64,000 bases of DNA from a bacterium (lineage in GTDB: Bacteria > Bacillota_I > Bacilli_A > RFN20 > CAG-826): NCBI GenBank assembly GCA_963605025.1, contig CAVCSZ010000004.1, forward strand, positions 5,847 through 69,846, read 5' to 3'. How positions within the stretch are numbered: position 1 is the stretch's first letter; each line of letters opens with the position of its first letter. Under the pieces are notes generated by a model. The model saw only the letters and a program-made list of their open reading frames with translations, was not told where the DNA came from and did no database searches. A program made the translations under genes and the position numbers. Below are positions 1 to 64,000 of the stretch, piece after piece.

Positions 1-335
1 TTAAAAATAACAATTAAATCAAATTTATTTTCATTATTAAATTTATAAAAATCTTCATTATAAAATTCTAAATTATTTTCATTATGAATTATTTTAGCAG
101 TTTCAATCATTTTAGAAGATAAATCAATTCCTATTACGTGTTTATTATTTTTGCTAAGATAAGAAGAAATAATACCTGCTCCACAAGCAACATCTAAAAC
201 ATTATTATAATTAACTAATGAAAAATCTTTTAAAAATAATTCAATATCTTCTAATCTTTTTTGAGAATATTTAAAACTATCTACATTTTTATTAAAGAAT
301 TCTTTCATTAATTCATTTATTTCTTCTTTTTTCAT
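1..335 (-). CDS. class I SAM-dependent methyltransferase, partial (C-terminal part lies beyond the window edge)
   Basis: Own reverse-strand translation from ATG at 335: MKKEEINELMKEFFNKNVDSFKYSQKRLEDIELFLKDFSLVNYNNVLDVACGAGIISSYLSKNNKHVIGIDLS...KFDLIVIF. VLDVACGAG is the glycine-rich SAM-binding motif I and VIGIDLS the acidic motif II. Absent from the ORF track because the window truncates it. Confidence 0.8.
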   Translation of the reverse strand, partial: MKKEEINELMKEFFNKNVDSFKYSQKRLEDIELFLKDFSLVNYNNVLDVACGAGIISSYLSKNNKHVIGIDLSSKMIETAKIIHNENNLEFYNEDFYKFNNENKFDLIVIF

Positions 336-409
336 ATTAATTATTATATAAAAATAACGAACAAAATTAAATATTTGTTCGTTATTTAATTTATTAATTT
401 TCTTTTTAA

Positions 410-441
410 TTGAAGTTAAAAAAATAATATGATAATATAAT
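410..441 (+). promoter_or_regulatory. putative sigma-70-type promoter for tRNA-Thr
   Basis: TTGAAG (410-415), 17-nt spacer, then TAATAT (433-438) preceded by TG (extended -10). It ends about 12 nt upstream of the tRNA 5' end. AT-rich background makes promoter calls weak. Confidence 0.4.
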
Positions 442-450
442 TTTGCTTTT

Positions 451-524
451 GCCCCCTTAGTTAATCGGTATAACGGATCCATGGTAAGGATCTATGCGTA
501 GTTCGACTCTGCGAGGAGGCACCA
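451..524 (+). tRNA. tRNA-Thr (anticodon GGU)
   Basis: Hand-folded cloverleaf: acceptor GCCCCCT/AGGAGGC (one C-A mismatch); D stem GTTA/TAAC; anticodon stem GATCC/GGATC with loop AT-GGT-AA; T stem CGTAG/CTGCG with loop TTCGACT; encoded CCA. 74 nt. Confidence 0.78.
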
Positions 525-537
525 TTATTATAAAAAT

Positions 538-569
538 AAGGATTAATTTTCAAAAATTAATCCTTTTTT
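538..569. terminator. bidirectional rho-independent terminator (tRNA-Thr on +, XRE-like gene on -)
   Basis: Hairpin AAGGATTAATTT...AAATTAATCCTT, flanked by an A-run on the 5' side and TTTTTT on the 3' side. It lies between the convergent tRNA and the ORF 580..1773. Confidence 0.7.
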
Positions 570-579
570 ATTTATAATT

Positions 580-1773
580 TTAATTATATTTTATATTTTT
601 AGAGAGTTTAAAAGGAAATACAAACATAGAAAAAACTGACCCAATACTAACAGATAAAAAAGACATTAATAAGAAAAATAATATACTTATAATAAAAAAT
701 AATATCTTCATTCCTATTAAAAATTTTAAACCATCAAAACTAAAACTAAATATAATTCCAGGGAATCTTATTGTTTTTGTTATAAAAAAACCAAATACAT
801 CTTGGACTGTTCCTTCATAACCTACACAATAAATAAACGAAATCATCGCATAAATTGAAATAATTGGAATGAAAATTGCAAGTCCTAATCCAATTGTTTG
901 ATGTTGAGTGATTGATAAATAAAAAGCAAAAATTACATATATAAAACTTAAAATAAAAGCAATTATTCTTATTTCTCTTCTTTCTTTTTCTTCTTCCATT
1001 TCTTTTTGTCTTTTTTCTTCTAATAATTTATTTTTATAACATTTTTCACAATAAGTTAATCCTACTTTATTTCCTCTATGACCTTTTATAACATTAAATG
1101 TTTTATCACCTGCATAAATAGGCTTATTACAACAATTACAAACTCCTGTTTGTAGTTTTATTTCATGAGTATCTTTTTTAATTATTTGTTTATTAGATTC
1201 TCTATTAGATTTTGAAGAACTATTACATTCTAAAGGTTTATAATATCCATTATAACAATTTTTACATACAATTTTAGATTCATTATCAATTGTAATAAAA
1301 TTATAAATTTCATCATCAAAGATATCTTTTTTACAAATATTACAGATACCTATTTTAGTTTTATTTAAATTATCTTCTTTTTTATTATCATATTCTTCTT
1401 TAAAAATTTTTTTATCACAATCTGAACAATATAAACATTTAGTGCCTGCTACTTCTCTATTTATATATTTTTCATTATCAAATATTTCTTTATTACAATT
1501 TCTACATCTACCGACTTTTTTAATAATTTTTAAATTTTTATAAGTATTTTCATTTTCTTTATTTTTAATTACTTCTTCATTTTCTGAAAATAAATATTCA
1601 ATAGATACATTAAAAATTTTTGCTAAATCTCTAATAGATTGCATATCAGGTTCATTTATTTCACTTTCCCATTTAGAGATTGTTTGAAATGAAACATTCA
1701 TCTTTTCAGCTAATTCTTTTTGAGTTAAATTAGCATCTAATCTCATTTTTTTAAGTTTTTGACCAAATTTCAT
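580..1773 (-). CDS. membrane-anchored XRE-family HTH protein with three zinc-ribbon repeats
   Basis: N-terminus MKFGQKLKKMRLDANLTQKELAEKMNVSFQTISKWESEINEPDMQSIRDLAKIFNVSIEYLF is a typical XRE/Cro HTH. It is followed by three G-x-C-x-x-C-x-K-x-I-[FY]...C-x-x-C modules and a C-terminal hydrophobic region of about 130 aa with several predicted TM helices. RBS GAGAGG lies upstream. Confidence 0.8.
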   Translation of the reverse strand: MKFGQKLKKMRLDANLTQKELAEKMNVSFQTISKWESEINEPDMQSIRDLAKIFNVSIEYLFSENEEVIKNKENENTYKNLKIIKKVGRCRNCNKEIFDNEKYINREVAGTKCLYCSDCDKKIFKEEYDNKKEDNLNKTKIGICNICKKDIFDDEIYNFITIDNESKIVCKNCYNGYYKPLECNSSSKSNRESNKQIIKKDTHEIKLQTGVCNCCNKPIYAGDKTFNVIKGHRGNKVGLTYCEKCYKNKLLEEKRQKEMEEEKERREIRIIAFILSFIYVIFAFYLSITQHQTIGLGLAIFIPIISIYAMISFIYCVGYEGTVQDVFGFFITKTIRFPGIIFSFSFDGLKFLIGMKILFFIISILFFLLMSFLSVSIGSVFSMFVFPFKLSKNIKYN

Positions 1774-1879
1774 ATTTTTTTACCTCTCTTACAAAAAAAT
1801 ATTATCTTTTTAGTAGAATTTATTAAATAACCATAAGATAGAAACACTAACTAAAAAGTAGAATTTGATATATTTTTAA

Positions 1880-2806
1880 TTAAATATTACTATTTTCTTT
1901 AATAAAATCATTAAATTCTTGTTCATACAATACTGGATCTTCAAAATAACTTCTTGCGTGTCCAGCATTTTTAAATAATATAATTTTATGTTTACTAGAA
2001 CATACTTTTTCATTTTTTAAAGACATAAATGTAGGTACAAATTTATCATTATCTCCATGAATAAATAAAATAGGATATAATGAATTTTTTAAAGTTTTTA
2101 AAGTAGAATATTTAAAAACATTTCTTTTTAAAATAAGAGAATTAAATAAACAAACAGAGAAAGCTGCAAAATGAAATTTAGTTAAATGTTTAACAATATC
2201 ATAAGTAGATGTATATCCACAATCTGCTATTAAACCTTTAACATTTTCCATTTTTTTATCTACTGTTAATAAAATAGAATTAGAACCCATTGAAACTCCA
2301 TGTAAATAAATATCTACATTATGATTATAAATTTCATTTATTTTATTAACCCATAATAAAATATTTTCGTATTCATAAATTCCAAATCCAGAATGTTTAC
2401 CTTCACTATTACCATTTCCTTCATGATCAATTGATAATAAATCATAATTATTTAATTGAAAATTATAAAATAAAGGAACATCACATTTTCCATTACTTAA
2501 ATGTCCATGAGAAAATAATATTACAATTGGTTTATTATTTTGAGGATTTTTACTTTTTCTTAATTCTCCATATAATTTAATATTACGATTATTTTTAATA
2601 TAAATTTCTTCATGAGGATAATTAATAAATTCAATATATTTTTCTTTTACTTTTAAAGGAAAACGAAATTTATCATCTTCAACATCTAAAACACAATAAG
2701 GTTTTTTAGTTCTTTTATATATAAAATTGTAACCAATTATACCTAATATAATCATTAATAAAATAAAAAATAAAATAATAGATAAAATAATAATTAATAT
2801 AATCAT
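1880..2806 (-). CDS. membrane-anchored alpha/beta hydrolase
   Basis: N-terminal TM helix (MIILIIILSIILFFILLMIILGIIG). Oxyanion-region SHGH, nucleophile elbow GVSMGS (GxSxG), then late HGDNDKFVP and GHA motifs typical of the alpha/beta hydrolase fold. Confidence 0.75.
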   Translation of the reverse strand: MIILIIILSIILFFILLMIILGIIGYNFIYKRTKKPYCVLDVEDDKFRFPLKVKEKYIEFINYPHEEIYIKNNRNIKLYGELRKSKNPQNNKPIVILFSHGHLSNGKCDVPLFYNFQLNNYDLLSIDHEGNGNSEGKHSGFGIYEYENILLWVNKINEIYNHNVDIYLHGVSMGSNSILLTVDKKMENVKGLIADCGYTSTYDIVKHLTKFHFAAFSVCLFNSLILKRNVFKYSTLKTLKNSLYPILFIHGDNDKFVPTFMSLKNEKVCSSKHKIILFKNAGHARSYFEDPVLYEQEFNDFIKENSNI

Positions 2807-2878
2807 TTATATATTTTAACTTAAAAAAATCAAAATATAAAAGTTAATTTTAAATATTATTTTAGTTATAATATTTTT

Positions 2879-3631
2879 ATGAAATTTATTAATTTTAATG
2901 TAAATGGTTTAAGAGCTATTTTAAAAAAAGATTTTATTAAAGATTTTAATCAATTAGACGCTGATATTTTCTCTCTTAATGAAACAAAATTAAGTGATGA
3001 TAATTTTCCTTTTAATCCAGAAGGTTATAATGTTTATTTTACTAATTCAAAAATTAAAAAAGGTTATAGTGGAGTAGCAGTATTTTCTAAAAAGAAACCT
3101 TTATCAGTACATTATGGATTAAAAAATAATAAATATGATGAAGAAGGTAGAGTAATTACCTTAGAATTTGAAGATTTTTATTATGTTTGTGCTTATGTTC
3201 CTAATGCTGGGGAAGAATTAATTAGACTTCCTTTTAGAATGGAATTTGAAGATGATTTATTCCAATATTTAAAAGAATTAGAAAAGAATAAACCTATTAT
3301 TTATACAGGTGATTTAAATGTTGCACATATGCCTATTGATTTAAAAAATCCTAAAGGTAATGAATGTAGTGCAGGATTTACAAAAGAAGAAAGAGATAAA
3401 ATGACTAGGTTATTATCTAATGATTTTATTGATACTTTTAGATATTTTTATCCTGATAAAGTTAAATATTCATGGTGGAGTTATCGTTTTAAATCTAGAG
3501 AAAAAGATATTGGATGGAGAATTGATTATTTTATTGTATCTTCTTCTTTAATTTCAAAGATTAAAGATTCTTTAATATTAAATGAAATTAAAGGTAGTGA
3601 TCATTGTCCAGTAGAATTAATTATTGAATAA
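2879..3631 (+). CDS. xth: exodeoxyribonuclease III (AP endonuclease, ExoIII/Xth family)
   Basis: 250 aa. FNVNGLRA start, SLNETK, GYSGVA, YVPN, GDLNVAH, WWSYR, RIDY and a terminal SDHCP motif: the characteristic ExoIII/APE1 catalytic set. Confidence 0.9.
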   Translation: MKFINFNVNGLRAILKKDFIKDFNQLDADIFSLNETKLSDDNFPFNPEGYNVYFTNSKIKKGYSGVAVFSKKKPLSVHYGLKNNKYDEEGRVITLEFEDFYYVCAYVPNAGEELIRLPFRMEFEDDLFQYLKELEKNKPIIYTGDLNVAHMPIDLKNPKGNECSAGFTKEERDKMTRLLSNDFIDTFRYFYPDKVKYSWWSYRFKSREKDIGWRIDYFIVSSSLISKIKDSLILNEIKGSDHCPVELIIE

Positions 3632-3634
3632 TAT

Positions 3635-4489
3635 ATGAAAAATTTATATATACCTTTTAAAAACTATTCTACTTATGTAGAAATATATGGAGAAAATTTA
3701 ACCTCTATCCCTTTAATTATGTGTCATGGAGGACCAGGAAGTGGAAGATATGGATTTATTAAACTTGCTAAAGAATTATCTAAATTAGGTCAAAAAGTTA
3801 TTTTATATGATCAACTTGGAGCAGGTAATAGTATTCCTAGTAGTCAACCTACTTCTTTATATAATATAGAAACATGGAGAGATGAATTTTTTAATTTAGT
3901 AAATTATTTAAAATTAGATAAATATTATGCTTTAGGTCATAGCTATGGAGGAATGTTACTTATTAAAATTTTAATAGAAGATAATCCTAAAAATATGAAA
4001 AAAGCAATACTTTCTTCTACTCTTTATTCTTCTTTAGTATGGGAAAATGAAGCTCATCGTTTAATTAAATTTTTATCATTAAAAGATCAAAAAGCAATTA
4101 AATACGCAGAAGAAAATAATAATTATGATTCTATTCAATTTCAAAAAGCATCTAGTCATTATTATAAGAAATTTTTAAAAGATAATAAGAAAAAACCTAA
4201 AGATTTTAAAAGTGGACATGTCGCATATTTAACTGCCTGGGGTCCAAGTGAATTTAAATGTTTAGGTAATTTAAAATCTTTTAATTATGAAGGAAAATTA
4301 GAATTAATAAATAAAGAATGTTTAATTTTAAGTGGAGGAAATGATGAATCTACTCCATATATTAATAAATATATGAATGATCATATTAAAAATTCTAAAT
4401 GGGTTTTATTTAAAGACGCTCGTCATTCTACATACATAGATGATTTTGAAAATTATATTAAAGTATTATTAGAATTTTTAAATAAATAA
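3635..4489 (+). CDS. proline iminopeptidase-family alpha/beta hydrolase
   Basis: 284 aa. HGGPG oxyanion motif, nucleophile elbow GHSYGG, and C-terminal GGNDE...ARHS. Starts 3 nt after the xth stop. Confidence 0.72.
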   Translation: MKNLYIPFKNYSTYVEIYGENLTSIPLIMCHGGPGSGRYGFIKLAKELSKLGQKVILYDQLGAGNSIPSSQPTSLYNIETWRDEFFNLVNYLKLDKYYALGHSYGGMLLIKILIEDNPKNMKKAILSSTLYSSLVWENEAHRLIKFLSLKDQKAIKYAEENNNYDSIQFQKASSHYYKKFLKDNKKKPKDFKSGHVAYLTAWGPSEFKCLGNLKSFNYEGKLELINKECLILSGGNDESTPYINKYMNDHIKNSKWVLFKDARHSTYIDDFENYIKVLLEFLNK

Positions 4490-4504
4490 AAAATGGTAGA
4501 CTTA

Positions 4505-5800
4505 TTAGTCTACCATTTCTGCATATAAATCATAAACGAATGCATGTGTTATTCTAATATTTATAACATCACCTTCATTTAATTCCTTATCTGTTTTTAA
4601 ATAAATGCTTCCATCAATATCATCTGGAGCATTAATTCCACATCTAACACTATAATTATTATTAGATTTAGAAACAACGATTGCTTTAAATATTTTTCCA
4701 ATTAATTCTTTATTTTTTTCATAAGAAATTTCTTGTTGTATTTTCATTATTTCTTCTTTTCTTTTTTCTTTAATATTTTCATCAATTTGTTCTTTAAATG
4801 TATTTCCATATGTTCCTTCTTCTTTAGAATATGTAAATACACCTAAATGATTGAATTTATATTCTTTAATAAAATCTTTTAATTCATTAATATCATCATC
4901 ATTTTCAGTAGGATATCCTACAATTAATGTTGTTCTAAAAATAGCGTCAGGTATTTCTTTTTTAATTTTATTAAATAATTCTTCAACAGATTCTTTAGTG
5001 TCTCTTCTTAACATACTTTTTAATATTTTATTTGAAGCATGTTGAATAGGAATATCAAAATAATGAGTCATTTTTTTAGAATTTTTAACAAATTCTATAT
5101 ATTCATCACTTACTTCTTCAGGATATAAATATAAAACTCTTATAAATTCTATTCCATCAATTTTTTCAATTTCTTTTAATAAAGTTACTAAATTAATATC
5201 TTTATCTTTAAAATCTTTTCCATATCTTCCAGTATCTTGAGAAATAACAATTAATTCTTTTACTCCATTAGCTGCAAATTCTTTAGCTTGATTAATTATT
5301 TTATCAAAATCAAAAGAACGATATGCACCTCTTATAAAAGGAATTGCACAGAAACCACAATAATTAGAACATCCTTCACTTATTTTTAAGAATGCACTAA
5401 ATTTTTTAGTAGATAATCTTCTTTTAAAAATATCAAATTCATCATTTTGGATATCTACATTTAATAAATTACATACCATTTCAAGCATTCTTGGATAATC
5501 TTTAAAACTAATCCATAATGATACTTCTGGTAAAGCTTCTTTTAATTCTTCTAAATTTCTTTTTACTAAACATCCACAAACAATAATTTTAGCATTTTTA
5601 TATTTTAAACAATCTAAAATAGTATTAATTGCTTCTTCTTTTGCAGGTAAAATAAATCCACAAGTATTAACAATAATAGCATCACATTCTTCTAATTTAG
5701 TAGAAATTTCAAAATAAGGTTCTTTAAATAAAGATAGCATTGATTCACTATCTACTGTATTTTTATCACATCCTAGTGATATTAATCCTATTTTTTTCAT
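4505..5800 (-). CDS. rimO: ribosomal protein S12 methylthiotransferase RimO (radical SAM, MiaB family)
   Basis: N-terminal KIGLISLGCDKNTVDSE and NTCGF (UPF0004 domain cysteines), radical-SAM CSNYCGFCAIP, and a C-terminal TRAM-like domain. The LGCxKN start is RimO-like rather than MiaB-like. Confidence 0.82.
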   Translation of the reverse strand: MKKIGLISLGCDKNTVDSESMLSLFKEPYFEISTKLEECDAIIVNTCGFILPAKEEAINTILDCLKYKNAKIIVCGCLVKRNLEELKEALPEVSLWISFKDYPRMLEMVCNLLNVDIQNDEFDIFKRRLSTKKFSAFLKISEGCSNYCGFCAIPFIRGAYRSFDFDKIINQAKEFAANGVKELIVISQDTGRYGKDFKDKDINLVTLLKEIEKIDGIEFIRVLYLYPEEVSDEYIEFVKNSKKMTHYFDIPIQHASNKILKSMLRRDTKESVEELFNKIKKEIPDAIFRTTLIVGYPTENDDDINELKDFIKEYKFNHLGVFTYSKEEGTYGNTFKEQIDENIKEKRKEEIMKIQQEISYEKNKELIGKIFKAIVVSKSNNNYSVRCGINAPDDIDGSIYLKTDKELNEGDVINIRITHAFVYDLYAEMVD

Positions 5801-5802
5801 AT

Positions 5803-7251
5803 TTAACGATTAGAAGATTTAACCAAAGAAGAAATATAATCAATTTTATTTTTAAATTCTTCTAATGATAATAATCTAAATTCCCAATTTGGACTTCCAA
5901 AACTTCCTGGAGCATTAATTCTTGAAGAACTATCAAGACCTAAGAAATCTTGAATAGGTAAAATAGCGTATTCACATTCACTATTTAAAACAAATTTTAA
6001 TATTTTATCTAAAATATCTTTTCCTTCAATTTTATTAACTCTAAAAATAATTTCTAATAATTCTTTTTCTTCTTCTTTTAAAGAATTATACCAACCCATA
6101 ACAGTATCATTATCATGAGTACCAGTATAAATAATTTGATTTTTACTAGTAATAAAATTTTTATTAAATACATTAAATTCAAATACATTCATACCTTTAA
6201 AATTAAATTCATCTCTTAATTTTAAAACACTAGGTACAAGATCTCCTAAATCTTCTGCAATAATATTTTTAGTTAATCCTTCTTTTTCTAATAATTTAAA
6301 TAAAACTCTTCCTGGAGCTTCTTTCCAAACTCCATTAATAGCAGTAGGTTCACTAGATTTAATCATATAATATGTATCGAAAGCTCTAAAATGATCAATA
6401 CGTAAAATATCAAACATACTTAATGAATATTTAATTCTATTTAACCAAAAAGTAAATCCATCTCTTTCCATGTATTTCCAATCATAAATAGGATTACCCC
6501 ATCTTTGACCAGTTTCACTGAAATAATCTGGTGGTACTCCTGCTACCATTGAAGGATGATCTTTTTCATCAAGTAAAAACTCATCTTGATTACTCCAACA
6601 ATCACTGCTATTAAAACCAACATAAAAAGGAATATCTCCCATTAATAATACTCCATTTTCGTTAGCGTATTTTTTAAGTTCATTAAATTGTTTATAAGCG
6701 ATATATTGGCACCATTCAATAAATAAAATTTCATTTTTATATTCTTTAAAATCAAATTTAGAATAAGAATAAGCAGCATATTTTTCTTCTTTATCCCATT
6801 TATCCCAATCTAAATAATTATTTTTTTCAAATAAAACTTTAAATTTAGCGTAATTTTCACACCATTTATTATTTTTAATAAATTCTAAAAATTCATTAGA
6901 TTTTGTATCTTTAGTTTTTTTGAAAGCTTCTCTTAAATACTTTTCTTTATGTAATCTAGCTTCATAAAAATTAACTAATTTTGAATTTTCATTAAAATTA
7001 TCATATTTTGATAAATAATTATGTTCTTTTAACCACTTTAAAGAAATATAACAAGTATCTAAAGCACTTCCACATTCACTTTGATAAGGACTAGAACCAT
7101 ATCCTACTGGATTAAGTGGTAATAATTGCCATATTTTAATATTTGATTTTTTAAGTAAATCAACAAACTCATATGCACTTTCATAGAAATCACCAACTCC
7201 TAAAGAAGATGGTAAACTAGAAATAGGCATTAATATTCCTGTACATCTCAT
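5803..7251 (-). CDS. malQ: 4-alpha-glucanotransferase (amylomaltase, GH77)
   Basis: 482 aa. GILMPISSLPS..GVGDF start, LPLNP, GDIPFYV, RIDHFRAF and GTHDN motifs typical of GH77 MalQ. Confidence 0.9.
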   Translation of the reverse strand: MRCTGILMPISSLPSSLGVGDFYESAYEFVDLLKKSNIKIWQLLPLNPVGYGSSPYQSECGSALDTCYISLKWLKEHNYLSKYDNFNENSKLVNFYEARLHKEKYLREAFKKTKDTKSNEFLEFIKNNKWCENYAKFKVLFEKNNYLDWDKWDKEEKYAAYSYSKFDFKEYKNEILFIEWCQYIAYKQFNELKKYANENGVLLMGDIPFYVGFNSSDCWSNQDEFLLDEKDHPSMVAGVPPDYFSETGQRWGNPIYDWKYMERDGFTFWLNRIKYSLSMFDILRIDHFRAFDTYYMIKSSEPTAINGVWKEAPGRVLFKLLEKEGLTKNIIAEDLGDLVPSVLKLRDEFNFKGMNVFEFNVFNKNFITSKNQIIYTGTHDNDTVMGWYNSLKEEEKELLEIIFRVNKIEGKDILDKILKFVLNSECEYAILPIQDFLGLDSSSRINAPGSFGSPNWEFRLLSLEEFKNKIDYISSLVKSSNR

Positions 7252-7397
7252 AATAAATATATTATATCTAATTTATAAACCTAATAAAATAATATTTTAT
7301 TAAAGAATTATATTTATAATTAAATATAAACTAGAATATTAACGAGAAAAATTGTATTATATTATGGTTATTTTTGTTAAAGAAGGAGGATTAACTT

Positions 7398-9233
7398 ATG
7401 AATATGAGAAATGTTGCAATTATCGCACACGTTGACCATGGAAAAACTACTTTAGTTAATCAATTATTAAAATATAGTCAAACTTTTAGAGAAAACGAAA
7501 AAATTGAAGATCGTGCTATGGATAGTAACGCTATTGAAAGAGAAAGAGGTATTACTATTTTAGCTAAGACTACATCTGTTAAATATAAAGACTATAAAAT
7601 TAACATCATGGATACTCCAGGACACGCTGATTTCGGTGGTGAAGTTGAAAGAATCATGAAAATGGTTGATGGATGTTTATTATTAGTAGATGCTTTTGAA
7701 GGTACTATGCCTCAAACTAGATTCGTTTTAAAGAAAGCTTTAGAAAATCACGTTAAACCTATCGTTATTATTAATAAAGTTGATAGACCAAACGCAAATC
7801 CTGCTAAAGCAGTTGACGAAGTATTACAATTATTTATTGAATTAGGAGCACCTGATGATTTCTTAGATTTCAAAGTTGCATATACTAGTGCTTTAAATGG
7901 TACTTCCTCATTATTCCCAGATTTAGCTTCTCAAAAAGAAGGTATGGATGCTTTATTTGATTTAATTATCAGTGAAGTACCAGAACCAAAAGTTGAACAA
8001 GAAGGTCCTACTCAACTTCAAGTTGCATTATTAGATTATAATGACTACGTTGGAAGAATGGGTATTGGAAGAGTACAAAGAGGTGAAATTAAAATTAACC
8101 AACAAGTTACTTGTTCAAGAACAAACGGAACTACAAAAGGATTTAAAATCTTAAAATTATTTGGCTATCAAGGATTAAAAAGAGTTGAAATAGAAAGTGC
8201 TAAAGCAGGAGAAATTGTTGCTTTTGCTGGTTTAGCAGATATAAACGTTGGAGAAACTATTTGTGATCCAAGTAAAGTTGAAGCTTTACCTTTAATTCAT
8301 ATTGATGAACCAACTCTTCAAATGACTTTTGGAACAAATTCATCACCATTCTCTGGTCAAGATGGAAAATTATTAACTGCTAGGCAAATTGAAGATCGTT
8401 TAATGAAAGAAAAAGAAAAAGACGTTTCTTTAAAAGTAGAACGTATTCAAAATAGTGAATCATGGGTTGTTTCAGGAAGAGGTGAATTACATCTTGGTAT
8501 TTTAATTGAAAATATGAGAAGAGAAGGTTACGAATTAGAAGTTTCTCGTCCTCAAGTTATTATTAAAGTTGAAGATGGAATTAAAAAAGAACCTTATGAA
8601 GATTTATCAATTGAAGTCCCTAATGATTTCGTTGGTGATGTTATGACTTCTTTAGGTGAAAGAGATGCTGAATTAATTGATATGGACGCTAATGAAACTA
8701 CAACTAAAATCAATTATGTAATTCCATCACGTGGATTAATCGGATTTGTATCAAATTTCTTAACATTAACTAAAGGTTATGGTATTATCTCTCATACTTT
8801 TAAAGAATATCGTGAAATTTCAAAAGGTAAAATTGGAGAAAGATCAATTGGTGTTTTAGTAGCAACTTCTACTGGTCAAGCTACTCCATACGCAATTCAA
8901 CACGTTGAAGATAGAGGAACAATGTTTATTCTTCCTGGAATCGATGTTTATGAAGGTATGATTGTAGGTGAAAATAAATATGATACTGATTTAAGTGTCA
9001 ATGTATGTCAAACTAAAAATTTAACTAACCAAAGAAGTTCAAATAAAGATCAAACTGTTGTTTTAAAAACACCAAGAAAATTAACATTAGAAGCATGTTT
9101 AGATTACATTAATGTTGATGAACTTGTTGAAATCACACCTAAAACATTTAGAATGAGAAAGAAAATTTTAAATGACGCTGAAAGAAAAAAATACGAAGCA
9201 AAACAAAGAATTTTAGAAGGCGAAAATAAATAA
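7398..9233 (+). CDS. typA: translational GTPase TypA/BipA
   Basis: 611 aa. G1 [10 protein letters not shown]3 DTPGHADF, G4 NKVDR, followed by EF-G-like domains. Strong RBS AAGGAGGA upstream. Confidence 0.95.
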
Positions 9234-9242
9234 ATGTATTAA

Positions 9243-9274
9243 AAAAAGGAACTTTATATAAAGTTCCTTTTTAT
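9243..9274. terminator. bidirectional rho-independent terminator (typA / lipoprotein gene)
   Basis: AAAAGGAACTTT-ATAT-AAAGTTCCTTTT perfect hairpin with A- and T-runs on both sides, between convergent genes. Confidence 0.75.
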
Positions 9275-9276
9275 TT

Positions 9277-9777
9277 TTATTCACCTAAACCTTTAATTAA
9301 TGAACCTTTGAAATACATTTCAAATTCTTTACCATTTGGATTAACTTCAAATGCAAGATCAGCATTTTCAAGACTAATAACATTACCTTTATCAGCGTCT
9401 TCTACTGATTTTGTGTTAGTTTTACTATCAATATAATAAGTTGATTCTGATCCAAAATTATCACTTGTTGATTCATATTTTCTTGATTCAATGAAGTATA
9501 AACATGAATATTCACTTCCATCAACTTTTAATTTGAAATCACTACTATTAATTTCTTGTGTACTTCCTGTTCTATTTCTTAATGTAACAGTTGTAAAATA
9601 AACGATTTTATCTGAATCTTTACTTTCTTTAATTTTAGTAAAACCATCTTTTTCATAATATTTACTAACTGTGAAAGTAGCTGTTGAATCTCCAAAATCT
9701 CCACATGATGTCATACAAACAGCGCCTGTTCCTACAACTCCTGCAATTAAACCTAATGTAATTAATAATTTTTTCAT
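9277..9777 (-). CDS. lipoprotein (possibly DUF4352-like beta-sandwich)
   Basis: Signal peptide plus lipobox MKKLLITLGLIAGVVGTGAVCMTSC. The mature part is beta-rich. RBS AGGAGGA sits 7 nt upstream of the ATG. The domain family call is a guess. Confidence 0.75.
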   Translation of the reverse strand: MKKLLITLGLIAGVVGTGAVCMTSCGDFGDSTATFTVSKYYEKDGFTKIKESKDSDKIVYFTTVTLRNRTGSTQEINSSDFKLKVDGSEYSCLYFIESRKYESTSDNFGSESTYYIDSKTNTKSVEDADKGNVISLENADLAFEVNPNGKEFEMYFKGSLIKGLGE

Positions 9778-9831
9778 AAATACTCCTCCTTTATTAGAAA
9801 CATTTCTGTTTCTTTTGTATCTTATGGTTAT

Positions 9832-9860
9832 AGTATATATACAAATATTTATATTGTCAA
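9832..9860 (-). promoter_or_regulatory. putative promoter of the lipoprotein gene
   Basis: Minus strand reads TTGACA-17 nt-TATACT (-35 at 9855-9860, -10 at 9832-9837), a near-consensus sigma-A promoter. Confidence 0.55.
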
Positions 9861-9953
9861 GTAAAATAATTACAATTTTTAAAAAAATGTTTCTTTTTTT
9901 AAAACTAATAAAAAGTGTGAATATTTCACACTCTTTATATTATGTAAATATTT

Positions 9954-10097
9954 TTAATTATTAGATTCTGGAACAACGACATCATTTGAATTGTCTTCAA
10001 TTCCAATATGTTCCTCTCTTACTTTTATAGAATAAATAATAATAGCTAAAATAAGAGCTAACATTACTAAAATAACAACAATGTTTAAAATATTCAT
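9954..10097 (-). CDS. small single-pass membrane protein (47 aa), not in ORF track
   Basis: Own translation: MNILNIVVILVMLALILAIIIYSIKVREEHIGIEDNSNDVVVPESNN. GGAGG RBS 7 nt upstream of the ATG (plus-strand CCTCC at 10106-10110). TATAAT box on the minus strand at 10122-10127. Downstream hairpin AGTGTGAA-TAT-TTCACACT (about 9913-9931) is followed by a T-run on the minus strand. Confidence 0.5.
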   Translation of the reverse strand: MNILNIVVILVMLALILAIIIYSIKVREEHIGIEDNSNDVVVPESNN

Positions 10098-10151
10098 AAT
10101 AAATACCTCCTAACGACAATAATTATATACATAAAATAAAAATAAAAAATA

Positions 10152-10165
10152 TGTAAACGGTTTCA
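10152..10165. promoter_or_regulatory. cre box 1 (CcpA-type catabolite responsive element)
   Basis: TGTAAACGGTTTCA matches the cre consensus TGWAANCGNTNWCA at all 14 positions. Confidence 0.65.
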
Positions 10166-10172
10166 TTTTTTA

Positions 10173-10186
10173 TGAAAACGGTTTCA
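10173..10186. promoter_or_regulatory. cre box 2 (CcpA-type catabolite responsive element)
   Basis: TGAAAACGGTTTCA matches TGWAANCGNTNWCA at all 14 positions. It starts 21 bp after box 1 (two helical turns) and shares the 12-nt core AAACGGTTTCAT with it. Confidence 0.65.
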
Positions 10187-10258
10187 TATTTTTTTTCTTT
10201 TACAAAATTATATTATATATATGTCTTTTAAAAGACAACGAATGGAGGATTTAATATT

Positions 10259-10387
10259 ATGTTAGAAAAATTATTCAATGAACAAGAACAAAAACAAGAA
10301 ACAAATAACGAAGTTTACGAAACAGAAAATAACGCAAATAACGTTATGTATATTTATAATTATTTAAATAATAACGATATTTTCTAA
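10259..10387 (+). CDS. small hydrophilic protein (42 aa), not in ORF track
   Basis: Own translation: MLEKLFNEQEQKQETNNEVYETENNANNVMYIYNYLNNNDIF. GGAGGA RBS (10244-10249) 9 nt upstream of the ATG. Terminator hairpin 17 nt downstream of the stop. Confidence 0.4.
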   Translation: MLEKLFNEQEQKQETNNEVYETENNANNVMYIYNYLNNNDIF

Positions 10388-10403
10388 TTGTTCTAAATAT
10401 AAT

Positions 10404-10436
10404 AAAAATGCTTCTTAATAAAGAAGCATTTTTTTA
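10404..10436. terminator. bidirectional rho-independent terminator
   Basis: AAAATGCTTCTT-AATA-AAGAAGCATTTT followed by a T-run. It lies between the small + ORF and the convergent ABC permease gene, whose stop codon it overlaps. Confidence 0.7.
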
Positions 10437-13178
10437 TTCTATTGATTTTAATGATTCTGCCATTGGAACTTTTTTTATTTTTCTTGTTATATAAACATTT
10501 ACTACAAAAGCTGTTAATAAAGAAATTAGTATTCCATATATATAAGTATTAAGATAAATTGTATAACTAAATGATACTAACTCAGTTCTATTTGTATATA
10601 ATACTATAAATTCTAATGGATATCCTAAGAATAATCCTAAAATAGATCCAATTAATGTTAGAATCATAATTTCATAAATTAATGATTTTCCAATTTCTAT
10701 TAAATTAAATCCTAATACTCTTAATGTAGCAGTTTCTCTAATTCTTTCTTTAAAGTTTAGAATTGCTAAATTTACTAAAACAATAACTGCTAAAACAATT
10801 GCAAATACTTTAATTGTATTAGTCATTGTTTTAATTGAACTAACATAACCTTCAATTTTATCATTTGTTTCTTTTCTTGATAAAATTGTTTCTACTTTAA
10901 TATTATCATTTTCATTAATTAATTTAGTAGTTTCATCAATTTTTGAATTATCTTTTAACATTACAGTAGCAGCATTAGCGTTTTGAGGTAACTTATTAAA
11001 TAAAGGATCTTCTATATATAAGAATATTCCTTTAAAAGAAAATGAATAAAATGAATATGCTATTTTGCATTTATATGTATTAGAATTAATTTTAAATTCA
11101 ATTTCATCTCCTACTTTAGCGTTAATTTTTTCTAAAGAAGCTTGAGATATACCTATTTCATTATCATTCCATTCATGTCCATTATCGTATTTAAAATTTT
11201 CTGATTCTTTAGAAATATAATAATAAGTTAATGAATCTTGATTTTCATTTAAAATTGTAGCGTTTCCTAATCCATATTCATTAACTTCTTTAATATTATC
11301 TATTTTTAATAATTCATCTTTATTTGAAGAAAAAGGAACATTTAATGAATATGTTAAATTTAAATCTCCATTTACAAATGAAGTTAAATCTAAATCAATT
11401 CCATAATTTAAAGTATCTTCAATTCCAAATCCACAAATTAATAATCCAGTACATCCCATAACACCTACAATAACCATTATAGATTTATTTAAATGTACTT
11501 TTATATTTCTTAAAGCCATCATTAATGAAGTATTTTTAATAAAAGTTTTCTTATTTTTATATTTAAATTTAGGAGAAGCACTTCTCATTGATTCAACAGG
11601 TGTTAAATTTAATTCTTGTCTTATTAAAATATAAGTTAATATAGACACTAAAAGAATAATAATTAAAATAATTAATAAGCCTGCTAAAACTGGGAATGAA
11701 TAATTCATTGAAGGTAATGAATATAAAATATCATATTTAATATTCATAATCTTAGGTAATAATAAAGGTCCAATTATAAATCCTAAAATAACTCCAATTA
11801 AAGTAATAACATTCATCATTATTGAATAATATATTAATATTTTTGGTTTAGAATATCCTAAAGCTTTTAAAGTACCTATTTGAGTTCTTTCTTTTAATAA
11901 TAATTGAGTAATTGTAGTTAAAACTACTAAAATTGCTACTATAAAAAATATTAATGGAAAGGTTAATGCTAACATTTGAGCTTGTTTAGCGTCATTAACA
12001 ACAGTAGCACATGAAGTTAAATTATCTCTTTTTTGTAATAATAATAAATTATTATTTTCTTTAGATAAAAAATAATCATTTATTTTATCTAATATATCAT
12101 CTACTTCATTACTATTATTTAATTTAATAATAACTTGATCATAAAAATTTTTAAATTCATCTAATTCATATCCATTATCTAAATTACGATTAATTTCAAT
12201 AAATTCACTAGAAATAGTATTTTCTATATCTTTTTTATTATTAATATTTAATATTTTTTTAAGCCTATTTTTACTTACATTATCTAATCCATTATTTATA
12301 AATAAATTTAAAGTTTCATTTAAATAATTATAAGTTAAATTTTCTTCTATTCTATTTAAAATTAATTTTTCAAATAAAATTTTAGACATTAAAAAATTAC
12401 TGCTAGAAAAATTACCACTTTCAATATTTTCAGCATGTTTCATTGTACCAGTAATTCTAACTTTAAAATCAATCTCATTAGATATTTTATTTATTAATAA
12501 ATCTTTTAATATAGAAGGCAAAGATTTTCTTAACATTTTTTCATCACTATTACTAATAGCGTTAGATAAAGTAATTCCTAAATCACTAGTACCTAAATAA
12601 TTTAAAATTAATTCTTTAGTTTTAGAATTTATTTTTAAATCATCTTCTCCAATAAATAAATCTATTAAAGATTCTAATTGAGTTTCTGAGAAACTTAATG
12701 TTATATAATCTCCAATTTTATAATCATTATTTAATAATTTTTGAGATTCTAATACTGTTTCATCTATATAGAAAAAATTAGTAATATTATTATCTTGAAT
12801 TACATTTAGATTATATGGAGAAGATATTGAAGGAACTTTATCATAAATCAATCCATTTAAAGAACTATCATTAAACTTAAAAGAAGGAATATAAATTCTT
12901 TTTTCATATGTTCCTTTATCTTTAATAATATCTTCAATTTTTAATAAATCATTATCTTCTTTAGTTTCTAAATTAGGTATATATGTAGAATAAATATCAC
13001 CCATATTAGTAGTTTCAAAAACATAATTAATTCTTCTATTTAATTCAGTATAATTAGCTTCAAGTCCTATAAATAAAGTAACACTTGTTGCAATAATAAA
13101 TATAATAGCTAAGAATTGTTTAATGTTTTTAAAAATATCTCTGAAACATTTTTTTAAAAGTATTTTACTTGATTTCAT
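10434..13178 (-). CDS. ABC transporter permease, FtsX/MacB-type with two FtsX domains and large extracytoplasmic regions
   Basis: 914 aa. An N-terminal TM helix, a soluble region of about 380 aa, a 3-TM block, a second soluble region and a final 3-TM block. This is the duplicated FtsX-permease architecture, and the gene follows the ATPase gene. Confidence 0.82.
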   Translation of the reverse strand: MKSSKILLKKCFRDIFKNIKQFLAIIFIIATSVTLFIGLEANYTELNRRINYVFETTNMGDIYSTYIPNLETKEDNDLLKIEDIIKDKGTYEKRIYIPSFKFNDSSLNGLIYDKVPSISSPYNLNVIQDNNITNFFYIDETVLESQKLLNNDYKIGDYITLSFSETQLESLIDLFIGEDDLKINSKTKELILNYLGTSDLGITLSNAISNSDEKMLRKSLPSILKDLLINKISNEIDFKVRITGTMKHAENIESGNFSSSNFLMSKILFEKLILNRIEENLTYNYLNETLNLFINNGLDNVSKNRLKKILNINNKKDIENTISSEFIEINRNLDNGYELDEFKNFYDQVIIKLNNSNEVDDILDKINDYFLSKENNNLLLLQKRDNLTSCATVVNDAKQAQMLALTFPLIFFIVAILVVLTTITQLLLKERTQIGTLKALGYSKPKILIYYSIMMNVITLIGVILGFIIGPLLLPKIMNIKYDILYSLPSMNYSFPVLAGLLIILIIILLVSILTYILIRQELNLTPVESMRSASPKFKYKNKKTFIKNTSLMMALRNIKVHLNKSIMVIVGVMGCTGLLICGFGIEDTLNYGIDLDLTSFVNGDLNLTYSLNVPFSSNKDELLKIDNIKEVNEYGLGNATILNENQDSLTYYYISKESENFKYDNGHEWNDNEIGISQASLEKINAKVGDEIEFKINSNTYKCKIAYSFYSFSFKGIFLYIEDPLFNKLPQNANAATVMLKDNSKIDETTKLINENDNIKVETILSRKETNDKIEGYVSSIKTMTNTIKVFAIVLAVIVLVNLAILNFKERIRETATLRVLGFNLIEIGKSLIYEIMILTLIGSILGLFLGYPLEFIVLYTNRTELVSFSYTIYLNTYIYGILISLLTAFVVNVYITRKIKKVPMAESLKSIE

Positions 13179-13183
13179 TTATC

Positions 13184-13903
13184 TTACCATTCAATTTCTT
13201 TAGCAGATTTTGGATTTTCTATTAATTCATTTTTATAAATATTTCCATCTACTACTTGAATTAATCTATCCGCAATAACACTTATTGCTTTATTATGAGT
13301 AACAATAATTACTGTTTTATTATTCTTTTTACAAATTTCATATAATAAATCTAAAATTTGTGCTCCAGTTTTACTATCTAAAGCTCCAGTAGGTTCATCA
13401 CATAATAAAAGTTCAGGGTTTTTACTTAAAGCTCTTGCAATTGCAACACGTTGTTGTTCTCCACCTGAAAGTTGAGCAGGAAAATTATTTTTTCTATTTT
13501 CTAATCCTACTTTATTTAATATTTCATCAACATCTAAAGAATTTTTATTTAAAGAAGCCGCTAAATAAACATTTTCTTTAGCAGTTAAAGAAGGCATTAA
13601 ATTATAAAATTGAAATACAAATCCAATTTTATTTCTTCTAAATTTTGCTAATTCTTTATCATTCATTTTAGTTACTTCTTCTCCAAAGAAATAATATTCT
13701 CCACTTGTAGCGTTATCCATTCCACCTAAAATATTTAATAAAGTAGATTTTCCAGCGCCACTAGGTCCTAAAATAACAACAAGTTCACCTTTATTGATTT
13801 CAAAATTAGATCCTTTTAAAGCCTCAATTAATGCTTCTCCTTTTTTAGAATCACCATATGTTTTTTTAATGTTTTTAATAATAATTTTATCTTTATTTTC
13901 CAT
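13184..13903 (-). CDS. ABC transporter ATP-binding protein (MacB/LolD-like)
   Basis: Walker [11 protein letters not shown]-loop, signature LSGGEQQR, Walker [10 protein letters not shown]-loop VTHN. I prefer ATG at 13903 (MENKDK...) over the track's TTG at 13924, which lies inside the cls coding region. Confidence 0.9.
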
Positions 13904-13907
13904 ATTT

Positions 13908-15503
13908 TTATAATAAAGGAGCAATCATTCTAAGTAAACTCCATCCTAATCTTTTTATCCATTTAGCGTTAACATATTTATTAACATCTTGTAAAGTTGA
14001 AACTTTTTCCATTTCTTCAAAACTTTCAATCATTTTTAAAATTTCTTTATCTTTATAAATACATACACTCATTTCAAAATGTAAATAAAAACTTCTAAAG
14101 TCAAAATTACAAGTACCAGTTAATGCTACTTCATCATCAATAACCATTGTTTTCTCATGATTAAATCCTGGGGTGTATTCATATACTTTAATACCATTTA
14201 ATAAAAACAATGCATAATAAGATTTACTAGCTTGCCAAACCATTTTTTTATCTGGAATTCCAGGAGTAAATATTTTAACATCTACTCCACTTTTACTAGC
14301 GTTTATTAAAGCAGTAATTAATTCATTATCTGGAATTAAATAAGGAGTAGATAACCAAATAGATTTTTTAGCTTTATTAATCATTGTTAAATAAACATTT
14401 CTTAAAACATATTTTTGATCATAAGGCATACTAGAAGCAGGTTGTATAAAAGAATCATTATTAATAATTTCATGATCTAATAAATATTTATTGTTATTGT
14501 AACTAAATATTTCAAAATCTTCTTTATTTTGCTTATCACATATTAATAAATTAGACAAGAAAATAGATGTTAAATTTTGAACAGCTTCTCCTTCTAAATA
14601 TAAAAAATTATCTTTCCAAACACCAAATCTTTGTTTTTTATTTAAATATTCATCTCCAACATTTATTCCACCAGTAAATCCTTTAACACCATCTACTACT
14701 ACAATTTTTCTATGATCTCTACAATTTAATTGAATATTCATTGTAGGTTTTAAAGGATTAAAACGATAAGCTTTAATTCCATCTTGTCTTAAAATTAAAT
14801 TAAAGTTTTTAGGTAAATATGTTGAACATCCAAAATCATCATAAATAACTCTTATATCAATTCCTTCTTTAGCTTTTTCTTTTAATGCTCCAATTAATTC
14901 ATCAAAGAAATATCCATATTCAATGATAAAATATTCTACAAAAATAAATTTTTTAGCACTTTTTATCATCTTAATTAAATCATCAATTCCATCTTCTCCG
15001 AATTTATAATATTTAATATTAGTATTTTTATAAACAGGGAAATTAGAATTAGAAATTAAACATGCTAAATTATAATATTCAGGTACTTTTTCTTTAACTT
15101 CATTTAAAGTATCTTCATTATAATGTAAATTTTTATGTTTTCTTAAAAATCTATTAATTCTATTATTTTCAATTCTTTCTAATTTTTTAGTAGTAACTTT
15201 ATTTGCAAATAAAATATAAAGAACTACTCCTAAAAAAGGAAAAGCTGCAATTAAAGCTACCCAAGTCATTTTATAATCAATTTGACTTTTACTATTTACA
15301 ATAAATAATGCAAAAATTAAATTTAATAATAAAACAGAACATATTCCAATAATTGCGTAAATTTCATCACTTGCAAAATATAATAATAAAATTAATCCTA
15401 AAACTAATAAAGTTTGTAAAAAGAAAGCAAATGCAACAAAAAATAATCTTGCATGAAAATGTTTTCTTTTTCTTTTTTCTTTAATAACTTTTTCTTTTTT
15501 CAT
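13908..15503 (-). CDS. cls: cardiolipin synthase (PLD superfamily)
   Basis: 531 aa. N-terminal TM helices and two HKD motifs (HRKIVVVDG... and NHEKTMVIDD...). Confidence 0.9.
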   Translation of the reverse strand: MKKEKVIKEKRKRKHFHARLFFVAFAFFLQTLLVLGLILLLYFASDEIYAIIGICSVLLLNLIFALFIVNSKSQIDYKMTWVALIAAFPFLGVVLYILFANKVTTKKLERIENNRINRFLRKHKNLHYNEDTLNEVKEKVPEYYNLACLISNSNFPVYKNTNIKYYKFGEDGIDDLIKMIKSAKKFIFVEYFIIEYGYFFDELIGALKEKAKEGIDIRVIYDDFGCSTYLPKNFNLILRQDGIKAYRFNPLKPTMNIQLNCRDHRKIVVVDGVKGFTGGINVGDEYLNKKQRFGVWKDNFLYLEGEAVQNLTSIFLSNLLICDKQNKEDFEIFSYNNNKYLLDHEIINNDSFIQPASSMPYDQKYVLRNVYLTMINKAKKSIWLSTPYLIPDNELITALINASKSGVDVKIFTPGIPDKKMVWQASKSYYALFLLNGIKVYEYTPGFNHEKTMVIDDEVALTGTCNFDFRSFYLHFEMSVCIYKDKEILKMIESFEEMEKVSTLQDVNKYVNAKWIKRLGWSLLRMIAPLL

Positions 15504-15506
15504 ATA

Positions 15507-16172
15507 TTAATAATCTCTCAAATTAGGGTTTCTTTTTTCAACTTCTTTTAAAATTTCTTTATAATTTTTTACCATTTTTTTATTTAAAGTTTTTAATTTT
15601 TTCTTTGAATTATGTCCTTTTAAAAACATAATAGAATCAATATTAAATTCTTCTGCACATTCATAATCATGAAGAGTATCTCCAATTAAAACACAATTAT
15701 CTTTATTTAAATTATGTTTATTAACAAATTCTTTACCATATTCAATTTTACTCTTACTTTCTGAATCATTACTTGCAATAAAATCAGTAAATAAATCTTT
15801 TATTTTTAAATATTCTAATTGTTCTTTTAATAAATTAATTTCAGTAGCACTTAAAATATATAATTTAAATCCTCTTGCTTTTAATTCACATAACACTTCT
15901 TTTTCATTTTTAAAAAGATGAGATTCTTCTTTCCGTCTTTTTAAATACTCATTAAAAAAGTCATTATTCATTTTTTTATAATCATAATCTTTAGAATTTA
16001 ATCCTAAAGCATCATAATATTTATTAATTGGATTAATAAATGTATCTTTACATCTTTTCTTAGAAAATCCTTTATAACCTAAAGATTTAAAAATATTTTT
16101 TTCAATATTATAAGTTACATCAAAATCATCTAATAAAGTTCCATTAAAATCAAAAATAATTGAATCTAACAT
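15507..16172 (-). CDS. HAD-superfamily hydrolase (phosphatase, PGP-like)
   Basis: Motif I DSIIFDFNGTLLDD, motif II LSAT, motif IV GDTLHD. 221 aa. Confidence 0.8.
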   Translation of the reverse strand: MLDSIIFDFNGTLLDDFDVTYNIEKNIFKSLGYKGFSKKRCKDTFINPINKYYDALGLNSKDYDYKKMNNDFFNEYLKRRKEESHLFKNEKEVLCELKARGFKLYILSATEINLLKEQLEYLKIKDLFTDFIASNDSESKSKIEYGKEFVNKHNLNKDNCVLIGDTLHDYECAEEFNIDSIMFLKGHNSKKKLKTLNKKMVKNYKEILKEVEKRNPNLRDY

Positions 16173-17062
16173 TATTTAATATCCTTTTTTGAACTTTCTA
16201 AAAATAAGATATATCCATTAAAAGGATCATCTTTTTCTAAATCAAATAATTTCTTATTTAATTCATCTTTTTCTTCTAAAATTGAACTAATATCTTCATT
16301 TTCAAAAGATTTATTTAATTTATTTAAAATAGAAATTTCATTTTCTAATAATTCTTTATATTTAGGATCATCATTATTTTCTTTCTTCATAAATAATTTA
16401 ATAATTAAATCTTTTGTTAAATCAATTCTTTTAATTTTTAAATCTAATAAAGAATTATCTTCTTCTTTAGGTGATTCTTCATTTAAATCAAGTCTTTCTT
16501 CTAAATCAAAATTTTCTTCATTTAAATTTTCTTCTTCACTACTTAAAACATTTTCTTCTACTTTTTCTTTAACTTCTTCAAAAGATTCGTTTTCTTTTTC
16601 TTCTAAATCATCATTAGATTCATCTTCATTAAGTGTAATATTTTCATTAATATCTTCATCCAAAATAGCATCTAAATCTTCTTCTTTTTCTTCACGATGT
16701 TCTAAATTAATAACTTGATCTTGGAAAGTTTCTTCATCTTTAAAATCATTTTTAATAGAATTATTAAATCCATCAAGTAAGTTAAAATCATCATCAAAAT
16801 TAGAGATTTCTTTTTTATCTTCTTTATTAACTTTATTTCTATTAAATACTCTATCATTTGTTAAATCATAAAGATCTTCTCCTCCACAAAAAGGACAAAC
16901 ATCTTTATTATCAAAAACTCTTCCACATGATACACAACGAAGTGTAGCGTTAGATTCACCAGAATCATTAACAGTAATGATTTTATCTCCACCTACTCCA
17001 CAACAAGTACAGACATCACTTCTATTACTAAATTGTCCACAAACAGTACATTGATATTTCAT
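16172..17062 (-). CDS. double zinc-ribbon protein with long acidic low-complexity tail
   Basis: N-terminus has CTVCG...CTCCG and CVSCG...CPFCG pairs (two 4-Cys knuckle modules). A region of about 200 aa rich in E/D/N/K follows. No recognisable enzymatic motif. Confidence 0.6.
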   Translation of the reverse strand: MKYQCTVCGQFSNRSDVCTCCGVGGDKIITVNDSGESNATLRCVSCGRVFDNKDVCPFCGGEDLYDLTNDRVFNRNKVNKEDKKEISNFDDDFNLLDGFNNSIKNDFKDEETFQDQVINLEHREEKEEDLDAILDEDINENITLNEDESNDDLEEKENESFEEVKEKVEENVLSSEEENLNEENFDLEERLDLNEESPKEEDNSLLDLKIKRIDLTKDLIIKLFMKKENNDDPKYKELLENEISILNKLNKSFENEDISSILEEKDELNKKLFDLEKDDPFNGYILFLESSKKDIK

Positions 17063-17065
17063 AAA

Positions 17066-18328
17066 TTAACTCCTTTTAAATTTTTCAATTTCATCTATTT
17101 CTTTAATTATATCTTTTGATAAACATTCACATCCATTTTTAGTGATTAATAAATCATCTTCAATTCTTACACCAATTCCTAATTTTTCAAAATATAAACC
17201 AGGTTCATCACTAATTACATTTCCTTCTTTTAAAGGTATCATAGAATATCTAATACTAGGATCTTCTTCATAATATGCTACATCATGAGTATCTAAACCA
17301 ATAAAATGAGAAACACTATGGAAATAAACTTCTTTAATATCTTCTTCTTTTTCTATTAATTTTTCTTCTACACATTTTTTAGCCATATATTCAGTAACTA
17401 AATTATTTAATTCTTTAATAGTAATACCAGGTCTTGCTTTTTTAATTACTAATTTATTAGCGTCTAAAACAATTTGATAAATTTTCTTTTCTAATGAAGT
17501 AAATTTATTTCCGATTGGAAATGTTCTTGAAATATCTGCACAATAATATTTATATTCACTTCCTAAATCAAATAAAATTAAGTCATCTTTCTTTAATGAG
17601 TCAAAACTAGTTGTGTAATGTAAACAAGTAGCATTCTTTCCTGCAGCAGAAATTGTAGGAAAAGATAATTCACAATGTTCAAAAGAATGAATTGTATGAT
17701 AAAAAAGAGAAGCTAATTCATATTCATTTTTACCTTCAATAGAATTCTTTAATAAAATTTTTAATCCATTATTAGTATTATTAATTGCTTCTTTAAAACA
17801 ATTTATTTCATATTCAGATTTAATCATTCTTAATGAAGAAATAATTGGATAAATATCTTTAAATGTTATTTTATCATTAATTAATAATAATTCTTTTTTA
17901 AAATCATTAACATTATAATGTTCTTTAATATCATAAAATAATGAAAAATCTAAATAAATATTATTATTTTTAGTTAATAATTTTTTTAAATCAATTTCAA
18001 ATTGATTTAAAAATAAACAATTCTCAATATAAGAAATATTTTTAGCTTCTTCTAAAGTTAATCTTTTACCAGTCCATTTTTCAATTAAAGGATTATAATC
18101 AGAAACATATAAAGTTTCTCTAATTAATCCATCTTCTTTTTTAATAATTAAAATTGAACCTTCTTGATCAATCCCTGTTAAATAATAAAAATTTCTATTA
18201 ATTGAAAAAGGATAATATTCATCTTCACTTTTAATTTTAGAGACTCCTCCAAATAAAATAAGTAATGAATTATTTTCCATTTTTTCTATTAATTTATTTC
18301 TTCTTAAAATTAATTCTTCTTTATTCAT
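17066..18328 (-). CDS. pepP: Xaa-Pro aminopeptidase (M24B family)
   Basis: 420 aa. Creatinase-like N-domain, then pita-bread fold motifs DLG..Y..Y.ADISRTFP, HSVSHFIGLDTHD, EPGLY and RIEDD. Confidence 0.85.
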   Translation of the reverse strand: MNKEELILRRNKLIEKMENNSLLILFGGVSKIKSEDEYYPFSINRNFYYLTGIDQEGSILIIKKEDGLIRETLYVSDYNPLIEKWTGKRLTLEEAKNISYIENCLFLNQFEIDLKKLLTKNNNIYLDFSLFYDIKEHYNVNDFKKELLLINDKITFKDIYPIISSLRMIKSEYEINCFKEAINNTNNGLKILLKNSIEGKNEYELASLFYHTIHSFEHCELSFPTISAAGKNATCLHYTTSFDSLKKDDLILFDLGSEYKYYCADISRTFPIGNKFTSLEKKIYQIVLDANKLVIKKARPGITIKELNNLVTEYMAKKCVEEKLIEKEEDIKEVYFHSVSHFIGLDTHDVAYYEEDPSIRYSMIPLKEGNVISDEPGLYFEKLGIGVRIEDDLLITKNGCECLSKDIIKEIDEIEKFKRS

Positions 18329-19107
18329 TATAATTTCCTCAATTCTTCAATAATTACATCAATATCATTATTTTCTATATCATAAATTCTTCCTTTATCT
18401 ACTAAATCTAAATTTAATGAAGATAAAGGTAAAGAAGTATATGTTTTAATATCATTTTCTTTAGATATTTCTTTTAATCTACTTTGTCCAAATAAATTTA
18501 TTTTTTCTTTACAATTAGGACATTCAATATAAGACATATTTTCAATAAGTCCTAAAATAGGAATATTTAATAATTTAGCCATCTTTATAGATTTGGTAAC
18601 AATTAATTTTACTAAATCTTGAGGTGTAGAAACAATAATTACTCCATCTACTTTTAAAGATTGATATGCAGTTAAAGTAATATCACTTGTTCCAGGAGGC
18701 ATATCTATTAATAAAAAATCTAATTCTCCCCAATAAACATCACTATAAAATTGAAGTAATAATGAAGTAGTAAGTTGACTTCTCCATACAATTGGATCAT
18801 CTTCTTTTGATATCATTAAATTACTTGAAACAATCTTTATACCTTCTTTAGTAATAAAAGGAAATACTAATCCATTTTGATCTCCTTCTAATTTATCTTT
18901 AATTCCAAACGCTCTAGGAATTGAAGGACCTACAATATCTCCATCAATAATACCAACTTTATAACCTAATTTATTTAATTTAGATGCTAATAAAGAAGTA
19001 ACAAAGCTTTTACCTACTCCACCTTTTCCACTAGAAATACAAATTAAATGTTTAATTTTATTTAAAGAATTAGTTTCTATTTTTTCTATCTCACTCATTT
19101 TAAACAT
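18328..19107 (-). CDS. Mrp/NBP35 (ApbC) family ATP-binding Fe-S cluster carrier
   Basis: Deviant Walker A SGKGGVGKS, DMPPGT switch, and CPNC cysteine pair. 259 aa. Confidence 0.85.
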   Translation of the reverse strand: MFKMSEIEKIETNSLNKIKHLICISSGKGGVGKSFVTSLLASKLNKLGYKVGIIDGDIVGPSIPRAFGIKDKLEGDQNGLVFPFITKEGIKIVSSNLMISKEDDPIVWRSQLTTSLLLQFYSDVYWGELDFLLIDMPPGTSDITLTAYQSLKVDGVIIVSTPQDLVKLIVTKSIKMAKLLNIPILGLIENMSYIECPNCKEKINLFGQSRLKEISKENDIKTYTSLPLSSLNLDLVDKGRIYDIENNDIDVIIEELRKL

Positions 19108-19702
19108 CCTTTTTATCTATAATTATTTCTTTTTTAATCTCTTTTACTTTATTTAAGAATATTGATTCATAATCAATATTAATATTTAAAGGTGTTAAAA
19201 AAGTTACTAATATTTTATCATTAAATTCTTTACTCCTTAATGAAAAATTATTCTTTTTTATAAAATTTAAAAGAATATTGAAAGTATCATATTCACATTC
19301 AACATAATGTAATTCTTTTTCTTCTAAAGATACTAGTTTACATTCTTTAAAAGTTGTTTCAAAACTTTCTAAATAAACTCTTAAAAGTCTTCCTGCACCT
19401 AGTAAAACTCCTCCAAAATATCTAACAATAATTACTCCTACATTATCTAAATTATTTTTAATTAAAGCATTTAATAAAGGAATTCCTGCAGTACCTTTAG
19501 GTTCTCCATCATCACATCCTCTTTCTTTATTTCCAATTTTATATGCAAAACATGCATGTTTTGCTTTATTATGTTCTTTTTTTATATTTTCTAAATATGA
19601 ATTAAATTCTTCTAAGCTAAAACATGGAAAAACATAACCTATAAATTCAGATTTAAGAACAGATATAGATGTTTTTTCTAAATTTTTAACTGTGTAATTC
19701 AT
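19100..19702 (-). CDS. YigZ/IMPACT family protein (UPF0029)
   Basis: 200 aa. KSEFIGY...H.CFAY...DDGEP.GTAG.P motif block characteristic of the IMPACT N-terminal domain. Confidence 0.78.
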   Translation of the reverse strand: MNYTVKNLEKTSISVLKSEFIGYVFPCFSLEEFNSYLENIKKEHNKAKHACFAYKIGNKERGCDDGEPKGTAGIPLLNALIKNNLDNVGVIIVRYFGGVLLGAGRLLRVYLESFETTFKECKLVSLEEKELHYVECEYDTFNILLNFIKKNNFSLRSKEFNDKILVTFLTPLNINIDYESIFLNKVKEIKKEIIIDKKDV

Positions 19703-19742
19703 AATTTTAATTTTACTATAAAATATTATATAATATTTTAAT

Positions 19743-20633
19743 ATGAAAGAAAAAATTAAATGTCCAAATTGTAAATTACTTATTGATAATGATTTAAAAA
19801 CTTGTCCTTATTGCGGATATAAAATTGATAAAGAAGAAATAAATAAAAAAGATAATGAAAATTCAATTGAATATGTAAAAATAAAAGATCAAAACGAAAA
19901 TAAAGAAAATAAGACTAAGATTAAAAGTTTTATTAAATTTGAATCTAGATCAATTAATTTAAAACATAAAAATTTAATTTTATTTTTAGTAGGTTTTTTA
20001 TTACTTCAAATTTTAGGTAGTATTTTACAAGTTTATGCTTTAATTAAGAATCAATATTTTTTATATACAGATGGAATAGCATACATTAATTTCAGTATGT
20101 ATTTTATGATTTGTGGAATACTATTTTTAATAATTAATCAAGATGTTTTAAATATTTTTAATAAATTTAATAAATTAAGAACTTATTTAATGGGATTTAG
20201 TTATGGATTTTTATTAATTATTATTTCTACTTTACTAAGTAATCTTATTAATTTAGCTACTAATAATGGATCTTCTAGTAATGATAATCAAAATAATGTT
20301 GAATCTATTGTTAAATTATTTCCCTATTTATCAATTATTGTTTTTGGAATAATAGGTCCTTTAGTAGAAGAAATTACTTATAGATTAGGATTTTTTACAT
20401 TAATTGCTAAAAAATCTAGACTTTTAGCGTATATTTTAACTGGTTTATTATTTGGATTAATACATTTTAATTTTACAAGTAGTAATTTAGTTAATGAGTT
20501 AATAAACCTTCCTCCTTATATTGTTAGTGGATTATTATTATCTTATTATTACGATAAAGAAGGTTTAGAAGTATCTTTTATAGCACATGCTACTAATAAT
20601 TTAGTATCAATTATATTATCAATTTTATTATGA
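19743..20633 (+). CDS. CPBP (CAAX/Abi) family intramembrane metalloprotease with N-terminal zinc ribbon
   Basis: CPNCKLLIDNDLKTCPYCGY zinc ribbon. A polytopic membrane region follows, with CPBP motifs EEITYR, FGLIHF and HATNN. Confidence 0.8.
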   Translation: MKEKIKCPNCKLLIDNDLKTCPYCGYKIDKEEINKKDNENSIEYVKIKDQNENKENKTKIKSFIKFESRSINLKHKNLILFLVGFLLLQILGSILQVYALIKNQYFLYTDGIAYINFSMYFMICGILFLIINQDVLNIFNKFNKLRTYLMGFSYGFLLIIISTLLSNLINLATNNGSSSNDNQNNVESIVKLFPYLSIIVFGIIGPLVEEITYRLGFFTLIAKKSRLLAYILTGLLFGLIHFNFTSSNLVNELINLPPYIVSGLLLSYYYDKEGLEVSFIAHATNNLVSIILSILL

Positions 20634-21469
20634 AAAATAAGATTTTAATTTTAAATAATGAGTTATTAAAATTAATTGCAATTATTTTAATGACTTTATC
20701 TCATCTTGGATTATTTTTAAATAACATTAATTCAAATTTATCTAATGTTTTTTTAATCATAGGTTCTTTAGCGTTTCCTATTTTTTTATTTTTAAATATA
20801 GAAAGTAATAAATTTACTCATTCTAATCTTAAATATATTTTAAGATTATTTATTATGTCTATTTTAATTTATGTAGTAGTTTTAATTATAAGTTTAACTA
20901 CTTCTTTAAATTTATATCAATATGGTAATATCTTTATAGATTTAACTTTATATTCTTTACTTTATTTATTAATAATTAAATATAAATCTAATTTAAAATA
21001 TTTATTTATTCCTTTAATATTTTTATTTTTTATTATTACACATTTAATAAAAATAGATATTATAAATATAGATACATCCATTTATAAAATATTAGGAGGA
21101 TTATTTCCTCAATATAATTTATTTGGATTAATTTTATTTTTAGTAACTTTAATTTCATTTAAAATTTATACTGATAAAGTTAATAAAATTAATGAAGATT
21201 TTATTAATTCTAATGATTATAAATTTTCTATAAATATAATTTATTGCATCATACTTGCATTTTTTTCTTTAATCGCTTATGCTTTCACATATATAGATAA
21301 AAATTATTTAGGAGTAGATTTAGTGTCTTCTACTTATTTAATTCTTGGAAGTATATTTATTATTTTTTATAATCATAAAAAGATTACAAATTCTAAATTA
21401 ATTAAATATTCTTATTATCTATATTATCCATTACATTTAGTAATTCTATATCTAATATTTATGTTATAA
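20630..21469 (+). CDS. polytopic membrane protein, TraX-like
   Basis: 279 aa and almost entirely TM helices. The N-terminal LKLIAIILMTLSHLG resembles the TraX-family LK.iA...M..DH.g signature. ATGA overlap with the upstream CPBP gene. Family call is tentative. Confidence 0.45.
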   Translation: MKNKILILNNELLKLIAIILMTLSHLGLFLNNINSNLSNVFLIIGSLAFPIFLFLNIESNKFTHSNLKYILRLFIMSILIYVVVLIISLTTSLNLYQYGNIFIDLTLYSLLYLLIIKYKSNLKYLFIPLIFLFFIITHLIKIDIINIDTSIYKILGGLFPQYNLFGLILFLVTLISFKIYTDKVNKINEDFINSNDYKFSINIIYCIILAFFSLIAYAFTYIDKNYLGVDLVSSTYLILGSIFIIFYNHKKITNSKLIKYSYYLYYPLHLVILYLIFML

Positions 21470-21480
21470 GGAGGAAATAT

Positions 21481-21789
21481 ATGTTTATACATTTAGAAGA
21501 TAGTGATAAATTTGAAGAATTAATTAAAAACGATAATGTTTTAGTAGATTTTTTTGCTACATGGTGTGGTCCATGTAAAATGTTAACACCTGAACTTGAA
21601 GAATTATGTGAAGAACATAGTGAAATTGATGTTGTTAAAATTGATGTTGATAAATTCCCACTTCTTGCATCTAAATTTAATATTAGAGCAGTACCTACTT
21701 TAATTGTTTATAAAAAAGGTGAAAATAAGAAAACTGTTCAAGGATATATGGATAAAGATGCTTTATTAGAATTAATTAAAAACGCTTAA
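21481..21789 (+). CDS. trxA: thioredoxin
   Basis: 102 aa with the WCGPC active site and a thioredoxin fold pattern (VDFFATWCGPCKMLTP...VPTLIVYK). RBS AGGAGGA upstream. Confidence 0.92.
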   Translation: MFIHLEDSDKFEELIKNDNVLVDFFATWCGPCKMLTPELEELCEEHSEIDVVKIDVDKFPLLASKFNIRAVPTLIVYKKGENKKTVQGYMDKDALLELIKNA

Positions 21790-21850
21790 TAATAAAAACT
21801 CAAAAAATATATTGAATTATTATTTAATTTTTGATATATTATTTGAGCAT

Positions 21851-21924
21851 GCAGGTGTAGTTTAATGGTAGAGCATCAGCCTTCCAAGCTGATTACGCGG
21901 GTTCGATTCCCGTCACCTGCTCCA
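21851..21924 (+). tRNA. tRNA-Gly (anticodon UCC)
   Basis: Acceptor GCAGGTG/CACCTGC pairs perfectly. Anticodon stem TCAGC/GCTGA with loop CT-TCC-AA. T arm GCGGG-TTCGATT-CCCGT. Encoded CCA. 74 nt. Confidence 0.9.
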
Positions 21925-21936
21925 TTCGATTATTTA

Positions 21937-21986
21937 AAAGACTGTTATTAAATAGAATTAATTTCTATTTCTAACAGTCTTTTTTT
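21937..21986 (+). terminator. rho-independent terminator after tRNA-Gly
   Basis: Long hairpin AAAAGACTGTTA...TAACAGTCTTTT with inner pairing AATAGAA/TTCTATT, followed by TTTTTT. Confidence 0.7.
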
Positions 21987-22041
21987 AATAAAATAAATCA
22001 TTTTATTTGTTAATTATTTTATTTAAATATAAAATAATTTT

Positions 22042-22635
22042 ATGAAATATAATTCAATAAAAATGATTAAAAAATCAAGATTTAAAAAATTTATAAAAAC
22101 TTTAGATTCTAATACTTTTAATTCTACAATTAAACATATGAATAAAATAATTGAAGAAAATAAAATTTATGAAGATAAACAAAATTATGAATATTTATGT
22201 AATTTATTTTCTTCATTAGGATTAGTATTTACATTTATAGATCAAGGGTATTCTAAAGAAGAAAGTCAAGAAATTGTATTTAATGCAATGTATGATTATT
22301 TAAAACCTCAAGTAAAGAAAATGCAAAAACTTGCTAAACATAAATTTATGATTACTTTATTAAAAATTGTAATGCCTAAAAAAGTCAAAAGAACATGTGG
22401 ATATGGATGGAAAATTGAATTTATTAAAACTCCTAAAAATATATTTTCTATGACTACTCATAAATGTATTTTTAAAGATATATTTACTAAATATAATATG
22501 CCTGAAATGACTAAAGGATTTTGTAAAGTAGATAATTTATTATATGATAATTTACCTAAAACAAAATTTTATTATACTCAAAGACTTGGAGAAAATGGTA
22601 ATTATTGTGATTATTCATTTAAAAAAGAAGATTAA
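22042..22635 (+). CDS. L-2-amino-thiazoline-4-carboxylic acid hydrolase-like family protein
   Basis: 197 aa. The C-terminal pattern C.FKDIF....MPEMTKGFCKVDNLLYDNLP....YTQRLGENGNYCDYSF resembles my recollection of the ATC-hydrolase family (C..D...., GA.yCDF.F). Confidence 0.5.
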   Translation: MKYNSIKMIKKSRFKKFIKTLDSNTFNSTIKHMNKIIEENKIYEDKQNYEYLCNLFSSLGLVFTFIDQGYSKEESQEIVFNAMYDYLKPQVKKMQKLAKHKFMITLLKIVMPKKVKRTCGYGWKIEFIKTPKNIFSMTTHKCIFKDIFTKYNMPEMTKGFCKVDNLLYDNLPKTKFYYTQRLGENGNYCDYSFKKED

Positions 22636-22636
22636 A

Positions 22637-23287
22637 TTAATTAATCTTCTTTTTCTTTCCTCTATGTATTATAAATAATAAATAACATATTAAATAACTA
22701 ATACCTAAAATAACAATTACCCAAATAATAGACATATAAACACTTTGATCATAAACTTTTAAGAAAGGATAAGGTCCATCTACTACTTTTAATAAATTTA
22801 ATATAATTAAAATAATTGCGTATATAAATGTAGGAATTACACTTATAAAAGTATCTTTAAATTTTAATTTAGGATTTCTTTCAAATATTAAAAAAGAAAT
22901 AATACTTAAAATAGGACATAATAAATGTAAAAATACTTTATTTCCACTTATTAATTGAATGTATGTACTTTCAAATCCTTCTAAAGGAATAAGTACAAAT
23001 ATTACTATTAAAAAAGTTAATGTAACACATCCAGTAGACATATATTTAATTAATAATATATTTTTATTTATTGATTCTTTTTTATTTATTAAAATTAAAA
23101 TATTATTTATAGAAATTAAAATAGAACTTAAAAGTAAAAATATATTACTATCATAAGTATAAAACGCTAAAAGATTAAAAGGATTATTTCCTATTTTATC
23201 TACTAATAAAGTAAAAGATAATATTTCCATAATAATAATTATTAAATTAATTATTAAAGAAAAAATAACATTTAAATTCTTTTTCAT
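22637..23287 (-). CDS. polytopic membrane protein of unknown function
   Basis: 216 aa with about 6 predicted TM helices. Starts 2 nt after the response-regulator stop. No kinase (H-box/ATPase) motifs. Confidence 0.6.
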   Translation of the reverse strand: MKKNLNVIFSLIINLIIIIMEILSFTLLVDKIGNNPFNLLAFYTYDSNIFLLLSSILISINNILILINKKESINKNILLIKYMSTGCVTLTFLIVIFVLIPLEGFESTYIQLISGNKVFLHLLCPILSIISFLIFERNPKLKFKDTFISVIPTFIYAIILIILNLLKVVDGPYPFLKVYDQSVYMSIIWVIVILGISYLICYLLFIIHRGKKKKIN

Positions 23288-23289
23288 AA

Positions 23290-23988
23290 TTATTTTATAG
23301 AATTCATTCTATACCCCATTCCTACTTTAGTTTGAATTAATTTTTTAGAGTTAGAATTATTAGAAGATATTTTCTTTCTTAAACCCGCTACAAAAACTCT
23401 TAATGCATTAGCGTCTTGTCCATTAGTGCCCCAAACATAATTAATTAATTCTTGATAAGAAATAGTTTTATCAATATTAGTAGCTAAATAATATAAAATT
23501 TTATATTCAAAATTAGTTAAATGAATTAATTTATTATCCATATAAACATTTTTACCTACATAATCTATCTTTAATGGTCCATTTATTAAATTATATTCTT
23601 CTTCTACTAAATAATATCTAAATTCTTTTCTAATTCTAGATATTAATTCATAAATAGAATAAGGTTTTGTTAAATAATCATTAGCACCCACATCAATTGC
23701 TAAAATCTTATCTTCTACTAAAGTTCTTTTACTTAAAATAATTATAGACATTTTATTATTAAAACTTCTTATGTATTCAATAACATTCATTCCATCTTTA
23801 TCAGGTAAAGATAATTCTAATATTACTAGATCTACTACATCTCTAATTAAAGCATTCATTCCATCTGTAGCATTTTGAGCCCATAATATTTTTCCAAATC
23901 TTTTAGATAATTCATTTTTTAAAAAATGATAATTATTTTTATCAGGATCAATAATTAATATTGTTTTATTATTAAAATTATTATTCAT
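23290..23988 (-). CDS. OmpR/PhoB-family response regulator, atypical (Glu at the phospho-acceptor position)
   Basis: The receiver domain aligns with the OmpR family (ILIIDPD..., DLVILELSLPDKDG, IIILSKR, DYLTKP). C-terminal winged helix (LTNFEYKILYYLATN...VGMGYR). Residue 58 is Glu (codon GAA at 23815-23817) where the family has the phosphorylated Asp. Confidence 0.85.
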   Translation of the reverse strand: MNNNFNNKTILIIDPDKNNYHFLKNELSKRFGKILWAQNATDGMNALIRDVVDLVILELSLPDKDGMNVIEYIRSFNNKMSIIILSKRTLVEDKILAIDVGANDYLTKPYSIYELISRIRKEFRYYLVEEEYNLINGPLKIDYVGKNVYMDNKLIHLTNFEYKILYYLATNIDKTISYQELINYVWGTNGQDANALRVFVAGLRKKISSNNSNSKKLIQTKVGMGYRMNSIK

Positions 23989-25588
23989 ATTTAAATCCTA
24001 TTGCACGTGGAACTTTAGGAAGTCCAGGCATTACAAGTATTTTACCACTTTTTACTACAATAAATTCTGCTCCATTAGATAAATAAACATCTTCTATATT
24101 AAAAGTATAATCACTAGGAACATTTTTAAGTAATGGATTATCACTTATTGAAGATTGAGTTTTAGCAACACAAATAGGTAATTTATCTCTATTTAATAAT
24201 TCAATTTCTTTAATATGTTCCATTGCTAATGAAGAAAAATTAACATCTTTAGCGTTATAAATTTCTTTTGCTAAGATATTAATTTTATTTATAATTGAAT
24301 CTTTTTCATCATAAATATATTTTAATTCTGATTTTTTAGTATCTAAAATTCCTAAAACTTTATTTGCTAAATCAATACTTCCTTCACTTCCTTTTAAATA
24401 TCCATCCATAAATGAATATGGAATATTATTATTTTCTAAAATATCTTCTAAAGTATTAATTTCATTTATAGTATCACTTTCAAAATGATTAATTGCTACA
24501 ACTACAGGAACTTTAAATTTCTTAAGATTAGAATAATGTTTTAATAAATTTTTACTTCCTTCTTTTAAAGCTTCAATATTTTCTTTTTCTAAATCATTAA
24601 ATAAAACTCCACCATGTTCTTTTAATGCTCTAATTGTACATACTAAAACTGTACAAGAAGGTTTAATATTTCCTTTTCTACATTTAATATCATAAAATTT
24701 TTCAGCACCTAAATCACTTGCAAATCCTGCTTCTTCAATTATGATATCTGCTAATTTTTTAGCAGTTAAACTTCCTAAAACACTAGCACAACCATGTGCA
24801 ATATTTGCAAAAGGTCCTCCATGAATTAAAACAGGATTATTTTCTCCACTTTGTACTAAATTAGGAAGTAAAGCGTATTTTGTTAAAGCTAAAATTGCAT
24901 CAGTTAAATCTAAACTCTTTAAAAATACAGGTTTATTATCAAAAGTATACGCAATTAAAATATTATCAATTCTTCTTTTAAAATCATCAACAGAATTACA
25001 TAAGCAAAATATTGCCATTAATTCACTAGCAGCAGTTATTGTAAAACCTTCTTCTCTTTTAATTCCATTTTTATCACTACCTAATCCAATAGAAATATTT
25101 CTTAATTCACGATCATTACAATCAATTGCTCTTTTCCATAATATTCTAGAAGGATCAATATTTAATTCATTTCCTTGATAAATATGATTATCAATAACAG
25201 CACTTATTAAGTTAATTGCACTAGTTAAAGCATGGAAATCTCCTGTAAAATGTAAATTAATATCATTATGAGGTTCTATAGAAGCTTTTCCTCCTCCACT
25301 TGCGCCTCCTTTAACTCCAAAAGTAGGTCCTAAAGATGGTTCTCTTAAAAGAACTATAGAATTTTTATTTAAAGCTCTTAATCCATCGTTTAAACTTATT
25401 GAAGTTAATGTTTTACCTTCTCCTGCTTTAGTAGGAGTAATCGCAGTAACTAAAATAAACTTAGAATCTCTATCTTTTAATTTAGAAATAGATTCTTCTT
25501 TAATTTTAGCTTTATCATCACCATATAACATTAAATCAGTATCTTTTAAACCAACTTTCTTTGCAATTTCTTTAATATTTAAAATCAT
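23981..25588 (-). CDS. fhs: formate--tetrahydrofolate ligase
   Basis: 535 aa. P-loop TPTKAGEGKTLTSI, then GGASGGG and GGPFANIAHG blocks typical of FTHFS. Confidence 0.92.
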   Translation of the reverse strand: MILNIKEIAKKVGLKDTDLMLYGDDKAKIKEESISKLKDRDSKFILVTAITPTKAGEGKTLTSISLNDGLRALNKNSIVLLREPSLGPTFGVKGGASGGGKASIEPHNDINLHFTGDFHALTSAINLISAVIDNHIYQGNELNIDPSRILWKRAIDCNDRELRNISIGLGSDKNGIKREEGFTITAASELMAIFCLCNSVDDFKRRIDNILIAYTFDNKPVFLKSLDLTDAILALTKYALLPNLVQSGENNPVLIHGGPFANIAHGCASVLGSLTAKKLADIIIEEAGFASDLGAEKFYDIKCRKGNIKPSCTVLVCTIRALKEHGGVLFNDLEKENIEALKEGSKNLLKHYSNLKKFKVPVVVAINHFESDTINEINTLEDILENNNIPYSFMDGYLKGSEGSIDLANKVLGILDTKKSELKYIYDEKDSIINKINILAKEIYNAKDVNFSSLAMEHIKEIELLNRDKLPICVAKTQSSISDNPLLKNVPSDYTFNIEDVYLSNGAEFIVVKSGKILVMPGLPKVPRAIGFKYE

Positions 25589-25647
25589 ATTAATATTATA
25601 TAAAAATTTTTGATAAAATTATATTATTAAGTTTAATGAGGTGATTT

Positions 25648-26235
25648 ATGATTGATATTGTTCTTGCTACTAGTAATGAAGGAAAATTAAAAGAATATGA
25701 AGATATATTAAATAATAAAAATATAAAATTACATTTAATGAAAGATTTAAATATAACTTCAGATCCAGAAGAAAATGGAAATACTTATATAGAAAACGCT
25801 TTAATTAAAGCTAGAGCTATTAAAAATAAAACAAATTTTTATATTTTAGCAGATGATAGTGGGGTAGAATTTGAAGCATTAGGAGATCATTTTCCAGGTG
25901 TTCATACTCATCGTTATGCTTTAGAAAATGGAGGAAATGAAGTATTAAATCCTATTCTTGCTAGTAAAATAGGAGGAAGTAAAGGTACATTTTATTGTGC
26001 AATTGCATTAATAACTCCATCAAAAGAAGAAATAACATTTTTAGGTCAAGTAAATGGTAAAGTTTCTAATTCATTAGAGGGTTCAAATGGATTTGGATAC
26101 GATAATATTTTTATTATTGATGGAAATGAACACACTAATGCTTATTATAGTGAAAAAATTAAAAATCAAATGTCACATCGTGCTAAAGCATGTAATCAAT
26201 TAATTAAATATTTAAAGAATAATAATTTAATATAA
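25648..26235 (+). CDS. rdgB: XTP/dITP diphosphatase (RdgB/HAM1 family)
   Basis: 195 aa. ATSNEGKLKEY start, ADDSG, FGYDNIF and SHRAKA motifs. Confidence 0.88.
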   Translation: MIDIVLATSNEGKLKEYEDILNNKNIKLHLMKDLNITSDPEENGNTYIENALIKARAIKNKTNFYILADDSGVEFEALGDHFPGVHTHRYALENGGNEVLNPILASKIGGSKGTFYCAIALITPSKEEITFLGQVNGKVSNSLEGSNGFGYDNIFIIDGNEHTNAYYSEKIKNQMSHRAKACNQLIKYLKNNNLI

Positions 26236-26236
26236 T

Positions 26237-26270
26237 AAAATAAGATAGAGAATTTCTCTATCTTATTTTT
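26237..26270. terminator. bidirectional rho-independent terminator
   Basis: TAAGATAGAGA-ATT-TCTCTATCTTA perfect 11-bp stem flanked by AAAA and TTTTT, between convergent genes. Confidence 0.75.
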
Positions 26271-26272
26271 AA

Positions 26273-27229
26273 TTATTCTTTATTATTTTCTTTTCTAATT
26301 TTAATAAATATAAATGCATCTATGATTATAGTTAATATCATTGGAACAAAAGAAATATAAATAATTGTACTTAATTTTAAAGAAATACCTAAAATTAATA
26401 AAACAAGTGCAATTCCAAGTAAAGATCCACTTCCAATATATAATAATTTCATTAATTTTTTAATTTTTTCATTAGGAACAATAATTCTTAAATCTTTAAC
26501 TTCAATATCTTCATAATCTTTTATATTAGAATTTAAAATTTTTAAATTATCATCTTCTTTTATACAATCTCCAAGATGATTAATATTATAAGTTCTTAAT
26601 AATCTAGAATTAATTTCATTTTCAGTCTTTTTAAAATATTCATCAATATTAACATCATTAATTTCTTTAAAATGATCATAGTCATCTTTTTTTAATAAAT
26701 TAAAAATATTTTTAAAATAATCTAAAGATGATTTAATTTCTTTTAAACCTTCATAATAATAATTAAAATATGTTTCATTTATAAAACTATCTTCAATCAT
26801 TAATCTTTTAGATTCTTTTATAAAAACATAAGCTTGACCTAAATAAGTTTCTAAAAATCCTAAAAAAGTATAAGTATTCTCTGAATTTAAAATAATATCA
26901 TTAGAATCTAAAAATTTAATTAATTCATTAAATTTTAATTTATCAAATCTTTGAGAATAAAGTAAATTTAAACCATATTTTACAATGGATTCTAAATCAT
27001 TAGGTTCTAAATTTAATGCTTCTTTATAATATTCTTGAGCTTCATTAAATTTAAATTTTAAATACGCTTTATGACCTCTATTTTTTAATAATTTTAAAGT
27101 AGTATCATAAGCTTTCTTTCCTTCAATAGTAGGAAATTTCATTTTACATGATGGACAAGTAATACTTGGTTCAACATTTTCTTCATCAATTTCTATAATT
27201 TCATTACAATCTGGACATATAATTTTCAT
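26273..27229 (-). CDS. zinc-ribbon / TPR-like protein with C-terminal membrane anchor
   Basis: CPDC...CPSC zinc ribbon at the N-terminus. TPR-like helical segment (AYLKFKFNEAQEYYKEALNLEPND). Two C-terminal TM helices. Confidence 0.6.
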   Translation of the reverse strand: MKIICPDCNEIIEIDEENVEPSITCPSCKMKFPTIEGKKAYDTTLKLLKNRGHKAYLKFKFNEAQEYYKEALNLEPNDLESIVKYGLNLLYSQRFDKLKFNELIKFLDSNDIILNSENTYTFLGFLETYLGQAYVFIKESKRLMIEDSFINETYFNYYYEGLKEIKSSLDYFKNIFNLLKKDDYDHFKEINDVNIDEYFKKTENEINSRLLRTYNINHLGDCIKEDDNLKILNSNIKDYEDIEVKDLRIIVPNEKIKKLMKLLYIGSGSLLGIALVLLILGISLKLSTIIYISFVPMILTIIIDAFIFIKIRKENNKE

Positions 27230-27314
27230 ATAAATTATTATAATATAAATATCTTGAAAATTATAAATATTTATTATTTAAAAATAAATTTTTATTAAAT
27301 TAATAATACTCTAT

Positions 27315-27350
27315 AAAAAAATTCCATTTATTAAATAAATGGAATTAATT
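27315..27350 (-). terminator. rho-independent terminator after the M18 aminopeptidase gene
   Basis: ATTCCATTTATT/AATAAATGGAAT inverted repeat followed by a T-run on the minus strand (plus-strand AAAAAA at 27315-27320). Confidence 0.65.
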
Positions 27351-27355
27351 TATTT

Positions 27356-28717
27356 TTAAGCATTTAATAAGAATACTTTATAAGCTTCATATGCTTCAAA
27401 AACATCTATTTTTGAAACAATTTCCATTGGAGAGTGCATATTTAATACAGGTACTCCAGCATCAATTACGTTAATATTTAAGTTTGCTAAAATATACGCA
27501 ATTGTACCTCCTCCACCTTGATCAACTCTTCCAAGTTCTGCAGTTTGATAATAAATATTATTAGAATCCATAATATTTCTTAAATGTGCAACAAATTCAG
27601 CGTTAGCGTCATTACATCCACTCTTTCCTCTTGAACCAGTATATTTATTAAAAACAATACCTTTTCCTAAGAAACAACTATTTTTCATTTCATTAACGCT
27701 TAAGAATAATGGGTCAACACCTGCTGAAACATCGCTTGATAACATATTAGATGAAGTTAATGTTTTTCTTAATTTTAAATATGAACATCCTTCAGTTTTT
27801 TCTAAAAGTTCTGCAATTGTATCTTCAAAGAATTTACTTTGAGCACCAGTAGCACCAATACTTCCTACTTCTTCTTTATCTACTAAAATACAACAAGATG
27901 TTTTTTTAACTTCGTTCATTTCTAAAATAGCTTTAAATGAAGTAAATGCACAAACTCTATCATCATGTCCATAACCTGCAACCATTGATCTATCTAAACC
28001 ATATTCTTTAGCAGGCCAAGCAGGAACTACTTCAATTTCACTAGATAAGAAATCTTCTTCTTCAATTCCATATTTTTCTTTTAAAATCTTTAAAACATTC
28101 TTTTTAACTGCATCTTTTTCTTCTCCATCTAAAGGATAAGATCCTACAGTAACATCTAAAGATTCTCCACTAATTACTTCTCCTGCTTTCTTTTGCATTT
28201 GATCAGCACTTAAGTGAATTAATAAATCACTAATACCAATTACTGGATCATTTTCATTTAAACCAATATTAACATCAATTGTAGTACCATCTTTTTTACA
28301 AACAACACCTACTAATGCTAAAGGAATTGTAACCCATTGATATTTTTTAATACCACCATAATAATGAGTATCTAATAAAGCAAAGTTAGTAGATTCATAT
28401 AAAGGATTTTGTTTTAAATCCATTCTAGGTGAATCAATATGTGCTCCTAAAATATTTAATCCATTAGTAAGACTATCTTCACCAATTACAAATAAAGCAA
28501 TATTTTTATTTCTATTTAAACAATAAACTTTATCGCCTTTAACTAATTTATCTTTCTTTGATAATTCTACAAAGCCTGCTTTTTCAGCTTTTTCAATAGC
28601 GTATTTAACTACTAATCTTTCATTTTTACATGAAGATAAAAATTCAATATATTCTTTATTAAAAGAATCTAAAGCAGTTTTATCTTTATATTTTTCATAA
28701 GCATATTTACTGTACAT
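27356..28717 (-). CDS. M18-family aminopeptidase (aminopeptidase 1-like)
   Basis: 453 aa. GAHIDSP metal-binding histidine block, HDDR, VDKEEVGS and NMHSP motifs characteristic of M18/M42-type aminopeptidases. Confidence 0.82.
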   Translation of the reverse strand: MYSKYAYEKYKDKTALDSFNKEYIEFLSSCKNERLVVKYAIEKAEKAGFVELSKKDKLVKGDKVYCLNRNKNIALFVIGEDSLTNGLNILGAHIDSPRMDLKQNPLYESTNFALLDTHYYGGIKKYQWVTIPLALVGVVCKKDGTTIDVNIGLNENDPVIGISDLLIHLSADQMQKKAGEVISGESLDVTVGSYPLDGEEKDAVKKNVLKILKEKYGIEEEDFLSSEIEVVPAWPAKEYGLDRSMVAGYGHDDRVCAFTSFKAILEMNEVKKTSCCILVDKEEVGSIGATGAQSKFFEDTIAELLEKTEGCSYLKLRKTLTSSNMLSSDVSAGVDPLFLSVNEMKNSCFLGKGIVFNKYTGSRGKSGCNDANAEFVAHLRNIMDSNNIYYQTAELGRVDQGGGGTIAYILANLNINVIDAGVPVLNMHSPMEIVSKIDVFEAYEAYKVFLLNA

Positions 28718-28769
28718 AATTTCTCCTTTAAATAATTTTCAATATAAATTATAAATCATTTATAATTTT

Positions 28770-29879
28770 TTAAAATGTTTTTGCTCTTAAATTTTTAACA
28801 ATATTTTTAATATTATCTTCATTAATTAAATTATAAATATCATCCATAACATTAAATTCTTCATTTTCTAAATAAAAATATAAAGAATTAATAATTTTAT
28901 CTTCAAAAGTTTGAGATTTTTTATAATTATTTTTATTAAATCCTTCTTTATATTCAATTAATAAAGTAATTAACATTCTTCTTAAATAACAAATTAAACT
29001 ATCTTCAATCCAATAATAATATTTAGTGTTTTCTAATTCATTCTTTTTAAAATATAAATAAAATTTTAATCCATCCATTTGATTATGCCATAAATCAATA
29101 AAAACATTATCGTATTCGTTATTTTTAATATCTTTATTAAATTCAATCGCGTCTTTATTAATAATTTTAATTTTAGATTTATTTTTAAATTGAGGTAAAA
29201 TAAATTTATTAAAAATATTAATTATATTTTCATCTTTTTCAATAATAGTTATTTCTTTAACTTCATTTTTTAAAGATAACATATAAGGAAAATATCCTAA
29301 ACCTAATCCATAAATTAAACATTTTCCATTCATTAAAGATATATAATTTTTCATTGTATTAATTTCATGTGGTGAAATTAACATCCATGTTTCATCATCT
29401 TTATCTAAGCTTATTAATTTAAATTCATCTTTAAAATAACCTAAATGATTAATTTCTAAACAATTTTTATTCTTTGAAGTAATATCATCCATTATAAAAC
29501 TTTCATAAGGAAGATAAGATTTATAATATAAATGATATCCATTTTCGTTATATTCATTAATTTTAATATCTTTATAATAAGAATTATTTATATATTCATT
29601 TCTATTTAATTCTTTGATAGATAATAATTCATAATCTTTTAATTTATTAAAAGTTAATTTATCCATTTCTAAATTTAAAGATTCTAAAAAAGATAAATTA
29701 AAAGCTTCATTAGAATCAATATTTTCTTCATTCATTTTAGATTCAATATATTCTTTATTAATATCAAATCTATTTGATAAAAATTCATTAATTAAATCAT
29801 TTACAAATAAATTATCATCATAAGTTTCAATTAATTTAATAAAATCTTTAGATTTTAATATTTCATTAGATATTTTCAT
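28770..29879 (-). CDS. hypothetical protein with spermidine-synthase-like/class I methyltransferase-fold C-terminal half
   Basis: 369 aa. CLIYGLGLGYFPYML (glycine-rich loop), EITIIEKD (acidic residue at the end of beta-2), INKDAIEF and YDNVFIDLW resemble the Rossmann-type MTase/aminopropyltransferase pattern. The N-terminal 160 aa are unassigned. Confidence 0.4.
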   Translation of the reverse strand: MKISNEILKSKDFIKLIETYDDNLFVNDLINEFLSNRFDINKEYIESKMNEENIDSNEAFNLSFLESLNLEMDKLTFNKLKDYELLSIKELNRNEYINNSYYKDIKINEYNENGYHLYYKSYLPYESFIMDDITSKNKNCLEINHLGYFKDEFKLISLDKDDETWMLISPHEINTMKNYISLMNGKCLIYGLGLGYFPYMLSLKNEVKEITIIEKDENIINIFNKFILPQFKNKSKIKIINKDAIEFNKDIKNNEYDNVFIDLWHNQMDGLKFYLYFKKNELENTKYYYWIEDSLICYLRRMLITLLIEYKEGFNKNNYKKSQTFEDKIINSLYFYLENEEFNVMDDIYNLINEDNIKNIVKNLRAKTF

Positions 29880-29881
29880 AA

Positions 29882-30865
29882 TTAATTCTCCAGAAATTTA
29901 AAAATAATATCATAGACATTCTTATCTTGTTTAGTTAATAATTCATAATCATATGAATTTCCATTGAAATCTTCTTTTTTCATATCATTTAGAAATTTAA
30001 TTAAGTATTTTTCACTATTAACTTCTAATTGTAAAGAATGTCCTTTATTTTTTAAAACAATGTTATTTAAATTAGGATAATTTAATTTAGAATAAATATT
30101 ACTACTTTGAGAAGGAAAAACTACTTTATCATTTTCTCCATTTATTAATAAATATTCAATATTTTTATTTCTTTTAATAGTTTTTTTAGATACAAAATTA
30201 ATATATTTTTTAAATTTAAATAAATTAATTATATAGAAAAATACTCTACATAATTTAATTATTAATAAATTACCTTTAGAAGGATAATTTGCAGAATTAA
30301 AAGAAGATAATGCTACTACTTTTTTAGCATCTTTAATAATATTTGAAGAATTAATAGCGTTAAATCCACCCCAAGAATGACCTACTAAATAAATATCTTT
30401 ATTTTGATATTCTTTTAAAGTTTTAAAATATTTATAGAAATTTTCAGTTTCATTAAAAACTTCTAATAATCCTTTAATTGATTTTCCTTCTGATAATTCA
30501 CAACCTAAATTATCATATGCAAAAACTAAATATCCTTTATTTACAAATTCAATTATTTCATGCATATAATTTTCATGACCTCCACCAAAACCATGAAAAA
30601 ATATGATAATTTTATTATTTAATTTTTCTTTATCTTTTAAAGAATAAATTCTTCCTTTAATAAGAGAATCTGAAGAATTAAATTCAAAATCTTTATGATC
30701 TAAAAAATCAAAATCATTATAATTAAAAATTTTAATATCTTTTCTATTATCACATCTAGAATTATATATTTTTGAACATATAACTTCAGAAATAATAAAT
30801 AAAATTAAAATAATTAATAATAAAACACTTACAATAATAATTAATAACAATATTTCAAAATTCAT
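29882..30865 (-). CDS. membrane-anchored alpha/beta hydrolase
   Basis: N-terminal TM helix, FHGFGGG oxyanion region, nucleophile elbow GHSWGG, then late GENDKVV and GHS motifs. Architecture resembles ORF 1880..2806. Confidence 0.75.
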   Translation of the reverse strand: MNFEILLLIIIVSVLLLIILILFIISEVICSKIYNSRCDNRKDIKIFNYNDFDFLDHKDFEFNSSDSLIKGRIYSLKDKEKLNNKIIIFFHGFGGGHENYMHEIIEFVNKGYLVFAYDNLGCELSEGKSIKGLLEVFNETENFYKYFKTLKEYQNKDIYLVGHSWGGFNAINSSNIIKDAKKVVALSSFNSANYPSKGNLLIIKLCRVFFYIINLFKFKKYINFVSKKTIKRNKNIEYLLINGENDKVVFPSQSSNIYSKLNYPNLNNIVLKNKGHSLQLEVNSEKYLIKFLNDMKKEDFNGNSYDYELLTKQDKNVYDIIFKFLEN

Positions 30866-30921
30866 ATAAATATTTTAGTACATTATTTAATCTTTTTAAA
30901 TATTTATAATATAATAAAAAT

Positions 30922-31191
30922 ATGGAAAAATTTGAGTATATAAATAATAAAATTATTTTAAAAAATGAAAAAAATAAAGAGATAGGTTATGTTTTATTTA
31001 ATTTAGAAAATAATATATTTACTATTATTTCTACTTTTGTTAATGATGAATTTAAAGGTAAAGGATACGCTAAAAAGTTAATGAATGAAACTGAAAGATA
31101 TGTTAAAGAATATAATTATAAATTAAAATTAGAATGTTCATATTCTATTAAATATTTTTCTAATGTTAATGATATTGAAATCATTAAATAA
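30922..31191 (+). CDS. small GNAT-family N-acetyltransferase (YjdJ-like single domain)
   Basis: 89 aa. The VNDEFKGKGYAKKLM block matches the GNAT acetyl-CoA-binding Q/R-x-x-G-x-G/A motif. Confidence 0.65.
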   Translation: MEKFEYINNKIILKNEKNKEIGYVLFNLENNIFTIISTFVNDEFKGKGYAKKLMNETERYVKEYNYKLKLECSYSIKYFSNVNDIEIIK

Positions 31192-31260
31192 TTTAAATTT
31201 TACTTGATAGTATAATAAAATGTTTATATTATATTGATTATATTAGGAGATTTTTTAAAA

Positions 31261-32373
31261 GTGGACGACCCGAGTTTTACGATATTAGATAAAGTTACAA
31301 ATAACAATACAGTTTATGGAATGCCTGAATATGTTGTTTGGATATTGATTGCAATTATGTTAATTATTAGTGGACTTTTTAGTGCTAGTGAAAATACATA
31401 TTCAAATTGTAATAAATATCATTTTATAACTTTATCAAAAGAAGGATCTTTTACTAGTAAATTAATCCTTAAATTAATTGAAAAATTTGATAATACATTA
31501 ATTACTATATTAGTAGGAAATAATATAGTACAAACTTTAATGTCCTTTTTATCTGCGATGTTATTTTATAATATGTCTATTAATTTTGGATGGGCAGATG
31601 GTGTAGAAGCTATTGTTTCTACTGTTGTTATGGGTGCATTAGTGTATTTAGTAAGTGATACATGTCCTAAAATATTAAGTAAAGCTATTCCAAATAAAAT
31701 GGCATATGTTTTAGTGTATCCAGTTACTTTTACATATTATTTATTATTTCCAATTATATATTTATTTAAAGGTATATTAATTTTAGTATATAAATTATTT
31801 AAAATTAAAGATGAAAATTTATTATCAAAAGAAGATATTATTAATCAAGCTAAAATAGCAGTTAATGATGAATCTATTGATGAAGATATAGAAAGTGAAG
31901 AAAAATTATTTGAAAAAAATGAAGAAGAATTAATAGAAAATGCTTTTGATTTTGATAAGAAAAAGATTAAAGATATTTATCTTCCTTTAGAAAAATCAGT
32001 TATGTTAGATATTTCTTCTTTAACTATTAATGAATTAAATGAAAAATTAATAAATATTCCTTATACTAGAATTCCTATTTATGAAAACGATAAAAGAAAT
32101 ATTATAGGTGTTTTAGTATTAAAATCTTATTTTGAAGAATATGTTAAAGATAATCATTTAAATGTTAATTCTATTTTAGAAGATAAAGTAGAAATAGATA
32201 TTAATACTCCTTTAGATGATGCTTTTAAAATATTAAATGTTGAAAAAGTACATTTAGGTATTGTAAAAGATGGAGAAAATACTTTAGGTATTGTTACAAT
32301 GGAAGATATTTTAGAAGAATTAATTGAAGATATTGATGAATCTAAAAATATTAAAACTAAGGAGAATAATTAA
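31261..32373 (+). CDS. CNNM/DUF21 transmembrane protein with CBS pair (hemolysin TlyC/CorB family)
   Basis: N-terminal 4-TM DUF21-like region, then two CBS repeats (IPIYENDKRNIIGVL..., LGIVTMEDILEELIE). I prefer GTG at 31261, 11 nt after AGGAG at 31245-31249, to the track's TTG at 31234, which has no RBS. Confidence 0.78.
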   Translation: MDDPSFTILDKVTNNNTVYGMPEYVVWILIAIMLIISGLFSASENTYSNCNKYHFITLSKEGSFTSKLILKLIEKFDNTLITILVGNNIVQTLMSFLSAMLFYNMSINFGWADGVEAIVSTVVMGALVYLVSDTCPKILSKAIPNKMAYVLVYPVTFTYYLLFPIIYLFKGILILVYKLFKIKDENLLSKEDIINQAKIAVNDESIDEDIESEEKLFEKNEEELIENAFDFDKKKIKDIYLPLEKSVMLDISSLTINELNEKLINIPYTRIPIYENDKRNIIGVLVLKSYFEEYVKDNHLNVNSILEDKVEIDINTPLDDAFKILNVEKVHLGIVKDGENTLGIVTMEDILEELIEDIDESKNIKTKENN

Positions 32374-32375
32374 TT

Positions 32376-33722
32376 ATGAAACAATTTATTGTTATTCTTT
32401 ATAGTATTATTATTATAGTTTTATTATTTTTATCATTTATTTTTTCTTCTAGTGATATGGCTTTTGGAAGTGTAGATATTACAAGATTTGAAAGAGATTT
32501 AGATAAAAATAATAAAAGATCATTTAAAAATGCATATAAATTATCTAAAAATTATGATTCTACTATTTCTACAATTTTACTTTTAAATGATACGATTAAT
32601 GCAGGACTTGATTCTGTTTCTACTTTACTTGGTGTTAATTTAGCTATTTTAATAATAAATGCAGATCCAAGTGGAAATGAAGCAGAAACTTGGGGTTTAG
32701 TAGCTTCTTTAATTTGTCTTGTAGTTAAAATTACTTTTGGAGAAATTATCGCTAAATCAATTGGTAAAATTTATAATTTTAAATTAACTAATTTATATTC
32801 TAATATGCTTAATTTCTTTAATTATTTATTATTACCTATTACTTTCTTTGTATCAGGGTTTGCTAAAATTATAACTTATCCAGTAACTAAATTTGTTAAA
32901 GATGGTGAAGTTTTAGATGATGATTTACATGAAATGATTGATGATATTGAAAAACAAGGTGAAGTAGATGAAGAAAAAGCAGATTTATTACATGGCGCAA
33001 TAACTTATACTACTACTGAAGCTTATGAAATAATGACTCCAAGAGTAGAATTATATGCTTTTGATATTGAAGATGATATTGAAAAAATTATTAATGATCC
33101 TAAAACTTATCGTTATACTAGACTTCCAGTTTATGAAGGAACAATTGATAATATTATAGGATATGTAAATACTAGAAATTTAATTCAATTAAAATTAGCA
33201 AATAAAGATATTGATATTAAATCTATTTTAATGCAACCTTTAAAATTCCCTCGTTCTATTGAAATTAATGAAATTTTAAAAACATTTAAAAAAGAAAAAC
33301 AACATTTTGCATTAATTCTTGATGAATATGGAGGTCTTGAAGGTATTGTTACAATGGAAGATATCTTAGAAGAAATTGTTGGAGATATTTGGGATGAAAA
33401 TGATGATCCAAATGCTTTAATTAGTGAATCAAGTGATGGAAGTTATATTATTGATGGCAAATTAAATTTAGAAGATTTCTGTGAATTATTAGATTTAAAT
33501 TATGATGATATTAATACTGAATATGTTTCAATTGGTGGATTTATTATTGAACTTTTAGGAGATAGATTTGCAAAAATTGGAGATTTAATAAATTATAAAA
33601 ATATTGAAATGAAAATTATTGCAATTGATGATAATAACGCTATTGAAAAGATAAGAGTTAATAAAATAAATGAAGAAGAAAAAGATGATAATCATGATCT
33701 TCCTAAAATAATAGATAAATAA
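32376..33722 (+). CDS. CNNM/DUF21-CBS-CorC_HlyC family protein (hemolysin/Mg-Co efflux-like)
   Basis: 448 aa. DUF21 TM region, CBS pair (MTPRVELYAF..., LPVYEG..DNIIGYV, GIVTMEDILEEIVGDI) and a C-terminal CorC/HlyC transporter-associated domain. Tandem paralogue of the preceding gene. Confidence 0.85.
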   Translation: MKQFIVILYSIIIIVLLFLSFIFSSSDMAFGSVDITRFERDLDKNNKRSFKNAYKLSKNYDSTISTILLLNDTINAGLDSVSTLLGVNLAILIINADPSGNEAETWGLVASLICLVVKITFGEIIAKSIGKIYNFKLTNLYSNMLNFFNYLLLPITFFVSGFAKIITYPVTKFVKDGEVLDDDLHEMIDDIEKQGEVDEEKADLLHGAITYTTTEAYEIMTPRVELYAFDIEDDIEKIINDPKTYRYTRLPVYEGTIDNIIGYVNTRNLIQLKLANKDIDIKSILMQPLKFPRSIEINEILKTFKKEKQHFALILDEYGGLEGIVTMEDILEEIVGDIWDENDDPNALISESSDGSYIIDGKLNLEDFCELLDLNYDDINTEYVSIGGFIIELLGDRFAKIGDLINYKNIEMKIIAIDDNNAIEKIRVNKINEEEKDDNHDLPKIIDK

Positions 33723-33785
33723 AACTATAATCTTTAAAAATTACTCCTTAATGTTTAAAATAATATTATATTAGGGAGTTTTTTT

Positions 33786-35201
33786 ATGGAAAATAATTCA
33801 AATGAAATATCATTAAAACTCAATTATAAAAGAACTATGATTATAGGTTTTGCTTTTTTTGGTATTCTTTTATTATGGCAAGTTTATGATTCATGGTGTC
33901 CTACTTTTTTAACTCAATTATTTAAAGAAAGTTTAGGATCTAATAACGCTACTGAAGTTCAATATTTAGTAGGCATTGTTATGGCATTAGATAATTTAGC
34001 AGCTTTAATAATGCTTCCTATATTTGGACATTTAAGTGATAAAACACATACTAAAATTGGAAAAAGAATGCCTTATATTTTAATTGGTACTTTAGTATGT
34101 TCAATTGCTTTTCCATTTATTCCTGTAGCTTTTCATTATAATAATTTAGTAGGTACAATAATTACAATGGGAATTGTAGTATTTTTTGCAATGATGTATA
34201 GAAATCCTGCAGTTAGTTTAATGCCTGATATTACTCCAAAACCATTAAGAAGTAAAGCTAATGGTATTATTAATATTATGGGTTATATAGGAGGAGCATT
34301 TGCTACTTTATTAGGGCTTGTTTTTGTACTTTCAAATTATTTAGGAACTGGTAAAAATGGTTTTATAGAAGGAATTACTAATAATATTTGGATTATTGAA
34401 TTACCTTTTTTAATTGCTTCTATTTTAATGATTATTAGTTGTTTAATTTTATTTTTTACAATAAAAGAAAATAAATTAGAAAAAGAATTAAAACCTGAAT
34501 TAGAATTAGGTGAAAAATTAAAAGAAGTTGATGGTTCAATTGCAGATGATAATCAAAAATTATCTAAAACTAATTTAATAATGCTTATATTAATATTAGT
34601 ATCAGAATTTTTCTGGTTTATGGCAGATAATGGAATTGGTACTTTTATGAATAATTATACAATTTATCATTTAGGTGCTAGTAGTGCTTCAAATATGATA
34701 AATGTTATTGTAGGTGGTGTAGGAAGTGTTATAGGATTTGCTATTGGTGGAATTATAGCAAGTAAAATAGGAAGAAAATGGACAGTTGTAGGTGGATTAA
34801 TTTTAACTACTTTATCTTTATTATTATGGACAGTTTGTTCTTTTATTTTTATTCCTGATGGAAATTTCCCAATTTATATTTATATAGTTTGGTTTTTTAA
34901 AGGATTAGGAATGTCATTAGTTCATGTTAATTCTTTTCCAATGGTAGTAGAATTATGCACTTCTAAGAAAATAGGAAAATTTACAGGTTATTATTATGCT
35001 GCAAGTATGTCTGCTCAAACTATTACTCCTATTTTATTAGGTTTATTAATGTTAAATGATAATTTTGATTTTGGAATACTTCCTATTTATGCATTAATTT
35101 GTGTAACTATTTCATTAGTAATATTTATATTTATAAAAAATGTTAAAACTACAAAAACTAAATTTAAAAAAGGTTTAGAATCATTAGATCAAGATGATTA
35201 A
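33786..35201 (+). CDS. MFS transporter (glycoside/cation symporter-like, GPH/SLC45-like)
   Basis: 471 aa with about 12 TM helices. The loop motif GHLSDKTHTKIGKRMPYILIG resembles the D-x-x-x-x-x-GRRRP motif of GPH/SLC45 sugar transporters. Confidence 0.75.
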   Translation: MENNSNEISLKLNYKRTMIIGFAFFGILLLWQVYDSWCPTFLTQLFKESLGSNNATEVQYLVGIVMALDNLAALIMLPIFGHLSDKTHTKIGKRMPYILIGTLVCSIAFPFIPVAFHYNNLVGTIITMGIVVFFAMMYRNPAVSLMPDITPKPLRSKANGIINIMGYIGGAFATLLGLVFVLSNYLGTGKNGFIEGITNNIWIIELPFLIASILMIISCLILFFTIKENKLEKELKPELELGEKLKEVDGSIADDNQKLSKTNLIMLILILVSEFFWFMADNGIGTFMNNYTIYHLGASSASNMINVIVGGVGSVIGFAIGGIIASKIGRKWTVVGGLILTTLSLLLWTVCSFIFIPDGNFPIYIYIVWFFKGLGMSLVHVNSFPMVVELCTSKKIGKFTGYYYAASMSAQTITPILLGLLMLNDNFDFGILPIYALICVTISLVIFIFIKNVKTTKTKFKKGLESLDQDD

Positions 35202-35207
35202 AATATT

Positions 35208-35240
35208 AAAAATTCTCTTAGTTAATCTAAGAGAATTTTT
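35208..35240. terminator. bidirectional rho-independent terminator
   Basis: AAAAATTCTCTTAG-TTAAT-CTAAGAGAATTTTT perfect 14-bp inverted repeat between convergent genes. Confidence 0.8.
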
Positions 35241-35242
35241 AA

Positions 35243-35965
35243 TTATTTATAAAGTTCTTTAATATCATTAGGATTAATATGTTCAAAAGTTAAGGTAGAT
35301 ACTTTATTTTTTAAATCTTGATATTTTTCAATATTCCTAATTGTCCAAATATTTACAATATTTCCTTTTTTAATATAATTTTTAATTCTATTATCGTTTA
35401 ATAATTCAGGATCAATATCGATATAATCAAACATATTTCTAAATATAACTACATCTTTTCTTTGATGAGTTAATAATAATCCTTTTTTATAAACTGTATT
35501 TTTTAAAAAATATAAACTACGTGGATCAAAAGAAATAAAAGTTATTTTCTTTTTATCTTTAATATTTTTAACTTCTTCTAAAGCTTTTAAAGATAATTTT
35601 TTCCAGTTTTTACGTGGTTTTAATTCAATTACAATTGTTTTTCTTTCATTATTTAAAGTTAATACTTCTTTTAAAGTAGGAACTTCTTCTCCATCTAATA
35701 ATTTATAATTTTCTTTAATTTCTTTTAAAGTTAATTCTTCAATTATTCCTGATTTTCCTGTAGTTCTTTTTAAGTCACTATCATGACAAACCACTAATTC
35801 ATTATCTTTTGTTAAATGTATATCTAATTCAAAAGAAAAATCATTATCAATTGCGTTTTTAAAAGCATTTAAACCATTTTCAGTATAAATATCATTATGT
35901 AAACCACGATGTGCTATACCATTAAAAAAATCTTCATAGAAATCTTCTTTTTTAGTTTTATTCAT
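35243..35965 (-). CDS. glpQ: glycerophosphodiester phosphodiesterase
   Basis: 240 aa. IAHRG...ENGLNAF..AI.....FELDIHLTKD..LVVCHD catalytic His/Glu/Asp pattern of the GDPD family. Confidence 0.85.
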   Translation of the reverse strand: MNKTKKEDFYEDFFNGIAHRGLHNDIYTENGLNAFKNAIDNDFSFELDIHLTKDNELVVCHDSDLKRTTGKSGIIEELTLKEIKENYKLLDGEEVPTLKEVLTLNNERKTIVIELKPRKNWKKLSLKALEEVKNIKDKKKITFISFDPRSLYFLKNTVYKKGLLLTHQRKDVVIFRNMFDYIDIDPELLNDNRIKNYIKKGNIVNIWTIRNIEKYQDLKNKVSTLTFEHINPNDIKELYK

Positions 35966-36011
35966 AATTAAACCTCAATATTATTTTAATATTTTTAAAT
36001 ATAAAATTGTA

Positions 36012-36037
36012 TAAAAAAAAGAATCCTTTCGGATTCA
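36012..36037 (-). terminator. rho-independent terminator after the tRNA-Asp/tRNA-Phe unit
   Basis: GAATCC-TTTC-GGATTC hairpin (36021-36036) followed by TTTTTTTT on the minus strand. Confidence 0.65.
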
Positions 36038-36051
36038 TATTTTTAAATTAA

Positions 36052-36127
<76 letters not shown>

Positions 36128-36142
36128 AATTAAGTCGAATTT

Positions 36143-36218
36143 TGGCGGACCAGACGAGAATCGAACTCGCGATCTCCACTGTGACAGAGTGGCATGTTAA
36201 CCGCTACACCACTGGTCC
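36143..36218 (-). tRNA. tRNA-Asp (anticodon GUC)
   Basis: Reverse complement GGACCAGTGGTGTAGCGGTTAACATGCCACTCTGTCACAGTGGAGATCGCGAGTTCGATTCTCGTCTGGTCCGCCA. Acceptor GGACCAG/CTGGTCC, anticodon loop CT-GTC-AC, encoded CCA, 76 nt. Confidence 0.92.
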
Positions 36219-36235
36219 ATTTCGCTTAATGCTTT

Positions 36236-36263
36236 ATTATATTATCATATCTTAAAGCATCAA
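36236..36263 (-). promoter_or_regulatory. putative promoter of the tRNA-Asp/tRNA-Phe unit
   Basis: Minus strand reads TTGATG-16 nt-TATAAT (-35 at 36258-36263, -10 at 36236-36241), about 18 nt upstream of the tRNA-Asp 5' end. Confidence 0.5.
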
Positions 36264-36294
36264 GCAACATTTTTTTAATTTTTTTTAAATATTT

Positions 36295-37545
36295 TTACTT
36301 AAGAACACCTAAATAATAATTTTTCTTTCCTCTTTTAATTACTAAATATTTATTATATAAAGCTAATGAAGAATCGATTAATTTAGTAGTTTCAGTAATT
36401 TTATCACCATTAATTGAAACTGCACCATTATTAATAAATTCTCTTGCTTCTCTTTTACTAGATGCAGCTTTAATATTAATTAATAAATCTTCTAAAGTCA
36501 TTGGAGTTACTTCAACTTTTAAATTACCAAATAATTCATTGATTGCATTTTCTGATAAATTTTTAAAATCTCCAGAGAATAAAGCTTCACTCATTTTCTT
36601 AGCTTCATTTGCAGCTTCTTCTCCATGAACTATTTTTGTAACTTCATATGCTAAAACTTTTTGACCAACTCTAGCACCTAATGAAGCTAAATGTTCTTTT
36701 TCAATTTTAGTAATTTCTTCTTTTGATAAGAAAGTAAAAACTTTTAAATATTTAATAGCGTCTTCATCACTTTGATTAATAAAGAATTGATAAAGTTTGT
36801 ATGGAGAAGTTAAATTAGGATCTAAAAATAAAGCTCCATCTTCACTTTTACCAAATTTCTTACCATCACTTCTAGTAATTAAATGACCAGTCATACATTC
36901 AACTTCAGCATCACTTCCTTCAACTTTATGAATAAAATCAAGTCCTGCTGTTAAATTTCCCCATTGGTCACTTCCACCAATTTGAATATGACAATTTTCT
37001 GTTTTATATAAATGATGGAAATCTAATGATTGTAATGTAATGTAAGAAAATTCAGTTAATGAAATTCCACTTTCAAGTCTACTTGAAACAATATCTTTAC
37101 TTAACATGTATGAAACATTGAAAAATTTAGCGTAATCTCTTAACCAATCAAGTAAACTTAAATTTGAAATCCAGTCATAATTGTTTAATAAAATTCCTTT
37201 TGAAGGATCTTCTAAATCAATATATTTACTTAATTGTTTTCTTAAAGCTTCAGTATTTGCTTTTACTCTTTCTACAGTTTGTAAATTTCTTTCTTTACTT
37301 TTTCCACTAGGATCACCAATCATTCCAGTAGCACCACCTACTAAAGCAATAATTCTATGACCAGCTTTTTGAAGTCTCATTAATGTTGCAATCATTACAA
37401 AGTTACCAATATGCATACTTGATGCACTTGGATCAAATCCACAATAAATTGTTTGTTTAGTATTAAACATTTCGTGAACTTTTTCTTCATTTGAATAATC
37501 TTTTATTAATCCTCTCCAATTTAAATCATCTATAATATTTTCCAT
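36295..37545 (-). CDS. tyrS: tyrosine--tRNA ligase
   Basis: 416 aa. Class I HIGH variant (SMHIGN), KMSKS variant (KFGKS), and a C-terminal S4-like domain (REAREFINNGAVSINGDKI). Confidence 0.95.
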   Translation of the reverse strand: MENIIDDLNWRGLIKDYSNEEKVHEMFNTKQTIYCGFDPSASSMHIGNFVMIATLMRLQKAGHRIIALVGGATGMIGDPSGKSKERNLQTVERVKANTEALRKQLSKYIDLEDPSKGILLNNYDWISNLSLLDWLRDYAKFFNVSYMLSKDIVSSRLESGISLTEFSYITLQSLDFHHLYKTENCHIQIGGSDQWGNLTAGLDFIHKVEGSDAEVECMTGHLITRSDGKKFGKSEDGALFLDPNLTSPYKLYQFFINQSDEDAIKYLKVFTFLSKEEITKIEKEHLASLGARVGQKVLAYEVTKIVHGEEAANEAKKMSEALFSGDFKNLSENAINELFGNLKVEVTPMTLEDLLINIKAASSKREAREFINNGAVSINGDKITETTKLIDSSLALYNKYLVIKRGKKNYYLGVLK

Positions 37546-37559
37546 ATTTCCTCTCTAAA

Positions 37560-38270
37560 TTAATCTCTATATTTTATGTATGTTTGACGACCGTTTTCGC
37601 CATTTTGAACAATTGCTACAATATCATTTTTATTAACAACTTCTGTAGAATCATCTTCAAATCTAACTAAAATATCGTCTTCATCAACTTTATCTTCAAA
37701 TTTACCAATTAAGAATTTTTTATTGTTTAATCTTAATTTATCACCTTTATGTAATCCATAATTAACGATTGATGTAACAGGGATTCCAAGTTTTTTATAA
37801 CCTTGTAAAGATCTTAATTCAATAACAAATAAACCTAAAATTGGAATACCACCAGCTTCTAAAACTAAATCTACCATTGCCTTAGCACTTCCACCTGTTG
37901 CAATTAAATCATCTAAAATAATAACTCTATCTCCAGGTTTAATTGCGTCCTTAGGAATTTCAATTGTAGCTTCTCCATATTCTAATTTATAAGATTTACG
38001 ATAACCAACAAGTGGTAATTTACCTGCTTTACGTGCTAAAACTAATCCTTTATTATTCATTGCACATAAAGGAGCAGCAAAAATAAATCCTCTTGATTCT
38101 GCAGCAATTATTTTATCCCAGTTTTCATAACTTGGTAATTCTTTATTTAAATCCATTATAACTTGATGATAAGCATCACCATTAGCTAATAAAGGTGTAA
38201 TATCTCTAAATTTAATACCTTTAATTGGATAATCAACAATAGTTCTTATATAAGTTTCATAAACATCCAT
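37560..38270 (-). CDS. apt: adenine phosphoribosyltransferase with an extra C-terminal domain of about 65 aa
   Basis: Apt core: DYPIKGIKFRDITPLL, AAESRGFIFAAPL, PRPP loop VIILDDLIATGGSA. I prefer ATG at 38270 (MDVYETY..., RBS AGGAGA 6 nt upstream) over the track start at 38333. After the usual Apt end, a tail of about 65 aa follows (HKGDKLRLNNKKFLIGKFEDKVDEDDILVRFEDDSTEVVNKNDIVAIVQNGENGRQTYIKYRD). Confidence 0.85.
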   Translation of the reverse strand: MDVYETYIRTIVDYPIKGIKFRDITPLLANGDAYHQVIMDLNKELPSYENWDKIIAAESRGFIFAAPLCAMNNKGLVLARKAGKLPLVGYRKSYKLEYGEATIEIPKDAIKPGDRVIILDDLIATGGSAKAMVDLVLEAGGIPILGLFVIELRSLQGYKKLGIPVTSIVNYGLHKGDKLRLNNKKFLIGKFEDKVDEDDILVRFEDDSTEVVNKNDIVAIVQNGENGRQTYIKYRD

Positions 38271-38333
38271 AAAATTCTCCTTAAAAGACTTATAAATTAT
38301 AAAATATTTAAGATAATTTTTAAACTTAAACAA

Positions 38334-39332
38334 TTAAAAATTAGTAGAATCGTTTTTAATATATTTAGAATCAAATTTATAAATTTTATCTTTTAATTGA
38401 CCTTTAATTAAATCAATTAACATATGCATACTTCTTTTACCAACTTCAAACATATCAATATAAAAATTTGATATTGAAGGCTTAATAATATGAGAATATT
38501 TAGTACCAATAACTGAAACAACTTCAATATCTTGAGGTACATTTAATCCAGAATCACTTGCAGCATTTAAAACTGCTGCAGCAATAGAATCACGATAAGC
38601 AATAATTAATTCTTTTTTACCATATTTAAATCTTTCTTTAAAATCATCATATGTTCTAGAATAACTATCATCACAATTGATAATATTATATTCACGATCA
38701 TTTTCTAAATGAGTTTGAATAAAAACATTTTCTACCATGGATAATAATTTACCTGAATTATGAACATGTAAGAATGTCATTTTTTTATTTCCTTTTGTAA
38801 AATAATCTAATAATATTCTTTTAAATAAAGTTTCATATTCTAAAGATATAGATCCAATTTTATCTCCTATTAATTTATTATTAATCGTAATAACAGGAAC
38901 ACTATAAGAATTAAAACCCATTAAATCATTAGAATTTAATTCATCATCAAAAACAATAACACCATCAACATGTGAAGTAATAACTTTTTCAACACAATTT
39001 AAAGCATCATGTCTAGAATGACTAGTAGTATATAAAGAAACACTAAATCCGTTAACTTTACAAACTTCTGTAACACCTGCTAAAAAGTTTGATAAATAAA
39101 CATAATTTGCACTAGGAATAATAACTCCAATATTAGTAGTTTTATTGGTTGCTAAAGCTTGAGCTAATCCACTAGGTTTATAACCTAATTTTTTAATAAC
39201 TTCTAAAACTTTATTTTTAGTTTCTTCTTTAACTGAATCTGCATTATTAATAACACGTGAAACAGTTGCTAAAGAAACTCCACTTGCTTTAGCGACTTCA
39301 TAGATTGTAACTCGTTCTTTGAATTCATCCAT
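38334..39332 (-). CDS. LacI-family transcriptional regulator, CcpA-like
   Basis: N-terminal HTH VTIYEVAKASGVSLATVSRVINN...VLEVIKKLGYKPSGLAQALA, then a periplasmic-binding-protein-like sugar-binding fold (IGVIIP..., VDGVIVF). Overall layout resembles CcpA, but I cannot show orthology by eye. Confidence 0.8.
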   Translation of the reverse strand: MDEFKERVTIYEVAKASGVSLATVSRVINNADSVKEETKNKVLEVIKKLGYKPSGLAQALATNKTTNIGVIIPSANYVYLSNFLAGVTEVCKVNGFSVSLYTTSHSRHDALNCVEKVITSHVDGVIVFDDELNSNDLMGFNSYSVPVITINNKLIGDKIGSISLEYETLFKRILLDYFTKGNKKMTFLHVHNSGKLLSMVENVFIQTHLENDREYNIINCDDSYSRTYDDFKERFKYGKKELIIAYRDSIAAAVLNAASDSGLNVPQDIEVVSVIGTKYSHIIKPSISNFYIDMFEVGKRSMHMLIDLIKGQLKDKIYKFDSKYIKNDSTNF

Positions 39333-39373
39333 ATCTTCTCCTAATGAAAATTTATGTAAATTTTTTCATTAAT

Positions 39374-39401
39374 ATTATAAAATATTTTTCATTATATTCA
39401 A
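39374..39401 (-). promoter_or_regulatory. putative promoter of the LacI/CcpA-like gene
   Basis: Minus strand reads TTGAAT-16 nt-TATAAT (-35 at 39396-39401, -10 at 39374-39379). Confidence 0.45.
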
Positions 39402-39431
39402 AATATATTTAACAATATTATAAATAAAGCA

Positions 39432-39459
39432 CAAAAAAAGCTTATTTTTCAATAAGCTA
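39432..39459 (-). terminator. rho-independent terminator after the ytpR-like gene
   Basis: AGCTTATT-TTTC-AATAAGCT hairpin followed by TTTTTTT on the minus strand. Confidence 0.7.
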
Positions 39460-39464
39460 TTTCA

Positions 39465-40070
39465 TTAATTTAAAAAGAAATCATCTCCAATATTATAAGT
39501 ATTATCAAGTTCTAATAATCCATGAATATTATCAAAACCTTCAAGATGTAATTCTCTTCCACTACAAAGCATTCCATAACTATCTATTTTTAATAATTTT
39601 CCAGGAACAATTTGTTTACCATCAGGCATAAAAGTATATGGAGTAGCACAAACACATTTTAATCCTTTTTTAGCATTAAAAGCTCCACATACAATTTGAA
39701 GTTCTTCATTTCCTGTATTTACTTTACAAATATGTAAATGATCACTTTCAGGATGTTCTTCAATATCGATAATTTCGCTTACCTTAAATCCACTTTCTTT
39801 TTTATTTTCTAAAAGAGGAAAACCAACATTTTCTAATTTAAAATTAATTATTTTTAAAACATGTTCTTCTAAAACTGGAATATATCCATTAGCTTTTATT
39901 TTAACAATATCAGAAATATTGAAAATATTAATACCTACTAATTCATCATCATGATATAATCCAACGCAATCATCTTTTTTAATAATTTTATTTGGATAAA
40001 CATTTGGTAAAAATTCAATAATTAAAATATCACCAATTGTTTTATAGTTATAATAAACACCATAATTCAT
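39465..40070 (-). CDS. ytpR: YtpR-like tRNA-binding domain protein
   Basis: 201 aa. The C-terminal half has the OB-fold tRNA-binding signature shared with PheT/CsaA (EEHPESDHLHICKVNTGNEELQIVCGAFN...VPGKLLKIDSYGMLCS). Confidence 0.72.
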   Translation of the reverse strand: MNYGVYYNYKTIGDILIIEFLPNVYPNKIIKKDDCVGLYHDDELVGINIFNISDIVKIKANGYIPVLEEHVLKIINFKLENVGFPLLENKKESGFKVSEIIDIEEHPESDHLHICKVNTGNEELQIVCGAFNAKKGLKCVCATPYTFMPDGKQIVPGKLLKIDSYGMLCSGRELHLEGFDNIHGLLELDNTYNIGDDFFLN

Positions 40071-40073
40071 ATT

Positions 40074-40733
40074 TTATTCTCCTTCTTTTATTAATTCAGT
40101 TTTAACATCATTTCCATTATTTAAAATCATCTTTTTAATTTTAATATTTTCTAATAAATATTTTGATTCAAATTCTGTTAAAGCATCAAATTCATGTTCT
40201 TCTTTGTAATTAATAGAATCAAATTCTAATTCATAACCATATTTTAAGAAATTTTCTTTGGAATATTCATATAAACCATCATTATCAGTTTTCATATATA
40301 TTTTATGATTTTTCTTTAAAATTTTCCCATAATTAATTAAAAATAAATCAGATGTTAATCTTCTTTTAGCGTGTCTTTTTTTAGGCCAAGGATCACTAAA
40401 ATTTAAAAATATTCCTTCAAAAGATTCATTAGGTAAAATATCTACTAATTTATAAAAATCATCTGCAATCATTTTAACATTAGTTAAATTTTGATCATCA
40501 ATATTTTTTAAACCTATACCTGCAACAGTTTGATTAATTTCTACTACTAAATAATTATATTCAGGAAATTTTTTTGCTAAATCAATAATAAATTTTCCTT
40601 TACCAGGACCTATTTCTAAAAATGTAGGTTTTAATTTTAAATATTCAATAATTTTATCTTTTTCTTCAATATCAAATATATTTTGTGATTCATTTAAATA
40701 ATCTACAGCCCATTTTTTAAATTTTGTTCTCAT
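40074..40733 (-). CDS. trmB: tRNA (guanine46-N7)-methyltransferase
   Basis: 219 aa. LEIGPGKGKF SAM loop and the NFSDPWPKKRHAKRRL block diagnostic of TrmB. Confidence 0.9.
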   Translation of the reverse strand: MRTKFKKWAVDYLNESQNIFDIEEKDKIIEYLKLKPTFLEIGPGKGKFIIDLAKKFPEYNYLVVEINQTVAGIGLKNIDDQNLTNVKMIADDFYKLVDILPNESFEGIFLNFSDPWPKKRHAKRRLTSDLFLINYGKILKKNHKIYMKTDNDGLYEYSKENFLKYGYELEFDSINYKEEHEFDALTEFESKYLLENIKIKKMILNNGNDVKTELIKEGE

Positions 40734-42091
40734 TAATCTAAATTCCCTAAACTATAAATTGCATGTGCATATAATGACATAGAATTATAAAAATCTTCTA
40801 AATCAATCTTTTCATTTTCTTCATGAATATGATCTATTTTACCAGGAAAACAACTACCGAATGCTACTGTATTTTTAGCTTCTTTAGCGTATGTTCCTCC
40901 ACCAATTGTCATTGGTTTATTAACTAAATCACCTGTTTCTTCAATATAAATATTTGCTAATTCTTTAATAAAAGGTGTTTCAGGATCAAAATAAAGACAT
41001 TTACTTACTTTTTCTTTATCATAAATTATTGGAAATGGAGAAGATTCTTGAATTCTTGAAATTACTTCTTCTACATCAACATTTTCAGGATATCTAAAAT
41101 TAACACCCATTTTGAAATATCCATTTTCATAATCAATTAAACCAATGTTATATGTTGTAGAATGTAAATTCTTAGTTTCATAAAAAACTTTCATATTTTT
41201 TCCATGAACTTCATCATATTCCATAGCTAATAAAGAAAATTCATTTATCTTATATGCTTCTCCTAAAACCTTAAGCATAATAGTACCTGCATTAATTCCA
41301 ATTTCAGGAGTAGATCCATGAGCACTTTTTCCAATAAAAATAAATGTATTTTTATCTTTTCTTTCATATTTAATATCTTTATGATTATTTAAATAATCTT
41401 CTAAAATATCAGAATTTTTAACCTTTACTTCTGCTTTATCAATGACAGTATTTAAAACAATACCAGCTTTAATATATTCAATATCTTCAAAATCTTTATG
41501 ACCTTCATAAAAATAATTAGCAATTCCTTTTTCACCATAAATTAAAGGAAAATTACCATCAGGAGTAAATCCATAGGTAGGATCTTCTTTTTTTAAATCT
41601 TTAAAATAATATTCTAAACAACTACTTCCTCTTTCTTCATCTCCTCCAAAAACTAATCTAACTCTAAAATTTTTAATTAAATCAGCATCTTTTAAAGCTT
41701 TTAAAGCATAATAAGAAGCAATACCAGGACCTTTATCATCACTAGTACCTCTAGCGTATAACTTATTATCTTTTATAACTGGAATAAAAGGATCACTATC
41801 CCAAGCTTGTCCTTTAACAGGAACAACATCTTGATGTGCTAAAATATAAATAATTTTATCACCTTCACCATATTCAATTTCTAAACAATGACCATCACAT
41901 TCATCTACTTTAAAACCATCTTTTAAAGCTAATTCTTTTATAAATGAAAAACAATCAGCTACACCTTTTCCATAAGGATGTTCTTTAGTAATTGTAGTTT
42001 CATCATAAATACTATTAATAGAACAATCTTTAATTAATGTATTTAAAGCTTCTTCATAATATTTTTTAACTAAATTTTTAAAATCAATCAT
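40733..42091 (-). CDS. pepV: M20-family dipeptidase (PepV/Sapep-like)
   Basis: 452 aa. HQDVVP, ARGTSDDKGP and GGDEERG metal-ligand motifs. Lid domain and C-terminal GGGTYA block as in PepV. Confidence 0.83.
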   Translation of the reverse strand: MIDFKNLVKKYYEEALNTLIKDCSINSIYDETTITKEHPYGKGVADCFSFIKELALKDGFKVDECDGHCLEIEYGEGDKIIYILAHQDVVPVKGQAWDSDPFIPVIKDNKLYARGTSDDKGPGIASYYALKALKDADLIKNFRVRLVFGGDEERGSSCLEYYFKDLKKEDPTYGFTPDGNFPLIYGEKGIANYFYEGHKDFEDIEYIKAGIVLNTVIDKAEVKVKNSDILEDYLNNHKDIKYERKDKNTFIFIGKSAHGSTPEIGINAGTIMLKVLGEAYKINEFSLLAMEYDEVHGKNMKVFYETKNLHSTTYNIGLIDYENGYFKMGVNFRYPENVDVEEVISRIQESSPFPIIYDKEKVSKCLYFDPETPFIKELANIYIEETGDLVNKPMTIGGGTYAKEAKNTVAFGSCFPGKIDHIHEENEKIDLEDFYNSMSLYAHAIYSLGNLD

Positions 42092-42164
42092 ATATAAACC
42101 TCAATTATTTATTATATCAAAATGATAAATAATTAACTACTTTTATGAAATAAAAAAATACCTC

Positions 42165-42866
42165 TTATAAAGAAGTATTTTTATCATTAATTTCATTATT
42201 ATCGTTATTTTTATTTTTAATAACGTATGAATTATCTTTTTCTTTAATAAACTTGATTGTTCTTAACGCAAAGAAAGCACTTGGTACAATTATAAAACTT
42301 GCAGCAGCTTCTCCTAAAGCTCCAAAAAAAGTAGCACTTCCTAAAGCAATTATAAATCCAGTTTGATTTATATTATTACAAAATTCTTCTAAACCTAATG
42401 CTTTAGAAATTTTAAAAATATCTAAAATTCCAAATACATATACAGAACCTAATGTTAAAAAAGTATGTAATAAAGTTAAAACAGCTACTAAAAATGGTAA
42501 TAAAATTCCAAAACCCTTTAAAGTCATTTTTCTTTTTAATAAATCAATTAATAATCCTGAAATTAATCCAAATAATACTCTAGGTAAAATTGAAATAAAT
42601 GGATTTATAAATAATAAATTAAATTGACTAGCATTTCCAATAGATGCTAATAATGAAGAAATTCCAAAGAAAAATCCATATAAAGTAGCTTTTTTCCATC
42701 CAAATAATGATGCTCCAATTAAAACAATTAAATGTACTGTAGTAATTGCAAGTGTTCCAGGAATTATTTGAATATATCCAATTTGAGGAACAAATGTAAA
42801 TAATAAAATTAACGCTAATATTAAAGCATCTACTACTAAACTTCTAATAATTTCTATTTTTTTCAT
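42165..42866 (-). CDS. ECF-transporter S (substrate-capture) component-like membrane protein
   Basis: 233 aa with about 6 TM helices. The N-terminal pattern (IRSLVVDALILALILLFTFVP.IGYI...) is typical of ECF S components. It lies 3 nt downstream of coaX, hinting at pantothenate specificity (inference only). Confidence 0.55.
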   Translation of the reverse strand: MKKIEIIRSLVVDALILALILLFTFVPQIGYIQIIPGTLAITTVHLIVLIGASLFGWKKATLYGFFFGISSLLASIGNASQFNLLFINPFISILPRVLFGLISGLLIDLLKRKMTLKGFGILLPFLVAVLTLLHTFLTLGSVYVFGILDIFKISKALGLEEFCNNINQTGFIIALGSATFFGALGEAAASFIIVPSAFFALRTIKFIKEKDNSYVIKNKNNDNNEINDKNTSL

Positions 42867-42869
42867 ATA

Positions 42870-43628
42870 TTAATCCTTATTTAAATAATAAATTTCGCTT
42901 AATCCTATGATAGAAAGATGTTCTTCATAATAAAAACCATCTAAAATATTTTTAATGATTTTAGAATAACCACCAGTTAATATTTTTGTAACTTTATAAC
43001 CTAATTCTTGTTCAATTCTTCTAGTCATTTCATCAACCATATATGCTTGTCCATATATTAATCCTGATTGAATAGAATCTCTAGAATTCTTTCCTACAAT
43101 GTGACTAGGAGTTTGAAATTCAACTTCAAATAATTGAGCAGTTTTATCACTTAAAGCAACCATACTAGTTCCAATACCTGCAGTTATTGTACATCCAATA
43201 AAATTACCTTTTTGATCAATAATTGAAATTTTTGTAGTTGTTCCATAATCTGCTATCGCAAATGGTGGTTTATATCCCTTTTTAAATGCTCCAACAGCAG
43301 TACAAATAAAATCACTTCCTAATTCACTAGGATTATCTATTTTTATAGCTATCTTACTTTTTAATGTTTTATTTAAAATTTTAGCATTAACTCCGTAAAT
43401 TTTATTAACTGCCATTTTTAAAATGTTAGTTAATTTAGGTACAACAGAGGATATAATAGCACCTTCAATTTGAGGATGGTTATTAAAAAAAGCTTTAAAT
43501 CTTAAAGCGTACTCATCACTTGTTAAATCTAAATTAGTTTTTACCATTAAAAAATCAACAATATTAAAATTGTCATCAACAAAACCAATCTTAATACAAG
43601 TGTTCCCACACTCAATACAAAGAATCAT
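42870..43628 (-). CDS. coaX: type III pantothenate kinase
   Basis: LCIECGNTCIKIG (the DxGNT-type phosphate-1 motif, here ECGNT), ADYGTTTK and later ASKHA-fold motifs. I prefer ATG at 43628 (MILCIE..., RBS GGAGG 7 nt upstream) over the track start at 43655. Confidence 0.85.
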   Translation of the reverse strand: MILCIECGNTCIKIGFVDDNFNIVDFLMVKTNLDLTSDEYALRFKAFFNNHPQIEGAIISSVVPKLTNILKMAVNKIYGVNAKILNKTLKSKIAIKIDNPSELGSDFICTAVGAFKKGYKPPFAIADYGTTTKISIIDQKGNFIGCTITAGIGTSMVALSDKTAQLFEVEFQTPSHIVGKNSRDSIQSGLIYGQAYMVDEMTRRIEQELGYKVTKILTGGYSKIIKNILDGFYYEEHLSIIGLSEIYYLNKD

Positions 43629-43713
43629 AATAACCTCCGCTAATCTTACAATCATAAAAATGTATCGTAGACTAAACTTTTAATATTAAACATCAATTCA
43701 TTTTAATTTACAA

Positions 43714-43738
43714 GAAAAAAGACACCATAAGGTGTCTA
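43714..43738 (-). terminator. rho-independent terminator after leuS
   Basis: AGACACC-ATAA-GGTGTCT hairpin followed by TTTTTT on the minus strand. Confidence 0.75.
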
Positions 43739-43743
43739 ATTCT

Positions 43744-46140
43744 TTAAATTGCAACTATGTTAATGATTTTCCCTTTAACGTAAATAATTTTTTTAATTTC
43801 TTTTCCATTAGTAAAGTTTTTAACTTTTTCACTAGATAATGCTTTTTCTTTAACTGAAGCTTCTTCTTCATCAATTCCAATAACAATTGTATCTCTTATT
43901 TTTCCATTTACTTGAACTGCTATTTGAATTTCATTTTTAATTAATTTAGATTCATCAAATGTAGGCCATTTAGCGTATGTAATTAAATCTTCATGTCCTA
44001 ATAAGTGATAGATTTCTTCACCAATAAATGGACAAATACAATCAAACATTTTAATAAAATCTTCCATGTATGGTTTGTAAATAGAATTTGCTTTATAAAC
44101 TTCATTAATAAATATCATCATTTGAGATATTGCAGTATTAAATTGTAAATTTTCAAAGTCATTTGTTACTTTTTTAACAGTTTGATTAAAAATAACATCT
44201 AATTCTTTAGAATTTACATCACTAAATTTACTTGTATAAATTTCATCTGTAAATAATCTATAAACTCTTTCAATAAATTTATGTGCACCTTCACATCCTC
44301 CAGGTGCCCAAGGTAAACTAGCTTCAAGAGGTCCCATAAACATTTCGTATAATCTTAATGTATCAGCACCATACTTTTCACAAATTTCATCAGGGTTGAT
44401 AACATTTCCTCTAGATTTAGACATTTTTTCTCCGTTAGGACCTAAAATCATACCTTGATGGAATAATTTTTTAAATGGTTCTTTTGAAGATACAACACCT
44501 TTATCATATAAGAATTTATGCCAGAATCTTGCATATAATAAATGTAAGACAGCGTGTTCTTGTCCACCAATATATAAATCAACAGGTAACCAGTGATCTA
44601 ATAATTTTTTATCTCCAATTTCTTTATCATTGTTTGGATCAATATAACGGATATAATACCAGCAACTTCCTGCCCATTGAGGCATTGTATTAGTTTCTCT
44701 TAATCCATGTTCTCCATTAACTTCAACATTTAACCAATCTTTTGCGTGAACAAGTGGAGATTCTCCAGTACCTGAAGGTTTATATTCATTAAGTTCAGGT
44801 AAAACAAGAGGTAAATTTTCTTCTACAATTTGTTTACCATTATCTAAATTAATAATAGGAATTGGTTCTCCCCAATATCTTTGACGAGAGAATAACCAGT
44901 CTCTTAATTTGTAATTAATTTTATAATTTCCTGAACCAATTTCAATTAATTTTTCACTAATTTTTTCTTTTGCATCTTTTATATTTAATCCGTTTGCAAA
45001 ATCACTATTAATATGTTTTCCATCATCTTCATAAGCACTTGAAGAAATATCACCTTCTACAACTTGAATCATTTCTAAATTATGTTTTTTAGCAAAAACA
45101 TAATCTCTAGAATCATGTGCAGGAACTGCCATAACTGCACCACTTCCATAGCTACCTAAAACATAATCTGCAATATAAACAGGAATTTCTTTATTATTAA
45201 TAGGATTAATTGCGTATACACCTAAAAATACTCCAGTTTTTTCTTTATTTGTTCCAGTTCTATCTAAATCAGATTTACTTTCGCATTCTTTGATATATTT
45301 TTCAACATCATTTCTTTGCTTTTCAGTTACTAATTCTTTAACTAAAGGATGTTCAGGTGCTAAGCAACAATAAGTGCATCCAAATAATGTATCTGCTCTA
45401 GTTGTAAAAACAGTAAATGTTTTATCACTATTTTTAATTTTAAAATAAATTTCTGTACCTTTAGATTTTCCTATCCAATTTCTTTGCATTTCAATAGTAG
45501 ATGTAGGCCAATCTACTAAAGATAAATCATCACTTAATCTATCAGCGTATGCGGTTATTTTTAAATTCCATTGACGTAATGGTTTTCTTATAACTGGAAA
45601 GCCACCTCTTTCACTTTTTCCATCAATAACTTCTTCGTTTGCTAAAACTGTTCCAAGTTCTGGACAAAAATTAACAGGTTTATAATCTACATATGCTAAA
45701 TTATCTTCAAACATTTTAGAAAATATCCATTGTGTCCATTTATAATATTTTGGATCACAAGTCATAATTTCACGATCATAATCATAAGAAAAACCTAACA
45801 TTTGAATTTGTTCTCTAAAATGATCAATATTTTTCTTTGTAAATTCTAAAGGATGTTTATTCATTTGCATAGCAAATTGTTCTGCAGGTAATCCAAATGA
45901 ATCCCATCCAATTGGATGTAAAACATTGAATCCTTGCATTCTTTTCATTCTTGAAACAATATCTGTTGCAGTATATCCTTCAGGATGTCCAACATGTAAT
46001 CCTTGTCCACTTGGAAAAGGAAACATATCTAATGCGTAATATTTAGGTTTAGAAAAATCACTTGTATCACAACGATATTCTTTTCTTTCTAACCAAACTT
46101 TTTTCCACTTTTTTTCAATTTCAATATGGTTATAGCTCAT
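43744..46140 (-). CDS. leuS: leucine--tRNA ligase
   Basis: 798 aa. HVGHPEGY (HIGH), CP1 editing domain, KMSKSRGN (KMSKS). Collinear with bacterial LeuRS throughout. Confidence 0.97.
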
Positions 46141-46340
46141 TTTTTAACTCCTTTTAATTAAAAAGACGCCCTTAATTTAAGGACGTCTTATACGTGGTAC
46201 CACCTTAATTTTTCTTATTTTTAAATAAGAACTCTTAATTTGTTTTTAAATTAATATAATACTTGAGACTTTAAGAATCTAATATTAACTTTCACCATCC
46301 GTTAATTCTCTAAAAATAAATTCATAAATTATTGTATTAT
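46141..46340 (-). promoter_or_regulatory. T-box riboswitch leader of leuS
   Basis: The minus-strand leader contains an AGAGA box, a distal hairpin TTAAC-GGATGGTGAAA-GTTAA, and the T-box sequence AAATTAAGGTGGTACCACG (plus-strand CGTGGTACCACCTT at 46193-46206). A terminator AAGACGTCCTT-AAATT-AAGGGCGTCTTTTT (46160-46189) precedes the RBS AAGGAG. Leu codons CUU-A and CUC-A lie on the descending side of stem I as specifier candidates. Confidence 0.85.
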
Positions 46341-46374
46341 TAATATTTAATAATTTTTAATGTTAATAATCAAG

Positions 46375-47814
46375 TTATTTTATAATTGATTTATATAAAT
46401 TTAAATATTCATTAGCACTTTCATTCCATGAATGATCGGTTTCTAATGCATTTTTAACTAATTTATTAAATAAAGGTTTATTTTGATAAACATTTAATGC
46501 TTGAGCGCTTGTTTTCAAGGCATCACAAATATTATATCCATCAAAACCAAATCCATTTGCGGTATCTTGATTATTTATTTCATAATCAAAACAAATAACA
46601 CTATCTTTTAATCCACCTGTTCTTCTAACAATTGGTAAAGAACCATATCTTTGAGCAATCATTTGACCAAGTCCACATGGTTCAAAAGCACTAGGCATAA
46701 TGAAAAAGTCACTTGCTGCATATAAAGTATGTGCAATATTGTCATTGTAACCAATATAAACATAATTATGTGAAGGGAATTCAGCATATTGTTTATTAAA
46801 TGCTTCTTCTGCCCAATAATCACCACTTCCTAAAACTGCAAAGTTAGCTTGATTATGTGTAACAAAATCACTCATTGCTAATATTAAATCAATACCTTTT
46901 TGACTTGTTAATCTTGAAACAACTGCAAATAAAGGTAAATCAGGATTTAAACCATTATTTTTACAAAATTCTTCTTTATTTTTTACTTTATTTATTTCAA
47001 AATTTGAAGAATCATAATTTTGTACAATTGTTTTATCTTCTTTAGGATTAAATTCATCTTGATCCATTCCATTTAAGATACCAGAAAAATCTTCTTGTCT
47101 TAAAATTAAATCATACCATAATCCTTTACTACCTTCTGGAGTAGTTAATTCATAAGCATGAGTAGGTGAAACAGTTGTGATTTTATCAGCAAATTTAATT
47201 CCTGCTTTTAAAGTAGAAACCATATTTTCTAATCTAACACTTCCATTATCATAATAATCAGTACTGATTTCAAATAAATCATATAAAGATTCTCTACCTA
47301 AATAACCTTTAAATAAAGGATTATGAATAGTAATAACAGATTTAATTTTTGATAAAATCTTATCATTATTAAATTTTACTTTTAATAAACAAGGTATCAT
47401 TCCACCTTGCCAATCATGACAATGTATTACATCAACATTGTAAGGTAATTTTTTAACTAATTCTAAAGCAGCATTATCAAAATAAGCGAATCTTTCACCA
47501 TCATCTTGATAACCATATAATCCATTGTTTCTAGCAAAATATTGATCATTTTTAATAAAATAATATTCGATTCCATCATGGAATAAATGATATACTTCAC
47601 TATAACAATTTCTCCAATTCATTTTTACTGAAAAAGTAAATATTTTTTTTAAATTTGGATATTTATCATGTTTAAAATTTGAATAAAGTGGAGTGATTAC
47701 TGAAACAATATGACCTTTTTTAGCGTATTCTTTACTTAAAGAATAAGCAACATCACCTAATCCACCAGTTTTAGAGAATGGTAAACATTCACTAGTTACC
47801 ATTACGATATTCAT
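46375..47814 (-). CDS. glgA: glycogen synthase (ADP-glucose type, GT5)
   Basis: 479 aa. N-terminal SECLPFSKTGGLGDV (K-T-G-G-L motif) and C-terminal PSAFEPCGLGQM...RRTGGLKDSV. Confidence 0.93.
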   Translation of the reverse strand: MNIVMVTSECLPFSKTGGLGDVAYSLSKEYAKKGHIVSVITPLYSNFKHDKYPNLKKIFTFSVKMNWRNCYSEVYHLFHDGIEYYFIKNDQYFARNNGLYGYQDDGERFAYFDNAALELVKKLPYNVDVIHCHDWQGGMIPCLLKVKFNNDKILSKIKSVITIHNPLFKGYLGRESLYDLFEISTDYYDNGSVRLENMVSTLKAGIKFADKITTVSPTHAYELTTPEGSKGLWYDLILRQEDFSGILNGMDQDEFNPKEDKTIVQNYDSSNFEINKVKNKEEFCKNNGLNPDLPLFAVVSRLTSQKGIDLILAMSDFVTHNQANFAVLGSGDYWAEEAFNKQYAEFPSHNYVYIGYNDNIAHTLYAASDFFIMPSAFEPCGLGQMIAQRYGSLPIVRRTGGLKDSVICFDYEINNQDTANGFGFDGYNICDALKTSAQALNVYQNKPLFNKLVKNALETDHSWNESANEYLNLYKSIIK

Positions 47815-47817
47815 ATA

Positions 47818-48939
47818 TTAAATTTTCTCCCCTTGAGGAATATAAAGAGGTTCATCTTTTGTTCCAAATACTTCATCTTTACTTTGGAAAACACATAATT
47901 TATCTGCAATAACATTCTTTAAATGAACACCTTTTTTAATTTTACAATCTGAGAAAATAATTGAATCTTCTACAATTGCTCCTTCTTCTACAATAACATT
48001 ACGTGAAAGTAAAGATCCACTTACTTTGCCTTCAATATTACAACCATTAGCAATTATAGAATCTTTAACTTCACTATTTTCACCATAAATTGCAGGACAT
48101 GTATCATGAGTTCTAGTAAAGAATTTCCAATCATTACTAAATAAAGGATTTTTATCTTCATATAACATTTCTTTATTTTCTAAAGAATAATCATAATAAG
48201 ATTTTAAGCTTCTAAAATATTTAAAATATCCATCAAATTTAATAGCGTTAATGCCATCTACAAAATGTAAATGTTTAAATAATAATTCTTCAATTGTAAC
48301 TACACTTGATACATTATTAGATTTATTTAAAGCATCTACAAAGAAATCTTTATCAATAATAAATGTTTTTAATCCAATTGAACATTCATCATCAACATTT
48401 GTAACAGGTTCTAATTTTTGAACTCTTCCTAAATTATCTACAACAATTTTATTTAAACCAATATAATCATTTCCAGCATCTTTTACATCAGCATAAACCA
48501 TACTTAAAGCTTTTCCACTTTCAATATGTTTATTAATGAGTTCTTCATAATTAATTTTTGCAACAAATCCAACAGGAATAATTAAAATATATTTACAATT
48601 TGAATCATATAAGAAATAATCATTTTCTTTAATGTTATTTAAATCAGTATTATAAATTGGATTATGAATACCTTTTTCATTAATCATAAAATTTAAAAAA
48701 CCAGTTTTTGAATTTTTTAAATAAGTGTTTTCATTACCAATATGTTTAATAACACTTCTTGAATAATTTTTAATTAAAATACCAACATCATCGATTCCAC
48801 TATTAGTTAAATTAGATAAAGCAAAATCAATAAAAGCGTATCTACCTAAAACTGCAGTAGATGCTAATGGTCTTTTTTCAGTAATTAAACCAAGTTCTGG
48901 TGAATTATGAAGATTAATTAAAGCAACGACATTTTTCAT
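47818..48939 (-). CDS. glgD: glucose-1-phosphate adenylyltransferase, GlgD (regulatory) subunit
   Basis: 373 aa. GlgC-like fold but with a degenerate N-terminal G-rich loop (ALINLHNSPELGLITEKRPLASTAVLGRYAFIDFALSN). Sits between glgC and glgA as in Firmicutes glgCDA operons. Confidence 0.82.
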   Translation of the reverse strand: MKNVVALINLHNSPELGLITEKRPLASTAVLGRYAFIDFALSNLTNSGIDDVGILIKNYSRSVIKHIGNENTYLKNSKTGFLNFMINEKGIHNPIYNTDLNNIKENDYFLYDSNCKYILIIPVGFVAKINYEELINKHIESGKALSMVYADVKDAGNDYIGLNKIVVDNLGRVQKLEPVTNVDDECSIGLKTFIIDKDFFVDALNKSNNVSSVVTIEELLFKHLHFVDGINAIKFDGYFKYFRSLKSYYDYSLENKEMLYEDKNPLFSNDWKFFTRTHDTCPAIYGENSEVKDSIIANGCNIEGKVSGSLLSRNVIVEEGAIVEDSIIFSDCKIKKGVHLKNVIADKLCVFQSKDEVFGTKDEPLYIPQGEKI

Positions 48940-48941
48940 AA

Positions 48942-50075
48942 TTATTGTAAACTCCTTTCGTAATCTAAAAGAACAATTTTATCAGTTCCAACATTAATTT
49001 TTTCTTTTTCTTTAATAATTGTATTAGGACCTAAAATTGCATTTTCAACTACAGCACCTTTTTTAACCTTAACTCCAGGCATTAAAACAGAATTAATTAC
49101 TTTAGCGCCGTTTTCTACAACTACTTCATTTGAAATAACTGTATGTTTAACTTCTCCATAAATTCTTGCACCTTGATTGATTAAGCAATCTTCAACAACT
49201 GCTTCTTTTCCAATATATTGAGGCATTGAATTTGTATCTTCACTAAAAATTGTAGGGAATGTATCAAATCTAATTGTATCTTTTGTTCTATTTGAAGGTA
49301 AAAGCTCCATACTTGCTTGATGTAAAGAATCAATAGTTCCAACATCTCTCCAATAACCTTTAAAACGGAAAGCAACAAGTTTTTGTTTTTTAGCTAACAT
49401 ATTTGGGATAATATTTTTACCAAAATCATGTTCACTATTTGGATCTTTAGCGTCTTCAATTAAAGCTTGTCTTAAACTCTTATAAGTAAAGATATAAACA
49501 CCCATACTTGCTAAATTTGATTTAGGTTCTTTAGGTTTTTCAACGAATTTTGTAATACAATCTTGATCATCAACTTCCAAAATGCCAAATCTACTTGCTT
49601 CTTTCATATCAACTTCTAAAACAGAAATTGTACATTCAGCTTTTGATTCAATATGTCTTTTAATCATATCATCAAAAGTTGTTTTATAAATATGATCACC
49701 ACTTAAAATTAAAACATATTTTGGATCTTCTTCATCTAAAAAATCAATATTTTTATAAATAGCGTCAGCTGTTCCATCATACCAGTTAGCGCCTTCTTCT
49801 GTTTGACGTGGAGCTAAAGCAACACATGTTGATTCAACCCCATCAAAGCCCCATTTTTCACCGTTTCCGATATAATTATTTAAAACTACTGATTCATATT
49901 GGGTTAAAACACCAACACTGTCAATTGATGAATTTGCAACGTTAGAAAGACAAAAATCAATAATACGATACTTTCCACCAAAATAAACTGCAGGTTTAGC
50001 AATTTTTTTAGTTAAAGCATGTAAACGAGTTCCTTTTCCACCAGCAAGAATCATCGCTACAACATTTCTTCCCAT
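48942..50075 (-). CDS. glgC: glucose-1-phosphate adenylyltransferase
   Basis: 377 aa. ILAGGKGTRLHALTKKIAKPAVYFGGKYRIIDFCLSN nucleotidyltransferase loop and a C-terminal left-handed beta-helix region. RBS AAGGAGG upstream. Confidence 0.93.
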   Translation of the reverse strand: MGRNVVAMILAGGKGTRLHALTKKIAKPAVYFGGKYRIIDFCLSNVANSSIDSVGVLTQYESVVLNNYIGNGEKWGFDGVESTCVALAPRQTEEGANWYDGTADAIYKNIDFLDEEDPKYVLILSGDHIYKTTFDDMIKRHIESKAECTISVLEVDMKEASRFGILEVDDQDCITKFVEKPKEPKSNLASMGVYIFTYKSLRQALIEDAKDPNSEHDFGKNIIPNMLAKKQKLVAFRFKGYWRDVGTIDSLHQASMELLPSNRTKDTIRFDTFPTIFSEDTNSMPQYIGKEAVVEDCLINQGARIYGEVKHTVISNEVVVENGAKVINSVLMPGVKVKKGAVVENAILGPNTIIKEKEKINVGTDKIVLLDYERSLQ

Positions 50076-50101
50076 AAAGACCTCCTTTTATATATAAATA
50101 T

Positions 50102-53100
50102 TTACTTTATAGAATCGATTTTAGAGAAATTTCTTACACAACTTGAATTATTATTATGTAAGACAACAAGTGTTTCATCAACAAGTTCTGTAATATCTGC
50201 AACTTTATCAGTTGGACATGAAATAATAACTTGTAAATTAAATTTTCTTAATAATCTAACAGCTTCTTTAATTCTTCCTCTATCCATTTTAGAGAAAGCT
50301 TCATCAAATATGATTAATCTAGATGTATTAGCAAGTTCACCACCTTCATTTGTATGATAAAGTTGAGCAAATGAAGCAAGAACAGCGATATAGAATGGAG
50401 TTTGAGTTTCACCACCACTCTTTTTCTTAATCATCTTTGATAATCTTTGTTCTTCTTTTGTATCTATATTATACACTATTAAATCAAAATCTAAATAACT
50501 TCTGTAATCAGTATACTTTTCTATATTGTTTAAAAGGTCATTTGAAGCATCTTTTGTGCTGGAAGTATCAACAATTTGTTTAAATAAATCTTCCATAACA
50601 TCTTGATATTTATCAATAAATCTAGAATCACCTTCGCCACACTCTAAAATTAAATCATCTTTTAACATATCATAATAACGTTTTAATTCTGTTTTAGCTT
50701 TAACTGTAAAACGATATGAATCTTTACCAAATTGTGATTGTTTTAAAGCTTCATTTAAATTTTCAATTTGATCTTCAACATCTTCAATAGCACTTCTTAA
50801 TTTAGAAATAAAATCATCTTTAAATTGTTCAGTAGCCTTTTGATAACTATCATTAATTTTTTCAACATATTGAGGTAATCTAACATCTCTAAAATCAATT
50901 AATTCTTTATCAAAATCATCGTTAGTTTCTTTATTATAATCATAACTTAAATGATATTCATGACAATATTCTCTTCTTTCTTTTATTAAGTTATTGAAAA
51001 TATTATTGAATAAATATTGTAAACGTGAAATTTCTTGATTTGCAAAAGATCTAATATCGAGGTGTGTTTTTCCTTCACTAATAAATGAATTAAATTTCTC
51101 TTCACCTTCTAAATAAATATCATTAATTGAATAATTATTCTTTAATGATTCTTTCATTGCTAAAATATTCTTTTCTTCATTAATAATTTTTTCATTATTA
51201 ATAGATTCAATTTCTTTATTTAAAGTTCCTTTTTCTAAAATTAAAGCATCTTTACTAGTTTGTAAATCTTCAATATCTAAATCAACATCACTAATACGTT
51301 TATCTAATGAAGCAATTAAAGCAGTATCATGTTCATTTAATTCATTATTAACATATTCTAATGAATCATATAAACCAGTTAATTCATTACCTTTTTCTAA
51401 GATATTAACAAAATATTCAATTTCACCCGAAGAAATAACTTCTAAATTATTAGCTTCATTAATAATTGATTTTAAATTCTTATAAAAAGATAAATTATCA
51501 ATAAATCCTTTTAATTGATTACTCTTTTCATTTAATAAACGTTCATTAACATCTCTTCCTATAAATGATTCTAAATATAATCTAGGATTAATTTTACTCA
51601 TAGAGAAATTACGGTATAAATCACAATTTCTTGTAATACCGTTTCCACTTTCTCTTGCTTCTTCTAAAGTTTCAGCTTTTTTAAGTCTTCCAATTAAGAA
51701 ATTAGTATAACTTCTAGCGCCTTCATGACTTGTTTCAATTTCGCTTGCTAAAGAATCATAATCATAAGAATAATTTCTTTCAATTATTTTTTCTTGATCA
51801 ATTAAAGCAGTTCCATAAAAACGATATTCTGCTAATAAATCTTTTAAAATATTATATGCGTCTAAATAATATTTAGGTGCAACAAAAAGATTAAATTTTT
51901 GAGAATATAAATATCCTTCAATTGCGTTTGACCAACTTAAATCTTTGATATCGATTAAATCACAGAATAATTCAACTTCAATATCTTTATGGAATTTTTC
52001 TTTTAATTTTTCTTTTAATTCATTTTTAATAGAAACTAATCGATTATCAAAAGGTTTATTTCCTTCTTTCATTAAATTTTGTTCTTCTTTTAAAGAACCA
52101 ATCTTTTTATCTATATTACTAATTGTACGTGCAATTGAAATAGCTAAAGTAGAAACATTTTCTTTAAATAAAGATAAAACTTTCTTTAAATTGATTAAAT
52201 CATCTTTTGTAATAGATAAAACATCTTTATTTACTTTTTCTTCAAGTAAATTTCCAAATTTTATGACTTCTTTAGAAGCTGATAAAATTTCAATTATTTC
52301 TTCTACTTTATCATCTTCTAATAAATCTTTATTAATATTTGATAATTCATTTAATAAATGATCAGCTTCATTTTTATAATCTTCAATATATTTGATAATA
52401 CTTGTTTTTAATGATTCTAAATTAGTTTTAATTAATTTAATTGAATCTTCAATTTTCTTTTTATTATCATATAAATCTCTTGTAATTTGAGCAACATTAT
52501 TTTGAGCTTTATCTTGAATTAAACCAATTTTTCTATTTTGTAATGTTTCTAAATCATCATTAAAATCTTTTAATTCAACATCAATTTCATTAATTCTATC
52601 TTTTGCTTTTTTAACTTCTTCTTTGAAAGCTTCAAGTTTAGCTTCACTATTAAATAAATCACATTTTTCTATTAAATATTTATTTAATAAGAAATCTTTT
52701 TGATGTGTTTTATAATTTTCAAATAATTTAGAAATATTTTCTAATTTTTCAATTCTTGCTTTAATATTTTCACTTTCTACTTGTAATTTTCTATATTGAA
52801 GAATATTTTCTTGTAAATGTGATAAATCTAAATTTTGTTGAGGATCACAAACATATTCTGTAATAAATGTTGTAATATCAGTGATTGGAGAAAATGAAGT
52901 AGATTTCTTTAAAAGAGAGAAATATTTATCTTTTAATCCACCCATTTTTTTCTTTAAAAATTCTTGATATTGTTTATTACTATCAAAGAATTTAAAGTTT
53001 TTATCATAATTTTTATTAAAATAATTTAATAATTCTTTATATGACATTGGAATTTTGTTGTTAATAAATTCATTTTCAGGCATTTTTTCTTCTAAATTAA

Positions 53101-53482
53101 AGAAATGATGTTCTTCACTACCATCTTCAAAAGAATCAAAAACACATCCCATTACAAAATCTTTATCATTTAAATCATCATGAAATTCTAAAGCAACATA
53201 ACTTGTAAATCTTCCATTTCTTAAATATTTAAAACCACCTTCTAAAGTATCTCCAAGTTCTCCTCTTAAATATCCTTTTAAAGTACGAGAAGATTTTTCT
53301 AAAGCAGCTTTATTAAAACTTCTACCTGTTGTATCACCAAGTAAAACTACTTCAAAAGCATCAATTAAAGTTGATTTTCCACTACCATTTAAACCTGTTA
53401 AAAATACAATTGGTTTAATATCAATTGTTTCATTCCAAAAATAATGCCAGTTAATTAATTTAATCTTAGTTAATAACTTCAT
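50102..53482 (-). CDS. SMC-like ATPase, JetC/MksB-like
   Basis: 1126 aa. N-terminal head IKLINWHYF...FLTGLNGSGKSTLIDAFEVVLLGD (Walker A). About 900 aa of coiled-coil-like K/E/N/L-rich sequence. C-terminal head KKSGGETQTPFYIAVLASFAQLY (signature), RLIIFDEAFSKMD (Walker B/D-loop), LQVIISCP. RBS AGGAG 7-8 nt upstream of the ATG at 53482. Confidence 0.8.
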   Translation of the reverse strand: MKLLTKIKLINWHYFWNETIDIKPIVFLTGLNGSGKSTLIDAFEVVLLGDTTGRSFNKAALEKSSRTLKGYLRGELGDTLEGGFKYLRNGRFTSYVALEFHDDLNDKDFVMGCVFDSFEDGSEEHHFFNLEEKMPENEFINNKIPMSYKELLNYFNKNYDKNFKFFDSNKQYQEFLKKKMGGLKDKYFSLLKKSTSFSPITDITTFITEYVCDPQQNLDLSHLQENILQYRKLQVESENIKARIEKLENISKLFENYKTHQKDFLLNKYLIEKCDLFNSEAKLEAFKEEVKKAKDRINEIDVELKDFNDDLETLQNRKIGLIQDKAQNNVAQITRDLYDNKKKIEDSIKLIKTNLESLKTSIIKYIEDYKNEADHLLNELSNINKDLLEDDKVEEIIEILSASKEVIKFGNLLEEKVNKDVLSITKDDLINLKKVLSLFKENVSTLAISIARTISNIDKKIGSLKEEQNLMKEGNKPFDNRLVSIKNELKEKLKEKFHKDIEVELFCDLIDIKDLSWSNAIEGYLYSQKFNLFVAPKYYLDAYNILKDLLAEYRFYGTALIDQEKIIERNYSYDYDSLASEIETSHEGARSYTNFLIGRLKKAETLEEARESGNGITRNCDLYRNFSMSKINPRLYLESFIGRDVNERLLNEKSNQLKGFIDNLSFYKNLKSIINEANNLEVISSGEIEYFVNILEKGNELTGLYDSLEYVNNELNEHDTALIASLDKRISDVDLDIEDLQTSKDALILEKGTLNKEIESINNEKIINEEKNILAMKESLKNNYSINDIYLEGEEKFNSFISEGKTHLDIRSFANQEISRLQYLFNNIFNNLIKERREYCHEYHLSYDYNKETNDDFDKELIDFRDVRLPQYVEKINDSYQKATEQFKDDFISKLRSAIEDVEDQIENLNEALKQSQFGKDSYRFTVKAKTELKRYYDMLKDDLILECGEGDSRFIDKYQDVMEDLFKQIVDTSSTKDASNDLLNNIEKYTDYRSYLDFDLIVYNIDTKEEQRLSKMIKKKSGGETQTPFYIAVLASFAQLYHTNEGGELANTSRLIIFDEAFSKMDRGRIKEAVRLLRKFNLQVIISCPTDKVADITELVDETLVVLHNNNSSCVRNFSKIDSIK

Positions 53483-54134
53483 CTTGAATCTCCTTTAATG
53501 AATTATCTTCATTACCGTTTTCTTCTGTTTTTATTTCATCTAAAGCTTCACTTATTGCTCTAATTCTATCATTATCAATTGCGTAAACTATTGATGGTAA
53601 AATATAAAAAGCAACATTTCCTTCATCAAAATTACCACTAACTTTAGAAATTAAGTTGTGATTTAATAAAAATCTTAATGATTTAGATAAATTTCTAGCA
53701 GTTAATTTTTTATTAGGTAAAACAATTCCATGTTCTAACATATATCTAATAAGTAAAGGACTTGTTACATATATAGCTTCATTAGTAGATGCACTTTGAT
53801 CTTTTTCTTTTTCATAAATTAATCTTAATGCAAATAATGTAAGAGAAGTTTCTCTATCTAATTTTATTCTATTATCGCCTTCTAAATTAATTAAAGTAAT
53901 GACTCCTAAAATAACATCTTTTTCAATATGCCATCCAGAAAAAGATAAATAATCGTCTACTAATTCATAATATTTTTCAATAAAACGATATTCTTTAGAA
54001 ATACGCATTGATTTTTCTCTTGTATCAAAATAATCTCTAACAATAAATCCTTTTAATAATAATGCATTAACAGAACTTTGAAAATCATTCTTTTCACTAT
54101 AATTTAATTTATTATATTCTTCTTGAAAGTTCAT
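53466..54134 (-). CDS. JetB/MksE-like small subunit (assigned mainly by position)
   Basis: 222 aa. ATGA overlap with the upstream ORF and a 17-nt overlap with the downstream ATPase gene. Size and helical/winged-helix-like pattern (LLLKGFIV..., LTLFALRLIYEK, LRFLLNHNLISKV) fit the DUF4194/MksE class. Homology not verifiable by eye. Confidence 0.5.
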   Translation of the reverse strand: MNFQEEYNKLNYSEKNDFQSSVNALLLKGFIVRDYFDTREKSMRISKEYRFIEKYYELVDDYLSFSGWHIEKDVILGVITLINLEGDNRIKLDRETSLTLFALRLIYEKEKDQSASTNEAIYVTSPLLIRYMLEHGIVLPNKKLTARNLSKSLRFLLNHNLISKVSGNFDEGNVAFYILPSIVYAIDNDRIRAISEALDEIKTEENGNEDNSLKEIQDEVIN

Positions 54135-55558
54135 CTTTCATCTCCTTTAGTGTCTTTTTTAGTATAAGTAAATAATGGAATAAGATAATTACAATTTACT
54201 ACTTTTTCATTACTTGAATCATCTACAACATAAAATGAATTTTCATCATTTTTAACTGTAGCTAAAATTAAGCAAATCAATGAATCAATATTATTCAATT
54301 TAATATCTTTTGAAGTAATTTCATTTTTATTTCCAAAACATTCTTCCATAAATGAATAAATTTTTTCATCTGTATAAACATTTTTAGTTTCTTCTAAAAA
54401 GTTTTGCATAATAAAATCACCAGCATCATCAAATGAAATAATTTCAAGAGGTGAATTGTCATTTTTAAATTTCTTTAAAACAGGAAGAGTTATTGAATAT
54501 GAATCAATAAATCCTGTTTCATAAAAATAATTTGAATCATCAATTAAATTTAAAATTTTATTTCTTACATCGTAATTTCTATAATTACTAGCGTATTTTT
54601 TAACAATATTTTCTAAATATCCTTTAATAGATTTATCATTATTATTTAAATATAAAATCTTATTAGTACTTGCTTTAGTGTAATTAGCGTTTTCTTTATC
54701 AATATTAGAAATTAATCCATTTAAAGATTCATATGTATCAGTAATATAATTTATCTTTTGAATAATTTCACTTTCAATTTCTTCTCTATTATTAGTTTTT
54801 GAATTTAAAGAAGCTTGTTGTATTAATTTTTCTCTAATTTCTTTATCATTTAACCAATTTGTTAATATTTTAATAATTGGTCTTCTAAATTTAGCAACAC
54901 TATCAAATGTTTTTAAAGGATGATAAAATCTATCACTAATTCTATTCTTATAAATATCAAAATATGTATGTAAAACATCATTAGTTTCAAATATAGCACT
55001 TAATCTATTTTCAAAAATTCTAATAGAATGCATTAAAGTAACTAATTCTACTTTTAATTTTTTAGTATTTTCATAACATCTTAATAAAGTAGCATAAAGT
55101 AAATCATCCATCTCTTCTTCTTCAAGTTTTAATTCACTATAAGTAGAATGTACTAAAGCATTATATGGACTTTCTTCTTCACTAACAATTTCATTAAATG
55201 TTTTTATTAAAGATATAGTGTATGCTGGTAAAACAATAATTTCCTCATTATTATCTAAATCCATCATTACATCAATCCATCCTGTTTCTTCTAATTTTCT
55301 TAAAATATAATTAGCTTTACTAGGAATTGTTGTTAAATTAAGATCTTCATCATCTTTATTTAACTCATCATATACATCAAATTTATTAAGCTCTATTTCT
55401 TTAGATTTTAAAGCACTTAAAAAATCATTCTTTTTAATAACTGCTTCTTCATTTTGAAGTAATGAATATAAAATTTCTAAACTTTCAATATAAATTTCAC
55501 GATTTTTACCTTGAAATATAGAAAAATAATTGTTTGGTACTATGTTAAATAAATTCAT
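54131..55558 (-). CDS. JetA/MksF-like (kleisin-like) subunit (assigned mainly by position)
   Basis: 475 aa, first gene of the coupled trio. Size and order match JetA/MksF. The sequence is highly N/K/E/I-rich with no motif I can recognise. Confidence 0.45.
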   Translation of the reverse strand: MNLFNIVPNNYFSIFQGKNREIYIESLEILYSLLQNEEAVIKKNDFLSALKSKEIELNKFDVYDELNKDDEDLNLTTIPSKANYILRKLEETGWIDVMMDLDNNEEIIVLPAYTISLIKTFNEIVSEEESPYNALVHSTYSELKLEEEEMDDLLYATLLRCYENTKKLKVELVTLMHSIRIFENRLSAIFETNDVLHTYFDIYKNRISDRFYHPLKTFDSVAKFRRPIIKILTNWLNDKEIREKLIQQASLNSKTNNREEIESEIIQKINYITDTYESLNGLISNIDKENANYTKASTNKILYLNNNDKSIKGYLENIVKKYASNYRNYDVRNKILNLIDDSNYFYETGFIDSYSITLPVLKKFKNDNSPLEIISFDDAGDFIMQNFLEETKNVYTDEKIYSFMEECFGNKNEITSKDIKLNNIDSLICLILATVKNDENSFYVVDDSSNEKVVNCNYLIPLFTYTKKDTKGDER

Positions 55559-55683
55559 AATTCTAAAATAAATATACCTTAATATTTTAACATTTTTAAC
55601 ATATATAAAAAAGAAATTATATTAACAATTTCTAATTTTTTTTAAATTTTATTTTAAAAATAAATTTTATAATAAAAAAATAT

Positions 55684-55712
55684 TTTACTTTTAATTTATT
55701 CTTTGATATACT
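55684..55712 (+). promoter_or_regulatory. putative promoter of rpmB
   Basis: TTTACT (55684-55689), 17 nt, then TATACT (55707-55712) preceded by TG-A (extended -10). RBS AAGGAGGT at 55731-55738. Confidence 0.5.
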
Positions 55713-55746
55713 ATACAAGCATATTTAGAGAAGGAGGTAAAAAGAA

Positions 55747-55938
55747 ATGTCTAGAGTTTGTCCTATTACTGGAAAACACCCAATTAGTGGTAATAAACGT
55801 TCCCATTCCCTCATTGCAACACGTAGAAGATGGGATGTAAATCTCCATACTTATAAAGTTGAAATTGATGGTCAAATTTGTAAGGTAAGAATGAGTGCAA
55901 GAGCTTATCGTACCCTTCATAAATCATTAAATAAATAA
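55747..55938 (+). CDS. rpmB: 50S ribosomal protein L28
   Basis: 63 aa. MSRVCPITGKHPISGNKRSHSLIATRRRWDVNLH... is the conserved L28 sequence. Strong RBS. Confidence 0.95.
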   Translation: MSRVCPITGKHPISGNKRSHSLIATRRRWDVNLHTYKVEIDGQICKVRMSARAYRTLHKSLNK

Positions 55939-55942
55939 TATT

Positions 55943-55966
55943 AACTACCTTAAATGGTAGTTTTTA
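55943..55966 (+). terminator. rho-independent terminator after rpmB
   Basis: ACTACC-TTAAAT-GGTAGT hairpin followed by TTTTT. Confidence 0.6.
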
Positions 55967-55974
55967 TTTTATTT

Positions 55975-56006
55975 AAAAAGCATCTTTTTAAAAGATGCTT
56001 ATTTTT
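55975..56006. terminator. bidirectional rho-independent terminator
   Basis: AAGCATCTTT-TTA-AAAGATGCTT hairpin flanked by A- and T-runs, adjacent to the stop of the minus-strand gene 56005..56667. Confidence 0.65.
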
Positions 56007-56667
56007 AAAAGAAACTAATAATTAAAGGAATATAATTTAAAATCATTATAATAAATGAACCCCATTCTAAAATTGCAATATAATTAAATTTTACTCTTGA
56101 AACTGTTTTTGAATCTACTTGAAGCATTTTTACCCACTTTTTATAACTAGGATTAAAAATTAAAATTAAACATAATATTAAATTAATTATAGTAATAACA
56201 ATATTCATTGTTTTTAAATTATAAATAATAATGTCGTTAGCACCTAAAAGCATAAATTCTAAAAGAGAAGTTAATAATACTGAAAATGCATTAATTAACG
56301 CAAATATTAAATGTATTTTAGTATTACTTAATTTAACAAACATTAAAATATTAAAAGATAATATTGAAATAAAAATAGTAATTAAAAAAGTAATAAATAT
56401 GAATTTATCATTAAATTTTAAAAAATAAAAAACTAATGACGATAATAAAAATAAACTTCCTAAAATCATTGAAATTAAATAAATATATGATTTTTTTAAA
56501 TATCTTCTAAAAGGATTTAATTCAAATGGTAAATATGTAAAAAAATTAAATTTATTTCCTGTTTTATTAAAAGAAATATACATTCCAACTAATGTTAAAA
56601 TTATTATAATTATTCCAAGAATAAAACATGTAGTCATAAACAAAATTAAATTATTAAAATTATACAT
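56005..56667 (-). CDS. polytopic membrane protein of unknown function
   Basis: 220 aa with about 6 TM helices. Starts 2 nt after the rpe stop, as the last gene of the priA...rpe gene string. Confidence 0.55.
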   Translation of the reverse strand: MYNFNNLILFMTTCFILGIIIIILTLVGMYISFNKTGNKFNFFTYLPFELNPFRRYLKKSYIYLISMILGSLFLLSSLVFYFLKFNDKFIFITFLITIFISILSFNILMFVKLSNTKIHLIFALINAFSVLLTSLLEFMLLGANDIIIYNLKTMNIVITIINLILCLILIFNPSYKKWVKMLQVDSKTVSRVKFNYIAILEWGSFIIMILNYIPLIISFF

Positions 56668-56668
56668 C

Positions 56669-57328
56669 TTAAATCTCCTTTAATTTTAAAATTGCTTCTT
56701 TTCTATTTTTACTTTTAAAAATATAAGATCCACTTACTAAAATATCACATCCATTTAAAATTACATCTTTAGAAGTTAAATCATTTATTCCTCCATCAAC
56801 TTCAATTAAATAAGAATAATTATTTTCTTTTCTAATTTTATCTAATTCTTTAATTTTATCTAAAGAATTTTCAATAAATTTTTGACCTCCAAAGCCAGGT
56901 TCAACACTCATCACTAAAACCAAATCTAAATATGGTAAAAATTTATAAATTTTTGATACATCAGTATTAGGTTTTATAGAAATTCCTACCTTTACATTCT
57001 TATTTTTAATTTCATTAATTAATTTTAAAATATTTTCTTCTTCTATTGCTTCATAATGAAATGTAATTGAATCTGCTCCTGCTTTTATAAAATCATCATA
57101 ATATTTAAAAGGATCAGATATCATTAAATGAACATCTTTAATTAAAGAAGTAGAATCTTTTATACAAGATAAAACATAACTTCCAAAAGAAATATTAGGT
57201 ACAAAATGTCCGTCCATTACATCAAAATGTAAATAATCTACCCCTTCATCTTTTAAGTTAATTATTTCTTCGTTTAATTTTTTAAAATCCGCAGATAAAA
57301 TACTAGCAGCTATATAAATATTTTTCAT
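56669..57328 (-). CDS. rpe: ribulose-phosphate 3-epimerase
   Basis: 219 aa. SILSADF, HFDVMDGHFVPN, MSVEPGFGGQ and VDGGIN motifs. Confidence 0.93.
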   Translation of the reverse strand: MKNIYIAASILSADFKKLNEEIINLKDEGVDYLHFDVMDGHFVPNISFGSYVLSCIKDSTSLIKDVHLMISDPFKYYDDFIKAGADSITFHYEAIEEENILKLINEIKNKNVKVGISIKPNTDVSKIYKFLPYLDLVLVMSVEPGFGGQKFIENSLDKIKELDKIRKENNYSYLIEVDGGINDLTSKDVILNGCDILVSGSYIFKSKNRKEAILKLKEI

Positions 57329-57348
57329 ATATTAATATTATAAATATT

Positions 57349-58233
57349 TTATTTTCTTATACCAAACATTCTTATTAAAAATGGAGTAGATTTCTTCATT
57401 TCTTTTTTATTATTAAATAAATTAAAAATATCATTTTTCATTTCTATCGCACTATGATATCTTAATTTTTTATCTTTATTAGTAGATTTAAAAATAATAT
57501 TTTCAACTTCTTTTGGTAAATTAGGCATAAATTTTAAAGGTGAACAAATATTTTCATTAACATGTAATAAAGCAACTTTTTGAGGATTATCGTCATCAAA
57601 AGGTAAATTTCCAGTTAATAATTCAAAAAAAGTAATGCCTAAAGCATAAATATCACTTTGTTCATCTGGAGTTTTTCCATGAATAACTTCAGGTGCTAAA
57701 TATTGAACAGTTCCAAGTACTGTACCATTATTATTAACATTATCCTTAGAATTTTTAACAATAGATATACCAAAATCAGTTAATTTTAAAACTCCATTAC
57801 TTCCATAAAAAGCATTTTGAGGTTTTATATCACAATGAATAATATTTTTTGAATGAATATAAATAACTGCATCTAAAAATTGCATCATTATTAATAAACT
57901 TTCATATAATGAAAAATATCTTTTAAAAGTTAATGCATCTTTTAAAGTTTGACCTTTTTGATATTCATTAACTATAAACATTCTTTCATCTACTTCTCCA
58001 ATATCAAAAATTTTAACAATATTTATATGATCTAAACTAGCACTTATTCTTGCTTCATTTTCAAATCTTTTAATATTATTAGGGTCTTTACAAATTTCAG
58101 AATCTAAAACTTTAATAGCAACAGGTCTTCTAAAAATAATATCTTTAGCTTCAAAAACTTCACTACTTCCACCATGTCCAATAACTTCTTTAATTTTATA
58201 TCTATCTGATAATAAATCACCAATTTTAATCAT
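57349..58233 (-). CDS. Hanks-type Ser/Thr protein kinase, short soluble form (no TM/PASTA region)
   Basis: 294 aa. G-loop GHGGSSEV, VAIKVL lysine, catalytic loop HCDIKPQN (Cys in place of the RD arginine), DFGIS, APE. The ORF ends about 25 aa after the kinase domain. Confidence 0.88.
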   Translation of the reverse strand: MIKIGDLLSDRYKIKEVIGHGGSSEVFEAKDIIFRRPVAIKVLDSEICKDPNNIKRFENEARISASLDHINIVKIFDIGEVDERMFIVNEYQKGQTLKDALTFKRYFSLYESLLIMMQFLDAVIYIHSKNIIHCDIKPQNAFYGSNGVLKLTDFGISIVKNSKDNVNNNGTVLGTVQYLAPEVIHGKTPDEQSDIYALGITFFELLTGNLPFDDDNPQKVALLHVNENICSPLKFMPNLPKEVENIIFKSTNKDKKLRYHSAIEMKNDIFNLFNNKKEMKKSTPFLIRMFGIRK

Positions 58234-58978
58234 TAAAACTCTCCCATAAAATTAAAGAAATATTATCACTTCCTCCATTAAAATTAGCTAAATCACCTAA
58301 AGTCTTAACCTTTTCATTAGTAGAAGAATTAGTATTTAAATTAGCTTCTATATCTTTAAAATCAACATTATTATAAAGTCCATCACTGCAAAGTAAAATT
58401 GATTCTCCTTTATAATCATAAATTTTTATATCACAACTAAAAGAAGGATTCATTCCTACACAATTAGTTAAATAATGACGTTTAGGATGAGTAGCAACTT
58501 CCTCTTTTGTTATTAAACCTGAATTTAATAAATAATTTACATAAGTTTGATCTTCACTTAATTGTTTTAATTTATTATTTTCTTTAATATAACATCTACT
58601 ATCACCAACATTTAATAAAATCATTTTATTTTTAATAATAATAACAGCACATAAAGTAGTTCCAATTCCATGATATTCAGAGTTTAATGCTTGATAATCA
58701 AAAATAATTTTATTTACTTTTTTTCCTTCTTTTAAAAGCCATAAATAAGCATCAAAAGCAGTTAAAAATTTAGATTTTTTAGAAAAATCTTCTATTAAAG
58801 TACTTAAGCAAATTTTAGAAGCATATCCTCCATTTTTAACTCCGCCAATTCCATCACAAACTGCTAAAAAAACATCTCCATTAGAATTAATTAAGCCTTT
58901 AATTTCATCTTCGTTAGCTTTACGTACCTTTCCTATATCACAAAAGAAGGAAAAATTACCTTTAAATCTTTTTCTCAT
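58226..58978 (-). CDS. PP2C-family Ser/Thr phosphatase (Stp/PrpC-like)
   Basis: 250 aa. DIGKVRKANEDE, VCDGIGG, GTTL, GDSR and SDGL...DN(I)S metal-binding motifs of PPM phosphatases. Confidence 0.85.
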   Translation of the reverse strand: MRKRFKGNFSFFCDIGKVRKANEDEIKGLINSNGDVFLAVCDGIGGVKNGGYASKICLSTLIEDFSKKSKFLTAFDAYLWLLKEGKKVNKIIFDYQALNSEYHGIGTTLCAVIIIKNKMILLNVGDSRCYIKENNKLKQLSEDQTYVNYLLNSGLITKEEVATHPKRHYLTNCVGMNPSFSCDIKIYDYKGESILLCSDGLYNNVDFKDIEANLNTNSSTNEKVKTLGDLANFNGGSDNISLILWESFND

Positions 58979-60002
58979 TTTTAGCTCTTAATTGTCCACA
59001 AGCAGCATCAATATCTGTTCCAAATTCTTTTCTAACTGTTGCAGTAACACCGTTTTTTGTTAATTCATCTAAAAAATCATGAACATTTTCACTTCTTTGA
59101 TATTTAAGTTCATTAATAGGATTATAAGGAATTAAATTAACATACGCTAAAGTACCTTTAATAAGTTTAGCAAGTTCTCTAGCATTTTCTCTAGAATCAT
59201 TAATATCTTTTAATAATATATATTCAAAAGTTACTCTTCTATCTGCAGTTTTTTCATAATATTTAACTGCATCCATTAATTCTTCCATTGAATATTTTAA
59301 AGAAATAGGCATAATTTTATTTCTAATTTTATCATTTGGAGCATGTAAAGAAATTGCTAAATTAATTTGTAATCCTTCGTTAGCGTATTTTCTAATACCT
59401 TCCACAAGTCCACAAGTAGAAACAGTTATATGTCTTGCGCCAATTGCAAATCCATAAGGATGATTTAAAATTCTTACAAAATCTAAAACATTATCGTAAT
59501 TATCAAAAGGTTCACCTGTTCCCATTACTACAACATGACTTACTCTTTCATTATTTCCTTCTTCTTTTAATAATTCATCAAGAATTAAAATTTGACCAAC
59601 CATTTCAGAAGTATTTAAATTTCTTTTTTTCTTTAAAAATCCAGACGCACAAAAAGCACATCCCATATTACAACCAACTTCACTAGAAACACATGCAACA
59701 TTTCCGTAATTATAACGCATTAAAACAGTTTCTACTAAACTATCATCACTCATTTTTAAAAGTAATTTAATAGTTCCATCTTTACTAATTTGTTTTTTAA
59801 AAATTTGAGGCTTTTCTAAACAAAACTCATTTTTTAATGTTTCTTGAAATTTTAAAGAAATATCACTCATTAAAGAAAAATCATCTACTCTTTTTTCATA
59901 AATCCATTTAAAAATTTGAGTAGCTCTATATTTCTTTTGAGAATATTCATTTACTAATAATTCTTCTAATTTTTCTATTTTATAATCATATAAATTAATC
60001 AT
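58962..60002 (-). CDS. rlmN: 23S rRNA/tRNA (adenine-C2)-methyltransferase RlmN (radical SAM)
   Basis: 346 aa. CVSSEVGCNMGCAFCASG radical-SAM cluster motif, MGTGEP, and the C-terminal DIDAACGQL with the conserved Cys. Confidence 0.93.
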   Translation of the reverse strand: MINLYDYKIEKLEELLVNEYSQKKYRATQIFKWIYEKRVDDFSLMSDISLKFQETLKNEFCLEKPQIFKKQISKDGTIKLLLKMSDDSLVETVLMRYNYGNVACVSSEVGCNMGCAFCASGFLKKKRNLNTSEMVGQILILDELLKEEGNNERVSHVVVMGTGEPFDNYDNVLDFVRILNHPYGFAIGARHITVSTCGLVEGIRKYANEGLQINLAISLHAPNDKIRNKIMPISLKYSMEELMDAVKYYEKTADRRVTFEYILLKDINDSRENARELAKLIKGTLAYVNLIPYNPINELKYQRSENVHDFLDELTKNGVTATVRKEFGTDIDAACGQLRAKNEKKI

Positions 60003-61255
60003 TATTTTCTCCTTATAATTAAATAATAAAATAATGAATCATCACTATTTATTGGTAAAACTATCTTTTCATCTACAATTTCAAATTCTTCTATATTTGA
60101 ATTCTTTAAAAAATATTCTTTAATTTCAAAAGTTTCTTTTTTATTAATTGTAGGTACAAAATAAATTAAATAACCTTCTTTTTTTAATAATTTAGATAAA
60201 TCTAAAATTTCTTCACGAATATTTTTAATAATATTATCTAATGAATTTGAGTCAAAATAAATTCCATATTCAGGATTTCTTCTAAAAAGATCAATATTTG
60301 AAGAATTTGGTACATACATAATTAAATCTTCTAATTCATTTGAATAAACTTTAATACCATTAGAATTTAATTCATAAAAATGAAAATTTGATTTATTAAA
60401 GTGTTTAATTTTATCAAATAATAAATAATTACTTTTTAATGAAGGACTAACGAAATTAAATTCATGATATTCATTATAAAATTTTTTAATTAAATCAATA
60501 ACTACTAAATCATTTGAGGAAGAATAATAAGTTATTTTACTAGATGGATATAAATCTACTTTTGAAAAAATATCTTTAATATATTTTTGAGTTAAATATA
60601 ATTTATTTTCAAAAACTAATTTCTCTTTTTTACAAGTTTTTTTCTCATTATAACGATATAAATCATTATTAATTAATGTAAAATTAGTTAAATCATCGGT
60701 ATTTTTAATTACCTCTTCAAAATTAACACTTAAATATTGTTCAGGCATTGAAGATAATTTTTTTAATATTTCAAATCCATCTTTATTACCATATTGACGT
60801 TTAATCATCTTAATAATCCATAAAGGAAGATTTAAAATAATAGAATAAAATTCTAAAGAATTCTTTTTAATATTTTTAAATTCATATTTTCTTCTTAATG
60901 AAATTAATTTATTTAAAGATTCTAATAATTCTTCTTCATTAATATTTTTATAATTTTTAATTTCATTTTTTAATAAATCAATTAAAGATTCATCTTTTAT
61001 AATATGTTTAAAAGAATTATTAGAAAAAATAATTCCAATTAAAATGCCAAGATTAGAATCACTTTTAATATCAAATTCATTTAAAAATTCATTAATTAAA
61101 AAATAATTTCTAAAATAAATTCCTGCTAAAGAAGAAACATTTGATTTTTGATATTTATCTAAAAATTTAGAATTATTTTTTAAAGAATCTTTAAAATTAT
61201 ATTTCTTAGATAAAACATCCTTAATAACGTTAATAACAATATCTATTAATTCCAT
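60002..61255 (-). CDS. RsmB/Sun-like protein with degenerate methyltransferase motifs
   Basis: 417 aa at the rsmB position of the conserved priA...rsmB-rlmN-prpC-prkC-rpe string. Collinear blocks remain (LFRRNPE, LKKEGYLIYFVPT), but the CAAPGGK SAM loop is ITYYSSSNDLVV, DAPCSG is YVPNSSN, and YSTC is YFVPT. Confidence 0.55.
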   Translation of the reverse strand: MELIDIVINVIKDVLSKKYNFKDSLKNNSKFLDKYQKSNVSSLAGIYFRNYFLINEFLNEFDIKSDSNLGILIGIIFSNNSFKHIIKDESLIDLLKNEIKNYKNINEEELLESLNKLISLRRKYEFKNIKKNSLEFYSIILNLPLWIIKMIKRQYGNKDGFEILKKLSSMPEQYLSVNFEEVIKNTDDLTNFTLINNDLYRYNEKKTCKKEKLVFENKLYLTQKYIKDIFSKVDLYPSSKITYYSSSNDLVVIDLIKKFYNEYHEFNFVSPSLKSNYLLFDKIKHFNKSNFHFYELNSNGIKVYSNELEDLIMYVPNSSNIDLFRRNPEYGIYFDSNSLDNIIKNIREEILDLSKLLKKEGYLIYFVPTINKKETFEIKEYFLKNSNIEEFEIVDEKIVLPINSDDSLFYYLIIRRK

Positions 61256-61257
61256 AT

Positions 61258-61743
61258 TTACTTATTAAATTTAGATTCAAAATCTTCAAAAGCATTTCCT
61301 AAATAAACTCTTTCTGAATCATTATCTTCATGATGACAATTTTCATCATCACATTCGTGTTCAATATTTTCTTCTTCTTGAATAAATACTTGATTTGCTT
61401 CATCAATATATCTAGGATAGTCATTATTAATTTCTACATAATGAGAATGATAATGATAATATTTAAAATTAATTTCATATTGTAATGAAATTTTATTCAT
61501 ATATAGTTTTAAAAGTTCTACAAATTTCTTTTCAAAAATTTCTAATTCTCCAGGCATTTCAATACTAATTAAAGCATACCAATCATTTTGTTCTACGCCT
61601 TTGTATACTAATAAACCTTCATTAGCAATAAATAAAATGTCTTCTTTATTTACTTCACATAATTCTGCTATTTTTTCTGTTAAATCTTGTGATAAACCTC
61701 TTAATAAATATGGGTCTACTCCGTTAAATGTAATATTAATCAT
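61258..61743 (-). CDS. hypothetical protein with His/Cys/acid-rich C-terminal tail (possibly DUF1904-like)
   Basis: 161 aa. A compact alpha/beta-looking N-terminal 100 aa, then YYHYHSHY and EHECDDENCHHEDND segments. The family guess is weak. Confidence 0.4.
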   Translation of the reverse strand: MINITFNGVDPYLLRGLSQDLTEKIAELCEVNKEDILFIANEGLLVYKGVEQNDWYALISIEMPGELEIFEKKFVELLKLYMNKISLQYEINFKYYHYHSHYVEINNDYPRYIDEANQVFIQEEENIEHECDDENCHHEDNDSERVYLGNAFEDFESKFNK

Positions 61744-61794
61744 AATAAATTCCTTTTTAAATATTTTAAATTAAAATATAGTAATTTTCTACAT

Positions 61795-63960
61795 TTATAA
61801 ATCATATGGAGAAAAATTAATTGATATTTTAATTTCTTTTCTAGAATCAAATTTATTTAATAAATAAATTAAATCTTCTTTTATTTGTTTTATATCTTTT
61901 ACTTTTATATAAATAGAGTTTTTATATCCATTTTTATATTTAAATATTGAAGAAGGACCTTCAATAATTGAAGATTTAAATATATCTTCAAATCTATCTT
62001 TAAAAAATGTTGAATAATATTTAACTTTTTTAATATCAATTGATTCAAATCTTACTTCAATTAAATTAATAAAAGGTGGATAAAGATATTTTTTTCTTCT
62101 TTTTATTTCGCTATTATAAAATTCTTCATAATTATTATTTATTGCAAATTTAATAATTTCATTATTTATATCATTAGTTTGAATTAAACCTTCTCCAATA
62201 TTTTTTCTTCCTGTTCTTCCTAAAGTTTGCAATACAATATCAAAAGTTTCTTCATTAGCTTTATAAGTAGGTAAATTTAATAAATTATCTATATTTATAA
62301 TTGATACTAAATCACATTCTTTAAAATCATGTCCTTTTGATATTATTTGAGTGCCTATTAAACAATTAGATTCTTTATTATTAAATTTATTTAATACATC
62401 TTCAATTTCATTTAAAGAAGTAGTTTCATCACTATTTAATAATAAATATTTAGTATTTTTAAATATTCTTTTAAACTCTTCTTCTACTTTTTGAATTCCT
62501 ATTCCGTAATGTATAAATTCATTATTTCCACATCTAGGACATTTATCTAATTTAATTTTATAATTACAATGATGACAATGTAATGAATTATCATTTTGAT
62601 GATATTTTAAATTTAAATTACAAGTAGGACATTTAAAACTAAAACCACATTCTTTACAATAAGTTAAAGAAGAATATCCTCTATTATTTACTAAAATAAT
62701 TACTTGTTTATCTTTATTAATTATATCAGTTATTTTATTAATTAAAGTATTAGAAAATATCTTAGAAACTTTAAATTCATTCTCATTTTTTAAATCAATT
62801 AAATCTACATTTGTTTTATAATTATTAAAATATTTAGTATTCAATTCTATTAAATCATAGAAATTATTTTTAGCTTTATATAAAGTTTCTATCGATGGAG
62901 TTGCACTACCTAAAACAATTTTAATATTAGAATCCATTTTTAATCTTAAAAGTGCAATTTCTTTAGCGTTATAACATAAATTTTCTTCTTGTTTATAACT
63001 TGAATCATGCTCTTCATCTATAATTATTAAACCTAAATTGTTAATAGGTGCAAAAATAGCACTTCTAGTACCAATTACTATTCTAACTTTATTATTAATT
63101 ATTTTTCTAAATTCATCATACCTTTCAGAAGGTTTTAAAGAAGAATGTAAAACTGCTATATCAAGATCAAAATAAGATAATATTCTAGAAATCATTAAAG
63201 GAGTAAGTGCTACTTCAGGAACAAGTAAAATAACATTTTTACCTTCATTAATAACTTTTTCTATTAATTTAATATAGATTTCAGTTTTTCCACTTCCTGT
63301 AACTCCTTTAAGTAAAGATACTTTTTTATTAGAATTAATAATTTTTAAGAAAGCTTCATTTTGAGAATCACTTAAAACAATTTCTTTTTCGTAATTAAAT
63401 TTTTTAGAAAAATTATAACGATAAGCTTCTTCTTGTTTTAAAGAAATAATATTATTTTTAATTAAATTATCTAAAGTTTTTGTTTTAGATATTTTACTTT
63501 TTAAAACATAATTAGAATTAGAAAATTTATTTAATAAATCAATTTCATGTTTATTATTACCTTTATAATTTTTATCATTTAAATAATAAAAATAATTATA
63601 TTTAATTTTAGGTGCATTTAAATACGATGAAGAAGGTTTTAAACTTTTAGGTAAAAATGTATTTAAAACTCCAATCAAAGGATAATAATAGAAATTAGAA
63701 ATTAATTCTGCAAAATCTAAATAATTTTTATTTAATAAAGGTTTTTCATCAATAACTTTTGTAATTTCTTTTATTTCAAAAGAATAATCATCTAATTTTT
63801 CTTTTTCTTCTACTTTTAAAATAAAACCTATAATATTTCTAAAATTAAAGTTTATTTCTACTCTTGAACCAATTTCAACTTTATTTTTAGAATAATATAA
63901 AAAATATTTGTTCATTGATTGAACATTATATTCAGTATAAACATATAGTAAATAAATCAT
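61795..63960 (-). CDS. priA: primosomal protein N' (replication restart helicase PriA)
   Basis: 721 aa. Walker A GVTGSGKTE, DEEHD box, and a Cys-rich zinc-binding insert (CKECG...CPTC...CHHC...CPRCG). The ATG at 63960 overlaps the upstream gene's TAA (TAATG). Confidence 0.92.
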   Translation of the reverse strand: MIYLLYVYTEYNVQSMNKYFLYYSKNKVEIGSRVEINFNFRNIIGFILKVEEKEKLDDYSFEIKEITKVIDEKPLLNKNYLDFAELISNFYYYPLIGVLNTFLPKSLKPSSSYLNAPKIKYNYFYYLNDKNYKGNNKHEIDLLNKFSNSNYVLKSKISKTKTLDNLIKNNIISLKQEEAYRYNFSKKFNYEKEIVLSDSQNEAFLKIINSNKKVSLLKGVTGSGKTEIYIKLIEKVINEGKNVILLVPEVALTPLMISRILSYFDLDIAVLHSSLKPSERYDEFRKIINNKVRIVIGTRSAIFAPINNLGLIIIDEEHDSSYKQEENLCYNAKEIALLRLKMDSNIKIVLGSATPSIETLYKAKNNFYDLIELNTKYFNNYKTNVDLIDLKNENEFKVSKIFSNTLINKITDIINKDKQVIILVNNRGYSSLTYCKECGFSFKCPTCNLNLKYHQNDNSLHCHHCNYKIKLDKCPRCGNNEFIHYGIGIQKVEEEFKRIFKNTKYLLLNSDETTSLNEIEDVLNKFNNKESNCLIGTQIISKGHDFKECDLVSIINIDNLLNLPTYKANEETFDIVLQTLGRTGRKNIGEGLIQTNDINNEIIKFAINNNYEEFYNSEIKRRKKYLYPPFINLIEVRFESIDIKKVKYYSTFFKDRFEDIFKSSIIEGPSSIFKYKNGYKNSIYIKVKDIKQIKEDLIYLLNKFDSRKEIKISINFSPYDL

Positions 63961-64000
63961 TATTTTAAACGCTCTTTAATAATTTCAATTATTTTATTAG
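63960..64000 (-). CDS. 3' end of an unidentified upstream gene (partial)
   Basis: An open frame runs into the window edge and ends ...NKIIEIIKERLK-TAA. The stop shares one base with the priA ATG. Too short to identify. Confidence 0.3.
   Translation of the reverse strand, partial: NKIIEIIKERLK

Follow-up and report, generated by a model that had tools for sequence, protein, structure and literature searches.

Gene organisation of the jetABC locus

What a Wadjet motor does when it is encoded without its nuclease is the question raised by three adjacent genes in the window, by which we mean the whole 64-kb stretch of DNA that was analysed. The original prediction recognised in them a JetA-JetB-JetC module from the size, order and coupling of the open reading frames, and left two possibilities side by side, a nuclease-free condensin or a Wadjet core with an effector encoded elsewhere. 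The features of the locus and its surroundings are as follows.

55747-55938, plus strand: rpmB, divergent, upstream of jetA
55616-55645, minus strand: match to the sigma-70 promoter consensus (TTAAAA, 18-nt spacer, TATAAT) ahead of jetA
54131-55558, minus strand: jetA, JetA kleisin of type I Wadjet, 475 aa
53466-54134, minus strand: jetB, KITE subunit (DUF4194), 222 aa
50102-53482, minus strand: jetC, SMC-like ATPase, 1126 aa
50076-50101, minus strand: jetC-glgC junction of 26 nt, with the ribosome-binding site AAAGGAGG and without a terminator
46375-50075, minus strand: glgC-glgD-glgA, co-oriented open reading frames downstream of jetC
46163-46189, minus strand: terminator-like hairpin after glgA, 12 pairs and a T-run

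The coordinates of the three coupled frames agree exactly with the original prediction, and both of its neighbours, glgC located 26 nt 3' of jetC and the divergent rpmB upstream, were found in the window. The jetA stop and jetB start codons share the sequence ATGA (the overlap reads ...GAAAGATGAAC), while jetB and jetC overlap by 17 nt, with an AAGGAG ribosome-binding site 8 nt ahead of the jetC ATG. The TAA stop codon of jetC is followed by the 26 nt carrying AAAGGAGG and then by the ATG of glgC. The rpmB-jetA intergenic region of 188 nt holds the best sigma-70-like match; since such matches are no commoner in the AT-rich DNA of the window than in shuffled sequence, it is weak evidence for a jetA promoter. 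On the coding strand, the hairpin at 46163-46189 is the first terminator-like one 3' of jetA. Two features, the tight spacing of jetC and glgC and the fact that no terminator-like hairpin lies between them, suggest that jetABC and glgCDA may form a single six-gene transcript. The GC content of the jetABC locus (0.21-0.24) is like that of the window as a whole (0.18-0.28), and Rfam and tRNA scans revealed nothing relevant to the locus.

Identification of the JetA, JetB and JetC proteins

Profile searches agree with the assignment made from gene size, order and coupling. JetA matches Pfam PF18982 (6.6e-83, spanning 2-434 of 434 profile positions) and the PADLOC profile JetA1 PDLC00449 (1.5e-113, 1-463 of 464), and JetB matches Pfam PF13835 (DUF4194/JetB, 4.4e-15) and JetB1 PDLC00502 (8.7e-64, 1-211 of 214). 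For JetC, the PADLOC profile JetC1 PDLC00519 was matched with 1084.8 bits (E = 0) across positions 1-1088 of 1097. The 475- and 222-aa proteins, for which a test against the JetA and JetB profiles had been proposed, both match them, and do so over the full length, so that the earlier description of these subunits as very diverged does not hold. The DUF3375/MksF family suggested for the kleisin also has to be replaced, by the type I JetA family PF18982 (DUF5716).

JetC consists of split heads, which match Pfam AAA_29 and SbcC_Walker_B, and long coiled-coil arms with a hinge at approximately residues 500-630. A profile of JetC relatives matches the E. coli JetC structure 8as8 at 1.9e-21 (matches to 8as8 and 9qxt range from 1e-21 to 1e-23), as well as SMC hinge structures across positions 431-631. 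As anticipated, the ATPase motifs are intact: Walker A (G35, K36, T38), the signature (S1022, G1023, G1024, E1025) and Walker B (D1060, E1061) show no substitution among 14 aligned sequences with identities down to 34%.

Several other assignments were considered. An Smc-ScpAB identity was rejected, since SMC_N scored 19.9 bits, below the cut-off of 40, no Pfam SMC hinge match was obtained, and the partner proteins are JetA and JetB. The ATPase groups with JetC and not with RecN, SbcC or RecF, as it matches JetC1 over its full length and is accompanied by kleisin and KITE partners, the SbcC_Walker_B and AAA_23 matches being to generic head domains. Membership in MukBEF is indicated by nothing beyond a MukB_N match (PF04310) to residues 7-60 of JetC with 25.2 bits (cut-off 23), the MukE and MukF profiles being without match. 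NCBIfam searches with the locus proteins gave solely a sub-threshold match to TIGR02680. Judged by its sequence, the locus is a complete and intact type I Wadjet motor, comprising the JetA kleisin, the JetB KITE protein and the JetC ATPase, without the JetD nuclease.

Absence of JetD at the locus

An HMM for JetD was built from 28 JetD1 proteins, and its seeds were confirmed as JetD1 with E = 1e-134 and 1e-121. It gave no match at E <= 10 in the six frames of the 64-kb window with filters off, in line with the predicted lack of a JetD-like gene at the locus, and no match in 41 related loci, each of up to about 23 kb with flanks of about 10 kb. The comparison covered 80 species-level genomes. 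In the other 43 sampled loci, a JetD-like open reading frame lies 3' of jetC, mostly overlapping its stop codon, and the JetD1 gene is complete, truncated by a contig end or, in one clade, split. Two sporadic JetD-less loci, L050 and L070, fall inside JetD+ clades.

The genes downstream of the JetD-less trios, as far as their N-terminal sequences read by eye allow them to be recognised, resemble glgC, leuS, rsmE-like, miaB-like, membrane and sporulation genes, and no effector in cis was found among them. The sole recurrent extra neighbour is a small protein with two TM segments encoded upstream. A cis-encoded substitute for JetD was therefore rejected, since no conserved candidate adjoins the trio and the two-TM protein is missing from the window.

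Phylogeny, synteny and selection in the JetD-less clade

On a neighbour-joining tree of 81 JetC sequences, the JetD-less proteins group together, the core of 32 taxa being supported by 100/100 bootstrap replicates and the full set of 36 taxa by 87/100. The clade includes Candidatus Onthovivens, CAG:288, CAG:449 and uncultured "Bacilli/Mollicutes" MAGs; its hosts are gut Bacilli of low GC content, represented chiefly by MAGs. Among the JetD+ systems sampled, the window JetC is closest to Firmicutes type I systems, at 30-39% identity. From the most parsimonious reading of the tree, we infer that jetD was lost once, in the ancestor shared by the clade.

The same JetD-less architecture recurs in over 35 genomes that were assembled independently, with JetC identities down to about 35%. 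In 28 loci, likewise extending down to about 35% JetC identity, glgC is located 0-3 genes 3' of jetC; where the two are adjacent, they are 5-71 nt apart in closer relatives, and two remoter relatives have gaps of 139-308 nt. The glg neighbours of the relatives were checked by the Pfam content of the orthologous genes. The order jetABC-glgCDA-leuS-tex is common to contigs of 1.08 Mb and 440 kb of relatives, and the core-gene context predicted from the window alone proved to be conserved across the whole JetD-less clade. Pairwise distances of JetC correlate with those of GlgA (r = 0.93) and GlgC (r = 0.88), as do those of GlgC and GlgA with each other (r = 0.93). The patchiness, variable islands and horizontal transfer of defence systems were not observed, given the glgCDA synteny in 28 loci, the 100/100 clade and the co-varying distances; the trio is vertically inherited at a fixed chromosomal site beside glgCDA across the JetD-less lineage.

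Purifying selection on jetABC is as strong as on the metabolic neighbours: the dN/dS of jetA, jetB and jetC is 0.02-0.16 in six species pairs, which equals the level of glgC, glgD and glgA, and jetA shows values of 0.035-0.14 in relatives.

Sequence differences between JetD+ and JetD-less systems

Comparison of the two groups revealed a motif in the JetC arm, G793-x-P-R796-[FY]-x-x-E800...F814, that is almost invariant across the 43 JetD+ sequences, whereas the 36 JetD-less ones vary there. The segment ahead of F955 is hydrophobic (L/I-F-S) in JetD+ systems and acidic (E-D-E) in JetD-less systems, and many hinge residues are switched between the groups. The decay of the arm motif suggests that a constraint acting on JetD+ systems has been relaxed; all these differences come from one clade and are therefore confounded with phylogeny.

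Some positions that may contact JetD have been kept. All 36 JetD-less sequences have F or Y at position 955 of JetC, within an RF(I/L) motif, and the N-terminal motif MFEEEFxKL of JetB, whose short N-terminal helix is a predicted JetD contact, is retained in the clade, so that a docking partner could still exist. In E. coli, JetD is docked by F919 of JetC (10.1101/2023.11.03.565488). The place of this residue on the window JetC is ambiguous: pairwise phmmer alignment puts the RF motif of P. aeruginosa JetC on R954-F955, F919 falls at position 951, four residues upstream of F955, when a profile of 21 sequences is compared with 8as8, and a C-terminal query of 199 aa left the F919 region unaligned. 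F955 is invariant in the JetC of JetD+ systems too, together with K958, Y959, L966 and F967, and this set looks like part of the structural core.

Relation to known SMC systems

Type I Wadjet systems (E. coli GF4-3, PDB 8as8/8bfn; P. aeruginosa PA14, PDB 8dk2) consist of the same three families in the same order and with the same coupling. They differ in having the JetD Toprim nuclease (DUF3322/DUF2220), which is absent from the loci of the JetD-less clade that were searched. Unlike them, the window-type trio occupies its fixed glgCDA site by vertical descent and is neither patchy nor island-borne, and its JetC is without the arm motif GxPR[FY]xxE...F, has an acidic segment before F955 and carries the switched hinge residues.

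The closest functional analogy is MksBEF of Pseudomonas aeruginosa, in which kleisin, KITE and SMC genes likewise form an operon of three without a nuclease gene. However, the kleisin described here is JetA of PF18982, and DUF3375, which we take to be the family of Pseudomonas MksF, gave no match at E <= 1. As family assignment sets MksBEF apart in this way and the closest JetD+ relatives are Firmicutes type I systems, we infer that the loss of JetD probably took place on the Firmicutes side, independently of Pseudomonas MksBEF.

MukBEF of Enterobacteria and their relatives is also an SMC complex with a dimeric kleisin, and the JetC N-terminus weakly matches MukB_N; MukE and MukF lack counterparts by profile, and the likeness is confined to the P-loop region. 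A Wadjet-like complex is regarded as the ancestor of MukBEF, which is taken to have displaced Smc-ScpAB (PMC10586767). MksBEFG/EptABCD of Corynebacterium and Mycobacterium belongs to the same superfamily and defends against plasmids with an SMC-like complex. Its MksG/EptD nuclease, reported to be necessary for this defence (PMC10123090), has no counterpart gene at this locus.

Possible functions of the JetD-less complex

On balance, it is probable that an ancient loss of jetD was followed by domestication of the trio as a nuclease-free loop-extruding SMC complex, similar to MksBEF and MukBEF. Synteny, vertical co-inheritance and purifying selection at housekeeping level favour such a condensin-like role. 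To our knowledge, no chromosomal function has been shown for any type I JetABC. [quoted passage not shown] By analogy, the complex left after the ancestor of this clade of low-GC gut Bacilli had lost JetD would still load on DNA, hydrolyse ATP and extrude loops. Since it would be unable to cleave DNA without the Toprim nuclease, it would have moved from plasmid restriction to a housekeeping role, either chromosome folding or segregation.

Alternatively, the trio could still restrict plasmids or phages with an effector encoded elsewhere, namely an unlinked JetD or a non-homologous nuclease docking on the JetC larynx and the JetB N-terminus. The aromatic residue kept at position 955 in all 36 JetD-less proteins, its alignment with the RF motif of P. 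aeruginosa JetC and the retained N-terminal helix of JetB would all fit such a partner. However, the equal invariance of F955 in JetD+ proteins makes it look like structural core, the profile places F919 at 951, and the arm motif specific to JetD+ systems has decayed. A separation of JetD from its motor would also be unprecedented in the sample, where the 43 JetD+ loci carry the JetD-like frame 3' of jetC; the JetD search was negative both for the window and for the 41 related loci with their flanks of about 10 kb, no conserved effector candidate lies beside the trio, and order-level synteny with housekeeping-like evolution is unusual for defence systems. We thus consider this explanation unlikely.

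Immunity could also operate without cleavage if JetABC fully extruded plasmids or phage circles and compacted or silenced them, much as Smc5/6 acts on extrachromosomal DNA. Without JetD, the complex compacts DNA circles and stalls on them (PMC10889018), and the motor, kleisin and KITE subunits are all intact and under strong purifying selection. Nevertheless, this mechanism appears quite improbable, as published JetABCD restriction needs JetD and its catalytic residues, a bacterial precedent is lacking, and the core-genome behaviour of the trio fits a housekeeping role equally well. Finally, the sporadic loci L050 and L070 within JetD+ clades are of the kind expected of a decaying remnant left by jetD deletion, or of an assembly or annotation artefact. 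For the trio described here, this explanation was rejected as hardly credible and is refuted by conservation: the three frames are intact, the catalytic motifs are invariant, dN/dS does not exceed 0.16, and the architecture recurs in the independent assemblies.

Implications for the evolution of SMC complexes

It has been proposed in the SMC field that MukBEF and MksBEF originated as defence systems and later became chromosome organisers (PMC10586767). This proposal rests on very diverged proteins, whereas the JetD-less trio is still unmistakably type I Wadjet. The domesticated complex favoured here would make its clade a possible intermediate: the nuclease has been lost, jetABC behaves as part of the core genome throughout a deep clade, and JetD+ sisters are available for direct comparison. 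A literature search found no description of a JetD-less type I lineage. Defence finders that require all four Wadjet genes probably pass over such loci, so that the lineage has probably gone unnoticed.

A bolder possibility, which we put forward as doubtful, is that the JetD-less type I motor is the main or sole chromosomal condensin and has replaced Smc-ScpAB, as a second independent replacement in the style of MukBEF. BLAST searches of the window and 85 loci, which cover the neighbourhood of jetABC at about 20 kb per genome, with B. subtilis Smc, ScpA, ScpB, Rnc and FtsY NG-domain sequences gave the JetC P-loop match alone. If this possibility were true, the changes accompanying domestication could be read by comparison with the JetD+ sisters, in the arm motif, the acidified surface beside the JetD-docking site and the hinge.

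The finding raises the questions of what changes when an SMC motor that cleaves plasmids is repurposed, whether JetABC would work on a chromosome of about 1 Mb, and whether it could substitute for Smc-ScpAB. The jetABC genes may show a defence system in the course of becoming a chromosome-organising machine in small-genome gut bacteria.

Organisation and identity of the jetABC locus

The three co-directional ORFs were found exactly where the original prediction had placed them:

54131-55558, minus strand: jetA (kleisin), 475 aa
53466-54134, minus strand: jetB (KITE protein), 222 aa
50102-53482, minus strand: jetC (SMC-like ATPase), 1126 aa

The jetA/jetB junction is an ATGA overlap, and jetB overlaps jetC by 17 nt, with an AAGGAG site ahead of the jetC ATG. 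The predicted neighbours were likewise seen in the sequence: rpmB lies upstream in divergent orientation, and the ATG of glgC, the first gene of glgCDA, follows the TAA stop codon of jetC after 26 nt, the spacer containing AAAGGAGG. No terminator-like hairpins were found on the coding strand from jetA to the end of glgA, the first on this strand being located at 46189-46163; jetABC and glgCDA are probably transcribed together. The GC content of the locus is very low (0.21-0.24), like that of the remainder of the window. Nearby, positions 57349-58233 (minus strand) encode a PrkC-like Ser/Thr kinase of only 294 aa, which adjoins a PP2C phosphatase gene and, by sequence reading, consists of a kinase domain without a transmembrane or PASTA region.

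The 475-aa protein matched Pfam JetA (PF18982) end to end (6.6e-83), the 222-aa protein matched DUF4194/JetB (4.4e-15), and the 1126-aa protein contains the AAA_29 and SbcC_Walker_B head domains. The PADLOC matches to JetA1 (1.5e-113), JetB1 (8.7e-64) and JetC1 (1084.8 bits) span the full length of both protein and model. These full-length matches uphold the assignment of the trio as JetA-JetB-JetC; they also mean that the description of the A and B subunits as very diverged was wrong at the profile level. Among the other profiles proposed for the check, MukE, MukF and DUF3375 (the kleisin family of MksF) matched none of the three proteins. The SMC_N score of JetC was below the Pfam threshold, its MukB_N match was marginal and restricted to the P-loop, and the sole NCBIfam match, to the type II model TIGR02680, was sub-threshold. 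The ATPase motifs are intact, as predicted, with Walker A, signature and Walker B residues invariant across relatives down to 34% identity. A profile built from JetC relatives matched E. coli JetC (8as8, 9qxt; 1e-21 to 1e-23), P. aeruginosa JetC (8dk2) and, at positions ~430-630, SMC hinge structures.

Absence of JetD from the loci of a distinct clade

A species scan with a JetC alignment as the query and one genome per species was performed, and the best 80 loci listed had 30-67% identity. A JetD-like ORF follows jetC in 43 of these 80 loci, mostly overlapping the jetC stop codon; most such ORFs encode ~410-480 aa, some are interrupted by a contig end, and those of one clade are split. Two representative proteins were identified as JetD1 by PADLOC (1e-134 and 1e-121). 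A search with an HMM built from 28 JetD proteins of JetD+ loci (six frames, filters off, E <= 10) found JetD neither in the window, in agreement with the original prediction, nor in 41 related JetD-less loci, of which 36 stem from the species scan and the other five are metagenome contigs.

The split JetD occurs in five Clostridium/Clostridia MAG species (loci L044, L038, L041, L046 and L057) as separate adjacent ORFs 3' of jetC. In L044, the ORFs at 7450-8196 and 8219-8656 match positions 1-244 and 264-405, respectively, of the 409-position JetD1 model; the 146-aa C-terminal ORF is also present in L057 and L038, and L041 and L046 are divided in another way. Since the arrangement recurs across species, the nuclease appears to be truly split, and a sequencing error seems a poorer explanation.

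On a neighbour-joining tree of 81 JetC sequences, JetD-less systems group in one clade; its 32-taxon core has bootstrap support of 100/100, which becomes 87/100 with L034/35 and L047/51 added. Only two JetD-less loci, L050 and L070, are placed inside JetD+ clades. Neither contains JetD within the flanks covered, and L070 JetC retains a GLPRYxxAL arm motif; in both, JetD seems to have been lost or moved recently and sporadically, unlike in the ancient clade-wide loss. Record titles in the JetD-less clade include Candidatus Onthovivens (classed in Bacilli by NCBI), Clostridium sp. CAG:288, Firmicutes bacterium CAG:449, "uncultured Mollicutes", and Bacilli, Bacillales and Erysipelotrichaceae MAGs, names that we take to correspond to the GTDB order RFN20. 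Relatives of the window JetC with 57-85% identity form hundreds of 90%-identity clusters in the protein database. Three loci with low-GC Bacilli-type jetABC-glgCDA are titled Slackia isoflavoniconvertens (L011), Parabacteroides goldsteinii (L012) and uncultured Prevotella sp. (L027), which are probably MAG binning or labelling errors. The literature searched contained no account of a type I Wadjet lineage without JetD.

In many JetD-less loci, a divergent gene for a ~145-161-aa protein lies upstream of jetA at a distance of 50-210 nt (L004 7349-7831, L008 1378-1863 and L018 7388-7828, all minus strand, and about eight more). The protein has two apparent transmembrane segments, by sequence reading, and the C-terminus ...RFPNIKL; the Pfam record for the L004 copy contains no match. 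No homologue was found in the window, where rpmB occupies the upstream position.

Conservation of jetABC with glgCDA

In 28 loci, some with just ~35% JetC identity, glgC follows jetC at a distance of 0-3 genes, and a 1.08-Mb contig and a 440-kb scaffold share the order jetA-jetB-jetC-glgC-glgD-glgA-leuS-tex. Proteins from these two sequences share with those of the window 55-56% (JetA), 55-59% (JetB), 58-61% (JetC), 57-61% (GlgA), 50% (GlgD), 72-73% (GlgC) and 73-76% (LeuS) identity. Across 26 genomes, pairwise distances of JetC tracked those of GlgA (r = 0.93) and GlgC (r = 0.88) as closely as the distances of GlgC tracked those of GlgA (r = 0.93); for JetA and JetC r was 0.98. The dN/dS values of jetA, jetB and jetC (0.02-0.16; Nei-Gojobori, six close species pairs) are indistinguishable from those of glgC, glgD and glgA in these pairs. 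Judged from these comparisons, jetABC is vertically inherited under purifying selection, and the proposed core-gene context is borne out by the recurrent proximity to glgC and co-divergence with the glg genes.

The conserved glgCDA synteny, the co-divergence and the low dN/dS do not fit the pattern of a mobile defence island.

The functional rationale for the physical linkage of jetABC and glgCDA (46375-50075, minus strand) is not obvious. The three glg genes are retained in a very AT-rich, apparently small genome, and a 4-alpha-glucanotransferase-like ORF was read at 5803-7251 (minus strand). On the 1.08-Mb contig (L001, 50-1922), two opposed fragments of Methylase_S, the type I restriction specificity subunit, flank a phage-integrase-family recombinase in what looks like an hsdS shufflon; it lies ~6-8 kb upstream of jetA and does not adjoin jetABC.

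Sequence differences between JetD+ and JetD-less systems

In window residue numbering, 43 JetD+ and 36 JetD-less JetC sequences were compared; the differences are confounded with phylogeny, because all stem from one clade. One motif concerned is:

~51041-51106, minus strand: JetC arm motif, residues 793-814, C-terminal coiled-coil arm

This motif, G793-x-P-R796-[FY]-x-x-E800 plus F814, is near-invariant in the 43 JetD+ sequences (G in 41, R/K in 43, E/Q in 43, F/Y in 42), whereas it is variable in the 36 JetD-less ones and, by this alignment, has decayed in their clade. Its role might be that of a joint or elbow, or of a contact related to JetD or JetA. Altogether 22 columns are conserved in JetD+ but altered in JetD-less JetC, 10 of them in the hinge (residues 531-629), where several have switched to another conserved residue (e.g., L to A at 609 and Y to N at 531), which suggests that the hinge was remodelled in the JetD-less clade.

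The aCAP domain of JetD docks on the JetC "larynx" via E. coli F919, and possibly also on the JetB N-terminal helix (10.1101/2023.11.03.565488). In a profile alignment to 8as8, F919 falls at position 951 of the window JetC, around which L/I-F-S is found in JetD+ sequences and E-D-E in JetD-less ones. A competing placement differs: pairwise alignment equates the RF motif of P. aeruginosa JetC with R954-F955, and F955 is invariant in both groups. The JetB N-terminus is also kept in both (MWxExYEKL in JetD+, MFEEEFxKL in JetD-less).

Possible function of nuclease-free JetABC

JetABC remains able to hydrolyse ATP, to extrude loops and to compact circular DNA when JetD is missing; DNA cleavage by Wadjet is strictly JetD-dependent (PMC10889018). 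The window locus lacks the JetD of a complete Wadjet, and its JetA belongs to a kleisin family different from that of Pseudomonas-type MksBEF; it most likely works like the latter. One could hypothesise that JetABC is partnered by an unlinked or novel effector, which we consider unlikely, or that it restricts small circles without any nuclease, which appears slightly less likely still. That the locus is a remnant or an artefact is hardly credible, the pattern of vertical descent under purifying selection speaking against a remnant. In ~1.5 Mb of locus DNA, BLAST searches with approximate sequences of B. subtilis Smc, ScpA, ScpB, Rnc and FtsY found nothing but the JetC P-loop, a result that applies to this DNA and not to whole genomes.

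The subunit profiles, the absence of JetD and the core-gene behaviour support the originally proposed JetABC/Mks-type module without a JetD gene. JetABC would act here as a loop-extruding complex, retained for a housekeeping role; it is rather likely, from the sequence data, that this lineage possesses an independent, Firmicutes-side nuclease-free loop extruder of this kind, probably co-transcribed with glgCDA.
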